Origin: Candidatus Moraniibacteriota bacterium
GTDB taxonomy: Bacteria > Patescibacteriota > Minisyncoccia > Moranbacterales > UBA1568
Direction of reading: 5' to 3'
Length of the DNA: 64,000 nt
NCBI GenBank assembly: GCA_052034935.1
Contig: JBPOIB010000006.1
Location: 537 to 64,536 of the forward strand
Part shown: in pieces, positions 1 through 64,000 of the stretch
Numbering within the stretch: the stretch's first letter is position 1
How the letters are laid out: each line of letters starts with the position of its first letter
Position numbers and translations under genes: made by a program
The notes under the pieces: model-generated
Told to the model about the DNA's origin: nothing
The model's input: the letters and a program-made list of their open reading frames with translations, nothing else
Databases searched by the model: none

Positions 1-611
1 ATTTGAATGTCCGCAAATATTCTGTTTGCACAAAATACTCACGGACACTTCAGTTGACGATGAAGAATGTTTGCGCAGACTTCACCGTTTGTATTGCTTG
101 CCATATCACGTCCCTTGACGAAACATGATACGACGACCTTACAACTTTGACTTTTAAGCATACTCGTCATAGCCCCGCGCATGCGGCCTACTTCTCAGAC
201 GTGCTTACAAAGACTTCAATGAATTGTTAAGTTTTCTTGCGCGGAAAGACGAAATCTCGGAGACAAGTTTCTCACCCAAACCTCTCTCTTTCCGAACAAT
301 CAGTTATCTAAAGTGCAACTGCTTTTCAAAACAAAACTTCGACCCGTGAGCCGAAGATTTTTCGTACCCAATCTGTGTCTATTCAGTTTCAGTTGAGTTT
401 CACAGTTGGCGTGTCTTTTTCCCGTTTCTAAAGCGGTTTTTCTATCTTATAGAAGCATCCGAATACTGTCAAGTATTTCACCAAAGAGGGGCCGAGACCC
501 TTCTGACCGAAGTGGAAATTCCTGGTTTTAAGCAAGAAAAAACGCTCACTGCTGGGGGCAATGAGCGGTCGAGGCGCCTGGTTTCGGGCGCTACTGGTTG
601 CGGTGGGATGG

Positions 612-1424
612 TCAGCCGCCGTCGTGCATGGCCGGATGGCCATGGTCGTGGCCATTGCCACGCGAACGCGGATCGCGCTCACGGCCACTGCCGGTGCGGC
701 GCGAGCGACCGGCGAGGGCAGCAGCGAGGAGGATCCCCAACCCGGGCGGCATGCCTTCCGGCAGACCATCTTCTTCTTCGGCGCCGAACAAGGCAGCCAG
801 CTCGGGCGGCATGCCCGGCGGCAGGCTGCTGCGTCGGCCCTGGCTCGCGCGTGACTGTTGCACCATGCCGACACAGCTGTTGATCAGGACGTGCAGCAAA
901 CGCATGCGCCGCGCATCGAGGGCACCGGTGCCACCGAGGATCATCTCCAGGACATGGCTTGTGTTGCGGATCTGTTGGCGGCCGTCACCTTCGTCCGGAC
1001 GCGCGAGGAGCGCTTCCAGCTTGGCGATCGTCCCCGGATCACCAGCGGTGCCGATCAGGTCGTCGGGATCGATGTACCAGCGGTCGGCCTCGGGCGCCGG
1101 CAGATCGCGGTACCACTGCAGCTGCTCGATGCCGGCACCCTGCTGAACGATGGTTTCGGGACCGACATGGCCGTACTGTCGGCCATCGTGATTGACGAAG
1201 GCCTCGGCATGGTCGTCCCAGCGCCAGGGACCCTTCGTGTCGCGCACGATGGACAGCGCTCCGACGGACTTCACCGAGAAGTCGAACCAGGTGCCGCCGC
1301 AGCTCGCGAGAACCAGGATCCGGTGGTTGCGATGCACCGGGCAATCGAGGTTGGTGATGGCGTCGCCCGGACGCAGATTCTGCATGATGCGGGAGAGACG
1401 GGCATGAGACTTGGGCTTGGGCAT
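612..1424 (-). CDS. Hypothetical protein in a high-GC pocket. The C-terminal region has tandem GMPP(E/G)L-type repeats.
   Basis: The ORF has balanced amino-acid composition (W/Y/K/N/F), unlike the D/G/R-rich opposite-strand ORF 858..1439. A GGAG lies 8 nt upstream of the ATG. The nucleotide motif cgggcggcatgcc is repeated in the 3' part. No recognisable domain. Confidence 0.45.
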   Translation of the reverse strand: MPKPKSHARLSRIMQNLRPGDAITNLDCPVHRNHRILVLASCGGTWFDFSVKSVGALSIVRDTKGPWRWDDHAEAFVNHDGRQYGHVGPETIVQQGAGIEQLQWYRDLPAPEADRWYIDPDDLIGTAGDPGTIAKLEALLARPDEGDGRQQIRNTSHVLEMILGGTGALDARRMRLLHVLINSCVGMVQQSRASQGRRSSLPPGMPPELAALFGAEEEDGLPEGMPPGLGILLAAALAGRSRRTGSGRERDPRSRGNGHDHGHPAMHDGG

Positions 1425-1544
1425 GGAGTGCTCCAGTAGGTTGTCGATGGACTGGGGTTCTGCTCAGGCTCTCGCTTGGCAGATGTATATCTAATCAGAT
1501 AAGCTCGATTCTGTCAAGACTAAAGAGATAGGTTATAGCGTGAG

Positions 1545-2699
1545 CTAACGTTTCCCAATTAAGAGATCAAGAAAGGCTTGGCCGGACTTCGACCAGGTGA
1601 AGTGCTGGCGCTCTACGAGTGCGCGAGCATGGAGTTTCATCTGAAAAGACTTGTCTTTGGTGATCTCGCGGAGCGCCTGGAGGATCTCATCCGGCCGATA
1701 CGGATCAATGAGGACGCCCGCTTCGCCGATCACTTCAGGCAATGCTGCCGAATGCGACGCGATGACCGGCGTGCCGCAAGACAGGGCTTCGAGCGGCGGA
1801 AAGCCGAAGCCCTCATAGAAGGACGGATAGATGAAAACGCTCGCGAGATTGTAGAGCGCCGGCTTGTCGGCATCATCGACGAAGCCAATCAGGTGGATTG
1901 CTTCTTTCACTGGCGACTCTTCGATCGCTTTGAACAGAGCTTCGTAGTTCCAGCCGGGCCGACCGGCAAGTACCAGCTCATACCTCGCCATTTCTCCAAT
2001 CGCGGTCCGCCGGAAAACCTCAAACGCTTTCAGGAGTGACTCGAGATTCTTGCGCGGCTCAATCGTGCCGAGATAGAGAAAGAATTTGTACGGGAGATGA
2101 TACTTCTCTTGGACCGCTAAGAGGGCGAGATCATTGCGGTTCATTGGAGCAAAACGCTCGTCGACGCCGCTTGGTATCACCCGGATTTTTTCACGCGGAA
2201 TCCCATAGATGCTCGAGAGATCATCCTGGGTCGATTCGGAAACAGCAATCACACGATCGGCGCGGCGGAGCAGTCCCCGGAAATTCACGGCGAAATGCCA
2301 CAACCGCTGCTTCCGGGAAAAGAACTCCGGAAAGAGCTCGAACGAAAGATCATGTGCGGTCACGAATACCTTCGTCTTTCTCGAGAAGGCCGCGAAGTTG
2401 AGGTTTGGCATGAAGAATACGTCGACCCCGCCGATGAGCCGGTCTAATTTCGGATAGCGGAAATACCAGAGTGAGAAATTGAGCAGTTTGTTCGGAATCC
2501 GGAAGCGCCGGACCCTGACATGGGCGAATCCGTCGACCCAAGACAAGTCGGGCTCAGCCTTGCCCCAGGCGTTATAAAAGAGGACGTACTCGTGTTCCCC
2601 TCCGGATCGGAAGAGCTCCTTCAAGAGGCCGATTGTGTATTCTTCCACGCCGGTCCGGCGGCCCGCCGCGAGCGAACGGATATCGATACCAATGCGCAT
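1545..2699 (-). CDS. Glycosyltransferase family 1 (GT4-type).
   Basis: N-terminal MRIGID motif. C-terminal EGFGFPPLEALSCGTPVIAS motif typical of GT4 retaining glycosyltransferases. Confidence 0.8.
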   Translation of the reverse strand: MRIGIDIRSLAAGRRTGVEEYTIGLLKELFRSGGEHEYVLFYNAWGKAEPDLSWVDGFAHVRVRRFRIPNKLLNFSLWYFRYPKLDRLIGGVDVFFMPNLNFAAFSRKTKVFVTAHDLSFELFPEFFSRKQRLWHFAVNFRGLLRRADRVIAVSESTQDDLSSIYGIPREKIRVIPSGVDERFAPMNRNDLALLAVQEKYHLPYKFFLYLGTIEPRKNLESLLKAFEVFRRTAIGEMARYELVLAGRPGWNYEALFKAIEESPVKEAIHLIGFVDDADKPALYNLASVFIYPSFYEGFGFPPLEALSCGTPVIASHSAALPEVIGEAGVLIDPYRPDEILQALREITKDKSFQMKLHARALVERQHFTWSKSGQAFLDLLIGKR

Positions 2700-2753
2700 A
2701 GTTAATCTTTCGTCTCTTACGTGCTCTGAAATACGGTGTTTGTTTCGGTGCAG

Positions 2754-3389
2754 CTAACGGCTTTTGGATTCATCCTGTCTCTGTCCGCCCTGCCAGTACC
2801 AGCGGATGAGCACCGCCCAGAACGCGATGAGCGCGCCTGAGACGAGCGCAATGAGAAGCGACTTCATGAGCGTAAACCGCCCGTCTTTCACGAAGGGATC
2901 AGTCGCGAGGAGCGTGAACCAATTACGTTCGCGCGCCTGCTCATTCAGACTCGCCGTATAGCGTTCCCCGGTTTCGAGCATGGCATCGGCGAGACGCTTC
3001 GCTTCAGTCGGTGTCTTCGCGCGATACTTCACCTGGATGAGCTGCGACGAGGTCCGCAAAGCCTGGACTTTGCCCTTGATGAAAAATTCGCTAGGCTCGG
3101 CAGAAAGTTCGGCGCGTTCGGCGATCATCTGCATGCCAATACCGGATTCGAGATAACGCGCGATGGTATCAGCCATCCGCTCGTCCGCCTGCAATCGGTA
3201 GAACTGATCATATCGGTAATCAACCGTATCCTCTGCGGCGATGCGCGTCACCGAAAGGAGCACCGTGCCGGTGTACCACTGAGCCTGGAGGCGGTAGCTG
3301 AGAAGGCCGCCGAGGAGAGCAGCAACAATGATCCCTGTGATAAGCCGTTTCTCTCGAGTGAAAATGGCGATGAATTCCCGGAGCTCCAT
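2754..3389 (-). CDS. Wzz-like polysaccharide chain-length determinant / polysaccharide co-polymerase-like membrane protein.
   Basis: TM helices at both ends flank a soluble coiled region. Located between two GT4 genes. The start was moved to the internal Met (MELREF) to avoid overlap with the next gene. Confidence 0.5.
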   Translation of the reverse strand: MELREFIAIFTREKRLITGIIVAALLGGLLSYRLQAQWYTGTVLLSVTRIAAEDTVDYRYDQFYRLQADERMADTIARYLESGIGMQMIAERAELSAEPSEFFIKGKVQALRTSSQLIQVKYRAKTPTEAKRLADAMLETGERYTASLNEQARERNWFTLLATDPFVKDGRFTLMKSLLIALVSGALIAFWAVLIRWYWQGGQRQDESKSR

Positions 3390-3408
3390 AGATATTAAAA
3401 AGTGATGG

Positions 3409-4536
3409 CTAGACTGTTTTCTTGCTGCCCTGCTCGGCCAGATGAGTCGCAACGAGCACCTCTACTGCGCTCTGTATCTTAGCCCGAAAAAGCGCCTTGT
3501 CAAACCGTTCGGCATGCTGGCGGATGAGTCCGCTATCGTACGTCTTGCTCTGGAATTTCCGGACCGCTTCCGACAAAGATTCTGGTGTCTGCTCATCGAA
3601 GAATTCCCCCATCTTCCCCTCTTCAAGGTGCTCCACGATATCACCGCCCCGATACGCGATAACTGGTCGCCCCGAAGCGAAGGCCTCTTCGGCGACGATG
3701 CCAAAATCCTCTTCCTGCGGAAAGATGAACGCTTGGCATTTGGCATAGTATTTGGGGAGTGCCTCGTCCGGGACACGGCCGAGAAACTCGATTGTCGGTC
3801 CGGCGATTTTTTTCAAGCGATCGAATTCCGGACCGCGGCCGATAATCTTGAGCGGCAGTTTCAGCCGATTGAAGGCCTCAATCGCGATGTCGTGGCGCTT
3901 GTAGGCGATGAGACGGCCAACCATGAGAAAATAATCCTGGCACTCACTTTCCGGAGCGACCGAAAACGAGGCAATGTCGACCGGTGGATGGATGACAACG
4001 GAGTCCTTGCGATAGTACTTGGCAATCCGTGCCTGAACGAATTTCGAGTTGGCGATGTAGTGGTCGACCCGATCAGCAGACGCTTTGTCCCAAAGCCGAA
4101 TCGGGTTCATGAAGAACGGCACAAGCTTCTTTATGAAGCGCGGAAAGCCGAAATCTTGCGTGTATTTCTGACAGTCATCCCAGGCATAACGCATCGGTGT
4201 ATGAACATAAGAAATATGAAGCGTCTCCGGTCGCGTGATAATCCCCTTCGCATAGCTGGAAGAATCCGAGAGAACGACATCGTATTTCGAGAAATCAAAG
4301 CTCTCAATCGCGGCCGGCATGAGCGGAGGAAACAACCGGTGATGCTTCCTTGCGAAACGCGACTTCTGAAGAAACGACGTGTATATCCGCTTGTCAGCGA
4401 ACTTGCCGTGCATCGCTTCCGGATCATGGAGGAGCGTATAAATCGGTGCGTACGGCCAGATCTCGGTAAACGCTTCGAGCACGCGCTCGGCGCCGCCGTA
4501 CTGCACCAGATAGTCATGGACGAGAGCGATTTTCAT
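3409..4536 (-). CDS. Glycosyltransferase family 1 (GT4-type).
   Basis: MKIALVHDYLVQYGGAERV N-terminus. EDFGIVAEEAFASGRPVIAY motif. Confidence 0.8.
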   Translation of the reverse strand: MKIALVHDYLVQYGGAERVLEAFTEIWPYAPIYTLLHDPEAMHGKFADKRIYTSFLQKSRFARKHHRLFPPLMPAAIESFDFSKYDVVLSDSSSYAKGIITRPETLHISYVHTPMRYAWDDCQKYTQDFGFPRFIKKLVPFFMNPIRLWDKASADRVDHYIANSKFVQARIAKYYRKDSVVIHPPVDIASFSVAPESECQDYFLMVGRLIAYKRHDIAIEAFNRLKLPLKIIGRGPEFDRLKKIAGPTIEFLGRVPDEALPKYYAKCQAFIFPQEEDFGIVAEEAFASGRPVIAYRGGDIVEHLEEGKMGEFFDEQTPESLSEAVRKFQSKTYDSGLIRQHAERFDKALFRAKIQSAVEVLVATHLAEQGSKKTV

Positions 4537-4539
4537 AGC

Positions 4540-4884
4540 TTAGCCGGTGATATGCTCATACTGTCCATACTTCCAGGCTGGCGCACAGCTGATAAAAAGC
4601 GACATATTTCCTTCCCAATAAAATTTTTCACCTGGTTCGATCAAGACTACGTCTCCGGGCTCGAGCGACGTTTCCTCCTCTTCTGTGACAAGCTTACCGG
4701 AACCGCTTACGATATATGCCGTCTCGGCCGAGACACGGTTCAAGACCCAGCCCTCGTCCGGATAGCGGCCACTGATTTTTGCAATCGCCGCATCAACCCG
4801 CTCATCTTCCAAACGATATTCCGACATGAGGCAGGTCTCGCCATGCTGAAACTTTTCCGCTTCTATCGATGCAATTTTTTTCAT
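4540..4884 (-). CDS. Cupin-domain protein (small cupin_2-like barrel).
   Basis: 114 aa with a GDVVLIEPGEKFYWEG motif typical of cupins. Adjacent to sugar-modifying genes. Confidence 0.55.
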   Translation of the reverse strand: MKKIASIEAEKFQHGETCLMSEYRLEDERVDAAIAKISGRYPDEGWVLNRVSAETAYIVSGSGKLVTEEEETSLEPGDVVLIEPGEKFYWEGNMSLFISCAPAWKYGQYEHITG

Positions 4885-5052
4885 ACAGCCTTATTGGGAG
4901 TGCTCATAAAAGGTTATCTCTATAGTACTCTACTTCACTCGCCGCCCGCGAGGCTCGACAAAATGAAGTTTCTATGGAATAATGTTTTTTCTCGTCTTGG
5001 GCCGAAGCTGTCGGAAGGGTTCCGAAAGCGTCCACCCCGAGAGGAGACTGCC

Positions 5053-5448
5053 ATGACTCGTCGCATTCGCGTCATCATCGAAACAAGAGGGCCTGTCCAG
5101 AACTACGAGGCGCACGTCGCCCGCCCTCTGGCCTGCATCGTGGCCAACGCGTTCGAGAACACGGTCGAGCCGGTCGAGCCGATCCTGCCCGAGCAGGTCG
5201 AGATCGAACATCGCGATGACATCTTGCTCGAGGAGATGATCGTGGTCGCCATCTCCATCGACACGAGCTACGACGACCACCACATCCGTGAGAAGGATGC
5301 GCTCAGTGCCCGGATCGCCCAAGCGATTCACCAGAACGGCATGTTCCGCTGCCGTGGTCACCACGAGCCCAACGTCCAAAACCCGACCAGCAGGGTTCGT
5401 CTCGAAATCAATCTGGGCGTCCGGCTGCCGAGTCTCGAAACAGCCTGA
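5053..5448 (+). CDS. Hypothetical small protein, member P0 of a six-member paralogous family (see findings).
   Basis: GAGGAGACTGCC lies directly upstream of the ATG, nearly identical to the sequence upstream of P4. High GC. Shares the N-terminal MTRRIRVIIE motif and the DDHHIREKDAL motif with P3/P4/P5. Lies inside a long antisense shadow ORF (3442..5448). Confidence 0.55.
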   Translation: MTRRIRVIIETRGPVQNYEAHVARPLACIVANAFENTVEPVEPILPEQVEIEHRDDILLEEMIVVAISIDTSYDDHHIREKDALSARIAQAIHQNGMFRCRGHHEPNVQNPTSRVRLEINLGVRLPSLETA

Positions 5449-5477
5449 AGCTTCGAGCGCCAAGCCGCCAACCCGAA

Positions 5478-5518
5478 CGCTCCCGGACCTCACATGGTTC
5501 TGGAGCGCTTTCTTTTTT
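5478..5518 (+). terminator. Rho-independent terminator after P0. Its T-run overlaps the stop codon of the convergent metalloprotease gene.
   Basis: CGCTCC...GGAGCG stem followed by CTTTCTTTTTT. Confidence 0.5.
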
Positions 5519-6467
5519 ATGCCGTAGCGAGTTCCCAAACTTTGCGAAGGTCCCGATAAAGCAAATCCCAGACGGTGACCGAACAGACTCCGATGAGGGC
5601 GGATTCATCTTCTTTTGAAAGGGCCAAGTTTTCTACGTTCTGCTCTCCCATCATCGGGTACATGATCGATTCCGGATTGTCGACGTGGCCAAGACCGAGC
5701 GCATGTCCCAACTCATGAGTGAGCACCATGCGCAGATGGTTCCGATCATCAAATTGGTAGATATCGATTCCTTCGCCGTTGTAGATGCCCTGATCGAAAG
5801 CCTCCCCAGTCCCGTAGACTTCGGTGAATTCATCGAGCTCAGCATTGTAACGGTCGATGATCTTTTCCTCTTCCTTCGCGTATCGATTGACGTCGGCAAC
5901 GAGTCCGTTCACCTTCTGACGCTTTGCCTCGAGCATGTTCTGATCGCGCTCGAGCGCCCGCTCCTCATCGCGAAGCCACTCAATTTCGTCTTCGTCCGTT
6001 CGGTCGCTCTCGTTCCATTTGATGACGCGGATATTGTAGCGCTTCAGCCTCGCTTCAAAAGCTGCAAGTGATGAATCATAGTCCTGCCGCGCCGACTTGA
6101 GCTCGGCTGCCAGTCGATTGTATTTTTCCTTGATACTCTCCTGCTTCGACTGAACGGTCGTAAGCTCCTGTTCCAGCTTCTGACTCTCAATGGTCCGTGC
6201 TTGACGTTCGTCGAAAATGAGATTGACTGGGAAAGCCGCCGTCTCATCGTAACGAAAGAGATCACGACGAACCGATATTTCCCATGGTTCTTCGGCTTCG
6301 GCGAGCGCCGCCTGAAAATCAGCTTTCGAGATACCAAAGCGTTCGTCGAATTGGCCGATGGTATACGCCAAGGCAATCCGGCACGGTACGCGTGACGATT
6401 CAAACGCATAGAGTCCGCCAAAAGCCGCGATGATGATGAGAATCCAGAGAGAAATCCGCTTGGTCAT
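5517..6467 (-). CDS. Matrixin-like (M10 family) zinc metalloprotease. Has an N-terminal TM anchor and a long coiled-coil region.
   Basis: HELGHALGLGH (HExxHxxGxxH) zinc-binding motif followed by a Met-turn-like IMYP. N-terminal hydrophobic helix. Confidence 0.65.
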   Translation of the reverse strand: MTKRISLWILIIIAAFGGLYAFESSRVPCRIALAYTIGQFDERFGISKADFQAALAEAEEPWEISVRRDLFRYDETAAFPVNLIFDERQARTIESQKLEQELTTVQSKQESIKEKYNRLAAELKSARQDYDSSLAAFEARLKRYNIRVIKWNESDRTDEDEIEWLRDEERALERDQNMLEAKRQKVNGLVADVNRYAKEEEKIIDRYNAELDEFTEVYGTGEAFDQGIYNGEGIDIYQFDDRNHLRMVLTHELGHALGLGHVDNPESIMYPMMGEQNVENLALSKEDESALIGVCSVTVWDLLYRDLRKVWELATA

Positions 6468-6496
6468 AGGTTTCCACTATCATAGCATTCTGGCTC

Positions 6497-6525
6497 TCTC
6501 AAGCCTTTGACAGCACAGTTTCACA
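6497..6525 (+). promoter_or_regulatory. Sigma-70-like promoter for the P1-P5 operon.
   Basis: TTGACA, a 17-nt spacer, then TAGTAT. GGAG precedes the P1 ATG at 6591. Confidence 0.5.
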
Positions 6526-6590
6526 TTGCTAGTATCCGCTCGAAGAATGACCTCTTCCCCTTCTTTAAAAACCCCTACCGGAGCTATCCT

Positions 6591-6893
6591 ATGCGTATCC
6601 GTATCATCGGTCCCGCCCTGGCTGATCCGGCCCAAAGGATCAGGTCCGAGCGACTTCTCGACTTTGTCGGTTGCACCCTCGAAGCGGATGGCCAGGCAGT
6701 CACTGCACTCCGCAGACTGCATCCGACGCTTCCGAATCACCCCCGGACCTACGGCGTCGCGATCGCCGATGTGCTGGAAGCGCTCGCTTTGAAACCGAGC
6801 ATTCACCCCGAAGCGATTCCTGCCTGGGGTGGACTCATCGAGAGTTGCCTCGTTTACTTCCCAGCCGACTCAGTCGAATCCCTCACTGATTGA
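6591..6893 (+). CDS. Hypothetical small protein, family member P1.
   Basis: Starts MRIRIIGP. The C-terminus IPAWGGLIESC is related to the P5 C-terminus IPVECGELIES. High GC. Confidence 0.55.
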   Translation: MRIRIIGPALADPAQRIRSERLLDFVGCTLEADGQAVTALRRLHPTLPNHPRTYGVAIADVLEALALKPSIHPEAIPAWGGLIESCLVYFPADSVESLTD

Positions 6894-6904
6894 AGGAGCC
6901 CATC

Positions 6905-7219
6905 ATGCCGAAGACATTCCGCATCGTCAAAGCTCCTCCTCAATTGGAGCGTTCACCTGAAGCCCTGGAGAGCCTTGTCGGTCTCGAATTCGAAGATGAT
7001 CCGGCGCGAGTCGAGGAGATCATCAATGCATTCCCCTACATCCCTCAAGTCCCGGATTGCTTCATCGCCGTCGACGCGAAAGTCATCCTGCGGGCGCTTT
7101 GGAAGTTCCGAAGCTACGCAGCCTACCGCTACTGGACCCAGTTCGCTTTCGTCTTCCCACTCCTGTACATCCCAGTTTGGTGTTGCGAGACGCTGGACGA
7201 CAACCCTCAAGGAGTCTGA
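6905..7219 (+). CDS. Hypothetical small protein, family member P2.
   Basis: AAGGAG lies upstream of the ATG. C-terminal YIPVWCCETLDD motif. Abuts P3 with a 0-nt gap. Confidence 0.5.
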   Translation: MPKTFRIVKAPPQLERSPEALESLVGLEFEDDPARVEEIINAFPYIPQVPDCFIAVDAKVILRALWKFRSYAAYRYWTQFAFVFPLLYIPVWCCETLDDNPQGV

Positions 7220-7535
7220 CATGGCCACGATTTACGTCTTCATCTATCAAGCCCCGAGGAGCGGAGTCCATCCAGAACTGGCGAAAAAGCTCCTCGGTCT
7301 CGTCGTGCCGGTCTGGGACTACCTCCTCATCGGCACCCAGGAAGCGCTCTACCCCTGGGAGGACGCGACGGTCTATTCGGTCTGCAATGACGACATCCGC
7401 GAAGCCCTCGTCTCGCACTACGGCCCGAATACCGCCGAAACCCTGTACCCCTTTCTCCCGGTCGGCCAGGCAACCAAAGTCCCGGTCGACTGTTGCGAGA
7501 TCCGCCCCTGCCCGCCAACCACGAGAGGAGACTGA
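7220..7535 (+). CDS. Hypothetical small protein, family member P3.
   Basis: DDIREAL motif. C-terminal VPVDCCEI motif. Ends 2 nt before P4. Confidence 0.55.
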
Positions 7536-7537
7536 CC

Positions 7538-7846
7538 GTGAAGAAGACCCTTATCATCCGTACGGCGCCAGTCGTGCGCATCAACTCCGCGCTCGCTGCC
7601 GCCATTGTCGGCATCACCATCGGTCTACGCCCGGAACTCTACGTCTGGACAACTGAACCGACCGACCCGACGCAGGGCGACTTCTACTACGTCCACAACG
7701 ATGACCTGCGCGAAGCGCTGACCGTACGCGACGGCATCACCGCCGCCTCGGCCTGGTTCGAATACCTGCCGCTCGGCCGTGTCACCAGCGTCGAGTGCGT
7801 CTGCTGCGAACTGATCGATTCCGCAGTCGAAACTGTCAGGACCTGA
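7538..7846 (+). CDS. Hypothetical small protein, family member P4 (GTG start).
   Basis: GAGAGGAGACTGACC followed by GTG. DDLREAL motif. C-terminal VECVCCELIDS motif. Ends 2 nt before P5. Confidence 0.5.
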   Translation: MKKTLIIRTAPVVRINSALAAAIVGITIGLRPELYVWTTEPTDPTQGDFYYVHNDDLREALTVRDGITAASAWFEYLPLGRVTSVECVCCELIDSAVETVRT

Positions 7847-7848
7847 TC

Positions 7849-8145
7849 ATGCGACGGATTCGAATTATCCGACCCATACCCCCGAGTGTACTCCGAGAAT
7901 CGGAAACGATGCGGCGAGCCCTTGTCGGAACAGTCGTACAGGTCGATGGTCCCGCCGTCGCCGCACGACGAGAGCGCTACCCGGGCATCGCTCCACGCGT
8001 TCCCGAGACGTATGAAGCGACGCTCGATGAAGTACTCCTCGCACTCGGCAAACTGGGACGCTATGAAGCTGAGATGGACTGGCGCATCGTCGCGCCACAT
8101 ATCGTCGGCATTCCAGTCGAATGCGGCGAACTCATCGAATCCTGA
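7849..8145 (+). CDS. Hypothetical small protein, family member P5.
   Basis: Starts MRRIRIIRP. DEVLLALGKL parallels DVLEALALKP in P1. C-terminal IPVECGELIES. Confidence 0.55.
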   Translation: MRRIRIIRPIPPSVLRESETMRRALVGTVVQVDGPAVAARRERYPGIAPRVPETYEATLDEVLLALGKLGRYEAEMDWRIVAPHIVGIPVECGELIES

Positions 8146-8165
8146 CCGCGCCATCGCGCGCACCA

Positions 8166-8201
8166 AGAGGCGACCCTGACCCGGTCTGCCTCTTTTCTTT
8201 T
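8166..8201 (+). terminator. Rho-independent terminator closing the P1-P5 operon.
   Basis: AGAGGC...GCCTCT stem followed by TTTCTTTTG. Confidence 0.5.
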
Positions 8202-8329
8202 GTCTTTACAAATCGGCTCGACAGTGGAAGAATAGCCTCTCGTCTCAAGTCAAGACTGCCGGAAATCTCTCCGTCGGTGCTCAGCCCAAGATGAGAAGCC
8301 CTTTGAAAACCATCCCCCAGGAGATCTCG

Positions 8330-8740
8330 ATGTCCACCCTTTGCCCCCTCCTTACCGTGTTCGTCGGACCCGATGTCGAAATGAACACCCCTACGCCGGC
8401 CGACGCCGCCAAGGTCGTTGCCCAGCTCGTCGCCCAGCTCATCAACCATCGCCGTGAAGAAGGCGAACGTTGCGGCGACAGCGACATTGCCGTCCGCTTC
8501 TTCCACGCAACCGAAGGCTCGGTCGTACTCCTCAACTGCGGCGATGTTTCGCTCACGCTCGAGCTCCACGAAGACGACGTTGACCGCCGTGATGAGGAAG
8601 GCCTGCGGGAATTCGTCGACGACATCTGTACGGCGATCACGAACCACGGCCCGTTCTCGAAGGGAGGCAATCCCGATGCCCTCGTCGTGCACTGCCAATT
8701 GGACTGGCGGCGGCACATGGCCCGCGAAATCCTGTTCTAA
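8330..8740 (+). CDS. Hypothetical protein (136 aa) in the same high-GC cluster.
   Basis: AGGAG lies 5 nt upstream of the ATG (MSTLCPLL). Acidic protein with no recognisable domain. The antisense ORF 8132..8782 was rejected. Confidence 0.45.
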   Translation: MSTLCPLLTVFVGPDVEMNTPTPADAAKVVAQLVAQLINHRREEGERCGDSDIAVRFFHATEGSVVLLNCGDVSLTLELHEDDVDRRDEEGLREFVDDICTAITNHGPFSKGGNPDALVVHCQLDWRRHMAREILF

Positions 8741-8770
8741 TTTCCCAGCCTGCGCCAACACGCGCAAAAA

Positions 8771-8802
8771 AGACGACCCCACAAAGGTCGTCTCGTTTTT
8801 TT
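8771..8802 (+). terminator. Hairpin plus T-run terminator between convergent genes.
   Basis: AGACGACC...GGTCGTCT stem followed by CGTTTTTTT. Confidence 0.5.
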
Positions 8803-9163
8803 ACTGAGTTTTCTTTGCTCGCCAGGAGAGAAGACCAAGACCGAGCGCGGACACGATTTCATACAACACCACCTGTGATGGCGGCACCATGAACATGGCA
8901 ATCGCTCCCTGCGGATCCGGATGGATATAGAAAATATCCGCGAGTGCCCAGCTCGCGAGTACGACGGTAATGAACACTGAGCCAATATTCACGTTCGGAT
9001 GTTCCGACTTCGCCGTCTGTATCACCATAAGGACGTAAGGTAAAAGCATCCATACAATAAAGACGCCATATGCCCCGAGGTTCGAAGGCTTTGCCAACGC
9101 AACGAACCATGCAGCCGACAAGACACCGTAAAGAATGAGCACTCCCGCCAGTATCTTACTCAT
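8801..9163 (-). CDS. Hypothetical integral membrane protein (3-4 TM).
   Basis: Hydrophobic helices throughout. No recognisable motif. Confidence 0.45.
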   Translation of the reverse strand: MSKILAGVLILYGVLSAAWFVALAKPSNLGAYGVFIVWMLLPYVLMVIQTAKSEHPNVNIGSVFITVVLASWALADIFYIHPDPQGAIAMFMVPPSQVVLYEIVSALGLGLLSWRAKKTQ

Positions 9164-9166
9164 AGA

Positions 9167-10153
9167 CTAAATACCGAAGTAGTCCTTATACCAGTCGACG
9201 AAATTCTTTATGCCGACATCGATGCGAGTGGTCGGTTTCCAGCCGAGTTTGCGGAGCTTGCGAATGTCCGCGACGGTCGACGGTACATCGCCAGGTTGGA
9301 TCGGCATCAGTTTTTTCTTGGCGACTTTGCCGACATTCTTTTCGATCACCTCGATGAAGCGCGTGAGCTTCTCTTCCCTGTCCCCACCAATATTCATCAC
9401 CGTGCAGGCGAGATTCGCATCGAGGCAGGTCAGGATGCCCGAGACGATATCGTCAACATAGGTAAAGTTCCGCGTCATGTTGCCGTGATTGTAGACTTTG
9501 ATAGTTTCGTCCGCAAAAATCGCGCGAGTAAAATCGAAGAGCGCCATGTCCGGTCGCCCCCACGGCCCGTAGACCGTGAAGAAGCGGAGTCCCGTCGTGG
9601 GGAGCCCATGGATATGACTGTAGACATGGGCCATGAGTTCGGTCGCTTTCTTTGTCGCAGCGTACGGCGAGATCGGCGTATCGACCGGATCGGCTTCGGA
9701 AAACGGCAGCTTCGTATTGTTGCCGTAGACGCTCGATGACGACGCGTAGAGAAAATTCTTCACACCGTACTTCACGGCAAGATCGAGCAGATAGGTTGTC
9801 CCCATCACATTCACATCGGCATACAGCGCCGGATCACGGAGACTATTCCGTACCCCCGCCATCGCCGCGAGATGGACCACTTTGTCCGGCCGCTCTTTCT
9901 TGAACAGCTTTTCGAGAAAAGCGCGGTCACGGATATCGCCGCGATAGAGCTTGAACTGGCCCTTGTAACCTTTCAGGAACTTCTTGATGCGATCTTCTTT
10001 GATCCGCGGATCATAGTAGTCATTGAAATTATCGATGAGTACCGGCATATCGCCGCGGTCCATCAGGGCCTTTGCGGTCGCCGAACCAATGAAGCCGGCT
10101 CCGCCTGTGATAAGCACCTTGATACCCTTCTTCGCCGCTTTCTTTTCCACCAT
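9167..10153 (-). CDS. NAD-dependent epimerase/dehydratase (short-chain dehydrogenase family, UDP-sugar 4-epimerase-like, e.g. UDP-glucuronate 4-epimerase).
   Basis: TGGAGFIGS Rossmann motif. YAATKKATE (YxxxK) catalytic motif. Confidence 0.8.
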   Translation of the reverse strand: MVEKKAAKKGIKVLITGGAGFIGSATAKALMDRGDMPVLIDNFNDYYDPRIKEDRIKKFLKGYKGQFKLYRGDIRDRAFLEKLFKKERPDKVVHLAAMAGVRNSLRDPALYADVNVMGTTYLLDLAVKYGVKNFLYASSSSVYGNNTKLPFSEADPVDTPISPYAATKKATELMAHVYSHIHGLPTTGLRFFTVYGPWGRPDMALFDFTRAIFADETIKVYNHGNMTRNFTYVDDIVSGILTCLDANLACTVMNIGGDREEKLTRFIEVIEKNVGKVAKKKLMPIQPGDVPSTVADIRKLRKLGWKPTTRIDVGIKNFVDWYKDYFGI

Positions 10154-10163
10154 ACGATCGTGA

Positions 10164-10958
10164 TTATTTCTTACGGATGAATTCTTGCGCTCGTTTCCAC
10201 AGTCCGCGCGGACCGCTTCGCATCAGTTCACGGTACGCATTCCCAGCGATCGCGAATACTCGGCCGACCGGAGAACCGGGACGGAAGAACGACCGCTGAA
10301 GGGCGGCCCGCTTCTCCATGTGCCGGATAAGCTTTTCAGTGATCCGTTCGGCTTCCTCCGACGTGAGCACTCCTTTGCGGAGCACGATCGCGAACCCGTT
10401 ACCAATCTTGTCATCGGTGTCCTGGAAATCGACGAGCGACCAGTCGAGTCCGATTGAGCGCACCAGGTCGAGAACGTCTTCGGTTACCCAATAGCTGCAG
10501 TGACCAGTTTCCGGATCCGGTTCGACAGCTAAAGTACCCACATGGCGCGCCTGAAGCTCGGCGAATGTCGTCGCTTCCTTGCCGCGATCGAATGTCCGCT
10601 CGCGATGAGGCACGATCATATAGACATACCCGTCCGGCTTCACGACGCGATACCACTCGGTCAGCGCCTTGATCGGATCAGCAAAGTGCTCGAGTACGTG
10701 TGATGAGACGACGAAATCGACGGATCCGTCCGGAAACAGCAGAGCATCCCCGGGCGCGACGACATCTATGGGTGCAACCTCGCCCGAAATATGAAGCTCG
10801 CGTTTTTTATACGTGCTGCGATTAAACTCATCCGCGATATCGACATTTTGGGTATTGAGGCCGAAGGGATTATGCGCCGAAGCGCCGATCTCGATGCCAA
10901 TAAGGCCGTCGAGATAACGATGGGCGAGCTTACTTTCAGGAAATATCCGTTTCGCCAT
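10164..10958 (-). CDS. Class I SAM-dependent methyltransferase.
   Basis: GIEIGASAHNPFG (motif I-like) and VDFVVSSHVLEHFADP (Methyltransf_11-like) motifs. Confidence 0.7.
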   Translation of the reverse strand: MAKRIFPESKLAHRYLDGLIGIEIGASAHNPFGLNTQNVDIADEFNRSTYKKRELHISGEVAPIDVVAPGDALLFPDGSVDFVVSSHVLEHFADPIKALTEWYRVVKPDGYVYMIVPHRERTFDRGKEATTFAELQARHVGTLAVEPDPETGHCSYWVTEDVLDLVRSIGLDWSLVDFQDTDDKIGNGFAIVLRKGVLTSEEAERITEKLIRHMEKRAALQRSFFRPGSPVGRVFAIAGNAYRELMRSGPRGLWKRAQEFIRKK

Positions 10959-10969
10959 AGTAGTAAGTG

Positions 10970-12148
10970 TTATCCGATACGCGAACGCAGGTAAGTGTAG
11001 TATGCCTCATTCGCCGCATTTTTCGTAGTCGAGTACTGGAGAGCTGTCTCACGAGCCGCTCCCCCCAGCTTTTCCCGGAGCGCTGCATCGGCGATCAGCC
11101 GTCCGATCTTTTCCGCCCATTCCTCGGTCGTCGCCGCGATGAATCCGTCTGTCCCGTCGGTGATCGCTTCGCGGAACGTCTGTGTCGCTGCCGCTACCGT
11201 CGGTACGCCGACGATTCCCGCCTCGAAGAATTTCAGTTCCGATTTCGATTCGCAGAACGAGTTGCCGATTTCGAGCGGGGCGAGGTTGATATCGAGCGAC
11301 GCGATGTTGCCGAAAAGTTCACGCCGCGGTACGAACGCAACCCGCTCGATGCGGTCCGCGTACTGCTGCAGCCGGTCCTCGGTATCGAGCGGTCCCGCGA
11401 GGACGAGCCGCATCTCCGGATACTTTTCGAAAAGCATAATGAGCGCTTCGGAAATCGTCGCGAAGTCCTTGTTGTGGCTCGGTGTCCCGGAAAGATAGCC
11501 GACCCGGACTATTCCGTTAGACTTCTCTTTCGTCTTTTTTTCCAGAGCCGCTTCGGCCCACCAGACATCTTCTTCGGTCAACCGATTCGGCACGATGAAC
11601 ACTTCCTTGCCTTTCTCGCGAAGCTTATCAGCAAGGAAGCTCGTGGTCGTGGTCGCCGTCTTCACATACGGGTCAGCAAGAATCTCACCCCCGACGCCAT
11701 GTTCATACAGCTTGCGCTCGAGCGCATTCATCTGCTGCCAATAATCCATATGCACCAAAAACGCCGGATCGTACACGAGGTCGTCTGTCTCGAAGATGAT
11801 CGTCTTGCCGAGTTCTTTCGCTCGCGCGACGAGCCGCGCCACCGAGGGTGTCATGAGGACACGGTGGAGGACGAAAACCTGGAACGTCTCAGCGTATGAT
11901 GCGAGCCGCGGATTATCCTGTACTGTGACCGATGCTTTGAATCCGTGTAGCTGGAGTTCTTCGGCCACGTGCCTCGTCCGATAGCGTGCACTATCCCCCA
12001 CACCGCCTGAGACGAAGAGAATATCGCCGGGTGCCACGGGAGCGAAGAGTGCAACAAACGCTTCCGAGACGCGCCGCCCGCCGCGGACCAATCCGTCGCG
12101 ACGAATCACACTCCAAGCTTTCCCGATTTTGATGAGGAGAGTATTCAT
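10970..12148 (-). CDS. Glycosyltransferase family 1 (GT4-type).
   Basis: C-terminal ESKSELKFFEAGIVGVPTVAA motif (E-x7-E-like GT4 region). Confidence 0.75.
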   Translation of the reverse strand: MNTLLIKIGKAWSVIRRDGLVRGGRRVSEAFVALFAPVAPGDILFVSGGVGDSARYRTRHVAEELQLHGFKASVTVQDNPRLASYAETFQVFVLHRVLMTPSVARLVARAKELGKTIIFETDDLVYDPAFLVHMDYWQQMNALERKLYEHGVGGEILADPYVKTATTTTSFLADKLREKGKEVFIVPNRLTEEDVWWAEAALEKKTKEKSNGIVRVGYLSGTPSHNKDFATISEALIMLFEKYPEMRLVLAGPLDTEDRLQQYADRIERVAFVPRRELFGNIASLDINLAPLEIGNSFCESKSELKFFEAGIVGVPTVAAATQTFREAITDGTDGFIAATTEEWAEKIGRLIADAALREKLGGAARETALQYSTTKNAANEAYYTYLRSRIG

Positions 12149-12154
12149 ACTTCT

Positions 12155-13360
12155 CTACGGCCGCATGACAGCGCGATAGACATCAGCGAGGATCTCGCCG
12201 GTCCGGTCCCACGAGAATTTCTCCCGGGCCCGGTCACGATTCGCTTCGCCTTTGCGCCTCCTCAGTTCTGGATCACGGAAAAGCCGGAGTACGGCATCAG
12301 CGAGGCCCGCATCAGAAATCTCGCGCGCATACTCCCCGCCTTCAGCGAGATACTCGCGATTATTCTCCGTATCGAAGCCGACGACCGGCAGCCCGGCACC
12401 CATGTACTGGAGCATTTTCCCGCTCGCCTGACCAACACCTTCCTCTTTCGGATCGATGCCGACATCGCTCATCGCGAGGATCTCGCGGAGTGAAAAATAC
12501 GGTAAGGGCGTAATCGGCGTCACCCGGTCCATCCACGGCTGGTCTTCGAAGTACAGGGCCACTTCGTTCCAGGGAAATCCCGCGACGATGATATGGGCTT
12601 TCGGATGTCCCGCGAGGATAGCCGGAATCGCGTTCACGAAGTGGCGGATGCCTTTGTTCGCGACGAGCGCACCAGTATACACCGCGACGAGCGCGTCTTC
12701 CGGAATGCCGTATTTCCGCCGGAGTGCGGCGCGCGGAAACTCGAGCACCTCCTCGCCGTCCGTTCCGACACCGTCAGGCACCGTGACCGGCTCATTCTTT
12801 TTTCTCATCGCTGAGATTTCCCGCGTGTTCTTCCACGAACTCGTCACCGCGCGGTCACCGAGATTGTCGACCACGCGCTCTACCCATTCGAATAAGCGTC
12901 TGAGCGGTCCCGACTGAAGATACGCATGCGACACCATTTCCTTCGTCAGGCTGCCATGAAAATCCCCGACGAGTTTCATCTTCCGCCAGAAAAGTGCTTT
13001 CTGTACCACCCAGCCGATGAGCACGCCTTCGTGCAAGTGCCCGTGGAGGATATCGGGCCGCGTCGTTCGCGCGAGGAAAAAGGTTTTGCGGATAAGCATC
13101 AGATCGAGGATGAGCTTCTGCCAGTCCGGACCGGCTTCGAGCTTCTTATACCAGAAAAGAAGCCGACGGATGCGGCGCACCTCGATCTTTTTCGCAAGCG
13201 GTTCCGGTAGGTCTTGACCGATATGATAAGTCGCAATCGTAACCGAAAAGCCGCGCCGCTCAAGGGCGAGCGCTTCTTCCAGAATACGGATATGTGTCCC
13301 CCGGTCCGAAAAGAACGGGGTCGGGGCGATCATGAGGATTTTTTTGCCTGTTTCAGCCAT
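12155..13360 (-). CDS. Glycosyltransferase family 1 (GT4-type).
   Basis: KKILMIAPTPFFSDRGTHIRI N-terminus. C-terminal GKMLQYMGAGLPVVG motif. The start was set at the internal Met (MAETGKK). Confidence 0.75.
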   Translation of the reverse strand: MAETGKKILMIAPTPFFSDRGTHIRILEEALALERRGFSVTIATYHIGQDLPEPLAKKIEVRRIRRLLFWYKKLEAGPDWQKLILDLMLIRKTFFLARTTRPDILHGHLHEGVLIGWVVQKALFWRKMKLVGDFHGSLTKEMVSHAYLQSGPLRRLFEWVERVVDNLGDRAVTSSWKNTREISAMRKKNEPVTVPDGVGTDGEEVLEFPRAALRRKYGIPEDALVAVYTGALVANKGIRHFVNAIPAILAGHPKAHIIVAGFPWNEVALYFEDQPWMDRVTPITPLPYFSLREILAMSDVGIDPKEEGVGQASGKMLQYMGAGLPVVGFDTENNREYLAEGGEYAREISDAGLADAVLRLFRDPELRRRKGEANRDRAREKFSWDRTGEILADVYRAVMRP

Positions 13361-13462
13361 ATGCCTCCAGTATACCCTAGGCAGATTTCCGAGGGAAAAA
13401 GAAAAACGCCAGGGAGCCGTTTGGCTCTCTGGCATTGTTTTCAGGCTCGGACTGACCGAACT

Positions 13463-14104
13463 CTAGTGCTGCTCTGTGGGCGAACCCGGTGCTGAAGAAG
13501 TCGGCACCACGCGAACCACACACGAGTTGCCGAGACACCGAATCAGGATGTTGTGCATCACCGTGATGAGGAACGCCTGCTCACGCTCACTGAGCCGCGT
13601 ATCCGTATCCCCACCCAGGATGAGCTGACAGCAGCGGACGAAGTTATCCTCCACTGCTCGCGTTCCCGAAGGAGACAGGAGAAAGTCGAGCTTCACCATC
13701 ATCTCGGTCTCGGCCTGGAGGATGGCGCTGGTCGCTTCGATGCCGATGACCGGATGCTCTGCCGTAAAGGCGACCATCTTCTGGTACAAGGCCGGCAAGG
13801 ATGGATGCTTCGACTTCTCGACGAGCGTGTCGAGATCGATCAGCATGTGTGGATCACCGTTCGCATCGATGAGCGAGTCCACTTCACTCGACCAGCGGTA
13901 CGGACCGCGAGGATGAGGAACGATGGACGGCAACGAACCGAACGGCAGGGACAGGACGATGGCTCCATCCGGCAGGCGGTCGAGGACGACGATCTGGTAA
14001 CCGGGCGGGACATGAGAACTGAGCGGACCGAGCACATCACCCGGCGCGATGCCCTCCATGCGGGCACGGAGTTCTTCGATCGCCTCACGAAGAGGGTCAG
14101 ACAT
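13463..14104 (-). CDS. Hypothetical protein (213 aa), high GC, no recognisable domain.
   Basis: Long ORF with balanced composition. The antisense 13553..14218 ORF is D/R/E-rich and was rejected. Confidence 0.45.
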   Translation of the reverse strand: MSDPLREAIEELRARMEGIAPGDVLGPLSSHVPPGYQIVVLDRLPDGAIVLSLPFGSLPSIVPHPRGPYRWSSEVDSLIDANGDPHMLIDLDTLVEKSKHPSLPALYQKMVAFTAEHPVIGIEATSAILQAETEMMVKLDFLLSPSGTRAVEDNFVRCCQLILGGDTDTRLSEREQAFLITVMHNILIRCLGNSCVVRVVPTSSAPGSPTEQH

Positions 14105-14213
14105 GGCACTATCTCCTCAAAACAGAGTTGTGGAAGGGATAAGGAATCTCACTTCTGCGAAAGACAGTTGTCTCGGGCAGAACCGTATCAAACTTTATTT
14201 TTTTTATTTTGTC

Positions 14214-14245
14214 AATAAAAAAAGACCTGCTTAGGTCTTTTTTTA
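14214..14245. terminator. Bidirectional rho-independent terminator.
   Basis: A-run, then GACCT-GCTT-AGGTC hairpin, then T-run. Confidence 0.55.
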
Positions 14246-14259
14246 TCTCTCGCTCAGCA

Positions 14260-14628
14260 CTAGATCGCTGCTCCATCACCGAGATTCATATTCGCTTTGT
14301 ATTGCTCGATCACCTCCGGATGCTTACCGGCTTTGCAGTCATCGACAAAAACCTTCTCGTACTCCCAATCCGTGAACGTCATATATGTCGGTGCCTGTTC
14401 ACAAACAGCATTGATATCAATCTTCGCACCCGGTATCGGCACTACTGCCGGCACTTCTTGCGGCAGTTCAACTAGCCCCCCAGCCGGGAGCGGAGCCGTC
14501 TTCACCGGTGCCATCGCCGGATGCGGCACCGGGGTCGCCTGCCACTTCTCTATGTACCAGAAAGAAACTCCCGAGATGAGAACCGAAAATCCGAGGAGCG
14601 AGAGTAGGACGACGAGCCGTGGATGCAT
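14260..14628 (-). CDS. Small membrane-anchored protein (N-terminal TM, Pro-rich linker).
   Basis: MHPRLVVLLSLLGFSVLISGVSFWYI hydrophobic N-terminus. Confidence 0.45.
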   Translation of the reverse strand: MHPRLVVLLSLLGFSVLISGVSFWYIEKWQATPVPHPAMAPVKTAPLPAGGLVELPQEVPAVVPIPGAKIDINAVCEQAPTYMTFTDWEYEKVFVDDCKAGKHPEVIEQYKANMNLGDGAAI

Positions 14629-14709
14629 AAGTATATATGTATGATATTTAGCTCCGGTATTCTACCAAATCCCTACTTGAAAAGAAAAGTCGCGCACTAT
14701 CCGACTGTT

Positions 14710-16485
14710 TTATCTGAGAATATCACGCAGCCGGCATCGGGCCGCCGAGGTTGAATCACACGGATAGACGGTATATGCATTAGCCCGAATGAGCTCGGCA
14801 CGCTTTTCCTCCGTCATAGGAATGAGTGAAGCGACATGAGACGGAGCGAGTATGAATACGACGAGCGTACCGAAATCAACCCGTTTGACTACTTGAAACC
14901 GTCCATCCGTCTCAACCGGCTGTGAGTCATCCTCAAGCATCTTGTCGGTGCGACGGACGACGACATATAGACCCTTCGGATCGTAGTATTCGTCTGACGG
15001 TGGCAGCATCGTTATGGCATGCCGGTACCAAAGTTCGACGGTGAGCGCTCGCTCCTCATACGCAGGCACACGCCCATAGACGACCATCGCACCACTTTCT
15101 CTCACGGCTGAAGCGATTGCGTCGCCCATCGCCTGGTACTGGCGCATATTGGCCCGGTAATACTCTTCCAAAACTGTCAGCTCGAAGTCAGGATCATAGT
15201 GTCCATCATACCGTGACGTCGTATTCACCCACTGTGCGCTCGCCACAATGGAGAGACCAAGCAGCACGGTGGCAATGACACCCGCAATTTTCTTCACTGG
15301 CCAAGAGAGCACACGGGTGAGCACCCAACCGTAGAGAAAAAGCGGGAGAAAATAAACGATATGGAAATAGCGAGGATCCGATGAAAGGGAAAGCGGCGTG
15401 ACGATTGTGAGCGAGACTATGGAGAGAATGCCCATCATTGTCCACCACGCTTTCACCTCGTGGGATGAGGCCCGAATCTCGCGCCACAGGAAATACCAAC
15501 CAGAAATGATAGCGCCCATACCGGCAGCGATCACCGCCATCAAACCAAGGTTGCGGCTGATGAGCGCCGAAAGTGATTTGGACGAATCGAGTCGGGCGAT
15601 ATCGGGCAGAATGTCATGAGATGAAAGCACAACGAGATGATACCAGACGATATCGTACGCCATCTTGAATACCGCCTTAGAGAGATCGAGCAGCGAGTCG
15701 ACGCGCCCAGCACCAGTCGCGAAAAAAGACTTCGTCACGGCGAACTGGGTCAGATATTCGCTAAGAAGCACTGGTAGAAAAAGAATGACGAGCACTCCCG
15801 AAGCGACGGCCCATTCCCCGGCGGTACGGAGCAGTCGCAGGCGCCACTGCCACAAGATGAGTGTGATCGGAACGATGGCAAAAGTGATCGCATGAAGCTG
15901 CATCAGGACTCCAGCCGCGAGAGCGAAAAGAGCCGCGACGAGCAATCGGTGCTCCTGCCTGAGATACAGCTGCCACGCAGCGAGGAGAAGAGCTGTGACG
16001 AAAAATGGAATGACGTTCGGATTCCAGGTGAAACGGGCGAGCGAGACGAAGATGAGTCCTCCGGCGACATGCGCCGTCAGGATGAGGCTCACCATGGGAC
16101 CGAAAAATCCGCGCGCCAGAAGAAAAAACAGGCCGATGGTCGCGATAGAAAGGATTGCCTCGATGAGGAGCACTCCATAGGGCTCGTCGATACCTGTCAA
16201 CGAAAGACCGGCGATCTGAAAATAGTTATGGATCGGTCCGAGGTGGAAATTCGTTCCCCCAGCCCGAGCACCGAGCAGTGGTAGATTGGCCATGCCTTCC
16301 GAAATGACTCCAGCCGCCATGCGGTAATCCCGCGCCTGATCGATACTCCAGAGCATAGCTCCAGGCATATCGTAGAGACGGAGCGCTGCGCCGCAAAGCA
16401 TGACCGCTATCACAACGATAGCCACTGCGTTTTTTGGTTGTTTTAGAAATGAGAGAACCGAATCGAAACGAAACATAGGCCGCAT
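14710..16485 (-). CDS. Polytopic membrane glycosyltransferase, GT39/GT83 (PMT / ArnT)-like.
   Basis: About 12 TM helices with an extracytoplasmic C-terminal domain. N-terminal region rich in D/R within the first loops. Located in the glycan locus. Confidence 0.55.
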   Translation of the reverse strand: MRPMFRFDSVLSFLKQPKNAVAIVVIAVMLCGAALRLYDMPGAMLWSIDQARDYRMAAGVISEGMANLPLLGARAGGTNFHLGPIHNYFQIAGLSLTGIDEPYGVLLIEAILSIATIGLFFLLARGFFGPMVSLILTAHVAGGLIFVSLARFTWNPNVIPFFVTALLLAAWQLYLRQEHRLLVAALFALAAGVLMQLHAITFAIVPITLILWQWRLRLLRTAGEWAVASGVLVILFLPVLLSEYLTQFAVTKSFFATGAGRVDSLLDLSKAVFKMAYDIVWYHLVVLSSHDILPDIARLDSSKSLSALISRNLGLMAVIAAGMGAIISGWYFLWREIRASSHEVKAWWTMMGILSIVSLTIVTPLSLSSDPRYFHIVYFLPLFLYGWVLTRVLSWPVKKIAGVIATVLLGLSIVASAQWVNTTSRYDGHYDPDFELTVLEEYYRANMRQYQAMGDAIASAVRESGAMVVYGRVPAYEERALTVELWYRHAITMLPPSDEYYDPKGLYVVVRRTDKMLEDDSQPVETDGRFQVVKRVDFGTLVVFILAPSHVASLIPMTEEKRAELIRANAYTVYPCDSTSAARCRLRDILR

Positions 16486-16684
16486 CTTGGCTGAGTATTT
16501 AGTAGGACGACACCGCCTTCACCCTAGCAAATCCCATCCGAAAAGAAAAAGTGGTTAAGGCTCAAACTAACAGAAGTCGTCTACCAAGATCATTGCGATT
16601 TTTTACTTACGCCACGATTTCTAGCGACGTCAAGACTGGCGAAGATTTCTAGATTTGCTAGATTAGGATGTTTAGAAATTCCCT

Positions 16685-18631
16685 ATGGCCATCCGCTCGA
16701 TTTTCTACACTTCACTCATCGCCACTCTCCTCCTCACCCCTCTGGATACGCTTGCTGCGGTAATCTTGAGCGAGGTTCAAATCGAGGGAGAAAAAGCAGC
16801 CGATGAATTCATCGAACTTTATAATGATAGCAACGATTCGGTAAACCTCTCCGGTTGGAGTCTGCGGCGAAAAAGTGCAGGTGACACAACGGCAAAAGGC
16901 AGCTCACTCAAAACATTTGGCAGTAGCGACGCCATTCCTGCTCACGGCTACTTTCTCTGGGCGAATAGCAGTAGCCTGTTCAAAGACTTGGCCGATACAA
17001 CGACCGGATCAAGCCTCTCCGACAACAACAGCCTCGCACTGTACGACAAAACGGGAGTGCTGATTGATTCCCTCGCCTGGGGCACGGGCCATGTACTCCC
17101 CTTTTCCCCAGCCTCATTCGATAATCCAGACAAAAACAAAAGTTTTACCCGCGACCTCGACACACTCGATTGGAGTGAGACCGACGAAACTTCACCCACA
17201 AATTCCCGTGGCGAATCATTCCCAACCGAAGAAGAACCGCCAGCGCCAGTCGGACCCGGACTTCAGTCCATACTTATCAATGAAGTTTTTCCCAATCCGA
17301 AGGAAAAAGATGATGCCGGGGAATTTATCGAGCTTTATAATCCTACCGACAAGATAGTTGACCTCTCTGATTGGGAAATCCGCGATGCATCAGCAAGTGG
17401 AAAATATATCTTCCCAAGCGGCAGCACTCTCCCCTCTCTCGGATATCTCGTCATCTCTGATAAAGAGTTCTCACTCTCGCTCAATAATTCCGACGAGACA
17501 GTATCGCTGTACGATCAATCAGGGCGACTGGTACACCAGGTAAAGTACGAGAAAACAAAAGAAGGTATCTCGCTCAATCTGGTCGGAAGCGGACTGCGGG
17601 GTGCGAGAAAGCCGACCCCCGGCAGCGCAAACAGCGAAAATATGAATCCGACTACCCGTGAGCGCGTCCCAAAAGAGGGCTACCGTGATTTCGCTATTGA
17701 ATTCCACGCGCGAGGCAAGGATAGCGACGGGGATAGTCTCAAATTCACCTGGGACTTCGGCGACGGCCGCAAGAGCTACAAAGAAAACACGACCCATAAA
17801 TACGAAAAGACTGGTCGTTACGTAGTCACCCTCACGACCGACGACGGCATCGATACAACAACTGAGAGCTTTGAGATCAAGATTGCAAAGTACGAAGCAC
17901 CGAAACTCCGCATCGTCGCTTTTGTGCCGAATCCGAAAGGCAAAGATAGCGACTTCGAATGGATCGAAATCGAGAATCGCGGCAAGAAGTCCGTTAATCT
18001 GAATGGCTTCAGTATCGCGACCGGTACCAAGAAAAAATCCGTGAGCAATCACCCGATCAGCAAAGACCTCATTATTCCTGGGAAATCAGTACGACGTATC
18101 ACGCGCAGCCATTCGCTCTTCACCCTGGGTAATGAACGCGGCATCATCGAGCTCCGTGCCCCGGACGGAGAAGTCATTCACGACGTAAAGTATAAATTCG
18201 ATAGATCACTCGACGATGATGTCGTCTTGAAGAAAGAAAAAGGGAAAGCGCTCACGCTCGTCACTCTACCTTCTGAAGCACAGAAATCTGAAGCTGAAAC
18301 TCCTGAGGAAAATCCCGATGCCAACACTCCATCAGCAGAAGAGACTATGCTAACGCCTCCACCAACCGAAGAGTCCACTGAAGCACCAGAAGCGCAAGCA
18401 CAACCGGCAGGTGATGCGAATGATACTCCGAAAGAAAGTTTGTCTAAAACTATTTCACCGTCTACAGGACTTCCACTTTCCGGTATTTCCTTCCTGGCCC
18501 GATTTTTCGGCGTGGAGCGAGGAGAAAACAAAAACATCCTCGCGCGGTGGGAGGATGTCTTGAATACCGTTTTGAACGAGTGGCTCGCCGATACGGCAGT
18601 GGCGACTAGGCGGCCGGAGGAGTCGGAGTAG
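16685..18631 (+). CDS. Secreted/surface protein with lamin-tail domains (LTD), a PKD domain and a Pro/Glu/Thr-rich C-terminal tail.
   Basis: Signal peptide. Repeated EFIELYN...LSGW(S/E)(L/I) LTD signature three times. FTWDFGDGRKSYKENTTHKYEKTGRYVVTLTTDDG PKD signature. Confidence 0.7.
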   Translation: MAIRSIFYTSLIATLLLTPLDTLAAVILSEVQIEGEKAADEFIELYNDSNDSVNLSGWSLRRKSAGDTTAKGSSLKTFGSSDAIPAHGYFLWANSSSLFKDLADTTTGSSLSDNNSLALYDKTGVLIDSLAWGTGHVLPFSPASFDNPDKNKSFTRDLDTLDWSETDETSPTNSRGESFPTEEEPPAPVGPGLQSILINEVFPNPKEKDDAGEFIELYNPTDKIVDLSDWEIRDASASGKYIFPSGSTLPSLGYLVISDKEFSLSLNNSDETVSLYDQSGRLVHQVKYEKTKEGISLNLVGSGLRGARKPTPGSANSENMNPTTRERVPKEGYRDFAIEFHARGKDSDGDSLKFTWDFGDGRKSYKENTTHKYEKTGRYVVTLTTDDGIDTTTESFEIKIAKYEAPKLRIVAFVPNPKGKDSDFEWIEIENRGKKSVNLNGFSIATGTKKKSVSNHPISKDLIIPGKSVRRITRSHSLFTLGNERGIIELRAPDGEVIHDVKYKFDRSLDDDVVLKKEKGKALTLVTLPSEAQKSEAETPEENPDANTPSAEETMLTPPPTEESTEAPEAQAQPAGDANDTPKESLSKTISPSTGLPLSGISFLARFFGVERGENKNILARWEDVLNTVLNEWLADTAVATRRPEESE

Positions 18632-19397
18632 TGTCTGACTTTGAAACTTCGGTTTTTTCCGGAGTCGGGGTAGCAGCCACCTCCGGTGCTTTTGACTCGA
18701 CGGCTGGAACCGTCGCAGCAACCGGAACTTCAACCGCCGGCGTGACTACGACTGCGGCCGGTGTGGCAGCAGCGAGATTGAACGCTTGGTCGTAAAGTGA
18801 GCGGTAAACGAAAATGAGCGCGAGCGAGACGACCGGCAGTGCGATGAAGAGTCCGACACCGAGTGCGAGCGTCCCAAGGATGATGATACCAATCGAGGCG
18901 AACGTGAAACCGACGATGAGCCACTTCACACCATCCGTCAGCTGGCCGCTCATCTTGAGCGAATCGAAGGCGCCGACTTTCTTATCAGCAATGAGGAAGC
19001 CGTAGAAGCAATATTTGATCATGAAGTAGAGACCCGGGATGATGAAGGCAACCAATCCGAGAATGACGATCATACCGTAGAGAATCGATGCACCGACATA
19101 GGACAACGTTTCTTCGTGCCAGAGGAAGAGATCGGTCCACTTCGGCTTCTCGCCATCGAAGAGGTGGATGGTGATGACGAGAAAGTTGAAGTTGAGCCAG
19201 ATGCGGAGCAACCCGCCGATGACCGCAAAAATACCCGAGGTCGGCTCAATCCCCTTGTACGGACCCTCCGAGAGAGCCGTAAAGACCGCACTCGCAAAGA
19301 AGATAGTTGCATACGCCGCGAGAAGAAAGACCCAGTGTTCTTTGAGCTTGGCCCAGCCGTCTGCGAATGCGTCCTTGAACGAAAAATTCTTGTTCAT
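18606..19397 (-). CDS. Membrane protein (several TM) with a Pro/Ala/Thr/Val-rich C-terminal tail.
   Basis: The start was moved to MNKNFSF because the longer ORF runs toward the tRNA-Gly gene. Convergent 26-nt overlap with the LTD gene. Confidence 0.5.
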   Translation of the reverse strand: MNKNFSFKDAFADGWAKLKEHWVFLLAAYATIFFASAVFTALSEGPYKGIEPTSGIFAVIGGLLRIWLNFNFLVITIHLFDGEKPKWTDLFLWHEETLSYVGASILYGMIVILGLVAFIIPGLYFMIKYCFYGFLIADKKVGAFDSLKMSGQLTDGVKWLIVGFTFASIGIIILGTLALGVGLFIALPVVSLALIFVYRSLYDQAFNLAAATPAAVVVTPAVEVPVAATVPAVESKAPEVAATPTPEKTEVSKSDTTPTPPAA

Positions 19398-19415
19398 AAT
19401 GTATTTATTGAAGTG

Positions 19416-19486
19416 AGCGGGTAACGGGAATCGAACCCGTCGCTTAACCTTGGGAAGGTCACGTATTACCACTATACTATACCCGC
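19416..19486 (-). tRNA. tRNA-Gly (anticodon CCC).
   Basis: Manual cloverleaf: acceptor GCGGGTA, anticodon loop TTCCCAA, T-arm ACGGGTTCGATTCCCGT. CCA not encoded. Confidence 0.85.
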
Positions 19487-19616
19487 GGCGGCGCCTGTTT
19501 CGGGGGTTAGCGCGTACTCTTTATAGCCTATGGAGCCGAGCAAATCAAGGGTTCGTCAAAGGAGCGAGTTCTTGATAGTATTGAGGGGTACGACCTAAAT
19601 TTTTTTCTCACTCGCC

Positions 19617-21080
19617 ATGCCTACATGGTTCACTTGGAAACGCTTTTTTGTAGTGCTCTTCCTCATCATTATTGCTGCCGGAGCGGGCGCAGCCTATTTC
19701 GCCAAGGACCATACCCAGGAGTTCGCCCTCCAATCCCTTGCCATCGTGACTAAAGTCTCCAAATTCCTCCCCATCGAGGAGGACACAAAGAAGGAGATCG
19801 AGGCAGTAAAACAGCTCGCCGATTTCGCCCTGAAAAAAGATGGGGTGCAGCGCACCTATCTCGTTTTGCTCCAGAATAACCATGAGCTTCGGCCGGGCGG
19901 CGGTTTCCTCGGCCAGTACGCGATTGTGAAGATCAAGGACGGCGAAGTCGTCTCGCTCTTTGTCGAGGATGCCAATCTTCTCGATCAGCGCATTACTGTC
20001 AAGGTCACGCCTCCGTATCCACTCACTAGAAAGCTTGGCTTGAAACGCTGGGAGATGCGCGATTCCAACTTTTCCCCTGACTTCCCGACCAATGCCGCGA
20101 AAGCTGAGTACTTTTATCGGCTCGCCGGCGGCGGACAGAAATTTGATGGCGTTATCGCCGTGAATGCCACCATCCTCGATGACGCGCTCGCCATCACCGG
20201 ACCGATTTCAGTCAGCTATGAGACGTTCGACTACGTCAATGGCAAGTTCGCTCCAAGGATGACCTCCGAGACATTTATGAGTGAGAACGGCGTACTGCGC
20301 CTAGAAGAAGCGGTCGAAAAGAAATTTCTCGTCACCGAAAGCAAGGACATCGAAGTACCGGCCGAGCTCAAACAGAAGCGCAAGAATGTTATGAAAGCTC
20401 TCGCGGCCGAGCTCACAAAACGACTCGCCAGCGTTGATAACATTCCGAAAGCGATCCAGCTCGCCCAAAGTGAGCTCGCTGAGAAAAACATTCAAATCTT
20501 CTTCAAGGACCCAGCACTTCAGACCATCGTTACCGGCGTGAAGTGGAATGGGGCTACCAACACCGACTGGACCAATGATTATCTCATGCTTGTCGACGCC
20601 AATCTCGGTGCCTTGAAGAGTGATGCTTTTGTCGACCGGCGCATCAATTATGAAGTCGACTTCACTGGGGAAAAGCCGATGGCGACCATGACGCACACCT
20701 ACAAGCATCGCGCGACTTACGGCGATTGGCGGACGAGCGACTACCATACGTACCTCCGCGCCTATGTTCCGAAGGGCTCCAAGCTCATCGAACGCAAGCT
20801 CGTCGGTTACCCGCTCACCGATGAGGCCTTCAATAAGACGTATTTCGGTGTCTTCGTCGACGCCGTCATGAATCGCGAAACACCAGGCATGATCAAGTAC
20901 GAGCTCCCTGATACGATCAAAGAGGAAGGCTACCAGCTCATGATCCAGAAGCAGTCCGGCGTCGGCACTATCCCGGTCACTATCACCATCAAGAAAAAAG
21001 ACGGCTCCGTGTTCACACAGTCTCTCGATCTAAAGAAAGATATCGTTCTCGGCTTCAAAGAGGTAGAAGAACGAAAATAG
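19617..21080 (+). CDS. DUF4012-like envelope-associated protein with an N-terminal TM anchor.
   Basis: N-terminal hydrophobic helix. Conserved NHELRPGGGFLG and GGGQKFDGVIAVN motifs. The DUF4012 assignment is from memory. Confidence 0.5.
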   Translation: MPTWFTWKRFFVVLFLIIIAAGAGAAYFAKDHTQEFALQSLAIVTKVSKFLPIEEDTKKEIEAVKQLADFALKKDGVQRTYLVLLQNNHELRPGGGFLGQYAIVKIKDGEVVSLFVEDANLLDQRITVKVTPPYPLTRKLGLKRWEMRDSNFSPDFPTNAAKAEYFYRLAGGGQKFDGVIAVNATILDDALAITGPISVSYETFDYVNGKFAPRMTSETFMSENGVLRLEEAVEKKFLVTESKDIEVPAELKQKRKNVMKALAAELTKRLASVDNIPKAIQLAQSELAEKNIQIFFKDPALQTIVTGVKWNGATNTDWTNDYLMLVDANLGALKSDAFVDRRINYEVDFTGEKPMATMTHTYKHRATYGDWRTSDYHTYLRAYVPKGSKLIERKLVGYPLTDEAFNKTYFGVFVDAVMNRETPGMIKYELPDTIKEEGYQLMIQKQSGVGTIPVTITIKKKDGSVFTQSLDLKKDIVLGFKEVEERK

Positions 21081-21190
21081 CCAGAATCGAGAAAAATAAG
21101 GGAGCAAATCATGGCTTTTTTATCATTTCTGTCCTATAGTCGGGATGGAAAAGGCTCCGCGAAAGCACTAACCATTCTGTACTTGACCCT

Positions 21191-22447
21191 ATGCAAGACG
21201 CTGCTGAAAAATCACCTGAATTGAACGAATTTGACCATCGCCGCCTCGGAGCTGAGCTCGGACTTTTTACCTTTTCCGACTTGGTCGGCTCCGGCCTCCC
21301 GCTTTGGCTCCCTAAAGGCGCGACGGTGAGACGTATCCTCGAACGCTTCGTCGTCGATACCGAGATTGCTTGGGGCTATTCCCACGTCTACACTCCTGAC
21401 ATTGCCAAGCTTGACCTCTACAAAACTTCAGGCCACTACCCATACTACAAGGACTCGATGTACGCGCCGATCGAAATCGACGAGCACGAGTTCATGCTTC
21501 GGCCGATGACCTGCCCGCACCATTTTGAGCTCTACAAGACAAGGCCGAGAAGCTACCGGGAACTGCCGATGCGGATTGCTGAACTCGCCAAACTCTACCG
21601 CTATGAAGGCTCCGGCGAACTTTCCGGTCTTGTCCGCGTCCGCAGCTTCTGCCTCGCGGATGCCCACATAGTCTGCACAGACCGCGACCAGGCAGCGAGC
21701 GAGGTAGACCGTGCGCTCGACCTCATCGAACACATCGCGACTATTTTCGGGCTCAAGCTCGGCGAAAATTACTCATACCGGCTTTCCCTCGGTGATCGCA
21801 CCGACGACAAGAAATACTACAAGAATGATGCGGCCTGGGATGAGGGCGAAGTAATGCTCCGAGAAGTGCTCACGAAGCGCGGTGGCGCATTCGTCGAAGC
21901 GGTCGGTGAAGCTGCTTTCTATGGACCGAAAATCGACATCCAGATGGTCGACGCGCGAGGTAAAGAAAATACCGCCTTCACTGTCCAATACGACTTCTGC
22001 ATGCCGGACCGCTTCGATCTCGCCTACATCGCTCCTGATGGCACCGAAAAAAGACCGGTCGTCGTCCATCGTTCCTCGGTCGGTGCCATCGAGCGTGTTA
22101 TGGCTTTTCTTATCGAGCATTACAAAGGTGCTTTCCCTCTCTGGCTCGCACCCGTCCAAGTGAAGGTACTGCCAATCAGTGAAAAGCACTCCGATTATGC
22201 TGAATCAGTGGTAGCAGAGCTCCTGAAAGTGGGCATCCGGGCCGAGCTCGACCAAAGCGACGAGTCGCTCGGGAAAAAAGTCCGGAATGCAAAGACTGAG
22301 AAGATCCCCTACTTCGTCGTTCTCGGCGACCAGGAAGTCACGGCTGGTACGCTCAGCGTCGAGCACCGGGCTGAGGGAAAGATTGGTGCACTTTCGCTCC
22401 CCGCTTTTCTCGCTCGGCTTGCCGAAGAAGTCAGCCAAAAAAAGTAA
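21191..22447 (+). CDS. thrS: Threonyl-tRNA synthetase, catalytic core plus anticodon-binding domain only (no N-terminal TGS/editing region).
   Basis: Class II motifs: MLRPMTCPHH, RVRSFCLADAHIV, GAFYGPKID. 418 aa versus about 640 aa for canonical ThrRS. Confidence 0.85.
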   Translation: MQDAAEKSPELNEFDHRRLGAELGLFTFSDLVGSGLPLWLPKGATVRRILERFVVDTEIAWGYSHVYTPDIAKLDLYKTSGHYPYYKDSMYAPIEIDEHEFMLRPMTCPHHFELYKTRPRSYRELPMRIAELAKLYRYEGSGELSGLVRVRSFCLADAHIVCTDRDQAASEVDRALDLIEHIATIFGLKLGENYSYRLSLGDRTDDKKYYKNDAAWDEGEVMLREVLTKRGGAFVEAVGEAAFYGPKIDIQMVDARGKENTAFTVQYDFCMPDRFDLAYIAPDGTEKRPVVVHRSSVGAIERVMAFLIEHYKGAFPLWLAPVQVKVLPISEKHSDYAESVVAELLKVGIRAELDQSDESLGKKVRNAKTEKIPYFVVLGDQEVTAGTLSVEHRAEGKIGALSLPAFLARLAEEVSQKK

Positions 22448-22459
22448 TCATCAAAGCCT

Positions 22460-22738
22460 ATGCTCTGGATTTTCGATGCTGCAACCGGGAAACGGGTCAC
22501 CAAGGAGGAATTCCGCGAATCAGTCATCCCAAGGCTTCGGAGCAGAGGGCTTTCCAATGACGATATCGATTTCGTCCGGACAGCTATCGATGGAGCACTA
22601 AACGAGGGCGGGATGCAGAGTGGCGTCACCGAAGAAGAAATCGAGCAGCTCATCGAGACTATGCAAAAGAATGCACCAGATCACTTCTCGGACGAGAACC
22701 TGAAGAAAGTCGAGGAGGAGCTCCGTCGCAAACTCTAG
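22460..22738 (+). CDS. Hypothetical small acidic protein.
   Basis: ORF only. No strong RBS. Confidence 0.3.
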   Translation: MLWIFDAATGKRVTKEEFRESVIPRLRSRGLSNDDIDFVRTAIDGALNEGGMQSGVTEEEIEQLIETMQKNAPDHFSDENLKKVEEELRRKL

Positions 22739-22748
22739 CTGAATCAAA

Positions 22749-22782
22749 AATCCCGGGACCGCTGAGAGTTCCGGGATTTTTT
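22749..22782. terminator. Bidirectional terminator hairpin.
   Basis: ATCCCGG...CCGGGAT stem followed by TTTTTT. Confidence 0.5.
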
Positions 22783-22808
22783 CTACTAAAAATAGGCCTC
22801 TCTCTTCT

Positions 22809-23396
22809 TCACTCGGAACACGCCGCCGGATTCCACCGGCCCCTCTCTTCTTGTCGTGCTGAATTTTCTGCTCGATCGAGAATCTCTTGCTTGGCCGTAT
22901 CGGGCTTGTATACAACCGATTCCGCATAGCCTCCTTGGACGAGTGTTTCATTGATGAAAACATCACCGAGATACGCATAGCGGAGAAGTCGCGCGTAACG
23001 GTCACGATCGGTCCGGTCACGTTCGAGTCGCACTCGCTTTCCCTCGATCAGAGTTTTCAGATACTCGCTTGATTCTTTCCCAAAGCACTCGATTTTGGTA
23101 TTTGGATTCACGGTTTCAGGCGTATCGATACCGATCAGCCGGACTCGTTCCCCTCCCTCAATCTCGAAGGTATCGCCATCAACCACTCGGACGACAAGTA
23201 CCTCGGGTGGGTCGCCTGGGACCGCAGGATGAGCTTGGGACGAAACTGTCTCATCCTTTGGTAGCGTCGCCAGGCTATTTCCGAAAAAGAGTGTCGCAAC
23301 GAAAGCGACGACTAAGAGGATCTGGTAGTTCCGTCTCCCCAAAAGCTGCCGCAAGAGAGCGGTTGACGCTTTAGCGTTGTTCAAAGTGTCGGACAT
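22809..23396 (-). CDS. Thermonuclease (staphylococcal nuclease, SNase-like) with an N-terminal TM/signal anchor.
   Basis: VRLIGIDTPE and YARLLRYAY...GGYAE motifs characteristic of SNase. Confidence 0.7.
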   Translation of the reverse strand: MSDTLNNAKASTALLRQLLGRRNYQILLVVAFVATLFFGNSLATLPKDETVSSQAHPAVPGDPPEVLVVRVVDGDTFEIEGGERVRLIGIDTPETVNPNTKIECFGKESSEYLKTLIEGKRVRLERDRTDRDRYARLLRYAYLGDVFINETLVQGGYAESVVYKPDTAKQEILDRAENSARQEERGRWNPAACSE

Positions 23397-25983
23397 AGTA
23401 TCGCTTCACGCACTCGGTTGTAACAAAGTAAAGCACCGAAAGAGCAAGAACCACAAGCATGATATGGCCGCTCTCAGGAGCAAAGCGGAACACCTTCGAG
23501 CCGAAAGAACTTTCAATGAGCACCAAAGCTGCTATAAGCGCCACAATCGAGAGCCCGATGAGCGTCCAAGACGGACGACGAGCAGAAAGGAAGAACAATT
23601 TTGTTCGAAGCGAAAAGATGAGAATGATCTCGGTAATGAGTGAGAGGAGAAACCAGGCCGTCTGGAGCGCCGCGGGACCTTCTTTGTAAAACATCGCGAA
23701 GAGGGCGAAGTCAAAGAGTGAGCTGACGAAACCGAAGAAAACGGTCATGAGCACGATCGATCCAACCTGGTATGAGCGCGGCCGTTCGAGCTCATCATGG
23801 TCGACATTGTCGGTCGCGACGGCCAGCATAGGGAAATCCGAAAGGAGGTTCAGGACGAGGATCTGGATCGGGAGAAGAGGAACAAAGGGAAGAAAGAGTG
23901 AGGCGAGAGCGACCGAATAAAAATTTCCGAAATTCGAAGTGAGTGTGATCCGCAGATACTTCAGAATATTGGCAAAGATGATCCTCCCCTCGCGCACGCC
24001 ATCGATAGCCGTTTCGAGATTGCGCTGCAACAGAACGATGTCGGCTGATTCTTTGGCGATATCAGCCGCGCCCTGTACCACGATACCGACATTGGCAAGT
24101 TTGAGGGCTGCAGCGTCATTAATCCCCTCGCCCAAAAATCCGACCTCATGCTTTTCCTGGAGCAGCCCGATGATGAGGTGCTTCTGCTGAGGGGAAACGC
24201 GGGCGAAGACATGGCATCTTTCGACCCGTTCCCGCTGCTCAGCCGATGACAATGCTTCGAGCTCCGCACCGGTAATTACTTCCTCGCGCACATCCGTTAT
24301 CAAACCGACTGCCTGTGCGACTGCGGCGGCCACATCCCGACTATCTCCGGTCACAATCTTCACGGCGATGCCGAGTAAGCGAGCATCAGCAATTGCCTTT
24401 TCGGCAGACTTTTTCAGCGGATCGAGGAAGGCAATCAGACCAACATACAAGAGTTTGTCTTCAAGCTCTGGAGCGATCAGTCGTTTCCGCGGAAGCGATC
24501 GGACAGCGACCGCGAGTACTCGTTTTCCTTCCTTGCCGGCGGCATTTCCCCACTCAACGAGCTCCTCTCGCTCTTTTTCAGAAAGATCATCGCAGCGGCC
24601 GAGAACCTCTTCGAATGCCCCACGAACGATTAGCGTCGTCTTGCGGTCAATCTGGGCGAGTACGCTGTTACGGCGGCGGCCCGGATCGAACGGGAGCGTA
24701 TCGATACGAGCGATACCGGCGATTCGGATCCGCTCTGCTTCGGTCACCGCGTGCCAGACGGCCAGATCAAACGGGTCACGGAGGAGCGAGCGATGGATGG
24801 GCGCTTCGACCGAAGCGACGCTCGCGAGGCGTAGGCAAAGTTCGCGATCCTTCGCATTCACATCGGCTACTGCTAGGGCATTCTCGGTCAATGTCCCCGT
24901 CTTGTCGGTGCAGAGCACGCTGATACTGCCGAGATCCTCGATCGCCGAAAGCCGTTTCACGACCACCTTCTTCTGGGCGAGGCGGAGTGACCCTCTCGAG
25001 AGCGTCACGGCCGTGATGACCGGCAGTGCCTCCGGTATCACCGAGACGGCAAGTGCGAGCGAGAAGATAAGTAGCTCAGCGATGTCTGTCTCTCCTCTCC
25101 GAAGCAGAACATTCGCGATGAAAATAAAGAAAAGTGTCCCGGCGACAAGGCGAAGGATGAAACGGCTGAAGTGGTTGATCCCTTTCTCGAAGCTACTTTC
25201 ATGCCGCGGTTCCTCGGTGAGTGTCGCGATATCACCGAGTGATGACTTTTTTCCCGTCGCGATTACTACGCCTTCGCCCCGACCCGAGACAACTACCGTT
25301 CCAGCGAAACCGATATTGACCCCATCGGACATATTCACTTTCGGAAATTTGAGTGCTTCATGGTGCTTGAACACGGAGACCGTTTCGCCGCTAATGACGC
25401 TCTCGTCAATGGTGAGCGAGCGGGTCAGAAAGAATCTGAGATCGGCAGCGAGGCGGTCACCCGCTTCGACGATGACGATGTCTCCGGGAACGACCTCATG
25501 GCTTTCAATCTGGATAATCTCTCCAGACCGGCGGACTCGCACATGGGAAATAAGGTACCGGCGCAGGAGCCGAATACTCCGTTCCGAGTGGTACTCCTGG
25601 TAGCTCTCAAGACCGATATTGATGAGGATGAAGAGAAGGATGAGGCTCGCCTCAAGACGTTCGCCAAGAGCGAACGACAGTGCAGCGGCGGCGAGAAGCA
25701 GATACAAAAACGACGACCGGAACCGGCGCTTGATGAGCGCTGGCCAGGGAGAGACCTCTTTGGACAGACGGTTCGGCCCATACTCAGTGAGACGCTCTTT
25801 GACTTCGGTTTGAGAGAGACCGCTCCGCCGTGAACGCATCTCGACGATCACGTCTTCTGGCTCAGGGAGAGTCATCTTTTTCCAGTACATATCCGATTGC
25901 ACGCCCCCCCATTCTCTCTCAAAGAAGACCAGGAAGCCGCTTTTAATGTGTTTTTGTTTTGTGCCTCCGAAACCGGGTTTCAC
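23371..25983 (-). CDS. P-type cation-transporting ATPase (P2/P3-like, Ca2+/Mg2+ type).
   Basis: CTDKTGTLT phosphorylation motif. TGDSRDVA and GEGINDAAALKLANVGIVV motifs. About 10 TM. The true start may be the internal Met near 25890. Confidence 0.85.
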   Translation of the reverse strand: MKPGFGGTKQKHIKSGFLVFFEREWGGVQSDMYWKKMTLPEPEDVIVEMRSRRSGLSQTEVKERLTEYGPNRLSKEVSPWPALIKRRFRSSFLYLLLAAAALSFALGERLEASLILLFILINIGLESYQEYHSERSIRLLRRYLISHVRVRRSGEIIQIESHEVVPGDIVIVEAGDRLAADLRFFLTRSLTIDESVISGETVSVFKHHEALKFPKVNMSDGVNIGFAGTVVVSGRGEGVVIATGKKSSLGDIATLTEEPRHESSFEKGINHFSRFILRLVAGTLFFIFIANVLLRRGETDIAELLIFSLALAVSVIPEALPVITAVTLSRGSLRLAQKKVVVKRLSAIEDLGSISVLCTDKTGTLTENALAVADVNAKDRELCLRLASVASVEAPIHRSLLRDPFDLAVWHAVTEAERIRIAGIARIDTLPFDPGRRRNSVLAQIDRKTTLIVRGAFEEVLGRCDDLSEKEREELVEWGNAAGKEGKRVLAVAVRSLPRKRLIAPELEDKLLYVGLIAFLDPLKKSAEKAIADARLLGIAVKIVTGDSRDVAAAVAQAVGLITDVREEVITGAELEALSSAEQRERVERCHVFARVSPQQKHLIIGLLQEKHEVGFLGEGINDAAALKLANVGIVVQGAADIAKESADIVLLQRNLETAIDGVREGRIIFANILKYLRITLTSNFGNFYSVALASLFLPFVPLLPIQILVLNLLSDFPMLAVATDNVDHDELERPRSYQVGSIVLMTVFFGFVSSLFDFALFAMFYKEGPAALQTAWFLLSLITEIILIFSLRTKLFFLSARRPSWTLIGLSIVALIAALVLIESSFGSKVFRFAPESGHIMLVVLALSVLYFVTTECVKRYYVRHFEQR

Positions 25984-26321
25984 CCCGTAGTATAGAAACG
26001 CTTATGATTCGCTTTCTCCTGGAGTGCCACTACCGCCTTGAAGTCATCACCCTCAACCATTTTGTTTTTCCGCTCATGTCCGCAGAGGATGCAGCGATGG
26101 AGAATTTTCCACGAATCACCGAAAGGCTCAACTGTGATTGGCTCCATGAGTCCGCCGCAATCAGCTGCCCGGTCGCCTGGATGAATATCGACATGCTGAC
26201 TGTAGAGGCAGCGCGGACAATGATTGGTATAACCCGTTCCCTCGACGGAAAGCGAACAATGCCCGCAGACAAAATCTTCGGCGCGTCGCTGAAACCGCTT
26301 CGTGGAGGACTCTTCCTGCAT
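25980..26321 (-). CDS. RNHCP-domain zinc-ribbon protein.
   Basis: YTNHCPRCLYSQHV motif plus additional Cys pairs (CGHC, CILCGHE). Confidence 0.55.
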   Translation of the reverse strand: MQEESSTKRFQRRAEDFVCGHCSLSVEGTGYTNHCPRCLYSQHVDIHPGDRAADCGGLMEPITVEPFGDSWKILHRCILCGHERKNKMVEGDDFKAVVALQEKANHKRFYTTG

Positions 26322-26348
26322 ACTGTTAGTATACCATCGCTCCCCGGT

Positions 26349-27605
26349 CTATTTTCTAATTATTTCATTGATGACATCCTCGTCCTGACAGGAATACTTC
26401 CGATGGGCCGAATAGTATCGTTTCTTCGGACCATAGCAGCCATCATTTTCCCGATGGAGCGTCGCCAAAAGCGGGAGGAGAAAACCGACATTCTGTTTCT
26501 TGAACCGACTATGCAGACGACTCATCGTCTCAGCCCGCTTCTCCTTGCTCATCCGGGTGAAAACACTCATATCGTCTCCGATTTTTCCGCTCCAGTCGAA
26601 ATGAACGAAAACGTTTTTCGCTTTGTCCTTGTAGAGCGGATGCCAAAGCAAGGCCCAGCACCAATCGCCCGGCCCCTGCCACCAGCGGCTGTGACACGGA
26701 TTGTCCTGGACATCGCCATTACTGTTGATCCCCACGCCACCCTCGATGAAATCAAAGTAGCTGAGATACGTCGGGTCGGTGATGTCATTGGTTTGCGCGC
26801 CGATGATGATTTCCATTCCCCGGAATTCGGCGTACTCGCGCATATCGCGAATGATTTCAGGGATGATCGCCTGCGTTAAATCCTTCTTCTCCTGGTAAAA
26901 GATCTGCCCGAAGAGAAAGCTCTGTATACCCATATCCATCGCCCGCTCCGTGATGTATTTCAGGTATTTTCGATACTCCTCACTCTCAAACGATGGCTTA
27001 CAACTATGTTCCCCCCAATAATTCTTCGACCCATCCCGACACATATCCTTGAAGTTGAAATCCCGCTCTTCCGCTGGAAAGTAATAATCCTCGTTCGTCG
27101 CGATCGCCTCGGCGATGAACATACCGTATACGGCCGGCTCTGTCCGTTCGACCTTGGACAGGATTTCCCGGGCGTCCTTGAAGTCGGGTGCTTGGAGCCA
27201 AGTCTCAAGCGCTCGATGAAAATAGTAGCACTCCGAACGGCTGACCAGCGCAGCAGAGCTGTTGATATCATCGCCGTAACCAGAGAGGAAACCATCCGCG
27301 ACGCAGCCTTCCTCCTTCATCTGCTCTATCGAAGGCGGCGGTGGCGGTGGCAGCGGTGGCAGATCAAGAAGTTTCTCAATCGGCGTTTCAGTCGTATCTT
27401 CAACGAGCTCCATCACCGGCTCCGGCGTGACCCACTCCGACAAGGGCTGTGGGTTGGGTGCAAAATCTGATTCTGAAAGCTTTTTTGGCTTCACAAAAAA
27501 GTATGTCCCGCCAACTGCAAAACAGATGATGAGTCCCACCATCACTGCCTGAAGAGAGAGAAGACGCTTTTCCCTCCGGTCCATTTTTTGACGAAAGGCA
27601 AGCAT
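26349..27605 (-). CDS. Hypothetical membrane-anchored extracytoplasmic protein (Pro-rich linker, Trp/Cys-rich domain).
   Basis: Start placed at MLAF, downstream of the tRNA-Gly gene. One TM, PPPPPPS linker, no recognisable catalytic motif. Confidence 0.45.
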   Translation of the reverse strand: MLAFRQKMDRREKRLLSLQAVMVGLIICFAVGGTYFFVKPKKLSESDFAPNPQPLSEWVTPEPVMELVEDTTETPIEKLLDLPPLPPPPPPSIEQMKEEGCVADGFLSGYGDDINSSAALVSRSECYYFHRALETWLQAPDFKDAREILSKVERTEPAVYGMFIAEAIATNEDYYFPAEERDFNFKDMCRDGSKNYWGEHSCKPSFESEEYRKYLKYITERAMDMGIQSFLFGQIFYQEKKDLTQAIIPEIIRDMREYAEFRGMEIIIGAQTNDITDPTYLSYFDFIEGGVGINSNGDVQDNPCHSRWWQGPGDWCWALLWHPLYKDKAKNVFVHFDWSGKIGDDMSVFTRMSKEKRAETMSRLHSRFKKQNVGFLLPLLATLHRENDGCYGPKKRYYSAHRKYSCQDEDVINEIIRK

Positions 27606-27674
27606 ATTGGTCCCACTAGTATAGCGCGAAAAGAAAAAAGCCTCGAGCGAGGCTTTTTTATATTTTATTACTTG

Positions 27675-27747
27675 AGCGAGAGACGGGAATCGAACCCGCG
27701 TAGTCAGCTTGGAAGGCTGATGCACTACCATTGTGCTACTCTCGCGG
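27675..27747 (-). tRNA. tRNA-Gly (anticodon TCC).
   Basis: Acceptor GCGAGAG, anticodon loop CTTCCAA, T-arm GCGGGTTCGATTCCCGT. CCA not encoded. Confidence 0.85.
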
Positions 27748-27752
27748 AATAT

Positions 27753-28502
27753 TTATTTGGTTGCCTGATTGGCTGACGCCATGCCGGTGAAGGGATCATT
27801 GACGAATCGTTCTTTGGAAACGCCAAGGGAAACAAGCATCGTCTCCATCGCTTCGATGAAAGCTGGTGCTCCGACGAGATAGTACCAATTTCCCGCCAGC
27901 TCTTCGGCCGGAAGATATTTTTTGAGCATATCTTCGCAGATGTATCCGCGCTCGTCGTTCGTCCCGGTACACGGGATCGTTTCCTGGGAAAAAGTCGTTA
28001 CATACTGGTAGTCCGGGAGACTAAGACTTTTCAGTTCGTCATTGAATGCTGCATCTTTGATCATTCGGTTCGAGTAGAAGAAGATCATCGGACGAGCCAG
28101 TCCATCATGCGCCGATTGGACCAGGATGCTCCGGATCGGGGTCACACCGATGCCACCGGCGAGAAAGACAATCCGCTTATCATCGGCTGCATGCGAGAGG
28201 GTGAAGTGACCGATCGGCTTCGTCGCCTGGGCGACTTCGCCCGGCTCGAGTGCCATCAAGGTCTGTTTGTAGCCGCTCTCGGTGATCCGGACCGCGAACA
28301 TCAGATCTTCCTCGCAAGGCGCCGAAGAGATCGAGAGCGAACGCACCGGCCCCCGCTTATCCGCTGCGACGAGACGTGGTAAAACGAGCGCCACATACTG
28401 CCCCGCCTCGAAGACAAAATCAGCCGGTTTCTCGAAATGAAACGCCCAGGTGCCATCAGCAATCTGGGACTTCGATTTGAATTTCAGGGAAAAATTAGCC
28501 AT
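27753..28502 (-). CDS. FNR-like FAD/NAD(P)-binding oxidoreductase (ferredoxin-NADP reductase family).
   Basis: RSLSISS (RxYS-like FAD motif) and VFLAGGIGVTPIRS NAD-binding motif. Start set at MANFSL. Confidence 0.65.
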   Translation of the reverse strand: MANFSLKFKSKSQIADGTWAFHFEKPADFVFEAGQYVALVLPRLVAADKRGPVRSLSISSAPCEEDLMFAVRITESGYKQTLMALEPGEVAQATKPIGHFTLSHAADDKRIVFLAGGIGVTPIRSILVQSAHDGLARPMIFFYSNRMIKDAAFNDELKSLSLPDYQYVTTFSQETIPCTGTNDERGYICEDMLKKYLPAEELAGNWYYLVGAPAFIEAMETMLVSLGVSKERFVNDPFTGMASANQATK

Positions 28503-28567
28503 AACGAGCCTATTGTAGCCATTCCGGCAGGCGAAGTCAAAGCTTCTCACGGGCCGCTCACCCAGCT

Positions 28568-29047
28568 ATGATGCAGAGAGAATCAGCTGTCATAACCTCC
28601 TCCTCTATGAAAATCCATGAACTTGGTCATGTTGTCCTCTATGTTTCTGACCTCGAACGCTCCCGCGCTTTCTACCGCGATACTCTCGGCTTCCCCGAGA
28701 TCGAAAGCGAGATGCGCGGCGGTGCCCTCTTCACTACCGGCCGCACCCACCATGAGCTGCTCCTCATCGAAATCGGCGGTATTCCCCGGCCCAAACATGT
28801 CCCGGAACCAGGTCTCTACCATATCGGACTGAAGATTGGGGATACCGATGAAGAGCTCCGCCAGGCACAGCAGGAACTCGAAAGAGCAGGTGTCACTATT
28901 GTCGGCACCGCCGATCACACCGTCACCCATAGCCTCTACATCCTCGATCCGGACAGCAATGAACTCGAGCTCTATGCTGATGTCTCCGATGTCTGGAAAA
29001 CCGATCCTTCCGCCGTTGCTCGCCCAACTCAGCATCTCGAACTGTAA
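28568..29047 (+). CDS. VOC-family protein (glyoxalase/bleomycin resistance/extradiol dioxygenase fold).
   Basis: HVVLYVSDLERSRAFYRDTLGF and HIGLKIGD motifs. Possible alternative start at MKIHELG (28607). Confidence 0.7.
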   Translation: MMQRESAVITSSSMKIHELGHVVLYVSDLERSRAFYRDTLGFPEIESEMRGGALFTTGRTHHELLLIEIGGIPRPKHVPEPGLYHIGLKIGDTDEELRQAQQELERAGVTIVGTADHTVTHSLYILDPDSNELELYADVSDVWKTDPSAVARPTQHLEL

Positions 29048-29339
29048 AAAAGTTTCATATAAAAATTGAAAGGCCCCAACGATGGATCTCGTGTGGGGCC
29101 AGTCTTGAATTCAACTGAGCGGGGCGAGGTTCTTGGAACCCCAGGACCGTGTCATTGAGTAGCCCGAGTAAGACTACTTTAAGTCGATGAAGGCTTACGC
29201 TCCTAGGAGGAACAACCTTTCTTCGAGCTCCGGATTAGTTGCGATCCGGGCGTTTGCTGGAACGGGAATAGACCATCCCTCTTCTCCTCAATGGTTGATG
29301 CGACGCTTGTTGCCGCGTTGTGATGACACAGGGTCACCG

Positions 29340-29573
29340 TCATGTGGGGCGCGCACGCTCCAGTGCCAGCATTCCGTGGGCCAGAACCACGTGCTCGACG
29401 ATGGCGACAGCGGGCGCGGCCGGAGCAGGACTCAGGAGCAGTCCTTCCCCTGGCAGCGCAGCCTGGCCGTCCGATCGGCGATCAACCGCGATCGACTCAT
29501 GCTGGGCGAATCTCGCCGAGAAGAGTACGAAAGCGACAGATGCCGCGACGGACAGGCAACGGGCGAGACTCAT
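29340..29573 (-). CDS. Small secreted protein (signal peptide), high GC.
   Basis: AGGAGG lies upstream of the ATG. N-terminus MSLARCLSVAASVAFVLFSA. Confidence 0.45.
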   Translation of the reverse strand: MSLARCLSVAASVAFVLFSARFAQHESIAVDRRSDGQAALPGEGLLLSPAPAAPAVAIVEHVVLAHGMLALERARPT

Positions 29574-29667
29574 GGGCCTCCTTTCTCTTACGCGGGCCCA
29601 ATCACGAGCGATGTTTTCCGTCAGTCAGACCGACGGAGCATCTCGCAAGTGAACGACCCAGCCGCCG

Positions 29668-29943
29668 CACGTTCAGGCCTGGAAGGCCATCGGCACAGCG
29701 TTGGCCACCAGGCTGCCCAGCACCAGCGTGGTGCCGGCGCCGATGCGGCCGTTCTTGACGTCGAACGTGATGACCAGCGCGCCGAAGTGGTTCTTGGCGG
29801 CGACGTGGTTCACAGCAGCAGGTCCTTCTCGAAGTTGCGCAGGCCCGCGGTCTTGGTGGGGCTGGCGCTCGGGCTCGTCGCGACCAGCGCGGTGGCGATG
29901 CCCAGCTTTGCGTGGGAACGGTTCAGGTTCGGGGGGTCGTGCA
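29668..29943 (-). pseudogene. Frameshifted paralog of the small secreted protein at 30390..30746.
   Basis: N-terminus MHDPPNLNRSHAKLGIATALVATSPSAS is homologous to MNRSRSHVSLAALSALCLAASAS. The frame ends at 29810, and the homologous sequence continues in the +1 frame to about 29668. Confidence 0.4.
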
Positions 29944-30137
29944 TGGATTGCTCCAGGTTGGTTGCAGGAAATCCCGACGCTATCATCACGAGGATGCGAG
30001 CGGACGGGCAGCTATCGCTTTCAAAGAAAGCAACACTTGTCCGTCCACTCAAATATGTATTGCAGAGATAAAAAGAACTTGATTCGGATAGTAGCAAAGA
30101 TGCATTTACCGTTCAAGTCGTTTTGACTTGAAAAAAG

Positions 30138-30166
30138 AAAATATCACGTACGACCAAATCTGTCAA
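30138..30166 (-). promoter_or_regulatory. Sigma-70-like promoter (copy A) driving the 29943 paralog.
   Basis: Minus strand reads TTGACA, a 17-nt spacer, then TATTTT. Lies within a ~110-nt AT-rich block duplicated at 30870..30985. Confidence 0.4.
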
Positions 30167-30389
30167 TATAAAGGTCGGATGCGCTGTAAAAAAATGACGC
30201 CCCGGAACCGCAATGGATCCCGGGGCAATCAGCCGGTCGCCGCTACCTGGCAGGAGACGATCGTCTTCGATGCCGGTGGGCTTTCTGGCTGGCGTAGCGC
30301 TGTGCAGTCATGAGTGAAAACCTCCTTCGGGGTTGTGGGTCAGCTCGCTGACCCAGGGTTGACTTGGCGTCGAGCCGGCGCGGCAGCGT

Positions 30390-30746
30390 CTACTGCAGGT
30401 AGGCCTGGCGTCCCGCGGCGGCCACCAGCGCGGCGTTCAGGCCGATGCCCGCGTCGTCGTGCTTGCCAGCGCCCAGGTCGCAGTCGCCGTCGATCTCGTC
30501 GCTCTTGCGCACGCCGCTGAAGCTGCTGATGATCGCCGCCTTGGCCATCGTGCCGGCACCCACCGCGCTCTGCATGCCGCCGTCGCTGATGTAGCTGTTG
30601 CCGCTCTTGACCATCGGATCGATGCCGGCCGGGTCGTTCATGTCGACGAAACGGGTGTTCTTCAGCGCGGCCGAGGGCGAGGCGGAAGCGGCCAGGCACA
30701 GGGCGGACAGGGCCGCCAGGGAAACGTGGGAACGGGAACGGTTCAT
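30390..30746 (-). CDS. Small secreted protein (signal peptide; Gly/Ala/Asp-rich mature part), high GC.
   Basis: AAGGAGAG lies upstream of the ATG. Signal peptide MNRSRSHVSLAALSALCLAASASPSAA. Confidence 0.5.
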   Translation of the reverse strand: MNRSRSHVSLAALSALCLAASASPSAALKNTRFVDMNDPAGIDPMVKSGNSYISDGGMQSAVGAGTMAKAAIISSFSGVRKSDEIDGDCDLGAGKHDDAGIGLNAALVAAAGRQAYLQ

Positions 30747-30951
30747 GGGAGCTCTCCTTGGGGAGTGGTGCGCTCTGCAGGCGCAGGAATCATCCGTCAC
30801 GAGTACGGATGGCAGACACTATCGCTCAAGCTTTCTCGCGACACTGTCTGCCACGCGTCTTCGTGGTTCTCATACACACATAAAAAGGAACTTGATTCAG
30901 ATACTAACAAAGATGCCAGCACTGTTCAAGCTTTAAAAAACTTGAAAAAAG

Positions 30952-30980
30952 AGTATAGCACGTTAAACTACCCCTGTCAA
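30952..30980 (-). promoter_or_regulatory. Consensus sigma-70-like promoter (copy B), followed by a ~200-nt leader.
   Basis: Minus strand reads TTGACA, spacer ggggtagtttaacgtgc (17 nt), then TATACT. Confidence 0.5.
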
Positions 30981-31014
30981 TGGTCGACGATGGCTTGTTT
31001 TAGCGCTCTTATAG

Positions 31015-32034
31015 CTAGACGATATCCTTTAGGATACTCTCATAGTCCCCGATTTCGAGGAGAAGCATCAGGACTTTGGCCAGCTTTTTCGAGTCATGCC
31101 GGATGAAGGCGCGGGTCGCTGCGATTTTATCCTCACGCCGGCGGACGATTCGTTCCTCACTGAGAAGGTCAGCCTGGATGACGCGATATGACCGCGGCTT
31201 TTCAGTACGGAGAAATGGGACGATATTCCCCTCTGCAGCGTATTTTTTCAAGAGATGCTTCGGCGGGAGTACGGTATTGTACGTCACGAAGTCAATCCGC
31301 TCACTCCCAATGAGGTGATTGATTGCACCCACATAATCCTCGAGTGTGAAGCTATCTGTCTGGCCGTGTTTGCTGACGAGGTTGCAGTTATAAACCACTT
31401 TCGCCTTCGTCCTCCGCAAAGCTTCGGCAATGCCCGGAACGAGGAAATTTGGAATAATACCGCAGTAATGACTCCCCGGCCCGATAATGACGAGGTCGGC
31501 ATCGAGGATTCGCCTCACCGCGAGCGGATTCGCCTTCGGTTTCGGCTTGAGGGATACTTTTTTTACGCCGACTTTCTCGAATTTCGTATTCACGTTGATC
31601 TCGTGTTCACCAGCGAGGAGCTTGCCATTGGCAAGCTCCATATAGAGACGCGTATCGGAGAGCGTCACCGGAATCACTTCACCCCGTACATTCAGAATCT
31701 GGGAGGCCTCCTTTACTCCGGCACCAAAGTTTCCAGTGATCTTTTCGAGCGCGGAAAGGAGAATATTACCGAAACTGTGGCCCTCGAGACCACCATTGGT
31801 AAAGCGATAGTTCATGAGTTGTCGCAACATGTCTGGCGTCTCAGAAAGTGCGACGAGACACTGTCGAACATCGCCCGGCGGTAAAACGCCGAGTTCATCG
31901 CGTAAGACTCCGGTGGAACCACCATCATCGGCCATCGACACAATCGCCGAGATCTCGATTGGATATTCCTTTAAACCAGAAAGGAGCATGAAGCTCCCCG
32001 TTCCACCGCCGATCGTAACAACCTTCTTTTTCAT
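31015..32034 (-). CDS. yvcK: YvcK / gluconeogenesis-factor family protein (UPF0052, CofD-like fold).
   Basis: MKKKVVTIGGGTGSF and SMADDGGSTG motifs. Confidence 0.75.
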   Translation of the reverse strand: MKKKVVTIGGGTGSFMLLSGLKEYPIEISAIVSMADDGGSTGVLRDELGVLPPGDVRQCLVALSETPDMLRQLMNYRFTNGGLEGHSFGNILLSALEKITGNFGAGVKEASQILNVRGEVIPVTLSDTRLYMELANGKLLAGEHEINVNTKFEKVGVKKVSLKPKPKANPLAVRRILDADLVIIGPGSHYCGIIPNFLVPGIAEALRRTKAKVVYNCNLVSKHGQTDSFTLEDYVGAINHLIGSERIDFVTYNTVLPPKHLLKKYAAEGNIVPFLRTEKPRSYRVIQADLLSEERIVRRREDKIAATRAFIRHDSKKLAKVLMLLLEIGDYESILKDIV

Positions 32035-32083
32035 ATCAAATCCTGACTACCGCACAGATGAAAGTTGCAGCTAAATTTAAGTG

Positions 32084-32154
32084 TCGGAGCACCCGGAATC
32101 GAACCGGGACTATCTGCTCCCAAAGCAGACGTACTACCACTATACTATGCTCCG
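32084..32154 (-). tRNA. tRNA-Pro (anticodon TGG).
   Basis: Acceptor CGGAGCA, anticodon loop TTTGGGA, T-arm CCGGTTCGATTCCGG. Confidence 0.85.
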
Positions 32155-32261
32155 AAATGGCTTATTGTTGCCAACTTCTGCATCTTACCCTTTTTCCCCT
32201 TCTGAAAGCAAAATCCCGCCTGAGCAGGATTTCGCCTCTATCTTTTACTTCGTCACCGCCT

Positions 32262-32543
32262 TTATTTCACAGCTTCCTTGAGACCCTTGCCCGCGGTAAA
32301 TTTCGGTACGGTCATCGCCGGAATCATGATCTTGGCCTTGGTCTGAGGATTGATACCCTCACGTGCGGCACGATTCGAGACTTTGAAGGTTCCAAAACCG
32401 GTCATCGTCACTTTATTCCCCTTGCGGAGCTCGCCCGTCACCACATCCTCGAACGCTTCGAGCACGAGCTCGACATCCTTCTTGGAGAGACTAGTCTTGT
32501 CGACGATTCCGTGCACCAATGAATCCTTATTCACATTGCCCAT
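32262..32543 (-). CDS. hup: DNA-binding protein HU.
   Basis: 93 aa with GFGTFKV...R..RNPQT-like arm (GFGTFKVSNRAAREGINPQTKAKI). The longer upstream extension was rejected. Confidence 0.85.
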   Translation of the reverse strand: MGNVNKDSLVHGIVDKTSLSKKDVELVLEAFEDVVTGELRKGNKVTMTGFGTFKVSNRAAREGINPQTKAKIMIPAMTVPKFTAGKGLKEAVK

Positions 32544-32739
32544 AATTGTTCCACCTGCCTTCCTAGTTTTAATTTCGTTCACTTTTGAAAGGAGGATAAT
32601 CTCCTTTCCCCGAGAATAAGCCATAATCGAAAACTTGGCAAGCTTTTTTGGCTCTACTGCGGCATTTCTGTCAAGTCTGTAAAAACAAAATCTAAAGGCC
32701 CTAAGCACTCGTTCCGGGGCCTCGCTTTTTCTAAGACTC

Positions 32740-34266
32740 TTACCTGGCGTACTCGACGGCGCGGGTCTCGCGGAAGACGACAACTTTGATCTCGCCCGGG
32801 TACTGGAGCTCTTCCTGGATGCGTTTGGAGACATCACGGGCGAGAGACATCGCGCCGTAGTCGTCGGTCTTCTCGGGATTCACGAAGATGCGCACCTCTC
32901 GGCCGGCCTGAATCGCATAAGATTTTTCCACCTGCGGGAAGGTATTGATGAGCGATTCGAGCTCTTCGAGGCGCTTGATGTACTTTTCCGCGGTTTCCTT
33001 GCGGGCGCCTGGCCGAGCAGCCGACAGAGCATCAGCCGCCGTCACGATATAGCTCTCGATCGTCGCATGCGGGTATTCGTCGTGGTGCGACTTCATGCCA
33101 TCGATGACGTTCTGGGTGATGCCGAACTTCTCGAGGATGCGCATCCCGATCTTCACGTGCGTTCCTTCGATCTCGTGATCGACGGCCTTGCCAATATCAT
33201 GCATCAAACCAGCCTTGCGAGCCGTCGCAACATCAGCACCGAGCTCAGCCGCAAGTGCGGCTGAAAGATAGGATACTTCGAGTGAATGAAGGAGCACGTT
33301 CTGCTTGTAGCTGTAGCGATAGCGGAGCCGACCGAGGATATAGAGGAGTTTCGGATGAAGTCCCGGGACACCGGCTTCGTAGGCAGCCGCCTCACCAGCT
33401 TCCTTAATCTTGTTGTCTATTTCCTTGCGCCCCTCAGCGACCGCTTCCTCGATACGAGCGGGGTGGATGCGACCATCGCTAATGAGCTTTTCGAGCGCGA
33501 TGCGAGCGACTTCGCGTCGGACCGGATCGAAGCCGGAAATGATGATGGATTCCGGGGTGTCATCGACGATGAGTTCCACTCCGGTTTCTTTCTCCAGCGC
33601 CCGAATGTTCCGACCCTCCTTACCAATGATCTTTCCCTTGATGTCATCTGACGGGATAGTAATAGTCGTCGTCGTAAATTCGGCGACATGGGTGCGGGAA
33701 TACTTCTGAATCACGGTCGCCATGATCTGAAACGAGCGCTTCTCAAGCTCATCATGAGCTTCATTCTCAAGCCGCGTCATCCGAGCCACGAGCGCATCCT
33801 TGCTCTCATCTTCGACGAGCTTCATGATACGTTTCTCGGCTTCTTCACGAGACAGCTGAGCCAAACGCTGAAGTTCTTCGATTTCCTTCTCTTTGAGCGT
33901 TTCGACTTCAGCCTTGATTGCCTGTATTTCCTCCGCCTTGCCGAGCAGTCGCTTCTTTTCGTCTTCGATAGATTTTGCCTCTTTCTCGACCTGCTCTTCG
34001 CGTTTTTCAAGCCGCGATTCAACATGGGCGATTTTTTCTTCCCGGGTTTTTTCGTTCTTTTTTGCTTCTTCGAGAATTTCGACGGCTTTATTCTTGGCAT
34101 CGATCGTCAGCGTGCCAGCCTTCTTTTCGGCCTCGTCGATGATTTTCGCCGCCTGACCTTCTGCGGTCGAAAGCTGCTTCTTGGCGAGGTTCTGGCGAAT
34201 GAGGTAGCCGATGAACGCACCAGCCCCCAGCGAGGCAAGAGCGATCAGAATGATAAGAGGAGTCAT
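32740..34266 (-). CDS. rny: Ribonuclease Y.
   Basis: N-terminal TM, coiled coil, KH domain (GKIIGKEGRNIRALE) and HD domain (LLHSLEV...LMHDIGKA). Confidence 0.85.
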   Translation of the reverse strand: MTPLIILIALASLGAGAFIGYLIRQNLAKKQLSTAEGQAAKIIDEAEKKAGTLTIDAKNKAVEILEEAKKNEKTREEKIAHVESRLEKREEQVEKEAKSIEDEKKRLLGKAEEIQAIKAEVETLKEKEIEELQRLAQLSREEAEKRIMKLVEDESKDALVARMTRLENEAHDELEKRSFQIMATVIQKYSRTHVAEFTTTTITIPSDDIKGKIIGKEGRNIRALEKETGVELIVDDTPESIIISGFDPVRREVARIALEKLISDGRIHPARIEEAVAEGRKEIDNKIKEAGEAAAYEAGVPGLHPKLLYILGRLRYRYSYKQNVLLHSLEVSYLSAALAAELGADVATARKAGLMHDIGKAVDHEIEGTHVKIGMRILEKFGITQNVIDGMKSHHDEYPHATIESYIVTAADALSAARPGARKETAEKYIKRLEELESLINTFPQVEKSYAIQAGREVRIFVNPEKTDDYGAMSLARDVSKRIQEELQYPGEIKVVVFRETRAVEYAR

Positions 34267-34575
34267 ACTTCAAGAGGCGCTTTTCGGGCGTCGCTCCTGT
34301 TTACGCAATAGTGGCCGCAAAGACCCGGAGCGCGAGGCTCCCGCTTCTCAATACCTTATGAGCGAGCGTTAGATGGGTATAAAGTTGGGTGAAAAACGAG
34401 GGAAATCCGACGAATCATAGCAACCTCTTCTTTGGGACTACTGGAAAAAAGCGACACGTGAAGAGCTGTTTGAGAATTAGTATCTGCAGTCAAAGCTTAC
34501 CTCTTTCTCCGGCTTTTGTCAAAAGGCATGAGCTGCTATACTACGCTCTAGAAAGCCAAAAAATAACATAAAATC

Positions 34576-36153
34576 ATGCTTCGACCGCTTGTCCTCATCG
34601 TCCTCGACGGCTGGGGAATCGCCAATACGACCCAGGGCAACCCGATCCGCGAGGCGAAATTGCCGACCTTCGACAAATTCAACCGATTCTACCCAATGAC
34701 CACGCTTCAGGCTTCCGGCATTTCGGTCGGTTTGCCGTGGAATACGGCTGGCAATTCTGAAGTCGGACATATGACCATGGGTGCCGGGCGCATCATCTAC
34801 CAGAACATGCCACGTATCGCCCTTTCTATCCAGGACGGGACTTTCAATACCAACCCCGCCTTCCTCGAGGCGATCGATACCGTCAAAAAGAAAGACTCGA
34901 CCCTTCATCTCATGGGACTCATCAGTCCCGGATCGGTCCACTCCCACAAGGACCACCTCCTGGCATTGCTCCGGCTCGCCAAAGAGCAGGGTTTGAAAAA
35001 AGTAGTTGTCCATGCCTTTATGGATGGGCGGGACTCTCCGCCGACATCCGGTATCGGACACCTCCGCGAACTGACGCGCGAAATACGCCTCGCCGGCATC
35101 GGCGAAATCGGCAGCCTCATCGGCCGCAACTTCGCTATGGATCGCAACAACAACTGGGACCGGGTCGAGAAAGCCTACAATATGCTCACGAAAGGCATCG
35201 GCGAGCGAACCGATGATCCGTTGCTTCATCTCGAACAGTCCTATGCCAAAAACATTACCGATGAGTATATTGAGCCCACTGTCATTGAGAAGAACGGTCA
35301 GCCGATCGGTCTCGTTCAAGACGGCGATGCAGTCATCTTCTTCAACTTCCGTGAGGACCGGGCACGCGAGATTACCAAAGCATTCGTCGTGCCGGACTTC
35401 GACGGCTTCGTCCGGGAAAAGAAGCTCGATATCTACTTCGTGACGATGACCGAATATGAAAAGGGTCTCCCGGTTCACATCGCGTTCCCACCAGAAGAAG
35501 TCACTGACAGTCTCGGCGAAGTCCTCTCAAAAGCCGGGATGCGGCAGCTCCGGATCGCTGAAACAGAGAAATACGCCCACGTTACCTACTTCTTCAACGG
35601 CGGCAACGAAGAGGCCTTCCCGAATGAAGATCGCATCCTCATCCCCTCGCCAAACGTTGCCCATTTCGACGAACAGCCGGAGATGAGCGCACCCGAAGTG
35701 ACCGACACCGTCATCAAGAAGATTCAGGAGAATATCTATGACTTCATCCTCGTGAATTACGCGAACCCGGATATGGTGGGTCACACCGGCAATGAAGAGG
35801 CGTCCATCCAAGCAGTCCAAGCGACCGACAAAAGCCTCTCACGCCTGGTTCCAGCCATTCTCGGAGCTGGCGGCGGTGTACTCATTACTTCGGACCACGG
35901 CAACGTCGAAGAAGTCCTCAATCTCCAGACGGGCGAACGCGATACCGAACACTCGACGAATCCGATTCCGCTCTGGTATATCACGCCGACCAATCACCGC
36001 GAGAAAGCTTCTGAAGAAATGGTGCGCGAGCAGAATGAAGTCCATGGACTCCTTTCCGATGTTGCCCCGACGATTCTCGCTGTCTTTGGGTTGCCCCAGC
36101 CAGAAGCAATGAACGGTTCATCTCTTCTCCCGCTCCTTGACCCGAAAAAGTGA
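34576..36153 (+). CDS. gpmI: 2,3-bisphosphoglycerate-independent phosphoglycerate mutase.
   Basis: LDGWGI N-terminus. SHKDH and DGRD motifs. Length 525 aa. Confidence 0.9.
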   Translation: MLRPLVLIVLDGWGIANTTQGNPIREAKLPTFDKFNRFYPMTTLQASGISVGLPWNTAGNSEVGHMTMGAGRIIYQNMPRIALSIQDGTFNTNPAFLEAIDTVKKKDSTLHLMGLISPGSVHSHKDHLLALLRLAKEQGLKKVVVHAFMDGRDSPPTSGIGHLRELTREIRLAGIGEIGSLIGRNFAMDRNNNWDRVEKAYNMLTKGIGERTDDPLLHLEQSYAKNITDEYIEPTVIEKNGQPIGLVQDGDAVIFFNFREDRAREITKAFVVPDFDGFVREKKLDIYFVTMTEYEKGLPVHIAFPPEEVTDSLGEVLSKAGMRQLRIAETEKYAHVTYFFNGGNEEAFPNEDRILIPSPNVAHFDEQPEMSAPEVTDTVIKKIQENIYDFILVNYANPDMVGHTGNEEASIQAVQATDKSLSRLVPAILGAGGGVLITSDHGNVEEVLNLQTGERDTEHSTNPIPLWYITPTNHREKASEEMVREQNEVHGLLSDVAPTILAVFGLPQPEAMNGSSLLPLLDPKK

Positions 36154-36351
36154 CTTGACCCCGTTAGCAATGAAAGGTTTCTGGGAATTAAAAAGCATCA
36201 CCTCCTTATCCTGTTTTGTGGCTTGATTTAAAGAAAAAAGTGTTAAAATATATTTCTCACGGGGTTTGACGAATCGTCCGTTTCAGGCTACAAAAGGAAG
36301 GCTTCACGCTCGTTCCGCCAGCCGGCGGATCAGTGGATAGAAATATAGTAT

Positions 36352-36424
36352 GCGCTCGTAGCTCAGTGGATAGAGTACCTGGCTTCGAACCAGAGGGTCG
36401 GGGGTTCGATTCCCTCCGAGCGCA
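36352..36424 (+). tRNA. tRNA-Arg (anticodon TCG).
   Basis: Acceptor GCGCTCG, anticodon stem-loop CCTGG-CTTCGAA-CCAGA, T-arm GGGGGTTCGATTCCCTC. CCA not encoded. Confidence 0.8.
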
Positions 36425-36604
36425 CAAGTGAATGAAATGAACGCGGGTGTTCGGAGCAAGCCGGCTGCCTGGCTTGCGAAGGGATGAGAAAGGCGGAACG
36501 CTGTTTCGCAAGCATGCGAAACCGTGAGCTGGGGGCGCAGAAATTCATGAGCGACGGCGAGTGAATTATCCGTGGCCGATTCCCTCCGAGCGCACAAGTG
36601 ATAC
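36425..36604 (+). repeat. tRNA-linked conserved ~150-nt element. It ends with a direct duplicate of the last ~24 nt of tRNA-Arg(TCG) (GATTCCCTCCGAGCGCACAAGTGA).
   Basis: The same 24-mer appears twice, at 36405..36428 and 36581..36604. The spacer is homologous to the one downstream of tRNA-Arg(GCG). It contains a GCAAGCC...GGCTTGC hairpin and a TTTCGCAagcaTGCGAAA palindrome. Confidence 0.5.
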
Positions 36605-36616
36605 AACCAAAAGACT

Positions 36617-36706
36617 GGAGGAGTGGCCGAGCGGTTGAAGGCAACAGTCTTGAAAACTGTCGTACCAGAAATGGTATCGTGAGTTCGAATCTCACCTCCT
36701 CCGCCA
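36617..36706 (+). tRNA. tRNA-Ser (anticodon TGA), with long variable arm and encoded CCA.
   Basis: Acceptor GGAGGAG, anticodon loop CTTGAAA, T-arm GTGAGTTCGAATCTCAC, then CTCCTCC-G-CCA. Confidence 0.85.
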
Positions 36707-36810
36707 ATCATAAAAAGAGCTGCCCTTGCGCGGTTCTTTTTTATTTAATCCGACTTGAGCACTCAGAAATAATCCAAAGTTTATGGTATAGTGAGAAAAA
36801 AGGAATCTCT

Positions 36811-37293
36811 ATGCAATCACGACCTGTCTCTGGCACCCCGCTCATCGTCTGGCGCGCGCCAGAACATATCCATCTGCGACCCAACCCGCGCGGCCTGATG
36901 ATCGCTACTATCGCGCTCGCCCTCATCATTGCGTACGCTGTCTTCACCAACAGCCCGCTCATGGCGATTACCTTCATCCTTTTTGGAGTAGTCGGCTACC
37001 TCTTCGTCACCCGCGATCCGCGCGAATTTGAGTTTGCCATCACTGACAAAGGCATCGTCGGTGGCAAGACACTCTATGCCTTTGAAGATCTGAACTCCTT
37101 CTTCATCTACGAAGAGCCACCGCTCGAAGGAGTCCTCAGCATTCACTCAAATGGTATGCTCGCCCCCTATATCCACATCCCGATTGCCGGAATCGACGAC
37201 CAGGAGATTCGGGAAATCCTTCAGAACTTCCTCCCTGAGGAAAAGCACGAACCAACCATCATTGACACCCTCGAGAAAATGCTGCATATTTGA
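36811..37293 (+). CDS. Hypothetical membrane protein (2 TM), 160 aa.
   Basis: Start moved to MQSRPV, downstream of the tRNA-Ser gene. Hydrophobic helices IATIALALIIAYAVF and MAITFILFGVVGYLFV. Confidence 0.5.
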   Translation: MQSRPVSGTPLIVWRAPEHIHLRPNPRGLMIATIALALIIAYAVFTNSPLMAITFILFGVVGYLFVTRDPREFEFAITDKGIVGGKTLYAFEDLNSFFIYEEPPLEGVLSIHSNGMLAPYIHIPIAGIDDQEIREILQNFLPEEKHEPTIIDTLEKMLHI

Positions 37294-37357
37294 TTGGTCC
37301 TGAAGCCGTTCCCAGTAAGCATTTTGATGCTGTGATAAGCCTCAGTGGCCATTTTTT

Positions 37358-37430
37358 GCGCTCGTAGCTCAGTGGATAGAGCATCTGGTTGCGGTCCAGA
37401 GGGTCGCAGGTTCGATTCCTGCCGAGCGCA
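37358..37430 (+). tRNA. tRNA-Arg (anticodon GCG, unusual for bacteria).
   Basis: Acceptor GCGCTCG, anticodon stem-loop TCTGG-TTGCGGT-CCAGA, T-arm GCAGGTTCGATTCCTGC. CCA not encoded. Confidence 0.75.
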
Positions 37431-37585
37431 CATCGGAGCAAGCCAACTGTTTGGCTTGCGTCAGGAGTCGAAAGGCGGAGTGATGCACGAGTTTGCGAAG
37501 CAAGGCGAGTGCCACGAGCCGGGGTCGAGAGAAATTTCCGTCAGGGAATTTACTCGTGACCGATTCCTGCCGAGCGCACACGTGC
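37431..37585 (+). repeat. Second copy of the tRNA-linked element. It ends with a duplicate of the 3' end of tRNA-Arg(GCG) (GATTCCTGCCGAGCGCACA).
   Basis: The 19-mer appears at 37411..37429 and 37562..37580. The spacer shares blocks with 36425..36580 (TCGGAGCAAGCC, GGCTTGCG, GAAAGGCGGA, AGAAATT). Confidence 0.5.
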
Positions 37586-37597
37586 GATTGTCGAACT

Positions 37598-37669
37598 GTC
37601 CTCGTCGTATAATGGATAAGACATCGCCCTCCGAAGGCGGAAATGCAGGTTCGATTCCTGCCGAGGACA
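37598..37669 (+). tRNA. tRNA-Arg (anticodon CCG).
   Basis: Acceptor GTCCTCG, anticodon loop CTCCGAA, T-arm GCAGGTTCGATTCCTGC. Confidence 0.8.
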
Positions 37670-37846
37670 CAACCATGCAGACCTCAGGTCTGCTATACCA
37701 AGAAAATCTTCCTAAAAAATGAATGAAACGTCCCTTGACTGAGGCGTTTTTTTCGTATATAGTGATGCCGCACGTCACCCGATGACGGAGCTGGCTCTTT
37801 ACAAAAAGAATACTTTTACCAACCCTCCGATAGAAGGAGACCGACA

Positions 37847-38230
37847 ATGACTTCCCTTCCCGCTGTGCGCCATGTTGCGCTCAAGCCGTGCCGGGGAGAA
37901 GAAAACCCGGCGCTCCACTTCCATTACGAGGAACCGCTCGAAGAACATCATCGCGGGACAATCCTGGTCGCGCTCGGCACTTTCGTGCTCCAGGGAAAGG
38001 GCGCTGCCTTCGAGCCAATTTTCGGAGAAGACCAGGTCCTCTTTCGGCCGACCAGGGCTGGAAAGAGCCACCGCCTAGACCATGGGCCGTATGTCGACCT
38101 TTCCCGACACTTGGGCCACGAACCGCCAAACGGCGAAATCCAGTTCCTCAGCGAAGAAGAATGCCCCCTGGCTGAGACAGCCCCTGAACCAATCCGCCAC
38201 GTTGGCAGAGAAAGAAGCATGGTCCACTGA
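37847..38230 (+). CDS. Hypothetical protein (127 aa), high GC.
   Basis: GAAGGAGACC lies upstream of the ATG. No recognisable domain. Confidence 0.45.
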   Translation: MTSLPAVRHVALKPCRGEENPALHFHYEEPLEEHHRGTILVALGTFVLQGKGAAFEPIFGEDQVLFRPTRAGKSHRLDHGPYVDLSRHLGHEPPNGEIQFLSEEECPLAETAPEPIRHVGRERSMVH

Positions 38231-38426
38231 GGCCGCCCCTCCCTCACACGCACCTCCACACCCTCTTGCAATCGCATTTGCTCGAGGGTGTTCTCATTTT
38301 TCGATACAAAACCACAGACTCAGATAACTTGACAATCTGCAGATATTACTGGATACTGAGTAGGTTACTTAACAAAAGAATGGGCTGTTCTCAAAGGGGC
38401 TCTCAAATCTATTCGAGGGCTCAAAC

Positions 38427-38748
38427 AATGATCGTTATTACTCCGCTTCCGGGCAATACCGGATTTTCAACCGACGCACCATTCCGCTATGGCGCCGAGA
38501 GGTCCTATGATGCCATCAAGGGCATCCAGTACAAGCACCACCCCCCAGCCGTTCGCTTCACCATCGGTGCCACGGCCGACGGCTTCCTGCAACTCACCTG
38601 CCAAGGCTGCACCGACCAGAAGTTGATGCGCCGGGACGCTCTCGCGCTCATGAAAGCGCTTGACCTGCTCCCCAGTAACACCAAGCAACTCCCCACCGCC
38701 ATCCGCGTGGATGGCAAGTTCGTCTCTCGGTCAGCGCAAGCCGACTGA
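38427..38748 (+). CDS. Hypothetical protein (107 aa).
   Basis: ORF only. Start set at the internal Met MIVITPLPG. Confidence 0.35.
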
Positions 38749-38871
38749 ACAAGACTCGCCCCTTTCCCAGCCCTCGCCATGAACATGGCTTCACGAGGCC
38801 CGACCACCATATCGGCCTCTTTTTTTGTCCAAATTTTCCATACGCTATACTAGAGCCACTGATTCTCCCCT

Positions 38872-40965
38872 ATGCCCGAACTCAGCTTCACGACCCGGCT
38901 CGACACCCTTCCAACAATTAAGAAAACCTACTGGTACGGTTTGAAACGTCTCGGTATCGAAACTGTCCGCGATCTCTTTTACCATTTCCCGAGCCGCTAC
39001 GAGGACTACTCAGTCATCACCTCCATCGCCGAGCTCACCCCCGATACGAAAGTAACGGTCGAGGGCCTCGTCACCAAGCTCTCGGCCGGCAAAACTTGGA
39101 AACGAAAGCTTCTTCTGACCGAAGCCACAATCGAGGACGAGACCGGAACGCTTCGCGCTATCTGGTTCAATCAGCGTTTCGTCCAGACCGTTTTGAAGGA
39201 AGGCCAATCTGTCCGGCTCTCCGGAAAAATAGCGAGTGATCGCGGCGGGCTCGTGATGCAGTCCCCGGCGTTCGAGCGGGCCGAACGAGTCGCAACCCAT
39301 ACCGGCCGTGTCGTCCCCGCCTATCCAGAGACCGCTGGTCTGACCTCGAAATTCATCCGTTGGCAGATCGCTACTCTTTTTGAAAAACTGAAAACGATTC
39401 CCGATCCCATCTCAACCGATCTTATCGCTGATCTCCACCTCCCCGACCTCCGGACCGCTCTCGCGTATATTCATTTCCCGACTCAGGAGAAGCAAGTACT
39501 CCTCGCCGAGAAACGCTTCGCCTTCGAAGAAATGTTTTTCCTCCAACTGAAAAGCCTACAGGTCAAAGAGACCGCTGCCACAGGCAAAGCTACTGCTGTT
39601 TTACTCCGCCCTGAAGAAAAGAAAAAATTTCTCGAGTCCCTCAGCTTCACTCTCACGAACGCCCAACAAAAAGCGATCGCTGAAATCCTGAATGATCTCG
39701 AACGGTCACACCCTATGAATCGACTTTTGAACGGTGATGTCGGCAGCGGCAAGACCGTCGTCGCAGCGACCGCCATGCACGCAGTCACAGAAAGCGGATA
39801 TCAAGCGACGCTGCTCGCTCCGACCGAAGTGCTCGCCTTCCAGCATGCTGCCTCTTTTGAAAAACTCTTCGCCCCACTTGGCAAAAATGTCGCCCTCCTG
39901 ACCGGGAGTTCGGCTCTCCTCTCTGGTAAACCCATTAGCAAGAAGGCTCTTCTCCAAGCGATTGCCGCTGGTATCCCTGATATTGTCATCGGCACCCATG
40001 CGCTCCTCGAGGACCGGGTTCACTTCCACTCGCTCGCGCTTGTTGTCGTGGATGAACAACATCGCTTTGGCGTCGCGCAACGGGCGAGACTCCAAGAAAA
40101 AGCTTTTCAAAGCGAGGACGGATCAGATACAACCATTCCCCACTTTCTCACCATGACCGCGACGCCGATTCCGCGGACGCTCGCCCTCACCCTCTTCGGC
40201 AATCTCGACTTATCACTCCTCGACGAAATGCCGCGCAATCGTAAGCCGATCATCACCCGAGTCGCCGCAAGTGATGCTGCCCGAGAGAAGGTCTATGCCT
40301 TCATCGAACAAGAGCTAAAAAAAGGTCGCCAAGCTTTCGTTATCCTCCCCTTGGTTGAAACCAGTAAAGCGATGGAGGAGGTGAAGGCTGCTACGACGGA
40401 ACACCAGCGTCTCGCAGAACAGGTTTTTTCAAGCCGCTTGGTCGGACTCCTTCATGGCCGGATGAAAGCGAAGGAGAAAGAGGAAATCATGCGAGACTTC
40501 AAAGAGCGCAAACTCGATATCCTCGTCTCAACCGCCGTCGTTGAAGTTGGTATCGATATACCGAATGCAACCGTGATGCTCATCGAGGGCGCGGAGCGCT
40601 TCGGCCTCTCCCAGCTCCACCAGTTCAGAGGGCGAGTCGGACGAGGTACCGACCAGAGCTACTGTTTTCTCTTCCCGAGCGACGGCAAGAGTCCGGAAAG
40701 TGCCCGACTCCAGGCATTGGAAAAAACGAATAGTGGCTTTGAGCTCGCCGAAATCGACCTGAAGCTGCGTGGTCCCGGCGCCTTCCTCGGGACACGCCAG
40801 TCCGGCCTCCCGGATATCGCCATGGAACACCTGTCGAATGTAAAGCTCATTCAGATCGCGCGTGAAAAAGCAGCGAGTGTCCTCGCGACTGATCCCACAC
40901 TCACAAAGCATCCCCTTCTCAAAAAAGCTTTGCAGACCTTCGAGGAGCGAATACACTTGGAATAG
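38872..40965 (+). CDS. recG: ATP-dependent DNA helicase RecG.
   Basis: N-terminal wedge domain. Walker A GDVGSGKT, VDEQHRFG, helicase C motifs (QLHQFRGRVGRG). Confidence 0.9.
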   Translation: MPELSFTTRLDTLPTIKKTYWYGLKRLGIETVRDLFYHFPSRYEDYSVITSIAELTPDTKVTVEGLVTKLSAGKTWKRKLLLTEATIEDETGTLRAIWFNQRFVQTVLKEGQSVRLSGKIASDRGGLVMQSPAFERAERVATHTGRVVPAYPETAGLTSKFIRWQIATLFEKLKTIPDPISTDLIADLHLPDLRTALAYIHFPTQEKQVLLAEKRFAFEEMFFLQLKSLQVKETAATGKATAVLLRPEEKKKFLESLSFTLTNAQQKAIAEILNDLERSHPMNRLLNGDVGSGKTVVAATAMHAVTESGYQATLLAPTEVLAFQHAASFEKLFAPLGKNVALLTGSSALLSGKPISKKALLQAIAAGIPDIVIGTHALLEDRVHFHSLALVVVDEQHRFGVAQRARLQEKAFQSEDGSDTTIPHFLTMTATPIPRTLALTLFGNLDLSLLDEMPRNRKPIITRVAASDAAREKVYAFIEQELKKGRQAFVILPLVETSKAMEEVKAATTEHQRLAEQVFSSRLVGLLHGRMKAKEKEEIMRDFKERKLDILVSTAVVEVGIDIPNATVMLIEGAERFGLSQLHQFRGRVGRGTDQSYCFLFPSDGKSPESARLQALEKTNSGFELAEIDLKLRGPGAFLGTRQSGLPDIAMEHLSNVKLIQIAREKAASVLATDPTLTKHPLLKKALQTFEERIHLE

Positions 40966-40993
40966 TGTTGATTATCCTCTTACCACAGCCCTT

Positions 40994-41326
40994 ATGCACC
41001 AACCCGTTTTTCCATCATCCAAAGACTATTTCGACATGGCTGCCAAATTACATGCCCTCATTATTGCCGAATTTAACAACGCCTCGACGAGTGATCTCCC
41101 TGTTGTTTACCCGCGGCTCGTCATTATGTATGAATTCTTTCGTCTCATTCGCGGCGAGGCTTTCTTGACTGTACGACCCAGTGTCGAGGAAAAACAGCAG
41201 CAGTTGTACGCCATGGAAGATGAAATAGGAACTCGGCTGAAACACGTAAGACAGACGCTTAGTCCGCAAGATGAGTCTCTGCGCTTCCATATCGATGAAG
41301 CGAAACACTTCTTCGATATCAGTTAG
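40994..41326 (+). CDS. Hypothetical protein (110 aa).
   Basis: ORF only. Confidence 0.35.
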   Translation: MHQPVFPSSKDYFDMAAKLHALIIAEFNNASTSDLPVVYPRLVIMYEFFRLIRGEAFLTVRPSVEEKQQQLYAMEDEIGTRLKHVRQTLSPQDESLRFHIDEAKHFFDIS

Positions 41327-41341
41327 GACGCCTTCGAAAAA

Positions 41342-43054
41342 CTATTTGCGCATTTTTTCGGTGACCCAGAACTCACCGAAATAACGCTTGGTAAGAAGAC
41401 GGGTTTGAGAATCGATTGCGGGGATAGCAGAAAGGAAGGCGACCAGTGGCACGAGTATCCACTGGAAGAACATGAGGAAAGTCCGCGCCCAGTGATAGCG
41501 CTTCGGTCGTGGTGGTAGCGTGAGGAGCGACATCGGAATTGAGACGAGCAGCCCAGCCATCCCGAGCGTCATGAGCGTCCGGGTGAAGAACGGCAAGTTA
41601 TGAGCGAGTACGCTTTCCTTGAACATCTCGCCGCCGAGAAAGAGTGGGAGCCAACCGAGAAAGGTCAAAAGAAAAGAAGTTGTCGCCCACGAGTAGTGAC
41701 CTTCAAGCATCTCGAAGAGGATGCGGAGTTTCGTCCGGACTTTGATGCCTGCATCGGGCCAAATCGCGCGCATCGTCACCGGAAAATTCTCGATGCCGTA
41801 TGCCCAACGTCTTTTCTGCTTGTATTGATTCACAATCGTTTTCCAGTATGTCGGGGCGAGCACAGCGTCGAGCGACACCGGCAGGTGCACCGGCTGCACA
41901 CGATAGTCGCCATGGAAGTATGAAAGGCATTTCCAGTAGATGACGGAGTCTTCGCTAATCATATTGACCGGCCAGAAATTCACTTTGACGAGCGTATCGA
42001 ACGGTTCGGAATGCGAAGAGAACGTCACCATCTCGCGTCGCGTCGATTGGTAGAGGTGCCAGAACGACGAACCGGTCACGACAAGCCGGACGAAAGCATT
42101 CGTGTCCCAGAGATTGTTGTGGTACATCGGGAGCGGCTGATACGCGCGCTGAAGCCGCTTCGGATCAGTCGTGTAGTGGTACGTCAATGCCGGGAAGTAG
42201 TCCGGGTGCACGACCGAGTCGCAGTCGAAGTTTGAGAAGATGACGCGTTTGTAGTCGATTCCCTTGCTATCGAGATACTTCATGAGCTCGCGCGCCGCGA
42301 ACGTTGCGTTGGAGGCCTTGCATTTCATCTCGCCTGTCTCGACGATATGCGTCGTCACGAGGAAATCTCGGAAAAGATGGCCGAATTTCTTCTGGAGTGC
42401 TTCGACTTTCGGCAGCCGCGTCGCCGGATCTTCGCGCTCTTCAGTGGCGAGGAGAACGATGATTTGGTCGAGTGGGAAGCGCGACTTGGCCAAGGACTCG
42501 ACGGCCGGTTCAATCACTTCGACCGGTTCCCCAGCCGTCGGCAAGAGCACAACATGAACCACTTCACGCCAGTCCATAATCTGTTTTTCGACTGGCACCA
42601 GCTTCTTTGTCTCGGCCAGAATGCGTTTGGTCCGAGCGATTCTCTGACGCAGACCGCGGCGCTTCCGCCATTCGCCGATACCCCGCGATGCTTTGATTTC
42701 TGTTTTCAGTGCAACAATCCGCGCCGTCAGTTTTTCGATATATTCGGTCGGATGAAGGGACTCCTCATAGCGCTCTTTCCAGTCGATACGTTTGCCTTCA
42801 GCGATGTTCCACTGCGCCTGAAGTGAGAAGATGGAGATGTAGATCGCACGGTAGATCCAATACGTATCGAAGACAATGATGAAGACCGCCGCCGCAACTG
42901 GCGCAAATACGGAAAGGAAGATCATGCCGATGAGCGTCGTCCAAGTCAGCGTTCCCGGTATCATCTCGAGCGCACGCTGAACGAACCGTTCCTTCGGGAC
43001 GGTCGTTTTCGGATCAGGGAAGGCGAATGGCGTCGAATCGGCCCGTACTGTCAT
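41342..43054 (-). CDS. Processive family-2 glycosyltransferase, cellulose-synthase-like. Polytopic membrane protein.
   Basis: DxD-type motifs. Q(Y)KQKRRWAYG (QxxRW) motif. Multiple TM helices N- and C-terminal. Confidence 0.7.
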   Translation of the reverse strand: MTVRADSTPFAFPDPKTTVPKERFVQRALEMIPGTLTWTTLIGMIFLSVFAPVAAAVFIIVFDTYWIYRAIYISIFSLQAQWNIAEGKRIDWKERYEESLHPTEYIEKLTARIVALKTEIKASRGIGEWRKRRGLRQRIARTKRILAETKKLVPVEKQIMDWREVVHVVLLPTAGEPVEVIEPAVESLAKSRFPLDQIIVLLATEEREDPATRLPKVEALQKKFGHLFRDFLVTTHIVETGEMKCKASNATFAARELMKYLDSKGIDYKRVIFSNFDCDSVVHPDYFPALTYHYTTDPKRLQRAYQPLPMYHNNLWDTNAFVRLVVTGSSFWHLYQSTRREMVTFSSHSEPFDTLVKVNFWPVNMISEDSVIYWKCLSYFHGDYRVQPVHLPVSLDAVLAPTYWKTIVNQYKQKRRWAYGIENFPVTMRAIWPDAGIKVRTKLRILFEMLEGHYSWATTSFLLTFLGWLPLFLGGEMFKESVLAHNLPFFTRTLMTLGMAGLLVSIPMSLLTLPPRPKRYHWARTFLMFFQWILVPLVAFLSAIPAIDSQTRLLTKRYFGEFWVTEKMRK

Positions 43055-43115
43055 ATGATTCAGTATACGGCATCTCCTGGAAGGGAGCGTGGTATGATAG
43101 CAGCATTACTGATTT

Positions 43116-44375
43116 GTGACAACGCTTGCTATGCCATTTCCAAAAGACTTTCTCTGGGGCGCCGCGACTGCTTCGCACCAAGTCGAAGGCAATAACCATA
43201 ACGACTGGAGCGAATGGGAGAAAGCGAATGCCGAACGTCTTGCCAGCGAATCGAAACAATCGTTCTGGTGGAATCCGAATTGGCAGAAATTCGAGCCCGA
43301 AGCGACGGACCCAGCCAACTACCTGTCCGGTACGGCCTGCGATCACTGGAACCGCTACGCCGAAGATTTTGATATCCTGAAAGATCTCGGCCTCGATGCC
43401 TATCGGTTCTCGATTGAATGGTCACGCATCGAACCCGAAGAAGGAAAATTCGACGAGGCCTCTCTCGAACACTATCGAGAAATGATCGCCGCGCTTCGGG
43501 CGAGAAATATCAAGCCCTTCGTGACCCTCTGGCATTGGACGCTCCCCCTCTGGCTCGCGAAAAAAGGAGGTGTTGATGCATCTCATTTTACCGACTGTTT
43601 CGTACGCTACGCAAAAAAAGTAGCCGAAACCATCGGCCAAGACGTACATTTTTGGGTAACGCTCAATGAGCCCGATGTATACACAGGCCATAGCCGTCTG
43701 CGTGGCGCCTGGCCGCCGCAAGAAAAAAGTTATTCTTCAGCCTTCCGTATCTACCGCAAACTTGCCCGGACGCATCGCCTTACTTATCGCGCAATAAAAA
43801 ACATGTACCCATCGGCCCAGATCGGAATCGCGAAGCACAATATTTGGTTCGAAGCAGCCAACGGACGGTGGATCAATCGAGTTCTTAAAGCCTGTATCGA
43901 TCAGCTCTGGAACTACTGGTTTCTGCAGATGATAAGCGCTGAGCAAGACTTCATCGGCCTCAACCACTACAACCATCATCGGATCGACGGCTGGTTCAAT
44001 CGGAACGAGAATAAGGTTCAGACTGATTTCGGCTGGGAATATTATCCCAACTCCCTCTATCACGCACTCGTTGAATTACGAAAATATCAGAAACCAATTT
44101 ATATCACTGAAAACGGAATCGCTGATGCCTCGGACGAACTCCGCCGGAAGTTCATCCCCGCGGCAGTGAGCGCCGTCGAAAAAGCAATCGCCGATGGCAT
44201 CGACGTTCGTGGTTATTTCTACTGGTCGCTGCTCGATAACTTCGAATGGGACAAAGGCTACTGGCTGAAATTCGGCCTCGTCGCTGTCGACCGGTCGACG
44301 CAAAAGCGCACTGTCCGAGAAAGTGCCCGGCAGTATTCAGCACTCGTTGCGAAATACCGATCCGAAGAAAAATAA
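43116..44375 (+). CDS. Glycoside hydrolase family 1 beta-glucosidase.
   Basis: FLWGAATASHQVEG and LNEP nucleophile region, ITENG catalytic motif. Confidence 0.85.
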   Translation: MTTLAMPFPKDFLWGAATASHQVEGNNHNDWSEWEKANAERLASESKQSFWWNPNWQKFEPEATDPANYLSGTACDHWNRYAEDFDILKDLGLDAYRFSIEWSRIEPEEGKFDEASLEHYREMIAALRARNIKPFVTLWHWTLPLWLAKKGGVDASHFTDCFVRYAKKVAETIGQDVHFWVTLNEPDVYTGHSRLRGAWPPQEKSYSSAFRIYRKLARTHRLTYRAIKNMYPSAQIGIAKHNIWFEAANGRWINRVLKACIDQLWNYWFLQMISAEQDFIGLNHYNHHRIDGWFNRNENKVQTDFGWEYYPNSLYHALVELRKYQKPIYITENGIADASDELRRKFIPAAVSAVEKAIADGIDVRGYFYWSLLDNFEWDKGYWLKFGLVAVDRSTQKRTVRESARQYSALVAKYRSEEK

Positions 44376-44388
44376 CGCCTAAAAATTC

Positions 44389-44432
44389 AAAGTCCCTGGC
44401 ACGCAGTACGTGGCAGGGACTTCTTTTGAACG
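44389..44432. terminator. Imperfect hairpin terminator between convergent genes.
   Basis: AGTCCCTGGCAC...GTGGCAGGGACT stem followed by TCTTTTG. Confidence 0.4.
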
Positions 44433-44441
44433 CCGATTGAA

Positions 44442-44699
44442 TCAGCGGCGCTGACTGGTCGGACTTGGGAGACCGAGCACCTGAGCATCGACATCGTCGT
44501 CACCGTAGAGGTAGTCCTCTGACTCCTTCTTGACGACACGCTTGTAGGCGCGCTGCGCTGCGAACATCGCTCGAGCTTGGCGCGACCAGGGTACCCGACG
44601 GAACATCCGCCACGAAGCCCAGGCGAAAACAAGTATGCCGAGTGCAATCCAGAACAAGATGCCCGAGTATTGGAAAAACGTACGGAGATCGTCGGTCAT
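44442..44699 (-). CDS. Small membrane protein (1 TM).
   Basis: ILFWIALGILVFAWASW hydrophobic helix. Confidence 0.4.
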   Translation of the reverse strand: MTDDLRTFFQYSGILFWIALGILVFAWASWRMFRRVPWSRQARAMFAAQRAYKRVVKKESEDYLYGDDDVDAQVLGLPSPTSQRR

Positions 44700-44884
44700 G
44701 TAACCCTCTCAAGTTGCGGTTTGGTTGTGGGCAAAGGAACAAATACGACTAGAAGAGTATAGCATGAAAAACTACTGTTGTCAATCATCGGCTTTATACT
44801 CACTCCCCTTGATAAATCAGGCTGATATGCTACAGTAGCGATGCCTTCAACGAGGCTTTTTTTGTCGAAAAAGCAGAACTGAAT

Positions 44885-44945
44885 GGCCCCAGCATCCTCT
44901 GCCATGCAGACGGGTCTACCGGTTAGGACTGTCCTAACCGATTGA
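44885..44945 (+). pseudogene. tRNA-Glu 5'-fragment-like sequence (degenerate partial duplicate).
   Basis: ATGGCCCCA...TCTACCGGTTAGGAC parallels ATGGCCCCATCGTCTATCGGTTAGGAC of the intact tRNA-Glu 110 nt downstream. Followed by a GGTTAGGAC/GTCCTAACC hairpin. Confidence 0.4.
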
Positions 44946-44994
44946 AAGATAAGCGCCAGAAGTTATTCGCCAGCCTGCAGATTCCAGCAGACAT

Positions 44995-45066
44995 GGCCCC
45001 ATCGTCTATCGGTTAGGACGCCAGGTTTTCATCCTGGTAAGAGGGGTTCGATTCCCCTTGGGGCTA
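44995..45066 (+). tRNA. tRNA-Glu (anticodon TTC).
   Basis: Acceptor GGCCCCA, anticodon loop TTTTCAT, T-arm AGGGGTTCGATTCCCCT. Confidence 0.85.
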
Positions 45067-45190
45067 CGTGAGGTATAAATCCCGCTTTATGCGGGGTTTT
45101 ATTTTATAATTTCAGGGGAAAGCATCCTCTATTTTTTTACTTTTCTGAAGCGTATATACTAAAAATGTTCATCTAACCCAGGAGGTCTTT

Positions 45191-45427
45191 ATGCCGCCAG
45201 TTCCCTGGCAGTATTTACTGCCCTTCTCCGGATCCGATGACGACGACCAGTCGAACAAACCGGCCCCGCCGATCTCCGATTTCGATAACAGCTCCATACT
45301 CGGAATCGCTGATCCCAAAGAACGTGCCGAGCAGATTGCTCGTGCTCTCGCCGCGGGAGTGCCAGGAGCTAACATCAAGACGCTCGCCGCGTCCGTGCTC
45401 GATGGAATTCTCGGTCGCGACCACTGA
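45191..45427 (+). CDS. Hypothetical small acidic protein (78 aa).
   Basis: CCAGGAGG lies upstream of the ATG. Confidence 0.4.
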   Translation: MPPVPWQYLLPFSGSDDDDQSNKPAPPISDFDNSSILGIADPKERAEQIARALAAGVPGANIKTLAASVLDGILGRDH

Positions 45428-45610
45428 TGCAGAGATCCCATCTTCTTCCCCTCTCGCTCTGAATCAGAGCCGGAGGGATTGTTTTTACTTTTTTTGTTTC
45501 ACTGACTTTCATATAAAAGTTCGCTATTTATCGTAAGGGAGAGTATACTAGAAGAACTAGAGAGCTCTTAATATACAACCGTATGGTTCTACCCGTTCTC
45601 CTCGAACCGT

Positions 45611-45994
45611 GTGTTTGTAATTATTAGTCTCAATCCTATGGATGCAATGTCATCTGGCAGCACGCAGCCCCTCTATCGCGGGACGCAGATCGTCTGGTAT
45701 ATTCTCGGCCTCGTCGAAGTCCTTCTCGCTTTCCGTCTCGTACTGAAGCTTCTCGGCGCCAATGCCGGTGCTGGGTTCACGAACTTCATCTACGCCGTGA
45801 CCGGGCCATTTGCGGCGCCGTTCACTTCCGTTTTCCGCGTCTCCAAAGCTCAAGGCAGCATCTTTGAATGGACCACTATTCTCGCAATGTTCGTCTATTT
45901 CGTCATCGCTTGGGGCATCATCAAGCTCCTCGTAATGAGCATGAGCGTCTCCACACCAGAGGCTGCCGTGAAACTTGATCAAGAAAACAACTAA
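45611..45994 (+). CDS. YggT-family membrane protein.
   Basis: Two-TM architecture with VWYILGLVEVLLAFRLVLKLLGAN characteristic of YggT/Ycf19. Confidence 0.6.
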   Translation: MFVIISLNPMDAMSSGSTQPLYRGTQIVWYILGLVEVLLAFRLVLKLLGANAGAGFTNFIYAVTGPFAAPFTSVFRVSKAQGSIFEWTTILAMFVYFVIAWGIIKLLVMSMSVSTPEAAVKLDQENN

Positions 45995-46008
45995 CACTCA
46001 CCACACCT

Positions 46009-46257
46009 ATGAGCCTTTTCGTTTACATCATCTTCGGTGGCATCGTCGGCTGGGTCGCATCGCTCGTCATGAAGACGGACGGTGAGCAAGGGATTCTCCT
46101 TAATGTGATTGTCGGTATCATCGGCGCTTCCCTCGGTAGTTATCTCGTCAGCTTCTTCGGCTACGGCGGCGTAAGCGGCTTCAATCTCTGGAGCTTTCTC
46201 GTAGCCCTCATCGGTGCGGTCGTTCTCATCGCAATTGTCAAATCCATTCGACGCTAA
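46009..46257 (+). CDS. GlsB/YeaQ/YmgE family (transglycosylase-associated) small membrane protein.
   Basis: IIFGGIVGWVASLVM and IVGIIGASLGSYL motifs. Confidence 0.75.
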   Translation: MSLFVYIIFGGIVGWVASLVMKTDGEQGILLNVIVGIIGASLGSYLVSFFGYGGVSGFNLWSFLVALIGAVVLIAIVKSIRR

Positions 46258-46282
46258 GTCGGTCGGCAATTCCACGGTCAAA

Positions 46283-46312
46283 AACCCTCTCTTCTGGAGG
46301 GTTTTTGATTTT
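46283..46312 (+). terminator. Rho-independent terminator.
   Basis: AACCCTC...GAGGGTT stem followed by TTTGATTTT. Confidence 0.55.
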
Positions 46313-46335
46313 CCTGGTACACTGCCCCCGATAAT

Positions 46336-46914
46336 ATGTTTCTCGACATCAAACTTGGGCTCCTCTGGGGCTTTCTGGTAGGACTCTTTTTCGAACAAAC
46401 ACTGACACCGGGATGGCTACTTGCTGGAGTCATTTTCGCTTTGATCCCTGATATCGACTTCTGGATCGAGTACACAATGCGTGGCACCGTCGGCGGCAAA
46501 ACTATGGGTACCCATCGCGCGCTTCTGCATAATCCGATTACCTACATTCCGGTCGCCCTGTTTATCGGCACCTACTTCGGACCGGCCTGGATGACACTCT
46601 TCGCACTCGGAGTCTTCGGACATTTCATCCATGATCTCTCCGGCATGGGCCTCGGCATCCGGCTTTTCTGGCCATTCTCAGATCGCTGGTACAAGTTTTT
46701 CTCAAGCAAAGACGGCGAGATTCATTTCGACTTCGATCATTTCCTCTGTTCGTGGTCGCCCGAAGAAATGAAAGCGCTTGTCGCAACCCGAGGTAACGAT
46801 AACTGGATCAAAGAGGAGCTTAGCTATCTATATCGGCATCGATTTTCGATTGTCCTCAAACTTGTTGCCGTGTTTGTCGGTATCGCCGTGCTTATCGCTA
46901 TTCTCCCACTCTGA
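46336..46914 (+). CDS. Membrane-bound metal-dependent hydrolase (YdjM/DUF457-like).
   Basis: Four TM with conserved His residues (GTHRALLHNP, GHFIHD). Confidence 0.55.
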   Translation: MFLDIKLGLLWGFLVGLFFEQTLTPGWLLAGVIFALIPDIDFWIEYTMRGTVGGKTMGTHRALLHNPITYIPVALFIGTYFGPAWMTLFALGVFGHFIHDLSGMGLGIRLFWPFSDRWYKFFSSKDGEIHFDFDHFLCSWSPEEMKALVATRGNDNWIKEELSYLYRHRFSIVLKLVAVFVGIAVLIAILPL

Positions 46915-46970
46915 AAAGCCTTGTCGTTTCCTGTTCCACCCGGTAGAGTGGGGTTGCTCCGAATTTCCTT

Positions 46971-48038
46971 ATGCTGAGAATCCTTGCTATCGAAACCTCC
47001 TGTGACGAGACGGCCGCCGCTGTCATCGGTCTTGATGGTGCCTCTCCCGCTGTACTCTCAAGCATCGTGTCCTCTCAGGCTGAGCTCCATGCAAAATGGG
47101 GTGGGGTGATACCCAATCTCGCCGCCCGCGAACATGTGAAAAATATCCTCCCGGTGGTGGAAAGTGCCCTTCATGAAGCTGCCGTAACACCGAACGACAT
47201 CGAAGCAGTCATCGTCACGAAAGGACCGGGACTCATTCCGGCGCTTTTGGTCGGAGTCTCGGCCGCCAAGACACTCGCCCTTGCCTGGCAGAAACCGCTC
47301 CTCGGCGTAAATCACCTCGAGGGCCACATCTATGCCAATCTCTTTACGCCTGGTGCTGAACTTCGCTTCCCGCTTCTCGCGCTGATCGTTTCCGGGGGAC
47401 ACACCCAGCTCATCCTCATGCGCGACCACTTCGAGTATGAACTCCTCGGCGAGACTGATGATGATGCGGCGGGCGAAGCCTTTGATAAAGTGGCTAAGAT
47501 GCTCGGCCTCCCCTACCCCGGTGGTCCGGAGATTGGCAAACGCGCTGACGCGTATCGCACCACCAGAGAGCGCGCACCAGCAAAAAGATTTCCCCGCCCC
47601 ATGCTTGACGCTGACAACTATCGTTTCTCTTTTTCCGGACTCAAGACATCAGTCCTCTACTCGCTCAAGAAAGAACCAGCAGAAAAATTGAATGATCCGG
47701 ATTTTGTTGCCGAGACAGCGTATGAATTCCAAGAGGCGGTCGTTGATACCCTCGTTGGGAAAACTGAACGCGCCATTCAAGAATTCCAGCCAAAAACACT
47801 TGTCATCGCCGGTGGTGTCTCAGCTAATATACGCCTCCGCGAGCAAATGGAGGGTATGGTCACCGCTTATTCCGACTGCCAATTCCTCATGCCACCCTTC
47901 CAATTCTCGCTCGATAATGCCGCGATGATCGGTGCAGCCGGGGTCCTCCGCTATGTCCGGATGACCGAAGAAGAACGTGCGGCGGCGAAAGAGAATGCTT
48001 TCTCGCTCGAACCCTCAGCCCATTTCCCACTGGCATAA
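46971..48038 (+). CDS. tsaD: tRNA N6-adenosine threonylcarbamoyltransferase TsaD (Kae1/Qri7 family).
   Basis: MLRILAIETSCDETAAAVI N-terminus. HLEGH and SGGVSAN motifs. Confidence 0.9.
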   Translation: MLRILAIETSCDETAAAVIGLDGASPAVLSSIVSSQAELHAKWGGVIPNLAAREHVKNILPVVESALHEAAVTPNDIEAVIVTKGPGLIPALLVGVSAAKTLALAWQKPLLGVNHLEGHIYANLFTPGAELRFPLLALIVSGGHTQLILMRDHFEYELLGETDDDAAGEAFDKVAKMLGLPYPGGPEIGKRADAYRTTRERAPAKRFPRPMLDADNYRFSFSGLKTSVLYSLKKEPAEKLNDPDFVAETAYEFQEAVVDTLVGKTERAIQEFQPKTLVIAGGVSANIRLREQMEGMVTAYSDCQFLMPPFQFSLDNAAMIGAAGVLRYVRMTEEERAAAKENAFSLEPSAHFPLA

Positions 48039-48068
48039 TTCACACTCAGCAATACACATAGACCCCAA

Positions 48069-48803
48069 ATGATTATCCAGGCAATCAAAACTGAACGTGT
48101 CACACCGGAAAAACAGTCTTTACTCCACTTTCTGGATGACTCGCTTTCAGATTTTTCAGATGGCTCTATCCTTGTCATCACCTCAAAAATTGTCGCTCTT
48201 TGCGAGGGACGTTTTATTCCAAAGACGAGCGGCATTACCGATGAGACAGTCGCTGCCGAGGCCGACTACTACTTGCCGAAAGAGGCGAGCCCATACGGTG
48301 TCCCGCTCACCATCCGCGACAACACCTTCGTCGCGAGAGCGGGAATCGATGCATCCAATACCGATGGTGTCTATTCTCTTCTCCCGATCGACAGCTACGC
48401 GACGGCGCGCTTGGTTCGAGAATATCTGATGGGACGATTCAAGGTAAACAATATCGGTGTCATCATTTCTGACAGCCACTCGACCCCGCTCCGTCGTGGC
48501 GTCACCGGGGTCGCGATCGGCTGGAGTGGTTTCATCGGACTGAAGAGCTACGAAAATACACCCGACATCTTCGGTCACACATTCACTACCCACACCAATA
48601 TCGTCGATGCCCTCGCAACGTCAGCCGTACTTACTATGGGTGAAGGGGCCGAGCAAACACCACTCGCTACCATTACCGATGTTCCCTTTGTTGAATTCAA
48701 TACTGACTCACCGACCGCTGAAGAGCTCGCCTACTTCAAACCGAAGCTCGAGGATGACCTCTTTGCGCCACTCATGAATTATTCAACGCTTCGAAAAGGG
48801 TAG
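48069..48803 (+). CDS. CofE-family (F420-0:gamma-glutamyl ligase-like) protein.
   Basis: ILVITSKIVALCEGR, AGIDASN and GVIISDSHSTPLRRGVTGVAIGWSG blocks align with archaeal CofE as recalled. Confidence 0.65.
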   Translation: MIIQAIKTERVTPEKQSLLHFLDDSLSDFSDGSILVITSKIVALCEGRFIPKTSGITDETVAAEADYYLPKEASPYGVPLTIRDNTFVARAGIDASNTDGVYSLLPIDSYATARLVREYLMGRFKVNNIGVIISDSHSTPLRRGVTGVAIGWSGFIGLKSYENTPDIFGHTFTTHTNIVDALATSAVLTMGEGAEQTPLATITDVPFVEFNTDSPTAEELAYFKPKLEDDLFAPLMNYSTLRKG

Positions 48804-48853
48804 CGACTATAGGTCTCTTTTTCCTTGAATCCAAGCCTTTTTCGTGGTATTTT

Positions 48854-51520
48854 TTGGATATGTCTGAGCAGAAAGAAAATCTCGAATTCCCCAAGGCCTA
48901 TGACCCAAAAGCCTGGGAGTCCAGTATCCTCGCCCGTTGGGATAAGGCCGACTTCGCTAACCCCGATACCTGCATCAAAGCCGGGGTGACCAAACCTGAT
49001 GCGGAGCCATTTTCCATCGTCCTCCCCCCACCGAATGTCACCGGCACCCTTCACATCGGCCATGCGGCGATGCTTGCCATCGAGGATACGATTGTCCGAT
49101 ACAAACGGATGTCCGGCTATCGCACGCTCTGGCTCCCCGGCACCGACCATGCTGCTATCGCGACCGAAAGCAAAGTCGAAAAAATCCTCCGCGAGACCGA
49201 AAATAAATCCCGCCACGATCTCGGCCGCAAAGAATTTTTGAAGCGAGTTATTGATTTCGCTCAAGACAGCCATGACACCATCGTCGGCCAAGTGAAACGC
49301 ATGGGATCGTCCGTTGACTGGTCACGTGAAGCCTACACATTTGATGAAAAGCGTAGCCTCGCCGTCCGAACCGCGTTCAAGAAAATGTACGACGCCGGTA
49401 TCATCTATCGCGGCAATCGCATCGTGAACTGGGACCCGGTGGGACAGACAACCATCTCCGATGATGAAGTCGTCCACCAGGAAGAGACAGCGAGATTCTA
49501 CTACCTCAAGTACGGACCGTTCGAAATCGCGACGGCCCGGCCCGAGACCAAGTTCGGCGATAAGTACGTCGTCATGCATCCGGATGATCTTCGCTACGCC
49601 GACTATACCGACGGCCAGAAATTCACCCTCGAATGGATCAATGGCCCGATTGAGGCGACTGTCATCAAGGATACGGCAATCGATATGACATTCGGTACTG
49701 GCGTCATGACGATCACGCCCTGGCACAGCATGGCCGATTTCGAGATCGCCGAACGGCACGGACTCGACATGGAACCGATTATTGACCTCTCTGGTAAACT
49801 CCTCCCCGTCGCCGGTGAATTCGCCGGCATGCCGATTACGGAAGCGCGCGAAAAAATTGTCGCCAAGCTCGAAGAAAAAGGGCTCGTCACGAAAATCGAA
49901 GAAGGCTACGTCCACCAGATCGCAACCGCCGAGCGCACCGGCGCCACCATCGAACCGCAAGTCATGCGCCAGTGGTTCATCAGCGTCAATCGGGAATTCG
50001 AGCGTAATGGGAAAATGGTGACACTCAAGTCGCTCATGCAAGACGCAATCCGCTCGAAAAAGATCGCCATCCTGCCCGAGCGCTTCGAAAAGAATTATTT
50101 CTACTGGATTGATAATCTCCGGGACTGGTGCATTAGCCGTCAGATCTGGTTCGGCCATCAGATTCCCGTTTGGTACCGTGGCGATGAAACCTATTGTGGC
50201 ATCGAAGCGCCGGAGGGCGATGGTTGGCAACAGGATCCCGATACGCTCGACACGTGGTTCTCGTCCGGGCTTTGGACGTTCTCGACCCTCGGCTGGCCTG
50301 ATGAGGGAGAATGGACAAAGCATCGCGACTATCACCCGACCGCCCTTCTTGAGACCGGTTACGATATCCTCTTCTTCTGGGTGGCTCGCATGATTCTCAT
50401 GTCCGAGTACCTCCTCGGCGAGATCCCTTTTAAAACTGTCTACCTCCACGGCCTCGTCCGCGACGGTCAAGGCCGCAAGATGTCGAAGTCGCTCGGCAAC
50501 ACCATCAACCCGCTTGATGTCGCCGATGAATTCGGTGCCGATGCCCTCCGGCTTTCCCTCATCGTCGGCTCTACCCCAGGCAATGACGTGAAGGTTGGGC
50601 CGGAAAAATTCACCGCCTCACGAAATTTCGTGAACAAGCTCTGGAATATGGGACGGTATATCAAGTCATCTGTCGCGCCCGAGTTCTTGGAATGGGATCT
50701 CGTTGCCAAACTCCCCGATCATCTTTCTGCTACTGATGAATGGATACTCGATCGGCTCGCGACCGTACAAAACAAAGTATCTCATCGGCTAGATGTTTAC
50801 GATCTTTCTCTCGCCGCTGAAATACTCCGTGATTTCACCTGGAATGAATTCGCTGACTGGTACATTGAAGTCCACAAAATCGAAAAGAACGATGCTGTGC
50901 TTATCACTGTTTACAACCAGCTCCTCAAGCTCTGGCATCCTTTCATGCCCTTCGTCACGGAATCGCTCCGCTCATCGCTATACCCAAACGAAGATGTACT
51001 GCTCGCTACTTCGCCCTGGCAGACACCAAATATGATTCGTGCCTCTAGTGAGACAAGTGTCGAAAAATTCATTACTATTGTCGAGCTCATCCAGAGAATC
51101 AGGAATGTCCGCGCCGTGTACCATATCGACCCAAAAGAAGCGCTCTCGCTCACGCTCGTCGGCGATGAATCAGTCCTCGCTCCGTTCGCACCGATCATCG
51201 AACGGCTCGGCCGCATCTCAGAAGTCATCATCACCGAGGTCGCAGCTCAACCGAAGGCGACGGCCAGCATCGCTCTCGGTGAGCTTCATGCCTTCGTCCA
51301 TCTCGGCGACGTGATTGATGTTGCGGCCGAAAGGTCCCGACTCGAGAAAGAACGAGTGAACCTGGAAAAATATATCGCTGGACTGGAGACTCGACTTGCT
51401 GATACCCGTTTCACCGAAAAAGCGCCAGCCGCGGTCATCGAAGCGCAACGTACTTCCCTCGCTGAAGCGAAAGGGAGGGTCGCTATACTTACGACCTCCA
51501 TAAGCGAACTCTCAGAATAA
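48854..51520 (+). CDS. valS: Valyl-tRNA synthetase.
   Basis: PPPNVTGTLHIGHA (HIGH) and KMSKSLGN (KMSKS) motifs. C-terminal coiled coil. TAATG overlap with the next ORF. Confidence 0.9.
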   Translation: MDMSEQKENLEFPKAYDPKAWESSILARWDKADFANPDTCIKAGVTKPDAEPFSIVLPPPNVTGTLHIGHAAMLAIEDTIVRYKRMSGYRTLWLPGTDHAAIATESKVEKILRETENKSRHDLGRKEFLKRVIDFAQDSHDTIVGQVKRMGSSVDWSREAYTFDEKRSLAVRTAFKKMYDAGIIYRGNRIVNWDPVGQTTISDDEVVHQEETARFYYLKYGPFEIATARPETKFGDKYVVMHPDDLRYADYTDGQKFTLEWINGPIEATVIKDTAIDMTFGTGVMTITPWHSMADFEIAERHGLDMEPIIDLSGKLLPVAGEFAGMPITEAREKIVAKLEEKGLVTKIEEGYVHQIATAERTGATIEPQVMRQWFISVNREFERNGKMVTLKSLMQDAIRSKKIAILPERFEKNYFYWIDNLRDWCISRQIWFGHQIPVWYRGDETYCGIEAPEGDGWQQDPDTLDTWFSSGLWTFSTLGWPDEGEWTKHRDYHPTALLETGYDILFFWVARMILMSEYLLGEIPFKTVYLHGLVRDGQGRKMSKSLGNTINPLDVADEFGADALRLSLIVGSTPGNDVKVGPEKFTASRNFVNKLWNMGRYIKSSVAPEFLEWDLVAKLPDHLSATDEWILDRLATVQNKVSHRLDVYDLSLAAEILRDFTWNEFADWYIEVHKIEKNDAVLITVYNQLLKLWHPFMPFVTESLRSSLYPNEDVLLATSPWQTPNMIRASSETSVEKFITIVELIQRIRNVRAVYHIDPKEALSLTLVGDESVLAPFAPIIERLGRISEVIITEVAAQPKATASIALGELHAFVHLGDVIDVAAERSRLEKERVNLEKYIAGLETRLADTRFTEKAPAAVIEAQRTSLAEAKGRVAILTTSISELSE

Positions 51521-51957
51521 TGTTCGGACTCGCTCTCATTTATGGTTTTCTTGCAGCGACTGCAGCGCTCCTGGTTCAAGTCGTCGCTCTGTTCGTGTTT
51601 GATTTTTCATTTACGTCCTCCCCATCACTCGGCCTCTTTCTCGCGGCGGCAGCCCTTGAGGAGGGGTCGCGACTCGTTTTTCTTCTGCAGCTTGCGAAAC
51701 ATCATCCGAACGCAACCTCGCTTATCCATGCTTTCTTGTTCGGCATCGGATTCGTCGTCGCAGAACTCGCGCTCCTTGCTCTTACCCCGACCGACCTCCC
51801 GGAGATCTTCCTCATAGCCCGGACAGCACTCATCCATCTCCTTGGGACATTCATCATTTATATCGGTCTTCGTTCCAAAAAGATGTACCCTCTCGCGCCG
51901 CTCATTGCCGTCATTCTCGCCATCCTCGCCCACACCCTCTACAACCACTCCCTCTAG
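51520..51957 (+). CDS. Hypothetical membrane protein (4 TM).
   Basis: Hydrophobic helices. Translationally coupled to valS. Confidence 0.45.
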   Translation: MFGLALIYGFLAATAALLVQVVALFVFDFSFTSSPSLGLFLAAAALEEGSRLVFLLQLAKHHPNATSLIHAFLFGIGFVVAELALLALTPTDLPEIFLIARTALIHLLGTFIIYIGLRSKKMYPLAPLIAVILAILAHTLYNHSL

Positions 51958-52031
51958 CCCTGGTTGACCTTGCAGTAAGCCCCCTCTTTCCTCTATACTG
52001 AAGCTGATATTCGCGCATCAATTAAAGCACT

Positions 52032-52595
52032 ATGATGAAACAGAAACGTTCCTTTTTTGAGCGATTAACTGGCGCCCGAGAGCTTGATCAATCCCCTCTG
52101 TACCAGGAGGAAAGCGTCAGCATCTACTCCCAGGAAGAAGAGACTCCTCTCCAGATGAATACCGAGCCGACCTATGTTCGGGAAGCCCCCGAAGAGCCGA
52201 CATGGAGCACACCCTCTTATTCTGCTGCCTCCCCAGTCGGCGGCAGTATGGCTGATGATAATGCTGAGGGGCAACTCACCATCGATGTCTACCAGACCGA
52301 CAACGATATCGTGATCAAATCGACGATTGCCGGCGTAAAGCCTGAGGATTTGGATGTCTCGATCAACAACGACATGGTAACCGTCAAAGGCGAGCGGAAA
52401 AACGAAGAAATCGTCGAGAACGGCAACTACTATTACCAGGAATGCTACTGGGGATCCTTCTCCCGGTCCGTCCTCCTTCCTGTCGATGTCATCCCGGAAA
52501 AAGCTGATGCTGCGCTCAAAAACGGGATTCTTACCATCCGGCTTCCGAAAGCTGATACGACCAAAACAAAGAAAATCCAGGTGAGAGGTTTTTAA
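52032..52595 (+). CDS. Hsp20/alpha-crystallin small heat-shock protein.
   Basis: QLTIDVYQTDNDIVIKSTIAGVKPEDLDVSINNDMVTVKGER and GILTIRLPK, typical of the ACD fold. Confidence 0.75.
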   Translation: MMKQKRSFFERLTGARELDQSPLYQEESVSIYSQEEETPLQMNTEPTYVREAPEEPTWSTPSYSAASPVGGSMADDNAEGQLTIDVYQTDNDIVIKSTIAGVKPEDLDVSINNDMVTVKGERKNEEIVENGNYYYQECYWGSFSRSVLLPVDVIPEKADAALKNGILTIRLPKADTTKTKKIQVRGF

Positions 52596-52602
52596 TCTTC
52601 GC

Positions 52603-53886
52603 ATGCTCTACGGTAGCACTCGATACGATCGGTTGTTCTCTCGGGCGGCGCTCATCGCCGCTCTTGTTTTTCTCGTACCGAAAATGGCGAGCGCACTCAT
52701 CATTCCCGAAGACGTAACTCTCGAAACCAGTACCTACGCGCAGGTCATGGATCGCCAGGAGATTCTTTCCTGGTACGATGAGGAGAAGCATTTCGCCCTC
52801 GACTTAAATCGCCGCCCTGAGTTTGAATTGACTGACTCTCTGTGCGCGCCATTCCGAATTTTCTGTGTTGCTTTCCTCTCGCGCGAAACCAAATCCCACC
52901 TCGTTCTCTCCCGCTCTCTTGCAATCGACAAAGAGGCTCTCAAGGTAAGCATTGGTCTCTTCGCGGAAAAAGCCGATCGCGACCCGAAAAATGCCCGCTT
53001 CAAAGTCGAGGATTCAAAGGTCAGCATCGCTACCCCAGCGGAAAATGGAATTGTCGTCCATCCTGAACGGAGCCTGGAGGCCCTCGAATCCGGATTACTT
53101 TCGGCCGATTCCGAACGTGCCCATATCACGCTCGTGAGCGAGCAGGTTCCGGCTAAAATCTCAGCCGAGACACTCTCAACACTCGGCATTTCCGAACTCA
53201 TCGGAACGGCCACGACCGATTTCCGCGGCTCGCCGAAAAATCGGATTTACAACATCGAACGCGCTATCCAGGAATTCGACGGTATTGTCATTGAGCCCGA
53301 TGCCGTCTTCTCCTTCGTCGACTACCTCGGTGAAGTCGACGGTGAGCACGGTTATCTGCCCGAGCTTGTGATCAAGAACAATAAGACGGAGCCTGAATTC
53401 GGCGGTGGCATCTGCCAAGTCTCGACAACTGTCTTCCGGGCCGCCCTTCAGTCAGGTCTCAAGATCACCGAACGACGAAACCATGCGTACGCCGTCCAGT
53501 ACTACAAACCGTACGGACTCGATGCGACTATCTATATCCCGAAACCTGATCTCCAGTTCAAAAATAACACCCCTGGCGCCGTCCTGCTCGTTCCGGAGAT
53601 AAACGGCACGCGGCTCACTTTCTCGATGTTCGGTACGCGTGACGGACGGACCACGACTATCGACGGACCGCACATCCTTGAAAGTAACCCTGATGGCAGC
53701 ATGAGAACCGTCTTTACCCATACTGTTACTGACAGTAATGGGAAAACCTTCATCAACGATACTTTCTGGAGCAACTATAAGTCTCCGAGCCTCTTTCCGC
53801 ACCCCGGGGACGAACCGACCTACACTTCCAAACCGAAAGGCTGGTCGAATAAGCAGTGGGCCGAGTACAAGAAAATTCGCCCCTAG
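52603..53886 (+). CDS. VanW-family protein.
   Basis: N-terminal TM. GGGICQVSTTVFRAALQSGL motif characteristic of VanW. Confidence 0.7.
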   Translation: MLYGSTRYDRLFSRAALIAALVFLVPKMASALIIPEDVTLETSTYAQVMDRQEILSWYDEEKHFALDLNRRPEFELTDSLCAPFRIFCVAFLSRETKSHLVLSRSLAIDKEALKVSIGLFAEKADRDPKNARFKVEDSKVSIATPAENGIVVHPERSLEALESGLLSADSERAHITLVSEQVPAKISAETLSTLGISELIGTATTDFRGSPKNRIYNIERAIQEFDGIVIEPDAVFSFVDYLGEVDGEHGYLPELVIKNNKTEPEFGGGICQVSTTVFRAALQSGLKITERRNHAYAVQYYKPYGLDATIYIPKPDLQFKNNTPGAVLLVPEINGTRLTFSMFGTRDGRTTTIDGPHILESNPDGSMRTVFTHTVTDSNGKTFINDTFWSNYKSPSLFPHPGDEPTYTSKPKGWSNKQWAEYKKIRP

Positions 53887-53961
53887 CCATTACCCTCTTC
53901 ATTGACGAACGGGCATTTTTTCGCTAATCTAGAGCCACTGTTTGACAGCGTTTTTTTGTTT

Positions 53962-54034
53962 GGGTGCATAGCTCAGTCGGTAGAGCAGTGGCCTCTTAAG
54001 CCAACGGTCGTAGGTTCGATTCCTACTGCACCCA
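53962..54034 (+). tRNA. tRNA-Lys (anticodon CTT).
   Basis: Acceptor GGGTGCA, anticodon loop CTCTTAA, T-arm GTAGGTTCGATTCCTAC. Confidence 0.85.
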
Positions 54035-54071
54035 CCCCCAAGAGCCTTCTTTGCAATCAAGTATCTAGAGT

Positions 54072-54143
54072 GGTGGCTATCGTCTAATGGTAAGACAACG
54101 GTTTGTGGTACCGTGAACGAGGGTCCGATTCCCTCTAGCTACC
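54072..54143 (+). tRNA. tRNA-His (anticodon GTG) with encoded G-1.
   Basis: G-1 plus acceptor GTGGCTA, anticodon loop TTGTGGT, T-arm GAGGGTCCGATTCCCTC, C73. Confidence 0.8.
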
Positions 54144-54172
54144 CCTGTGGATATTTGATTGCCGGACAAAAC

Positions 54173-54244
54173 GTCCCTGTAGCTCAATGGATAGAGCAGG
54201 AGTCTTCTAAGCTCTTGATGAAGGTTCGATTCCTTCCGGGGACA
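54173..54244 (+). tRNA. tRNA-Arg (anticodon TCT).
   Basis: Acceptor GTCCCTG, anticodon loop CTTCTAA, T-arm GAAGGTTCGATTCCTTC. Confidence 0.85.
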
Positions 54245-54382
54245 CTCTTTTCTTCCCGCAGGGAGTTTTTTGTTTCCTGATCACTCTCTAGAGAAGCAGG
54301 CTTATCGAGGTTGACAGCCTCGCATCGAGACCCTTGGAAAAGCGCTATAATAGCAGCAGTAACCACTAATGCTTCAAGTAAT

Positions 54383-54802
54383 ATGTTCTCAAAAACATGC
54401 GCGACAGCCTCCTGGACCCCGACTGCGGCGCGCGTTTTTCTCGCGCTTCTCTTCGTCGTCGGCGGATTCGGAAAACTCATGGCTTTCGAAGGAACGGTCG
54501 GGTACATCGGCTCCCTGGTGAATGAGCCGGCTGCTCCGTTACTAACAGTACTTGCAATCATTTTCGAACTCGGCGGCGGACTGATGCTCCTCTTCAACTG
54601 GAAAACGTCACTCGGCGTCGATATGCTCATCGCCTTTACGGTCGTCGCTACCATACTCGGCCACACGACCTTTACCGGTGATGCGATGGCTGATCAGATG
54701 CAGTACACCGCTATTCTGAAAAATCTCGCCATCATCGGCGGACTTCTCCTCATGGCCAGACTTGCCTGTGGGGAAAATCGGACCGAAACCACTGCAGCCT
54801 AA
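54383..54802 (+). CDS. DoxX-family membrane protein.
   Basis: RVFLALLFVVGGFGKL and ELGGGLMLLF motifs. 4 TM. Confidence 0.7.
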   Translation: MFSKTCATASWTPTAARVFLALLFVVGGFGKLMAFEGTVGYIGSLVNEPAAPLLTVLAIIFELGGGLMLLFNWKTSLGVDMLIAFTVVATILGHTTFTGDAMADQMQYTAILKNLAIIGGLLLMARLACGENRTETTAA

Positions 54803-54824
54803 GTCGATTTTGTACGGAACAGAT

Positions 54825-54849
54825 AAAAACCGCCAGGTTGGCGGTTTTT
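54825..54849. terminator. Bidirectional rho-independent terminator between DoxX and clpP.
   Basis: AAAAACCGCC-aggtt-GGCGGTTTTT. Confidence 0.6.
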
Positions 54850-54891
54850 ATCTGCCCAAAATAGTTCCCTCCACTTTTTCGTATCCGAAGA

Positions 54892-55485
54892 CTACGCGAG
54901 TACCTTATCGACAATACCGTACGTCTTGGCCTCATCAGCAGTCATGAAGTAGTCACGTTCCGTATCAGCTTCAATCTTGGCGAGCTTCTGGCCCGTATGT
55001 TTCGCGAGAATACGATTCAGCCGATCCCGCACCTTCAGGATATGTTTGGCATGGATATCGATATCGGTTGCCTGACCTTCGACACCACCCAAAACCTGAT
55101 GGATCATCACCTCGGCATTCGGCAGCGCAAAGCGCTTCCCTTTAGCTCCCGCCGAAAGAAGGACCGAGGCGGCTGAGGCGGCCAGACCGATACAGATTGT
55201 TTCGACATCCGGCTTTACGTGCTGCATCGTATCATAGATTGCCATGGCCGATGTGACCGAACCCCCGGGAGAATTGATGTAGATCTTGATATCGTCTTTA
55301 GCGCTCTGCGACTGGAGGAAGAGCAACTGCGCAATAACCGTATTCGCGACCGAATCATCAATCTGCGAACCGATAAAGATAATCCGATCCTTGAGGAGCC
55401 GCGAATAGATATCATAGGCGCGCTCGCCCATTGCGGTCTTTTCAATCACCATCGGCACGAGATAGTTGTTCTGGAGCTCTTTCAT
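54892..55485 (-). CDS. clpP: ATP-dependent Clp protease proteolytic subunit.
   Basis: VPMVIE, GSQIDD, catalytic [11 protein letters not shown] (Ser) and MIHQ (His) motifs. Start set at MKELQNN. Confidence 0.9.
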
Positions 55486-55519
55486 ATTCGGTAGTATTAC
55501 GGACAGAACCGATCCATCA

Positions 55520-56815
55520 TTACGCTTTGACGCCTTCAAGCCACGTCAGTACCCGGTCATTCACGAGTTGGCCCCGGACCGAAGTATAGAGTTTCGTCAT
55601 GTCGAGATTCTGCTCGACGTTCTTGATATTCTTGTAGTACTGGAAGACCTTGTTCATCTCGGCCTCGACCTCCTCGGCACTCGGTTCGATCGATTCGTCC
55701 CCGGCCAATTTTTGGAGGATGAGTTCAGCCGCAACACGCTTCTTCGCTTGCGGTTCCCACTCGACTCTCATCTCGGCCTCGGTCTTCTTCGTCTCAGCGA
55801 GGTACTTTTCCCACTCGAAACCCATCGATTCTACCTGGGAACGGAATTGACCGAGCATTCGATTTGCTTCTTCTTCGACAAGTACAGCTGGATACTCCAT
55901 CTCCGTTGCAGCGATGAGGGCATCGAGAATAGCGGCGCGGCGCGCTTCCTTAGCACCTCGCTTCTTCTCTTCGAGCATCCCCTCTTTCATATTTTTCTTC
56001 AACTCGGCGAGACTTTCGAACTTGCCAACTGTCTTGACGAACGCATCATCAATGACGGGTGGACGACGCTCCTCCACCGACTTCAGTACGACATCAAACT
56101 TCGCCTTTTTCCCCGCGAGATGCTTCGCGTGATACTCGGCCGGAAAAGTCAGCTCGAAAGATTTCTCAGCGCCTTTTTCCAAACCGATCACCTGTTCTTC
56201 GAAGCCCGGGATAAAGGTACCCGAACCGAGAACAAGCGCGTGATCCTTACTTGTCCCTCCTTCAATAACGACACCATCAACGGTTACGGTGAAATCAACC
56301 TTGACTGTATCGCCTGAAATAGCTGGTCGGCCGACTGGAACGAACGCCGCCCGCATCTTGGCAAGCTCAGCGATTTCTTTGTCGACTTCCTCATCAGTCA
56401 CGACGATCTCCGCCTTATCGGCCGTTTCATTGATCTTGGAAACTTCCTTCTTCCATTCCTTGAGGACAACCTCCGGCAGGACGTCAGTCACGACGGTATA
56501 GACGAGCGGTTCACCCTGTTTGACCGCATCAAATTTCACTTCCGGTCGGCCAATTGCCTCAGCCTTCGCTTCGAGGAGCGCCTTCGGATAGCTATGATGG
56601 ACCGCGTGCTCAGCTGTCTCGACGAGAATTGCCTCCGTACCGAAACGCTGCTCCAGCACCGCTTCCGGTACTTTCCCCTGCCGGAAACCGGCGAGGTTGA
56701 TATTCTTCGCCATGTGCTCGACCGCATGTTCCTTGTGACTCTGCCATTCGTCCCACGGGAGCGTAACGGTGATTTCCCAACGCGAGGCCGGGAGCTTCTT
56801 GATGATTACTTCCAT
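55520..56815 (-). CDS. tig: Trigger factor.
   Basis: N-terminal ribosome-binding region (GFRQGKVP), FKBP-like middle domain, C-terminal arm. 431 aa. Confidence 0.9.
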
Positions 56816-56836
56816 AGAATATCTTCCGATCCTTGA

Positions 56837-57379
56837 TTACTTCTTCTTGCTGAATTCTGCGTTATAGAGCTTGACCGAGCGCTTGACCGCCGCGATCGCA
56901 TCTTTCCGCCCCTTGAACCCCTGGACAACAACCTCATTCTTCTTCCCCTTCAATACCTTGTAGGTCTCAAAAAAGTGCTGGTATTCCTTCAGGTTATGCT
57001 TATTGATATCCGAGAGGTCCAACACATCATCCCAGCGCTTGTCATCAACCGGGACCGCAATTACCTTGTAGTCGGAATCCCCACCATCAATCATCTCCAT
57101 GATAGCGACCGGACGGGCGTTCACGAGGATGCCCGGCGCAAGCGGAAACGTCGAAAGGATGATCACATCGAGAGCATCACCATCATCCCAAAGCGTCTGC
57201 GGCGCAAAACCGTAGTCGACCGGATATGGCGCTGCCGAGTAGTTGGCACGGTCGAGCTTGATGAGACCGGTCTCCTTGTCGATCTCGTACTTGTTCGGTG
57301 AGCCCTTCGGGATCTCGATGATGACATTAATCTCTTCCGGAGCGTTATCGCCGAGCTTCACATCATGCCACAAGTTCAT
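56837..57379 (-). CDS. ppa: Inorganic pyrophosphatase (family I).
   Basis: IIEIPKGS, YPVDYGF and DGDALDVI signature motifs. Confidence 0.9.
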   Translation of the reverse strand: MNLWHDVKLGDNAPEEINVIIEIPKGSPNKYEIDKETGLIKLDRANYSAAPYPVDYGFAPQTLWDDGDALDVIILSTFPLAPGILVNARPVAIMEMIDGGDSDYKVIAVPVDDKRWDDVLDLSDINKHNLKEYQHFFETYKVLKGKKNEVVVQGFKGRKDAIAAVKRSVKLYNAEFSKKK

Positions 57380-57416
57380 AGGAATATCTTAGGAAATTAT
57401 CCAGGTATCGCACCCT

Positions 57417-58724
57417 CTACTCTGCCTTCTCTTCCGAGATCGTTTCGGTCGGGACTTCAGCAATCGGAGCAGTCGCTTCGGAAACCGACTCAGCATCAAT
57501 CGCACCGTCTTCGGCCGCGAGGTCCGCTTCCTCCTCCGGGCTCATCACGTCGATGCGCCAGCCGGTGAGTTTGGCTGCAAGTCGGACGTTCTGGCCACGC
57601 TTCCCGATAGCGAGTGAGAGCTGGTCAGCCGGTACCGTGACGATTGCCTGCTGTTCTTCGGGCCGGAGTTCGACCGCGAGCACTTTGGCCGGCGAGAGTG
57701 CAGCGCTGATGAACTTCTGGACGTCCTCGTTCCACTCGATGATATCGATCTTCTCTCCGCCGAGCTCATCAATGACGGTCTGGACACGCGTCCCCTTCTG
57801 GCCGACGCAGGAACCGATCGGGTCGACGCCGTCTTCATTCGCTGAAACTGCGATCTTACTCCGTGACCCGGCTTCGCGTGCGATCGCCTTGATTTCGACG
57901 GTGCCTGTCGCGATCTCCGGCACTTCGAGTGAGAAGAGGTGTCGCACCATCTCGGGATGCGTACGGGAAAGGATAAGTCCCGGACCCTTCGGATCAGACT
58001 CGACCCGGGTGAGGAATACCTTCACATGCTGTCCGATGCGGTAGTTCTCGCCCGGAATCTGCTCCGATGGGAAAATGATACCCGTCGATTTTCCGAGGTC
58101 GACAAAGACATTGCGGCCCTCGATCCGCTGCACGATGCCGTTCACCGCCTGGCCTTCCTTCTCCTTGTATTCGGTGAACATCGTCTCGCGCTCGGCTTCA
58201 CGGATACGCTGGATGATGACCTGCTTCGCCGTCTGAGCCGCGACCCGGCCGAAATCCTCATGATTCTCAAGCGGGAGCTCGATAATATCGCCTACCTTGG
58301 CATCAGCCTTGATCGCCTTCGCCGCTTCGAGCGTCAAATCACGCTCCGCGTTATAGCGTGGCAGACGATCCTCATCAACGACTTCTTCCGGAGCGGCTGA
58401 CCGGCGGGCACCCGGCTTTTCCGACTCTTCCTCTTCGGCCACCTCAGGCACGGTGAAATCGCGCATCGACTCATCGACAACCTCTTTCACCAGGAAAAAA
58501 TCTGCCGACTTGGTTACCTCGTCGAATTTCGATTTGATGATCTGACCTTTCTTGCCATAGTCCTTCTTGTAGGCGGCGGCGAGGGCGGCTTCGACGATTT
58601 CGAATACTTTGTCGCGGGGAAGATTCTTCTCCTCAGCGATCTGCATGACCGCGCTGCCGAACTCTCCGAGCCGACCGGAAAGACTTTCGGATTCAGCCGC
58701 TACGGCCGCTTTCTTCTTGGGCAT
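57417..58724 (-). CDS. nusA: Transcription termination/antitermination factor NusA.
   Basis: N-terminal domain, S1 domain (GQHVKVFLTRVE...) and two KH domains (IDIIEW, GKRGQNVRLAAKLTGWRIDV). Confidence 0.9.
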   Translation of the reverse strand: MPKKKAAVAAESESLSGRLGEFGSAVMQIAEEKNLPRDKVFEIVEAALAAAYKKDYGKKGQIIKSKFDEVTKSADFFLVKEVVDESMRDFTVPEVAEEEESEKPGARRSAAPEEVVDEDRLPRYNAERDLTLEAAKAIKADAKVGDIIELPLENHEDFGRVAAQTAKQVIIQRIREAERETMFTEYKEKEGQAVNGIVQRIEGRNVFVDLGKSTGIIFPSEQIPGENYRIGQHVKVFLTRVESDPKGPGLILSRTHPEMVRHLFSLEVPEIATGTVEIKAIAREAGSRSKIAVSANEDGVDPIGSCVGQKGTRVQTVIDELGGEKIDIIEWNEDVQKFISAALSPAKVLAVELRPEEQQAIVTVPADQLSLAIGKRGQNVRLAAKLTGWRIDVMSPEEEADLAAEDGAIDAESVSEATAPIAEVPTETISEEKAE

Positions 58725-59091
58725 ATGAAAATGTGATTACTATCTTATGAATTTACCTCTCTGAGAGGGCGGATTTTGAACAAAAAAAGCCCGCTTCCGC
58801 GAACTCCGACTGCCCTCATCCTTGCCCCACTAGTCTACGCGGAAAACCCCAACCTGTCAATCGGTTTTGAAGAACACAAATCACCCGCAAAATACCCTCA
58901 TTTTAGCCTTTATCCAAGCCTCAAATCTCTCCCTTTCTACCATTGACTTTTCTACGTTTTTATGCTAGTATAGACTGTTGTGAAATACGGGTCGGTACCC
59001 GACACCACAACTGAGCGGCAGTACGTCGCTCACGGGTACCTTTACAATCAACCTCACACTCAACTGATCGCAAGATCAAGGAGATCAATCA

Positions 59092-60110
59092 TGGCAATCG
59101 ACATGTTCAAAGGGATGTTCAAGGAGATCAGTGTTCTGGAGATCCTGAACTTGTTCCAGATGTCCAGTATGAAAGGGCTGATGGAAAAGATCGGCATCGG
59201 CGGCAAGAGAAGTGTCAGCAATGATCCTTCAGCCGATGCAAGCACTACCGCCAACGAAGGCGGCAAGGGCAACATCGACGAGCACAATGCGCTCATCGCC
59301 ATGGCCGAAGCCCATTTTGCCGGCAGCGGTGCTCCGGCGAAACTCACGATCACCCGTAGCTGCTTCAGGAAACTCATGGCTATCTTCAAGCTCCTCCGCG
59401 AACAAGGCAAGAGCGGCGGGGCGGAGAAACTGATGCATATCATCGGCCATGAGAGCCACTTGCAGGGTACGGCCGTCAGCCAACGGACCAGCGGTCCCAA
59501 GGGTCAAAAGCCCGAGGGAGAAGCGCCGGCTCCGAGGATTGACATCCACAACGTGCGGGAACGTACGAACCCGGCGGGACAACTCATCATCCGTTTCCTC
59601 ACCGACATCGAGCCCCAAGAAGCCGTCGACCTCCTCACGGCCGCGTCCATCACGGACAACGGCAAGGACAAGACGGCGGCGGCGGCAAAGGCGGCGAAAG
59701 AAAAACTTGATGAAGGCTGGCAAGCCATCGCGAAGTGGTGGTATGACGGGAATCGCGACCTGCAGATCCACAGTGCCTGGGCCAGAATCGTCCTCGCTGA
59801 CGACAAGGCTATGGAACGGATCCTCAAAAGCGACAGAGCTCTCGAACTCTGGAACTCGTTCCAACTCGAGAGCAATGACCCCGTACGGGCCCGACGCTAC
59901 ATCGAACAGCTTGAAGGCTACATCTGGGAACAGGTCAATGCCCATCAAGACGCCTCGACCGAAGAACCGAAGCAAGTTCCGACATCTTCGCCCAGTCGCT
60001 TCCAATGGCTGCCGCGCAAGGTACCGTGGATGTTCATCGTCTGGGGTACCGCCGGTTTCTTCGTCCTCCTCACCATCCTGACTCAACACCTCAAGTCCCT
60101 CGGGAACTGA
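59092..60110 (+). CDS. Hypothetical protein with a C-terminal TM anchor, high GC.
   Basis: AAGGAGATCAATC lies upstream of the ATG (MAIDMF). Single C-terminal hydrophobic helix WMFIVWGTAGFFVLLTIL. No recognisable domain. Confidence 0.5.
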
Positions 60111-60136
60111 GGGGGCAACAACTTCAAGGAGATTCC

Positions 60137-61684
60137 ATGATTCAGCAACAGAACCCCCAAACCTCGCTCCTGCGAGCAGTGGGGCCGACACTCCGGGTCA
60201 ACTGGTTCGCCAGAGCCTGGGGCGGATCGACCGGGCTGCGTACCGCCCTCTGGTACGTTTTCGGCGGCCTCATCGCCCTCATCGCCATCGCGGTGTGGGC
60301 AAAGACGATGGGCTGGACAGCCATACCCTGGACCATCGGCGGCGGAGCACTCATCGCGGCCATCGTGATGGGGACGCCGTTCGCTCTCGGAGCCACTCCC
60401 CCGATCTGGTTCGCGGGGTTCATCCGGCATCAAGCCGGTGGAGACCCCTGGCTCTCGGCGGAAGATGGCGTCACGGGAGGCAATGACTATGTGAAGGGAC
60501 TGTGGGGGTTCTTCAAGAGCCTCCTCTTCTACACCCCGCTGGTTTTCTTCGGTATCGGCTTCTTCCGGATCGAAGGCAACCTGCTCGGCGTCATCCCCTT
60601 CCTCGGTGTTTCGCTGGCGCTCATCATCCACTACGCCGGCACGCAGGGCACGTTCTTCCGCAATCTGGTGGTGCTCATCTATACGGGCATCATCCTGTGG
60701 ATCCTCGGGACCTGGATTCCCCCGGTCGCCGAGCGGCAGCAGCAATTCACTCACTGGTGGACGCTGAACGTGTCGCGCAATGCGGCCGACCAAGCCAGCG
60801 ACGAGCAGAACGCCGACCAGCACGCCAAGAACGTGCTGGACGCCGACAACTGCTTCGCTGGCCTGAAGAAGATGGTCCAGCCCACCCAGGAAGACAAGGA
60901 CCGCTGTGAAGCGCTCCGGAAGTCCGTCGGCAGTTACGTCTACAAGAACGCTGCCGAACAACAGCGGGCCGAAGCCAATGCGAGGCTGCGCCAAGCGCGC
61001 GTCGACGCAGCGGCCGCCTGCTGGAAGGGAATCACTGGTAGCTCCAAGCCGGAAGCGATCGCCCAGTGCGAAGCGCTCGAAAAGGAGATCGACCAGCCTC
61101 CGGTCACAGCGACACCGTCTGCTCCCCCGCCCCCACAAGGGACGACGGGTGCCGGTGGAACCACCCCTACGACCACGACCACCAGCAGCGAAGGGCCTTG
61201 GAACTGCGAAAAGACGTACCGGGAACTCGAGTTCGATCCGCGCCTGAAAGCAGGCCGAGTCGACCTCGAACCCCTCCCTCCGGGAAGGTACGAGATCACC
61301 GTCACCGGCAAGCGGCAACAGCCCTTCTACGTGATGAACAGCGTCGGCCGAGCCGAGCATGCTGCAACGTGTCTGAGCGACCCCGAGGGCAACCTCGAAG
61401 GCTGCACGGACCCACGCGGCACGCCGATCGACTGGAAAGCCGATCCGGCGAAGCTCGCCCATTGGCCCGGTGAGGGCAGACTGCCCGACCCGAGCCGGGC
61501 TCATGGCACCGTGATGGCGCATATCTGGGGACACATCATCCCCGTCGGAAGCGCCGTTCGCATCGGTACATCGGAAGAGCGCCCAATCGCACTCGACCTG
61601 AACGCCGATCGCTACCCGCTGAACTGGAGCGGCACCGGAGCATTCGCTGTGAAGATCAAGCAATGTGAGGCGACACGCACCTAA
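60137..61684 (+). CDS. Hypothetical polytopic membrane protein (about 6 TM) with a C-terminal Cys-containing extracytoplasmic domain, high GC.
   Basis: AAGGAGATTCC lies upstream of the ATG (MIQQQN). Hydrophobic helices through residue ~230. Pro/Thr/Gly linker (PPPPQGTTGAGGTTPTTTTT). Confidence 0.5.
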   Translation: MIQQQNPQTSLLRAVGPTLRVNWFARAWGGSTGLRTALWYVFGGLIALIAIAVWAKTMGWTAIPWTIGGGALIAAIVMGTPFALGATPPIWFAGFIRHQAGGDPWLSAEDGVTGGNDYVKGLWGFFKSLLFYTPLVFFGIGFFRIEGNLLGVIPFLGVSLALIIHYAGTQGTFFRNLVVLIYTGIILWILGTWIPPVAERQQQFTHWWTLNVSRNAADQASDEQNADQHAKNVLDADNCFAGLKKMVQPTQEDKDRCEALRKSVGSYVYKNAAEQQRAEANARLRQARVDAAAACWKGITGSSKPEAIAQCEALEKEIDQPPVTATPSAPPPPQGTTGAGGTTPTTTTTSSEGPWNCEKTYRELEFDPRLKAGRVDLEPLPPGRYEITVTGKRQQPFYVMNSVGRAEHAATCLSDPEGNLEGCTDPRGTPIDWKADPAKLAHWPGEGRLPDPSRAHGTVMAHIWGHIIPVGSAVRIGTSEERPIALDLNADRYPLNWSGTGAFAVKIKQCEATRT

Positions 61685-61872
61685 ACCGTCATCGAACGGT
61701 AAGGCAAACGAAACGGGCTGGAGAGCAATCTCCCGCCCGTTTTTTCTTTATCCCGTTAGAAGGAAAACTACTGGGCTAATACTCTTTTTCAAACTCTGTC
61801 GTTCAAAAAACAGATGTCACGGAAAAAATACCACCTCAAGATTTCTAACGGGATTTCTATACCCTCGCTCGT

Positions 61873-63900
61873 TTAGAAGAACCCCACGACGAGCCGAACC
61901 AGTACGATCGAGGCCAGCGAAACCGTAATCCCAATGATTGAGTACTTCACGATATTCTTTCCGGTATCGATACGACTCTCGTCCCCGGCTGCGGTCAGGT
62001 ACATGAAGGCTCCGATGACGAGCATGATGAGCGCGATGACACCGATGACCGAGAGGATAAAGTTGACCACACCCATCGTCATGTCGAGAAGTGATGGTCC
62101 GGCCGGAACTAACGGCGTGATGATACCGAGCATGGTTCCAATCTCTCGGAAGAACATCGGAGCGGCGATGCCGAGTGCAAGGCCGATGAGCGCGCCCAGG
62201 ATGCATTTCTTGCCCAGTTCCACCCGGCCCGTATCGCCGGCTGAGGTGATATAGAGAAAGGCACCGATGACGATGAAGATGATAGCGAGGATAGCAATCA
62301 GGTTCTGGAGCTCGGTCAGAAATTTCGCGATGAGTGCCGGAAGGTCCGCCGTAAAGAGCGGGTTCGGATACTTGACCGTCACCGGAGATGATGGCGGACC
62401 GGGTGGAACAGGAGGAACCACTTTCGGCGTACAGCAATCCATCACCGGACCGCAAGAAAGATCGAATTCTGTCTCTTCAGTCGTCCCGTCACAAGCAACC
62501 CGACACACTCCAGCACCACCGGATGTTCCTCCGACGCAAGCACCAACCGGAGGAGGGGCCACCTTGGGTGTGCAGCAATCCTCTACACCACAGGCGAAGT
62601 CGAATTCTGATGTTTCTGTAGCAGGATTACAGGCTGGACGGCACACTCCAGCGGCGCCGGACGTTCCACCCACGCAGGCAGCAGGGGCAGCGGCAGCACA
62701 GATACTTCCGTCCCAAGCTGATCCGGCGATACAGGTAGCATCCGACGAAGCTGTATCAATGATAGCCCCATTATTCCAGAGATCAAACCGTACGGTGGCA
62801 CCATAGCTCAAAGTACGCGTCTCGCCAGCCGAAGAAGCCGCTAGAGAAAAAGCGACCGCGTCCTGATCAACCCGCGGATTGACCGGAGCAGGAATGTTCC
62901 AACTTACTGAAATATCGCAGGCGCTCTGGCCCACCGGAATATCGCAACCAAACGGGACAGTGAACGTCGGTGATCCCGGCGGTCCGTACGAGACACAACA
63001 ATAGGTCGATCCGCCCCCGCAGGTCGCAGGGATATACGTCCCATCGACCGTCTCAGCGACATCCGGAGGAGTACACGAGAATCCACAGGTCCCCATATTG
63101 CCGCTATCGGCGCTCCGACAGGCGCTGCCAGGCACCGGAACGGGGGCAGCACACTGGCTCCCATCCCAGACATCGCTTCCGACGCACTGAGCACTCGACG
63201 GTTGCATGCTATACAACGGACCATCCAAAAGCTCGAGGATGTTCAATCCATGACTCAAAACGACGACTGTTCCCGGAGAGGATGCTGCACCGGAAACCGA
63301 ACTGCCGTCGTGGACAATCGATGGATTGAGCGGATTGGAAATGGACCAGCTGATAGTGATCGAACAATTGCTTCCGCCAGTGGGGATACTGCAGTTCGCC
63401 GGAACATTGAAGAAATCAAGGATTGGTTGGCAGCAGACCGCCCCGCCGAAACAAGCAGTGTCGGCAGCGCCGCCACCCACGCAGGCCGCGGGCAACTGGC
63501 AGGTGCCGTTTCCGCCCGAGCAGGCGGCACCGATGTTCGGCGGCGGGAGGCAGCAGATCTGTGCAGGCTGGCCACAAGATTCGAATGACTGAACATCGCC
63601 ATTATAGCCGCAGACTGGTTCACCCGGAAAACGAGTGTAGAGATCGCTCCGACACAGGCCGCCGGCATTCGTACAATCATTGACGCTTTGAGCCATTTGG
63701 CAACAAATCAAGGACCCGTTCGAATTAAACGGACAGGTGTGGGTAAAAATCGGATTTTCCCCTGCACCACAGCCAGAAATCCAACCCGGACGACACGCAG
63801 CGCCGATATCTTCACAGGCCTGAGCACTCACGCCATTCGGCGTAAACGTGATAAAAGCAAGTGCCAGAATAATGCTCGTGAAAAAATTCTTGAAGCGCAT
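61873..63900 (-). CDS. Secreted Cys-rich modular protein ending in two tandem T4SS-pilin-like (TrbC/VirB2-type) helix-loop-helix domains.
   Basis: Signal peptide. About six repeats of a C..G..C...CC.P module. Two CxIPxxxxxCxIxxSWxIxxPxNP modules. C-terminal motifs IVIGAFLYITSAGDTGRVELGKK and LVIGAFMYLTAAGDESRIDTGKN, each between two hydrophobic helices. Confidence 0.6.
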   Translation of the reverse strand: MRFKNFFTSIILALAFITFTPNGVSAQACEDIGAACRPGWISGCGAGENPIFTHTCPFNSNGSLICCQMAQSVNDCTNAGGLCRSDLYTRFPGEPVCGYNGDVQSFESCGQPAQICCLPPPNIGAACSGGNGTCQLPAACVGGGAADTACFGGAVCCQPILDFFNVPANCSIPTGGSNCSITISWSISNPLNPSIVHDGSSVSGAASSPGTVVVLSHGLNILELLDGPLYSMQPSSAQCVGSDVWDGSQCAAPVPVPGSACRSADSGNMGTCGFSCTPPDVAETVDGTYIPATCGGGSTYCCVSYGPPGSPTFTVPFGCDIPVGQSACDISVSWNIPAPVNPRVDQDAVAFSLAASSAGETRTLSYGATVRFDLWNNGAIIDTASSDATCIAGSAWDGSICAAAAPAACVGGTSGAAGVCRPACNPATETSEFDFACGVEDCCTPKVAPPPVGACVGGTSGGAGVCRVACDGTTEETEFDLSCGPVMDCCTPKVVPPVPPGPPSSPVTVKYPNPLFTADLPALIAKFLTELQNLIAILAIIFIVIGAFLYITSAGDTGRVELGKKCILGALIGLALGIAAPMFFREIGTMLGIITPLVPAGPSLLDMTMGVVNFILSVIGVIALIMLVIGAFMYLTAAGDESRIDTGKNIVKYSIIGITVSLASIVLVRLVVGFF

Positions 63901-63911
63901 GGTGTTTTCTA

Positions 63912-64000
63912 CAAGAAATTTGCAATCTGCCGGACCAGGACGATGGAAGCGAGAGCGATGGTGATGCCGATGATCGAGTATTTCGCGATCTTCTTCCCGG
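63912..64000 (-). CDS. 3' end of a further paralogous gene with the same C-terminal pilin-like domain (continues beyond the window).
   Basis: Nucleotides 63930..64000 are near-identical in pattern to 61880..61960 (ggtgatgccgatgatcgagtatttcgcgatcttcttcccgg versus gtaatcccaatgattgagtacttcacgatattctttccgg). Confidence 0.4.

Follow-up and report, generated by a model that had tools for sequence, protein, structure and literature searches.

Two of the 12 tRNAs in the window, that is, in the whole 64,000-nucleotide (64-kb) stretch of DNA analyzed here, are each followed by a compact element ending in a repeat of the tRNA 3′ end. At the site described first, the host tRNA-Arg(GCG) occupies positions 37358–37431 of the forward strand, on which all features given below also lie (ARAGORN prediction; Rfam tRNA match of 71 bits). 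The 3′ part of this tRNA, CGATTCCTGCCGAGCGCACA (37413–37432), here called copy A, runs from T-loop residue C56 to two bases past the discriminator. It is followed by a 5′ arm, the distal part of which, the P1 5′ strand UCGG (37433–37436), was delineated using RNAfold and comparison with the other window copy and Arg(GCG) relatives; its RNAfold partner is the CCGA of either tRNA 3′-end copy. The proximal part of the arm, the P3 5′ strand CAGGAGUC (37462–37469), was also predicted by RNAfold, belongs to a helix that covaries across the family (helix 1), and complements GAUUCCUG, which corresponds to tRNA positions 57–64. Between the two parts, RNAfold predicts a hairpin, P2, of the form GCAAGCCAA-CUGU-UUGGCUUGC (37438–37459), for which compensatory changes could be read from the sequences of five other loci (L002, L003, L010, L024, and L030).

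The conserved core (37470–37561) is a three-way junction, as determined from a pattern match, a covariance model (R1), and covariation statistics, and consists in order of GAAAG-N-CGGAG, hairpin Pb, GAG-N′-CGGGG, and hairpin P4/P5 (GGUCGAG...CUCGUGACC); the R1 match over this copy extends from 37458 to 37573 and scores 82 bits. The 3′ arm, or copy B (37561–37580), is an exact 20-nt repeat of the tRNA: an earlier, sequence-only reading had placed the repeated tRNA-Arg(GCG) 3′ end, GATTCCTGCCGAGCGCACA, at 37562–37580, and the C preceding it belongs to the repeat as well. Pairing of copy B with the 5′ arm closes the core in the RNAfold prediction. The spacer between tRNA-Arg(GCG) and copy B is 130 nt long, and tRNA-Arg(CCG) (37598–37670; ARAGORN and Rfam) begins 17 nt past the end of the repeat at 37580, as had been described. 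The segment 37432–37580 belongs to a large family of structured elements, each only ~110–220 nt in length, that are located directly 3′ of tRNA and tmRNA genes, on the tRNA strand, in the candidate phyla radiation (CPR/Patescibacteria).

The same architecture, noted previously at another tRNA-Arg, was found ~1 kb upstream, where the complete site from tRNA-Arg(TCG) through copy B spans 36352–36601 (+). Here, the tRNA itself (36352–36425, ARAGORN) is followed by a leader and 5′ arm (36426–36487), a core (36488–36577), and a 25-nt copy B (36577–36601) that exactly repeats 36407–36431; a tRNA-Ser starts 15 nt further on, at 36617. Model R1, which was built from copies in other genomes and then run over the window, matches this copy at 36476–36589 with 92 bits, and the third-best match in the 64-kb window reaches only 14 bits. 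Since the two scores (92 and 82 bits) so far exceed the next best, the two window spacers are homologous far beyond chance, and the block homology suspected by eye was borne out by pairwise alignment as well. Each repeat fits its own host tRNA (CCCTCC versus CCTGCC), again as first observed. The GCAAGCC/GGCTTGC stem had been described as preserved in a compensatory fashion; it is indeed preserved, but because its sequence is identical in both copies there is no compensation within the window, and real compensation in this stem was seen only elsewhere (GAAAACC/GGTTTTT in L002 and GTGAGCC/GGCTCAC in L003). A leader of ~24 nt, from the tRNA end to TCGGAG, is present in the tRNA-Arg(TCG) copy and its relatives and missing from the Arg(GCG) copy, the 5′ arm of which is therefore shortened. 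In both window copies, the distance between the repeats (130–150 nt) is too short for an ORF. A small membrane-protein gene lies between the two tRNA clusters of the window; its homologues are assigned to Candidatus Moranbacteria/Moraniibacteriota, which belong to CPR/Patescibacteria.

Scans for sigma-70 consensus promoters and for terminators identified promoter-like sites at 36227–36254 and 37262–37290 and a terminator at 36712–36741. Because the same scans detected no promoter-like or terminator-like site inside either element, and because the next tRNA begins only 15–17 nt downstream, both elements appear to be transcribed within tRNA operons, from which the processing cuts of the flanking tRNAs would release them. 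In many other genomes, a terminator-like hairpin is located between the tRNA and the 5′ arm, arguing against strong co-transcription there. When folded alone, the two window elements adopt the closed-core form (z = −3.1 and −4.6). When each is folded together with its tRNA, the minimum free energy (MFE) structure resembles a "giant tRNA," in which copy B is the partner of the tRNA 5′ strands and copy A that of the 5′ arm, so that the element is accommodated in the T loop. The window copies can thus take alternative folds in these predictions; as copies in other genomes often have a degenerate distal copy B, conservation of the giant-tRNA fold does not extend across the family.

Distribution of the family and structure of its core

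To survey other genomes, a search pattern (GAAANNCGGA...GGGGTCGAG...CGTGACC) was composed from blocks common to five spacers, without any tRNA sequence, and run against prokaryotic genomes, one for each species. Matches were obtained in at least 118 genome stretches, of which ~115 are real, nearly all of them from CPR MAGs. Three of the 118 (L056, L093, and L105, from Proteobacteria and Actinobacteria) are probably chance matches and were excluded: L056 is coding-like sequence devoid of arms, and L093 and L105 have no tRNA or tRNA-like 3′ arm adjacent to the match. Among the matches listed, lineages with the element include Saccharibacteria and many Parcubacteria/Paceibacteria, Moranbacteria being one of them. 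At least one MAG labeled "Bdellovibrionales" (CAYLPD01) belongs to CPR, as it comes from the same assembly as the Moranbacteria relative L005, and the remaining MAGs with this label are probably mislabeled CPR genomes too. One of the matches listed bears the label "Elusimicrobiales."

An nhmmer census placed 114 of 147 matches no more than 220 nt downstream of a tRNA or tmRNA gene and on the same strand; the other 33 are mostly second tandem units or lie behind tRNAs left uncalled by ARAGORN. Every one of the 20 amino acids is represented among the host tRNAs, and the element is present at each of the eight tmRNA genes detected in the sampled loci. The search for copies behind other tRNAs, which the sequence-only reading had recommended, was productive (at least 115 found), and its proposal that the element is specific for tRNA-Arg is not supported, given the copies behind all 20 amino-acid tRNA types and tmRNA. 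Model R1 detected ~40 further copies within the same 8-kb loci, and the presence of several copies per genome is therefore normal. Approximately half of the tRNA and tmRNA genes in the sampled loci bear the element, a proportion biased upward by the choice of loci for its presence. Some copies have no tRNA within 8 kb.

Read along the tRNA strand, a typical copy comprises copy A, in many cases a terminator-like hairpin and T run, the 5′ arm, the core, and copy B, after which a second terminator-like hairpin is often located. The core opens with GAAAG, followed by a short helix, Pa (G-N-C with G-N′-C), and an internal loop, GGA/GA. Hairpin Pb, mostly capped by an AGYA tetraloop, is followed by two G residues and by the long hairpin P4/P5, whose conserved base (GGUCGAG.../...CGUGACC) contains a G-U pair, an A·G mismatch, and a bulged A. 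P4/P5 ends exactly at the junction of core and arms, its bulged A is nearly invariant, and the three-way junction is closed by the arm helix P3/P1. Hairpin P2 is optional; where present, it has a conserved CUGY tetraloop and interrupts the 5′ arm at the site corresponding to the boundary between T stem and acceptor stem. In tRNA-like structures (tmRNA TLD, YrlA, and viral TLS), an acceptor-like helix is stacked on a T arm with a T loop. The arm helix of the family reproduces the 3′ strand of the acceptor and T stems, with the core taking the place of the T loop and positions 57–60 being base-paired. Hammerhead, k-turn/box C/D, and T-arm junction readings of the core, all made by eye, were rejected, as their motifs hold in subsets of copies only; likewise, a kissing interaction between the P2 and Pb loops was unsupported in the Arg(GCG) subclass.

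Covariation, the test of which had also been suggested from the window alone, proved to be strong across 66 diverse copies. Standard pairs fill 85.7% of cells compared to 67.1% in shuffled alignments, and pair changes on both sides were counted in 617 cells versus 214 when shuffled, with none of 500 shuffles reaching 617; columns fixed by the search pattern carry no information in this respect. As a control, sliding the partners by 1–3 columns reduced pairing to 37–47%. The Pa N-N′ pair alone occurs as GC (27), AU (22), CG (10), and UA (3). The strand signal is modest, with G-U (100 cells) exceeding A-C (67 cells) such that the tRNA sense is favored. The covariation together with this G-U preference indicates that the structure is formed by a single-stranded nucleic acid of the tRNA strand, and RNA rather than single-stranded DNA (ssDNA) is the simplest reading of the acting form. 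The G-U pair and A·G mismatch of P4/P5 reside in pattern-fixed columns and would fit either RNA or ssDNA.

Arms matched to the host tRNA and turnover of copies

In contrast to the constant core, the arms follow the neighboring tRNA. The 5′ arm complements the last 10–22 nt of the upstream tRNA gene, beginning at T-loop position 57 and running through the acceptor 3′ strand, usually on into the trailer and terminator hairpin. In the 3′ arm, the tRNA sequence starting at T-loop position 56/57 recurs over at least its first 5–8 nt. As the reverse complement of the 3′ arm, the 5′ arm complements the genuine tRNA 3′ end too, so it can pair either with that end, forming one long hairpin, or with the repeat, closing the core. 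Copy A, terminator, and 5′ arm together form a continuous hairpin of up to ~40 bp (e.g., in L115, L060, and L085). Since the complementarity follows the genomic trailer (e.g., CACA-AATTT), with no TGG opposite the non-encoded CCA, the arm was not copied from mature tRNA. Its derivation by reverse transcription of mature tRNA was thus rejected, as was the possibility that it represents a copy of the tRNA 5′ half: the arm complements positions 57–60 and has A-U where the tRNA has G-U.

The tie between arm and host was evident from predicted duplex energies, which average −22.7 kcal/mol for the 5′ arm with its own tRNA end and −13.8 kcal/mol with the ends of tRNAs for other amino acids. When the partner of the arm is limited to its distal 12 nt, the corresponding means are −13.2 kcal/mol for the own tRNA, −8.2 for copy B, and −8.8 for non-cognate tRNAs. 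Of 89 elements, 60 have a copy B that deviates from the tRNA end; the tRNA is the better partner of the arm in 47 of these 60, and copy B is in three, a comparison biased by the fact that all analyzed copies were selected for an intact core. Long exact repeats such as those in the window are found in about one-third of copies, repeats of at least 14 nt occur in ~57 family copies, and the acceptor part of copy B is degenerate in approximately half. What is best kept in intact-core copies is a full-length, tRNA-matched arm along with the 5–8 nt of the 3′ strand that close the core. A functional constraint requiring pairing with the host tRNA, one of two explanations offered initially, is therefore the better-fitting one, given the difference between cognate and non-cognate energies and the retention of complementarity between arm and tRNA even where the downstream repeat has decayed.

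The other explanation, a simple target-site duplication at each insertion, is contradicted by two observations. In L102, the 5′ arm fits copy B (CTTCC) and not the adjacent tRNA-Leu (CTTGGG), and the Arg(GCG) elements of three genomes have in common an insertion of 3–4 nt within copy B. Both observations indicate that the repeat travels with the element, and copy B, judged from these sequences, would not be a fresh target-site duplication. In a variant subfamily, the arms match the last tRNA bases and the trailer instead of the T loop, and at least two other core types obey the same arm logic, sometimes within the same arrays.

Orthologous sites differ among close relatives. The Arg(GCG) site is occupied in the window, L003, and L134; in L136 and L137, it harbors a different core type that resembles the tRNA-Arg(TCG) copy of the window; in L002 and L008, it is empty, with spacers of 25 and 17 nt, respectively; and in L004 and L007, the spacers are unrelated to the element. 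The membrane protein encoded nearby in L136 and L137 is 89% identical to that of the window. Within a genome, cores behind different tRNAs are 87–98% identical, with the identity ceasing at the core borders, and tandem, truncated, and pseudo-tRNA-fused copies were also encountered. The patchy sites, differing cores at one site in close relatives, near-identical cores, tandem, truncated, or pseudo-tRNA-fused copies, and the use of every tRNA type plus tmRNA are all signs pointing to a family that has spread and still turns over, and gene conversion between cores could be an alternative source of near-identical cores with different arms. Overall, what had been read from the window stands as far as a recurrent tRNA-linked element, the homology of its copies, and arms tied to the host are concerned; specificity for tRNA-Arg and a simple target-site duplication are not supported.

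Relation to known classes and competing interpretations

Searches against known families returned tRNAs and tmRNAs only, both for Rfam matches with E values up to 10 over 36100–37900 and for Rfam 15 matches at gathering score in 18 related loci. An all-against-all BLAST comparison of 1445 ORFs from ~115 loci of 8 kb revealed no neighbor protein family in more than 12 loci; the most common neighbor families are housekeeping or local genes, and the flanks consist of tRNAs, terminators, and unrelated housekeeping genes. No match to the strict core pattern was obtained in viral contigs, where a relaxed pattern matched six loci, five of them by chance and the sixth (L128) on a contig bearing housekeeping genes, and blastn searches of INPHARED phages and PLSDB plasmids gave no match. 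No description of such an element was found in the literature sources searched, outside of which one may exist. On the features tested, the family is apparently undescribed and fits no known class of RNA or mobile element.

Partial resemblances are nevertheless instructive. MITEs have conserved terminal inverted repeats and a short target-site duplication of fixed length; the family departs from this pattern, in that its inverted arms vary with the neighboring tRNA and the interior alone is conserved, so assignment to this class was rejected. Like IS200/IS605 elements, PATEs, and REP/RAYT systems, the family is small and ORF-less, and it may share with them a strand-specific function and a flank or cleavage site that is read by pairing with an internal guide. 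Its conserved imperfect hairpin with a bulged base at the junction is reminiscent of the ends of single-strand (HUH) transposons. It differs in the length of that guide (10–22 nt, compared to 4 nt in IS200/IS605), in pairing 3′ of the junction, and in having a long direct repeat, and no TnpA, TnpB, or RAYT gene is located near the elements in the 8-kb loci. IS110 bridge RNAs, TnpB omega RNAs, and group II EBS/IBS pairings likewise combine a constant scaffold with variable target-matching segments, and the 3′ arm beside the scaffold is identical to the target sequence that flanks it, a trait also of omega RNA; unlike bridge and omega RNAs, the family has no adjacent recombinase or nuclease gene and no Rfam match, and its arms pair with each other. 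The primer-binding sites of LTR elements, with ~18 nt complementary to a tRNA 3′ end up to about T-loop position 57/58, are comparable to the 5′ arm. Here, however, the complementarity follows the trailer and not CCA, there is no reverse transcriptase, and the partner gene lies upstream in cis; the missing CCA complement led to rejection of a retroelement primer-binding site. The 5′ ribozyme of R2 retrotransposons and its SINE-like derivatives (SIDEs) are co-transcribed with a host structural RNA gene, as the window copies appear to be, and likewise incorporate host sequence into their own helix and include short non-autonomous copies occupying the same target, but these elements belong to eukaryotes, with 28S rRNA as their target, an HDV-like fold, and unrelated enzymology.

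An even balance of probability attaches to the interpretation preferred here, namely that the family is a non-autonomous selfish element homing to tRNA and tmRNA 3′ ends and read on the tRNA-sense strand. The 5′ arm would act as the guide to the tRNA end, the core as a conserved scaffold that is itself a ribozyme or is bound by a trans-acting factor, and the working form would be RNA or ssDNA of the tRNA-sense strand. It is from their distribution, and from that only, that the elements appear to be mobile; no transposase, integrase, or reverse transcriptase is linked to them, and no excised or circular forms were seen. The main rival reading, possible if somewhat doubtful, is that the family is instead a tRNA-linked structured RNA that serves the host, in which the arm captures the tRNA 3′ end or pairs with the repeat in read-through transcripts, and which may function as a conformational switch or acceptor/T-arm mimic controlling termination, 3′ processing, or quality control, or may titrate a tRNA-binding enzyme. 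Such a role would account for a core kept with compensatory changes across Saccharibacteria, Paceibacteria/Parcubacteria, and Moranbacteria, for arm-tRNA complementarity that is kept while the distal copy B decays, and for the two competing folds obtained when whole precursors are folded. The extension of the complementarity into the genomic trailer and terminator, which places the partner of the arm in cis, is in line with a host function as well, as are the terminator-like hairpins after copy A and after copy B and the abundance of the element (the upward-biased half of tRNA genes in the sampled loci). It is less easily reconciled with presence that varies at orthologous tRNAs of close relatives and extends to only two of 12 tRNAs in the window, with different core types at one site in close relatives, with tandem arrays, truncated copies, and pseudo-tRNA fusions, or with copies that have no tRNA within 8 kb.

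The remaining explanations carry far less weight. That the integrase-mediated integration of prophages or islands left scars, with the repeats as attL/attR cores and the spacer as attP arms, is highly improbable and already largely refuted. Integrase islands are well known for direct repeats of the tRNA 3′ end that begin in the T loop and for targeting tmRNA, and it is these features, along with tandem arrays that look like repeated integration, that recommend the idea: tyrosine-integrase islands and prophages of the T-loop sublocation class also target tRNA and tmRNA 3′ ends, regenerate and repeat the end, and form tandem arrays. The elements are, however, uniformly small (0.1–0.2 kb and not kilobases) and have no integrase gene inside or adjacent. 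An integrase acting nearby is at odds with the lack of any recombinase or recurrent protein accompanying the elements in ~115 loci of 8 kb. The core is missing from phage, viral, and plasmid collections, its RNA-type covariation would be unexpected for protein-binding att arms, and att sites contain nothing equivalent to the 5′ arm, which adds an inverted copy of the tRNA end. Local tandem duplication of tRNA-Arg followed by decay, leaving only a pseudo-tRNA, might be suspected from the position of the window copies 1 kb apart at two related tRNA-Arg genes; it retains virtually no probability, being refuted by the distribution of a core that over 100 genomes share and that is found with more than 20 kinds of host tRNA, and the 5′ arm is the complement of a tRNA 3′ end and not a copy of a tRNA 5′ half. 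Unlikely, too, is an intron-like insertion that separates T-loop positions 56 and 57, or a self-cleaving or self-ligating ribozyme, with copy B as a second 3′ exon; the element beginning with copy A would then be the intervening sequence, and copy A itself would render splicing unnecessary. The repeat does begin at T-loop position 56/57 in both window copies and most family members, the MFE fold does pair the 5′ strands of the acceptor and T stems with copy B and leave the element in the T loop, and self-splicing introns are abundant in the tRNAs of Patescibacteria (PMC13011429). Yet no case without copy A was found, the fused copy in L069 being a pseudogene beside an intact tRNA-Lys; about half of the copies have a copy B with a degenerate acceptor part, and the arms of the variant subfamily are shifted to the tRNA end and trailer. 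The nearest published description concerns group I introns at position 35/36 of Patescibacteria tRNAs (PMC13011429). Group I introns interrupt the tRNA (in the anticodon loop in bacteria) and have a P1–P9 core. The family leaves its tRNAs intact (68–71 bits), its spacers match no Rfam intron or ribozyme, and its core is far below group I intron size; group I introns were accordingly rejected.

Significance of the element family

Taken further, the homing interpretation would define a new class of programmable mobile element free of protein genes, with a core of ~90 nt and a guide of 10–22 nt, representing RNA- or ssDNA-guided homing native to CPR; this extension is tentative and rather improbable. 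Such an element would insert at a tRNA or tmRNA 3′ end while supplying or re-creating that end, and its core would be a ribozyme or a handle for a host enzyme. Templated copying across the hairpin of tRNA, terminator, and arm is one possible way in which the guide might be re-specified for new tRNAs.

CPR/Patescibacteria genomes are very small and contain little intergenic DNA, yet an element of 0.1–0.2 kb is common in the sampled loci. The element accounts for many of the "duplicated tRNA 3′ ends," pseudo-tRNAs, and odd tRNA spacers in CPR assemblies. If mobile, it would be a homing element without a protein gene of its own, with its target written in base-pairing arms, and might provide a programmable scaffold; if it serves the host, it would reveal a form of tRNA mimicry or of control over tRNA transcripts that had so far escaped notice in a major bacterial radiation. 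In either case, the RNA family is abundant and strongly supported by covariation, and Rfam does not contain it.

Core types between tRNA-matched arms

Elements of the tRNA-linked family, in which a 5′ arm complementary to the 3′ part of the host tRNA (copy A) is followed by a structured core and a 3′ arm repeating that tRNA part (copy B), were found to carry more than one type of core. A variant subfamily retains the same type-1 core, the conserved three-way junction, with its start changed from GAAAG-N-CGGAG to AGGCGCAG; it is represented in five loci from other genomes: L072 (1332-1474, minus strand), L123 (762-891), L112 (4824-4963, minus strand), L060 (7544-7674), and L075 (3432-3561, minus strand). 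In the two copies examined, L072 and L123, the arms (GCTTTTGTG/CACAAAAGC-like) correspond not to the T loop but to the final bases of the tRNA together with its trailer, and the 5′ arm extends the terminator hairpin.

A second core type, laid out as GAAAAGGTT, a hairpin, AACCTGTAC, and another hairpin, is present in L066 (1946-2095), L020 (approximately 4400-4600), and L107 (minus strand, near 3679 in reverse-complement coordinates). Its flanking arms are matched to the tRNA, as are those of type-1 elements, and it at times stands in tandem, downstream of a type-1 element. A third core type, GAACCGAAGGCCCACC..., lies in L123 (615-715), between the 5′ arm and the copy B that go with a tRNA there.

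Tandem and fused copies

In tandem arrangements, copy B is followed by another 5′ arm and then by a second core, either full or truncated. Such arrangements occur in L061 (4013-4070), where the second core ends after 18 nt, downstream of the first units in L059 and L065, and downstream of the element in L010 (minus strand). In L069 (about 6190-6700, minus strand), the 5′ part of a tRNA-Lys(TTT) terminates within the T loop (…GGTTCGAATCC) and is joined directly to an element's proximal 5′ arm and core. Downstream stands a tRNA-Lys(TTT) that is intact and has a variant element of its own. The fusion appears to be a pseudo-tRNA, produced by a deletion inside an element.

Labels of carrier genomes

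Five element-carrying MAGs (L124, L050, L063, L084, and L086) are labeled "uncultured Bdellovibrionales." L124 derives from the same assembly (CAYLPD01) as the Moranbacteria-like locus L005; its label is therefore wrong, and the other four probably are as well.

Pseudogenes, hairpins, and palindromes around tRNA-Arg genes

A conserved hairpin, TCCGCCAGCYGGCGGA, has flanks (GGAAGCGTGG...) resembling the 5′ half of a tRNA-Ser. In the window (36300-36351) it precedes tRNA-Arg(TCG), and it recurs in L004 (1545-1612), L007 (1858-1935), and L008 (2146-2223); in element-less relatives, it is located between tRNA-Arg(TCG) and tRNA-Ser.

The GTCCTCG-type tRNA-Arg(CCG) is intact in the window (37598-37670), whereas in L003 (3338-3425) and L134 (1766-1850) it is a pseudogene whose T loop holds a palindrome and whose acceptor 3′ strand is gone; both loci have a second, GCGCTCG-type tRNA-Arg(CCG) downstream.

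GC-rich palindromes of ~20 nt (CCTGCCTRCCGGCAGGCAGG and variants) were mapped in L003 (3393-3412), L134 (1684-1702, 1821-1840, and 1995-2014), and L007 (1955-1974). In tRNA-Arg(CCG) copies or fragments, the palindrome sits precisely at the T-loop 56/57 boundary. Palindromes of this type are also inserted in the L134 element, within its P5 loop, and in L007, where a pseudo-tRNA-Ser has one in its D-loop region; the 3′ arm of an L003 element carries a related hairpin. The palindrome looks like a separate miniature insertion for which the T-loop 56/57 site is likewise a target.

What the first reader, a model, noticed from the sequence alone, without database searches (positions are those of the whole stretch)
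61873..64000. Cys-rich modular secreted proteins ending in two tandem T4SS-pilin-like domains; at least two paralogs in tandem
The 675-aa protein has a signal peptide. Its ectodomain is built from about six repeats of a C..G..C...CC(Q/L/T)P module and two Ig-like CxIPxxxxxCxIxxSWxIxxPxNP modules.
Two C-terminal helix-loop-helix units carry the motif (I/L)VIGAF(L/M)Y(I/L)T(S/A)AGD....GK. From memory this matches the TrbC/VirB2-type pilin signature common in CPR and Gram-positive conjugation systems.
A pilin domain is normally N-terminal and single. A C-terminal tandem pair fused to a large disulfide-rich ectodomain is unusual. A second gene with the same C-terminus starts at 63912 and runs off the window.
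This could be a surface appendage or adhesin system that displays a Cys-rich head on a pilin-like membrane stem.
Basis: partly seen in the sequence, partly recalled or inferred. Interest (0 to 1): 0.65.

Follow-up and report, generated by a model that had tools for sequence, protein, structure and literature searches.

The report
Pilin-anchored cysteine-rich surface protein
The last gene of a pilin gene cluster in an ultra-small Moranbacteria (CPR) bacterium encodes two fused secretion-system pilin units carrying a large disulfide-rich head of defensin-like and antibody-like modules. It is most likely an adhesin shown on a pilus or on the cell surface to contact a host cell.

Summary
Window 61873-63900 (minus strand) encodes a 675-aa protein with a signal peptide, six 6-Cys modules each ending in CC, two Ig-like 4-Cys domains, a Pro-rich linker and two C-terminal helical hairpins.

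Each hairpin alone passes Pfam's own threshold for T4SS_pilin (PF18895).

One claim fails. The upstream gene shares only the double-pilin part. A read-assembly contig identical to the window's end shows it is a 203-aa "bare" double pilin with no Cys-rich head.

The gene closes a VirB2-like pilin array: single pilins, then a bare double pilin, then the headed double pilin. The array lies next to NusA in Candidatus Moranbacteria. Such arrays are published for Patescibacteria. I found no report of the tandem pilin or of a fused head.

The 6-Cys module resembles beta-defensins and big defensins in cysteine framework, in profile hits to PDB sequences, in a high-confidence AF2 model and in its single Foldseek hit. 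The evidence is coherent, but each piece is weak.

Best reading: a minor or tip pilin-adhesin, fast-evolving in the head and conserved in the stem. No T4SS machinery lies nearby, and pilus assembly is not shown.

The parts
61873..63900 (-). Whole gene: 675-aa headed double pilin, stop codon 61873-61875
   Evidence: ORF list; Pfam T4SS_pilin with two stretches; five full-length homologues at 34-58% identity
63823..63900 (-). Signal peptide, residues 1-26 (MRFKNFFTSIILALAFITFTPNGVSA|QA)
   Evidence: Hydrophobic segment 6-24; small-residue VSA site by inspection; the same layout in all homologues
63430..63816 (-). Modules M1 (29-67), M2 (76-117) and M3 (127-157): 6-Cys modules with the C-x6-C...CC framework and GxC before the second Cys
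   Evidence: Regex and spacing table; module alignment; module profile hits beta-defensins and big defensins in PDB sequences
63145..63423 (-). Ig-like domain 1 (residues 160-252, 4 Cys)
   Evidence: AF2 beta-sandwich with pLDDT about 75-79; Foldseek Ig-tandem hits with E about 1e-4 and probability 0.98-1.0
62995..63120 (-). Module M4 (residues 261-302), C-x10-C-x3-C-x17-C-x6-CC
62689..62973 (-). Ig-like domain 2 (residues 310-404, 4 Cys), 42% identical to domain 1
   Evidence: AF2 pLDDT 70-83; pairwise alignment
62431..62676 (-). Modules M5 (409-443) and M6 (455-490), 72% identical to each other
   Evidence: AF2 of M5 with the 40-module alignment gives pLDDT 93.5. Its only Foldseek PDB hit is helianthamide, a beta-defensin-family peptide. 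Two short-read contigs break here, at 62616 and 62629.
62365..62430 (-). Pro-rich linker (residues 491-512)
   Evidence: Sequence TPKVVPPVPPGPPSSPVTVKYP; AF2 pLDDT about 26, so probably disordered
62125..62364 (-). Pilin unit 1 (residues 513-592): invariant NPL motif, then helices 519-552 and 557-590 with the loop TSAGDTGRVELGKK
   Evidence: Pfam T4SS_pilin 42.6 bits on its own; helices in AF2; 58-78% identity to homologues
61876..62091 (-). Pilin unit 2 (residues 604-675): helices 604-636 and 641-674 with the loop TAAGDESRIDTGKN
   Evidence: Pfam T4SS_pilin 36.1 bits on its own; 69-81% identity to homologues; 33% identical to unit 1
63909..64000 (-). 3' end of the upstream gene, a 203-aa bare double pilin (P0045). 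The stop codon is 63909-63911, and 8 nt separate it from the next start codon.
   Evidence: L030 is identical to the window and gives the whole gene. Pfam T4SS_pilin 68 bits in two stretches.
61706..61740 (.). Hairpin between the two convergent genes, with an A-run on one side and a U-run on the other; a likely bidirectional terminator that ends the pilin operon
   Evidence: RNA fold -24.2 kcal/mol, z = -3.85, 0 of 200 shuffles fold as well. The simple terminator scan did not list it.

Best explanation
This is the terminal gene of a VirB2-like (Pfam T4SS_pilin) pilin array in a Candidatus Moranbacteria (CPR/Patescibacteria) chromosome.

PROPOSED MECHANISM
- The product is exported by Sec and its signal peptide is cut.
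- The two C-terminal helical hairpins insert in the membrane. Their basic loops (..AGDxxR..GK) face the cytoplasm, so the N-terminus, the inter-unit linker and the C-terminus are outside.
- The roughly 465-residue acidic head is therefore extracellular. It holds six disulfide-knotted beta-defensin-like modules and two Ig-like domains, joined to the pilin stem by a Pro-rich linker.
- By analogy with VirB2/TraA pilins, the covalently linked pilin pair is extracted from the membrane and built into a T4SS-type pilus as a pseudo-dimer. In those pilins both termini lie on the outer face of the filament.
- Because of its bulky head it would be a minor or tip subunit. It would act as the host-contact adhesin, the role VirB5 has in Gram-negative systems.

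WHAT IS SHOWN
- The domain anatomy, membership of the pilin family, the place of the gene in the array, the conservation pattern and the taxonomic setting.

WHAT IS INFERRED
- The membrane topology, disulfide formation, incorporation into a filament, the tip or minor role, and adhesion.
For: PILIN IDENTITY
- Both units pass Pfam's gathering threshold alone, at 42.6 and 36.1 bits against 26.6.
- Four of 46 family members also hit TrbC/VirB2 PF04956, best E = 2e-9.

ARRAY
- The same gene order recurs: 3-5 single pilins of 100-150 aa, then a bare double pilin of about 200 aa, then a headed double pilin.
- It is seen in the window plus L030 and in L001-L005, L007 and L033. The other Moranbacteria loci show variants, in which the single double pilin itself carries a short head.
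- The array is always upstream of NusA.
- The gene is operon-final: 8 nt separate it from the upstream stop, and a strong hairpin follows it.

LINK TO T4SS
- In L015 and L019 the first gene of the array is a T4SS_pilin-SLT (VirB1-like lytic transglycosylase) fusion.
- 13 of the 15 Moranbacteria listed in the part of Table S1 of PMC12102498 that I read encode VirB4.
- VirB2-like arrays of 2-11 genes are described in 383 Patescibacteria assemblies. One such array is essential in Southlakia.

STEM CONSERVED, HEAD VARIABLE
- Against five homologues, the double pilin is 60-76% identical and the head 30-56%.
- NusA next door is 89-92% identical where the whole headed pilin is 47-58%.
- Module number varies from 1 to 11 across relatives.
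- A plain membrane anchor would not be expected to be the best-conserved part.

HEAD LOOKS LIKE AN ADHESIN STALK
- It contains Ig-like domains and compact 6-Cys modules.
- It is acidic rather than cationic: 10 K+R against 39 D+E.
Against: - No T4SS machinery (VirB4, VirB6, VirD4) is found among the 10 largest ORFs of the window, and none among the annotated or scanned genes in the up-to-10-kb flanks of related arrays. Their neighbours are a TPR protein, a teichoic-acid-type transferase, a solute-binding protein, TypA and NusA.
- No Patescibacterial T4SS pilus has been observed. The literature calls it a possibility.
- The AF2 full-length model is poor (mean pLDDT 55, pTM 0.26) and says nothing about assembly.
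- A 465-residue head on a two-position subunit may be hard to fit anywhere in a filament except its end.
Confidence: 0.55

Rival explanations
1. It is a membrane-anchored surface adhesin that never polymerises. The tandem pilin units serve as a four-helix membrane anchor, or as a docking piece at the base of the T4SS channel or pilus, and the head projects from the cell surface.
For: - Four strongly hydrophobic helices.
- No assembly machinery nearby.
- The bulky head is awkward for packing in a filament.
- 6-Cys modules also occur on other anchors: the lipoprotein P0132 and the N-terminally TM-anchored P0131.
Against: - The stem is the most conserved part, with unit 2 at 69-81% identity. A mere anchor is usually the least constrained part.
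- The gene always sits in a pilin array directly after a bare double pilin with the same stem.
- The invariant NPL motif and loop residues suggest specific contacts.
Confidence: 0.3
2. The head is an effector rather than an adhesin. The defensin-like modules would act as tight-binding inhibitors or toxins against host enzymes or envelope, as helianthamide and the tick carboxypeptidase inhibitor do, either displayed on the pilin or released from it.
For: - The module profile's best PDB-sequence hits are beta-defensins, big defensins and the carboxypeptidase inhibitor TCI.
- The only Foldseek hit is the acidic alpha-amylase inhibitor helianthamide (PMC6835510).
- Relatives P0134 and P0132 pass Pfam's Defensin_beta_2 threshold.
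Against: - There is no sign of a cleavage site between head and stem.
- The modules are interleaved with Ig-like domains and vary in number like spacer repeats.
- The head is acidic, so it is not a classical membrane-active defensin.
- The window's own modules give no Pfam defensin hit.
Confidence: 0.1
3. It is an artefact: a chimeric or mis-assembled ORF, a pseudogene, or a chance Cys-rich reading frame.
For: - Two short-read contigs break inside the M5/M6 repeat at 62616 and 62629, so module copy number there could be mis-assembled.
- The exact 675-aa product is not on record in the protein collection.
Against: - Full-length homologues come from six independent assemblies with the same order of parts.
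- 40 of the 44 ectodomain cysteines are invariant.
- L029 and L030 together cover the gene at 100% identity.
- The frame is open and has a proper signal peptide.
Confidence: 0.02

Closest known systems
VirB2-like pilin arrays of Patescibacteria (Quinonero-Coronel et al. 2025, PMC12102498; the essential pilin array in the Southlakia epibionticum T4SS locus, Wang et al. 2023, PMC10633639)
   Same: - Tandem, sequence-divergent PF18895/PF04956 pilin genes in a CPR chromosome.
- A monoderm setting with no relaxase context.
- The same Pfam family.
   Different: - The array is not next to virB4. It lies beside NusA.
- It contains covalently tandem (double) pilins.
- Its last gene carries a roughly 465-aa Cys-rich head.
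- Neither feature is mentioned in those papers, as far as term searches of their texts show.
- The published arrays are mainly in Saccharimonadia and Microgenomatia. This one is in Paceibacteria/Moranbacteria.
VirB5/TraC-type minor pilin (tip adhesin) of Gram-negative T4SS pili
   Same: The proposed role: a minor, pilus-associated subunit that mediates target-cell contact and is encoded with the major pilin.
   Different: - There is no sequence or fold relationship.
- VirB5 is a soluble helical protein, not a VirB2 fusion.
- The FEMS review states that VirB2 and VirB5 are not found among T4SSs of Gram-positive bacteria, with the Patescibacteria systems as the one exception it names.
- The analogy is functional only, and it is inferred.
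Beta-defensins, big defensins and other beta-defensin-fold peptides (helianthamide, platypus DLP-1, tick carboxypeptidase inhibitor)
   Same: - A six-Cys framework ending in CC, with GxC before the second Cys.
- A small beta-sheet in the AF2 model.
- The module profile's best PDB-sequence hits are these proteins, with all six Cys in register in the four alignments printed.
   Different: - This is a bacterial protein.
- The modules are repeated 6 times in one chain (1-11 times in relatives) and fused to a membrane pilin.
- The head is acidic.
- Each E-value is marginal (0.03-6).
- The window's own modules fail the Pfam models.
- The disulfide connectivity is unknown.
- The literature places trans-defensins in animals only.
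Mbov_0395 family pilin-like conjugal transfer protein of Mycoplasma ICEs (NCBIfam NF045849)
   Same: A two-helix pilin-like unit of a monoderm conjugation system. Residues 606-673 match 68 of the 80 profile positions.
   Different: - The score of 32.7 bits is below the 40-bit cut-off.
- That family has a single unit and no head.

Membership tests
Pfam PF18895 T4SS_pilin | Profile score at or above the curated gathering threshold (26.6 bits) | tested here: met
   61 bits for the whole protein with two stretches. Unit 1 alone scores 42.6 bits and unit 2 alone 36.1 bits.
Pfam PF18895 T4SS_pilin | A secreted protein whose mature part is a hairpin of two hydrophobic helices joined by a short polar loop | tested here: met
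   Signal peptide plus hydrophobic segments. AF2 helices at 519-552/557-590 and 604-636/641-674. Here the hairpin is doubled and preceded by a large head.
T4SS pilin (functional sense) | Encoded with, or in a genome that has, T4SS machinery (VirB4, VirB6, VirB3...) | tested here: not met
   None among the 10 largest window ORFs, and none among the annotated or scanned genes in the up-to-10-kb flanks of related arrays. Presence elsewhere in this genome could not be tested. 13 of the 15 Moranbacteria listed in the part of Table S1 of PMC12102498 that I read have VirB4.
T4SS pilin (functional sense) | Polymerises into an extracellular pilus | not testable with these tools
   This needs microscopy or biochemistry. 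It has not yet been shown for any Patescibacterium.
Pfam PF04956 TrbC/VirB2 | Profile match | tested here: not met
   The window protein gives no hit at E <= 1. Four of 46 relatives hit, best E = 2e-9. Precomputed weak hits exist in array neighbours.
Patescibacterial VirB2-like pilin array (PMC12102498) | Two to eleven pilin genes in tandem or separated by one non-pilin gene | tested here: met
   Four consecutive pilin genes of 125, 136, 203 and 675 aa in the window plus L030. Orthologous loci have 4-7.
Patescibacterial VirB2-like pilin array (PMC12102498) | Paralogs strongly divergent (the paper reports a mean of 25% identity) | tested here: met
   Unit 1 against unit 2 is 29-33% identical. 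Units from the arrays are 18-61% identical to unit 1.
Beta-defensin / trans-defensin (Pfam PF00711, PF13841) | Six-Cys framework C-x(4-8)-C-x(3-5)-C-x(9-13)-C-x(4-7)-CC | tested here: inconclusive
   M3 (6,5,9,5) fits. M5 and M6 (10,3,12,4-5) come close, apart from a long first loop. M1, M2 and M4 have longer loops.
Beta-defensin / trans-defensin (Pfam PF00711, PF13841) | Profile score at or above the gathering threshold | tested here: not met
   The window's six modules give no hit at E <= 10. Modules of relatives give E = 0.005-0.007. Relatives P0134 (25.8 bits) and P0132 (23.0 bits) pass the 22.2-bit threshold of Defensin_beta_2.
Beta-defensin / trans-defensin (Pfam PF00711, PF13841) | Small antiparallel beta-sheet fold | tested here: inconclusive
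   AF2 of M5 with 40 module sequences gives pLDDT 93.5 and four short strands. The only Foldseek PDB hit is helianthamide, with TM 0.56, rmsd 1.3 A over 28 columns and E = 0.94. Eight of the 12 PDB-sequence hits of the module profile have a beta-defensin fold. A shuffled control gave no hit.
Beta-defensin / trans-defensin (Pfam PF00711, PF13841) | Disulfide connectivity C1-C5, C2-C4, C3-C6 | not testable with these tools
This needs mass-spectrometric disulfide mapping or a solved structure.
Ig-like beta-sandwich domain | Fold match to Ig/FnIII-type domains | tested here: met
   AF2 pLDDT 70-83 for residues 160-250 and 312-403. Foldseek hits to titin and PTP-delta Ig tandems have E about 1e-4 and probability 0.98-1.0. 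There is no Pfam match.

The most novel reading that the evidence does not exclude
The 6-Cys modules are true beta-defensin-fold (trans-defensin) domains in bacteria, a fold so far assigned to animals only. CPR bacteria string them together as the head of a covalently tandem VirB2-like pilin that caps a T4SS-type pilus in a monoderm and works as its host-recognition tip. That would give a first prokaryotic trans-defensin-like family (by homology or by convergence), and a first candidate tip adhesin for the still-hypothetical Patescibacterial T4SS pilus.
Probability: 0.25. Interest if true: 0.85.

Novelty: new variant of a known kind. Interest (0 to 1): 0.6.

Why it matters
T4SS-linked pilin arrays are essential for the epibiotic life of the one Patescibacterium tested genetically. 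Reviews name them as the first hint that a monoderm T4SS may build a pilus. Nobody knows what such a pilus binds.

A conserved array-terminal gene that fuses a pilin stem to a fast-evolving, disulfide-stabilised head offers a concrete candidate for the host-recognition part. It can be tagged, raised against, or sought in filament preparations.

The tandem pilin is also a new building plan for VirB2-type subunits.

Separately, a beta-defensin-like module family in bacteria would bear on the origin of trans-defensins, which are currently thought to be animal-only.

Tried and rejected
SEARCHES THAT FOUND NOTHING
- An exact-sequence look-up of the 675-aa protein found no record.
- Pfam and NCBIfam gave no match for the ectodomain or for the two downstream genes.
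- The window's six modules scanned one by one against Pfam gave no hit at E <= 10.
- The pilin-unit profile against all PDB sequences gave no hit.

TOOLS NOT AVAILABLE

RESULTS OF LIMITED USE
- Foldseek with the full-length model returned only Ig hits, so it says nothing about the helical stem.
- The simple terminator and promoter scan gave nothing above background. The hairpin was found by eye and by folding.
- DNA direct repeats inside the gene are short and weak, so the modules are old duplications.

LITERATURE
- Searches for cysteine-rich pilins in Patescibacteria, for Moranbacteria pilins and for bacterial trans-defensins returned nothing relevant.

IDEAS CONSIDERED AND DROPPED
- A second Cys-rich paralog upstream, which L030 disproves.
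- A cationic antimicrobial defensin function, because the head is acidic.
- An origin in Undibacterium or Bdellovibrionales, as some MAG labels suggest. Synteny and the NusA matches place all these contigs with Moranbacteria.
Full report
1. WHAT IS IN THE SEQUENCE

The feature is a single open reading frame on the minus strand, 61873..63900, 675 aa, with an ATG start. Its parts, in order, are:
- An N-terminal hydrophobic stretch (residues 6-24) ending in VSA|QA, which reads as a Sec signal peptide (by inspection).
- A mature ectodomain (27-490) holding 44 cysteines. That is 9.5% Cys against 0.5% in 24 other long ORFs of the window.
- Six modules with six cysteines each, always ending in CC. 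They lie at 29-67, 76-117, 127-157, 261-302, 409-443 and 455-490.
- Two 4-Cys domains, about 160-252 and 310-404.
- A Pro-rich linker (491-512) and an invariant NPL motif.
- Two helix-loop-helix units (513-592 and 604-675), 33% identical to each other.

2. THE C-TERMINAL UNITS ARE PILIN-FAMILY DOMAINS

Pfam T4SS_pilin (PF18895) matches with 61 bits in two stretches, against a gathering threshold of 26.6. Each unit scored alone still passes, at 42.6 and 36.1 bits. NCBIfam gives a sub-threshold hit to the Mycoplasma ICE 'Mbov_0395 pilin-like conjugal transfer protein' (32.7 bits against 40).

The window protein does not hit canonical TrbC/VirB2 (PF04956). Four of 46 relatives do, with a best E of 2e-9. 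Two further tests were negative:
- A profile of 30 units found no solved pilin by sequence.

Membership in PF18895 is therefore established. The link to VirB2 rests on Pfam, on relatives, and on the structure-based annotation reported in the literature.

3. THE UPSTREAM GENE IS NOT A SECOND CYS-RICH PROTEIN

The window ends inside an ORF whose last 29 residues resemble the tail of the 675-aa protein. A read-assembly contig, L030, is 100% identical to window 62629-64000 and runs 1507 nt further. It shows three upstream genes:
- A 203-aa double pilin (P0045), made of a signal peptide, a short NP(I/L) segment and two pilin units. It has no Cys-rich head.
- A 136-aa single pilin with one Cys pair.
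- A 125-aa single pilin.

All three are PF18895 members. Only 8 nt separate the upstream stop codon (63909-63911) from the ATG at 63900. A strong hairpin follows the gene, between it and the convergent downstream gene (-24.2 kcal/mol, z = -3.85). The headed pilin is therefore the last gene of the operon.

4. RELATIVES AND SETTING

Only five full-length homologues were found among 5.8 billion clustered proteins, at 34-58% identity. A further one, P0126, appeared among 1.84 billion representatives.

Their contigs show the same order of genes:
- several single pilins;
- a bare double pilin;
- the headed double pilin;
- two unannotated genes on the opposite strand;
- NusA, pyrophosphatase, trigger factor and ClpP.

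A scan of species-representative genomes returned 25 loci. Most are labelled Candidatus Moranbacteria or Moraniibacteriota. Some are labelled Bdellovibrionales, Saccharibacteria or Fimivivens, which I take to be mislabels. NusA lies downstream in 17 of the related loci. A home-made pilin HMM found such an array in nearly every locus.

The head varies widely across relatives:
- It ranges from a single 6-Cys module in proteins of 240-300 aa to eleven modules in P0005.
- It occurs with or without Ig-like domains.
- Of the 120 best double-pilin clusters, 94 are bare and 26 carry one or two modules.

The window protein is therefore one of the most expanded members of a clade-wide family.

No T4SS ATPase or channel gene is found among the 10 largest window ORFs. 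None is found among the annotated or scanned genes in the up-to-10-kb flanks of related arrays either. Two observations still tie the arrays to T4SS biology:
- In L015 and L019 the first array gene is a pilin-SLT (VirB1-like) fusion.
- 13 of the 15 Moranbacteria in the part of Table S1 of PMC12102498 that I read encode VirB4.

5. WHAT THE HEAD IS MADE OF

The full-length AF2 model, built with six sequences, is poor overall (mean pLDDT 55). It does give two beta-sandwiches with pLDDT 70-83 and four long helices. Foldseek against PDB returns tandem Ig domains such as titin and PTP-delta, with E about 1e-4 and probability 0.98-1.0.

All 40 modules from the six proteins align with conserved C, GxC, C, C and CC positions. 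The evidence that the module is beta-defensin-like is as follows:
- AF2 of module M5 with that alignment gives pLDDT 93.5 and four short strands.
- The only Foldseek PDB hit is helianthamide (TM 0.56, rmsd 1.3 A over 28 columns, E = 0.94). It is an acidic sea-anemone amylase inhibitor of the beta-defensin family (PMC6835510).
- The module profile searched against all PDB sequences returns 12 hits at E <= 10. Eight are proteins I know to have a beta-defensin fold:
  - beta-defensin 106 (E = 0.032);
  - platypus DLP-1 (0.065);
  - a human beta-defensin (0.069);
  - four big-defensin chains (0.1-0.9);
  - bovine BNBD-12 (6.1).
- A ninth hit is a chain deposited as 'carboxypeptidase inhibitor' (1.4). 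I take it to be the tick inhibitor TCI.
- All six Cys align in register in the four alignments printed.
- A control profile in which the non-Cys residues of every module were shuffled found nothing at E <= 10. The signal is therefore not the cysteine spacing alone.
- Single modules of relatives hit Pfam Defensin_beta_2, Defensin_beta and a clip-domain family at E = 0.005-0.014.
- Two relatives pass the Defensin_beta_2 gathering threshold. They are P0134 (four modules plus a single pilin) and P0132 (a two-module lipoprotein).

Against this:
- The window's own six modules give no Pfam hit.
- Each E-value is marginal.
- The disulfide connectivity cannot be read with these tools.
- The head is acidic, with 10 K+R against 39 D+E.

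I therefore call the module beta-defensin-like and do not file it as a defensin.

The module family is rare. Only 17 proteins reach E <= 0.001 among 1.84 billion representatives. They include four more pilin fusions, two lipoproteins and a TM-anchored protein.

6. HOW IT MOST LIKELY WORKS

The basic residues in both inter-helix loops point to a cytoplasmic loop. That places the N-terminus, the inter-unit linker and the C-terminus outside, so the head is extracellular.

In solved VirB2/TraA pili both termini lie on the outer surface and the loop lines the lumen. This is established knowledge of F- and T-pilus structures. A covalent pair could therefore fill two neighbouring positions and hold its head outward.

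Four features fit a minor or tip pilin that carries a host-binding head:
- The head is large.
- The gene is last in the operon.
- A head-less twin sits immediately upstream.
- The stem is 60-76% identical to homologues and the head 30-56%, while the neighbouring NusA is 89-92% identical.

I give this reading 0.55. The main rival is a non-polymerising, membrane-anchored adhesin or a base component (0.3). A defensin-like effector role (0.1) and an artefact (0.02) are less likely.

7. COMPARISON WITH WHAT IS KNOWN

VirB2-like pilin arrays are already described in Patescibacteria: 441 arrays of 2-11 genes in 383 assemblies. One array is essential in Southlakia. This locus is a member of that kind.

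I did not find the following in those papers or elsewhere in the searchable library:
- the tandem (double) pilin;
- a large Cys-rich and Ig-like head fused to it;
- the conserved graded order of the array;
- the beta-defensin-like nature of the modules.

The literature places trans-defensins in animals only. Absence from a partial library is not proof of novelty.

8. VERDICT

The 'second Cys-rich paralog' does not. This is a new variant of a known kind, with an unexpected module family attached.

Interest is 0.6. All functional claims are inferred from sequence, predicted structure and gene context.

Noticed in passing
window 58980-60110 (+) and 60005-61684 (+): Two unannotated genes lie between the pilin operon and NusA, convergent on the operon. 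One is 376 aa with a C-terminal TM helix. The other is 559 aa with several N-terminal TM helices and a Cys-containing C-terminal domain. They are syntenic in related loci but evolve very fast: 32% identity where NusA is 92%. Neither has a Pfam or NCBIfam match. The two ORFs overlap by 106 nt, so the true start of the second is probably later.
   Followed up: partly
window 60791-60864 (-): ARAGORN calls a tRNA-Lys(CTT) inside the 559-aa ORF. Rfam's tRNA model does not find it at the gathering threshold, and another tRNA-Lys(CTT) exists at 53961-54037. It is probably a false positive.
   Followed up: partly
L015 8819-9904 and L019 7921-8961: The first gene of the pilin array in two other Moranbacteria is a fusion of an N-terminal T4SS_pilin hairpin and a C-terminal SLT/lysozyme-like (VirB1-type) domain. 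This is a second kind of pilin fusion, and it links the arrays to T4SS-type cell-wall remodelling.
   Followed up: partly
L002 5035-7590, L003 4542-7019, L014 5014-7614, L033 3913-6483: A TPR-repeat protein of about 825-866 aa lies immediately upstream of the pilin array in the closest relatives. More distant arrays instead follow a solute-binding protein and TypA/BipA. It may be an assembly factor or merely a neighbour.
   Followed up: no
window 62616-62629 (module M5/M6 region): Two short-read contigs from the same run (L029 and L030) end here and overlap by only 14 nt. M5 and M6 are 72% identical in protein. The copy number of this module pair could be mis-assembled in short-read data.
   Followed up: partly
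L030 551-961 and orthologues (for example L002 9046-9381, L003 8932-9345): The single pilin just before the double pilins always carries one Cys pair in a conserved N-terminal motif (C.xGYDDxKGxCIPNTTGL). The array thus shows a graded series: no head, a mini disulfide loop, a bare double pilin, then the large head.
   Followed up: no
P0127, P0128, P0130 (hits of the module profile): Some non-pilin proteins are built almost entirely of the same 6-Cys module. P0128 is 1289 aa with 19 modules separated by Thr-rich mucin-like linkers. P0127 is a 422-aa Lys-rich putative lipoprotein with 9 modules that hits Pfam Granulin. Their source organisms are unknown.
   Followed up: no
record titles of L004, L005, L007, L008, L009, L013, L017-L019, L025, and the source name of P0003: Contigs that share this Moranbacteria-type synteny are labelled 'uncultured Bdellovibrionales', 'Candidatus Saccharibacteria', 'Candidatus Fimivivens' or 'Undibacterium sp.' in public records. 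These are probably taxonomic mislabels of MAGs.
   Followed up: no
window 60001-62000: G+C rises to 0.61 here, against 0.51-0.58 in the rest of the window. The rise coincides with the fast-evolving 559-aa gene.
   Followed up: no
window 16685-18631 (+) and 19617-21080 (+): Other surface-type proteins typical of CPR are present: a 648-aa protein with three lamin-tail domains and a PKD domain, and a DUF4012 protein. The window also holds 11 confirmed tRNA genes.
   Followed up: no
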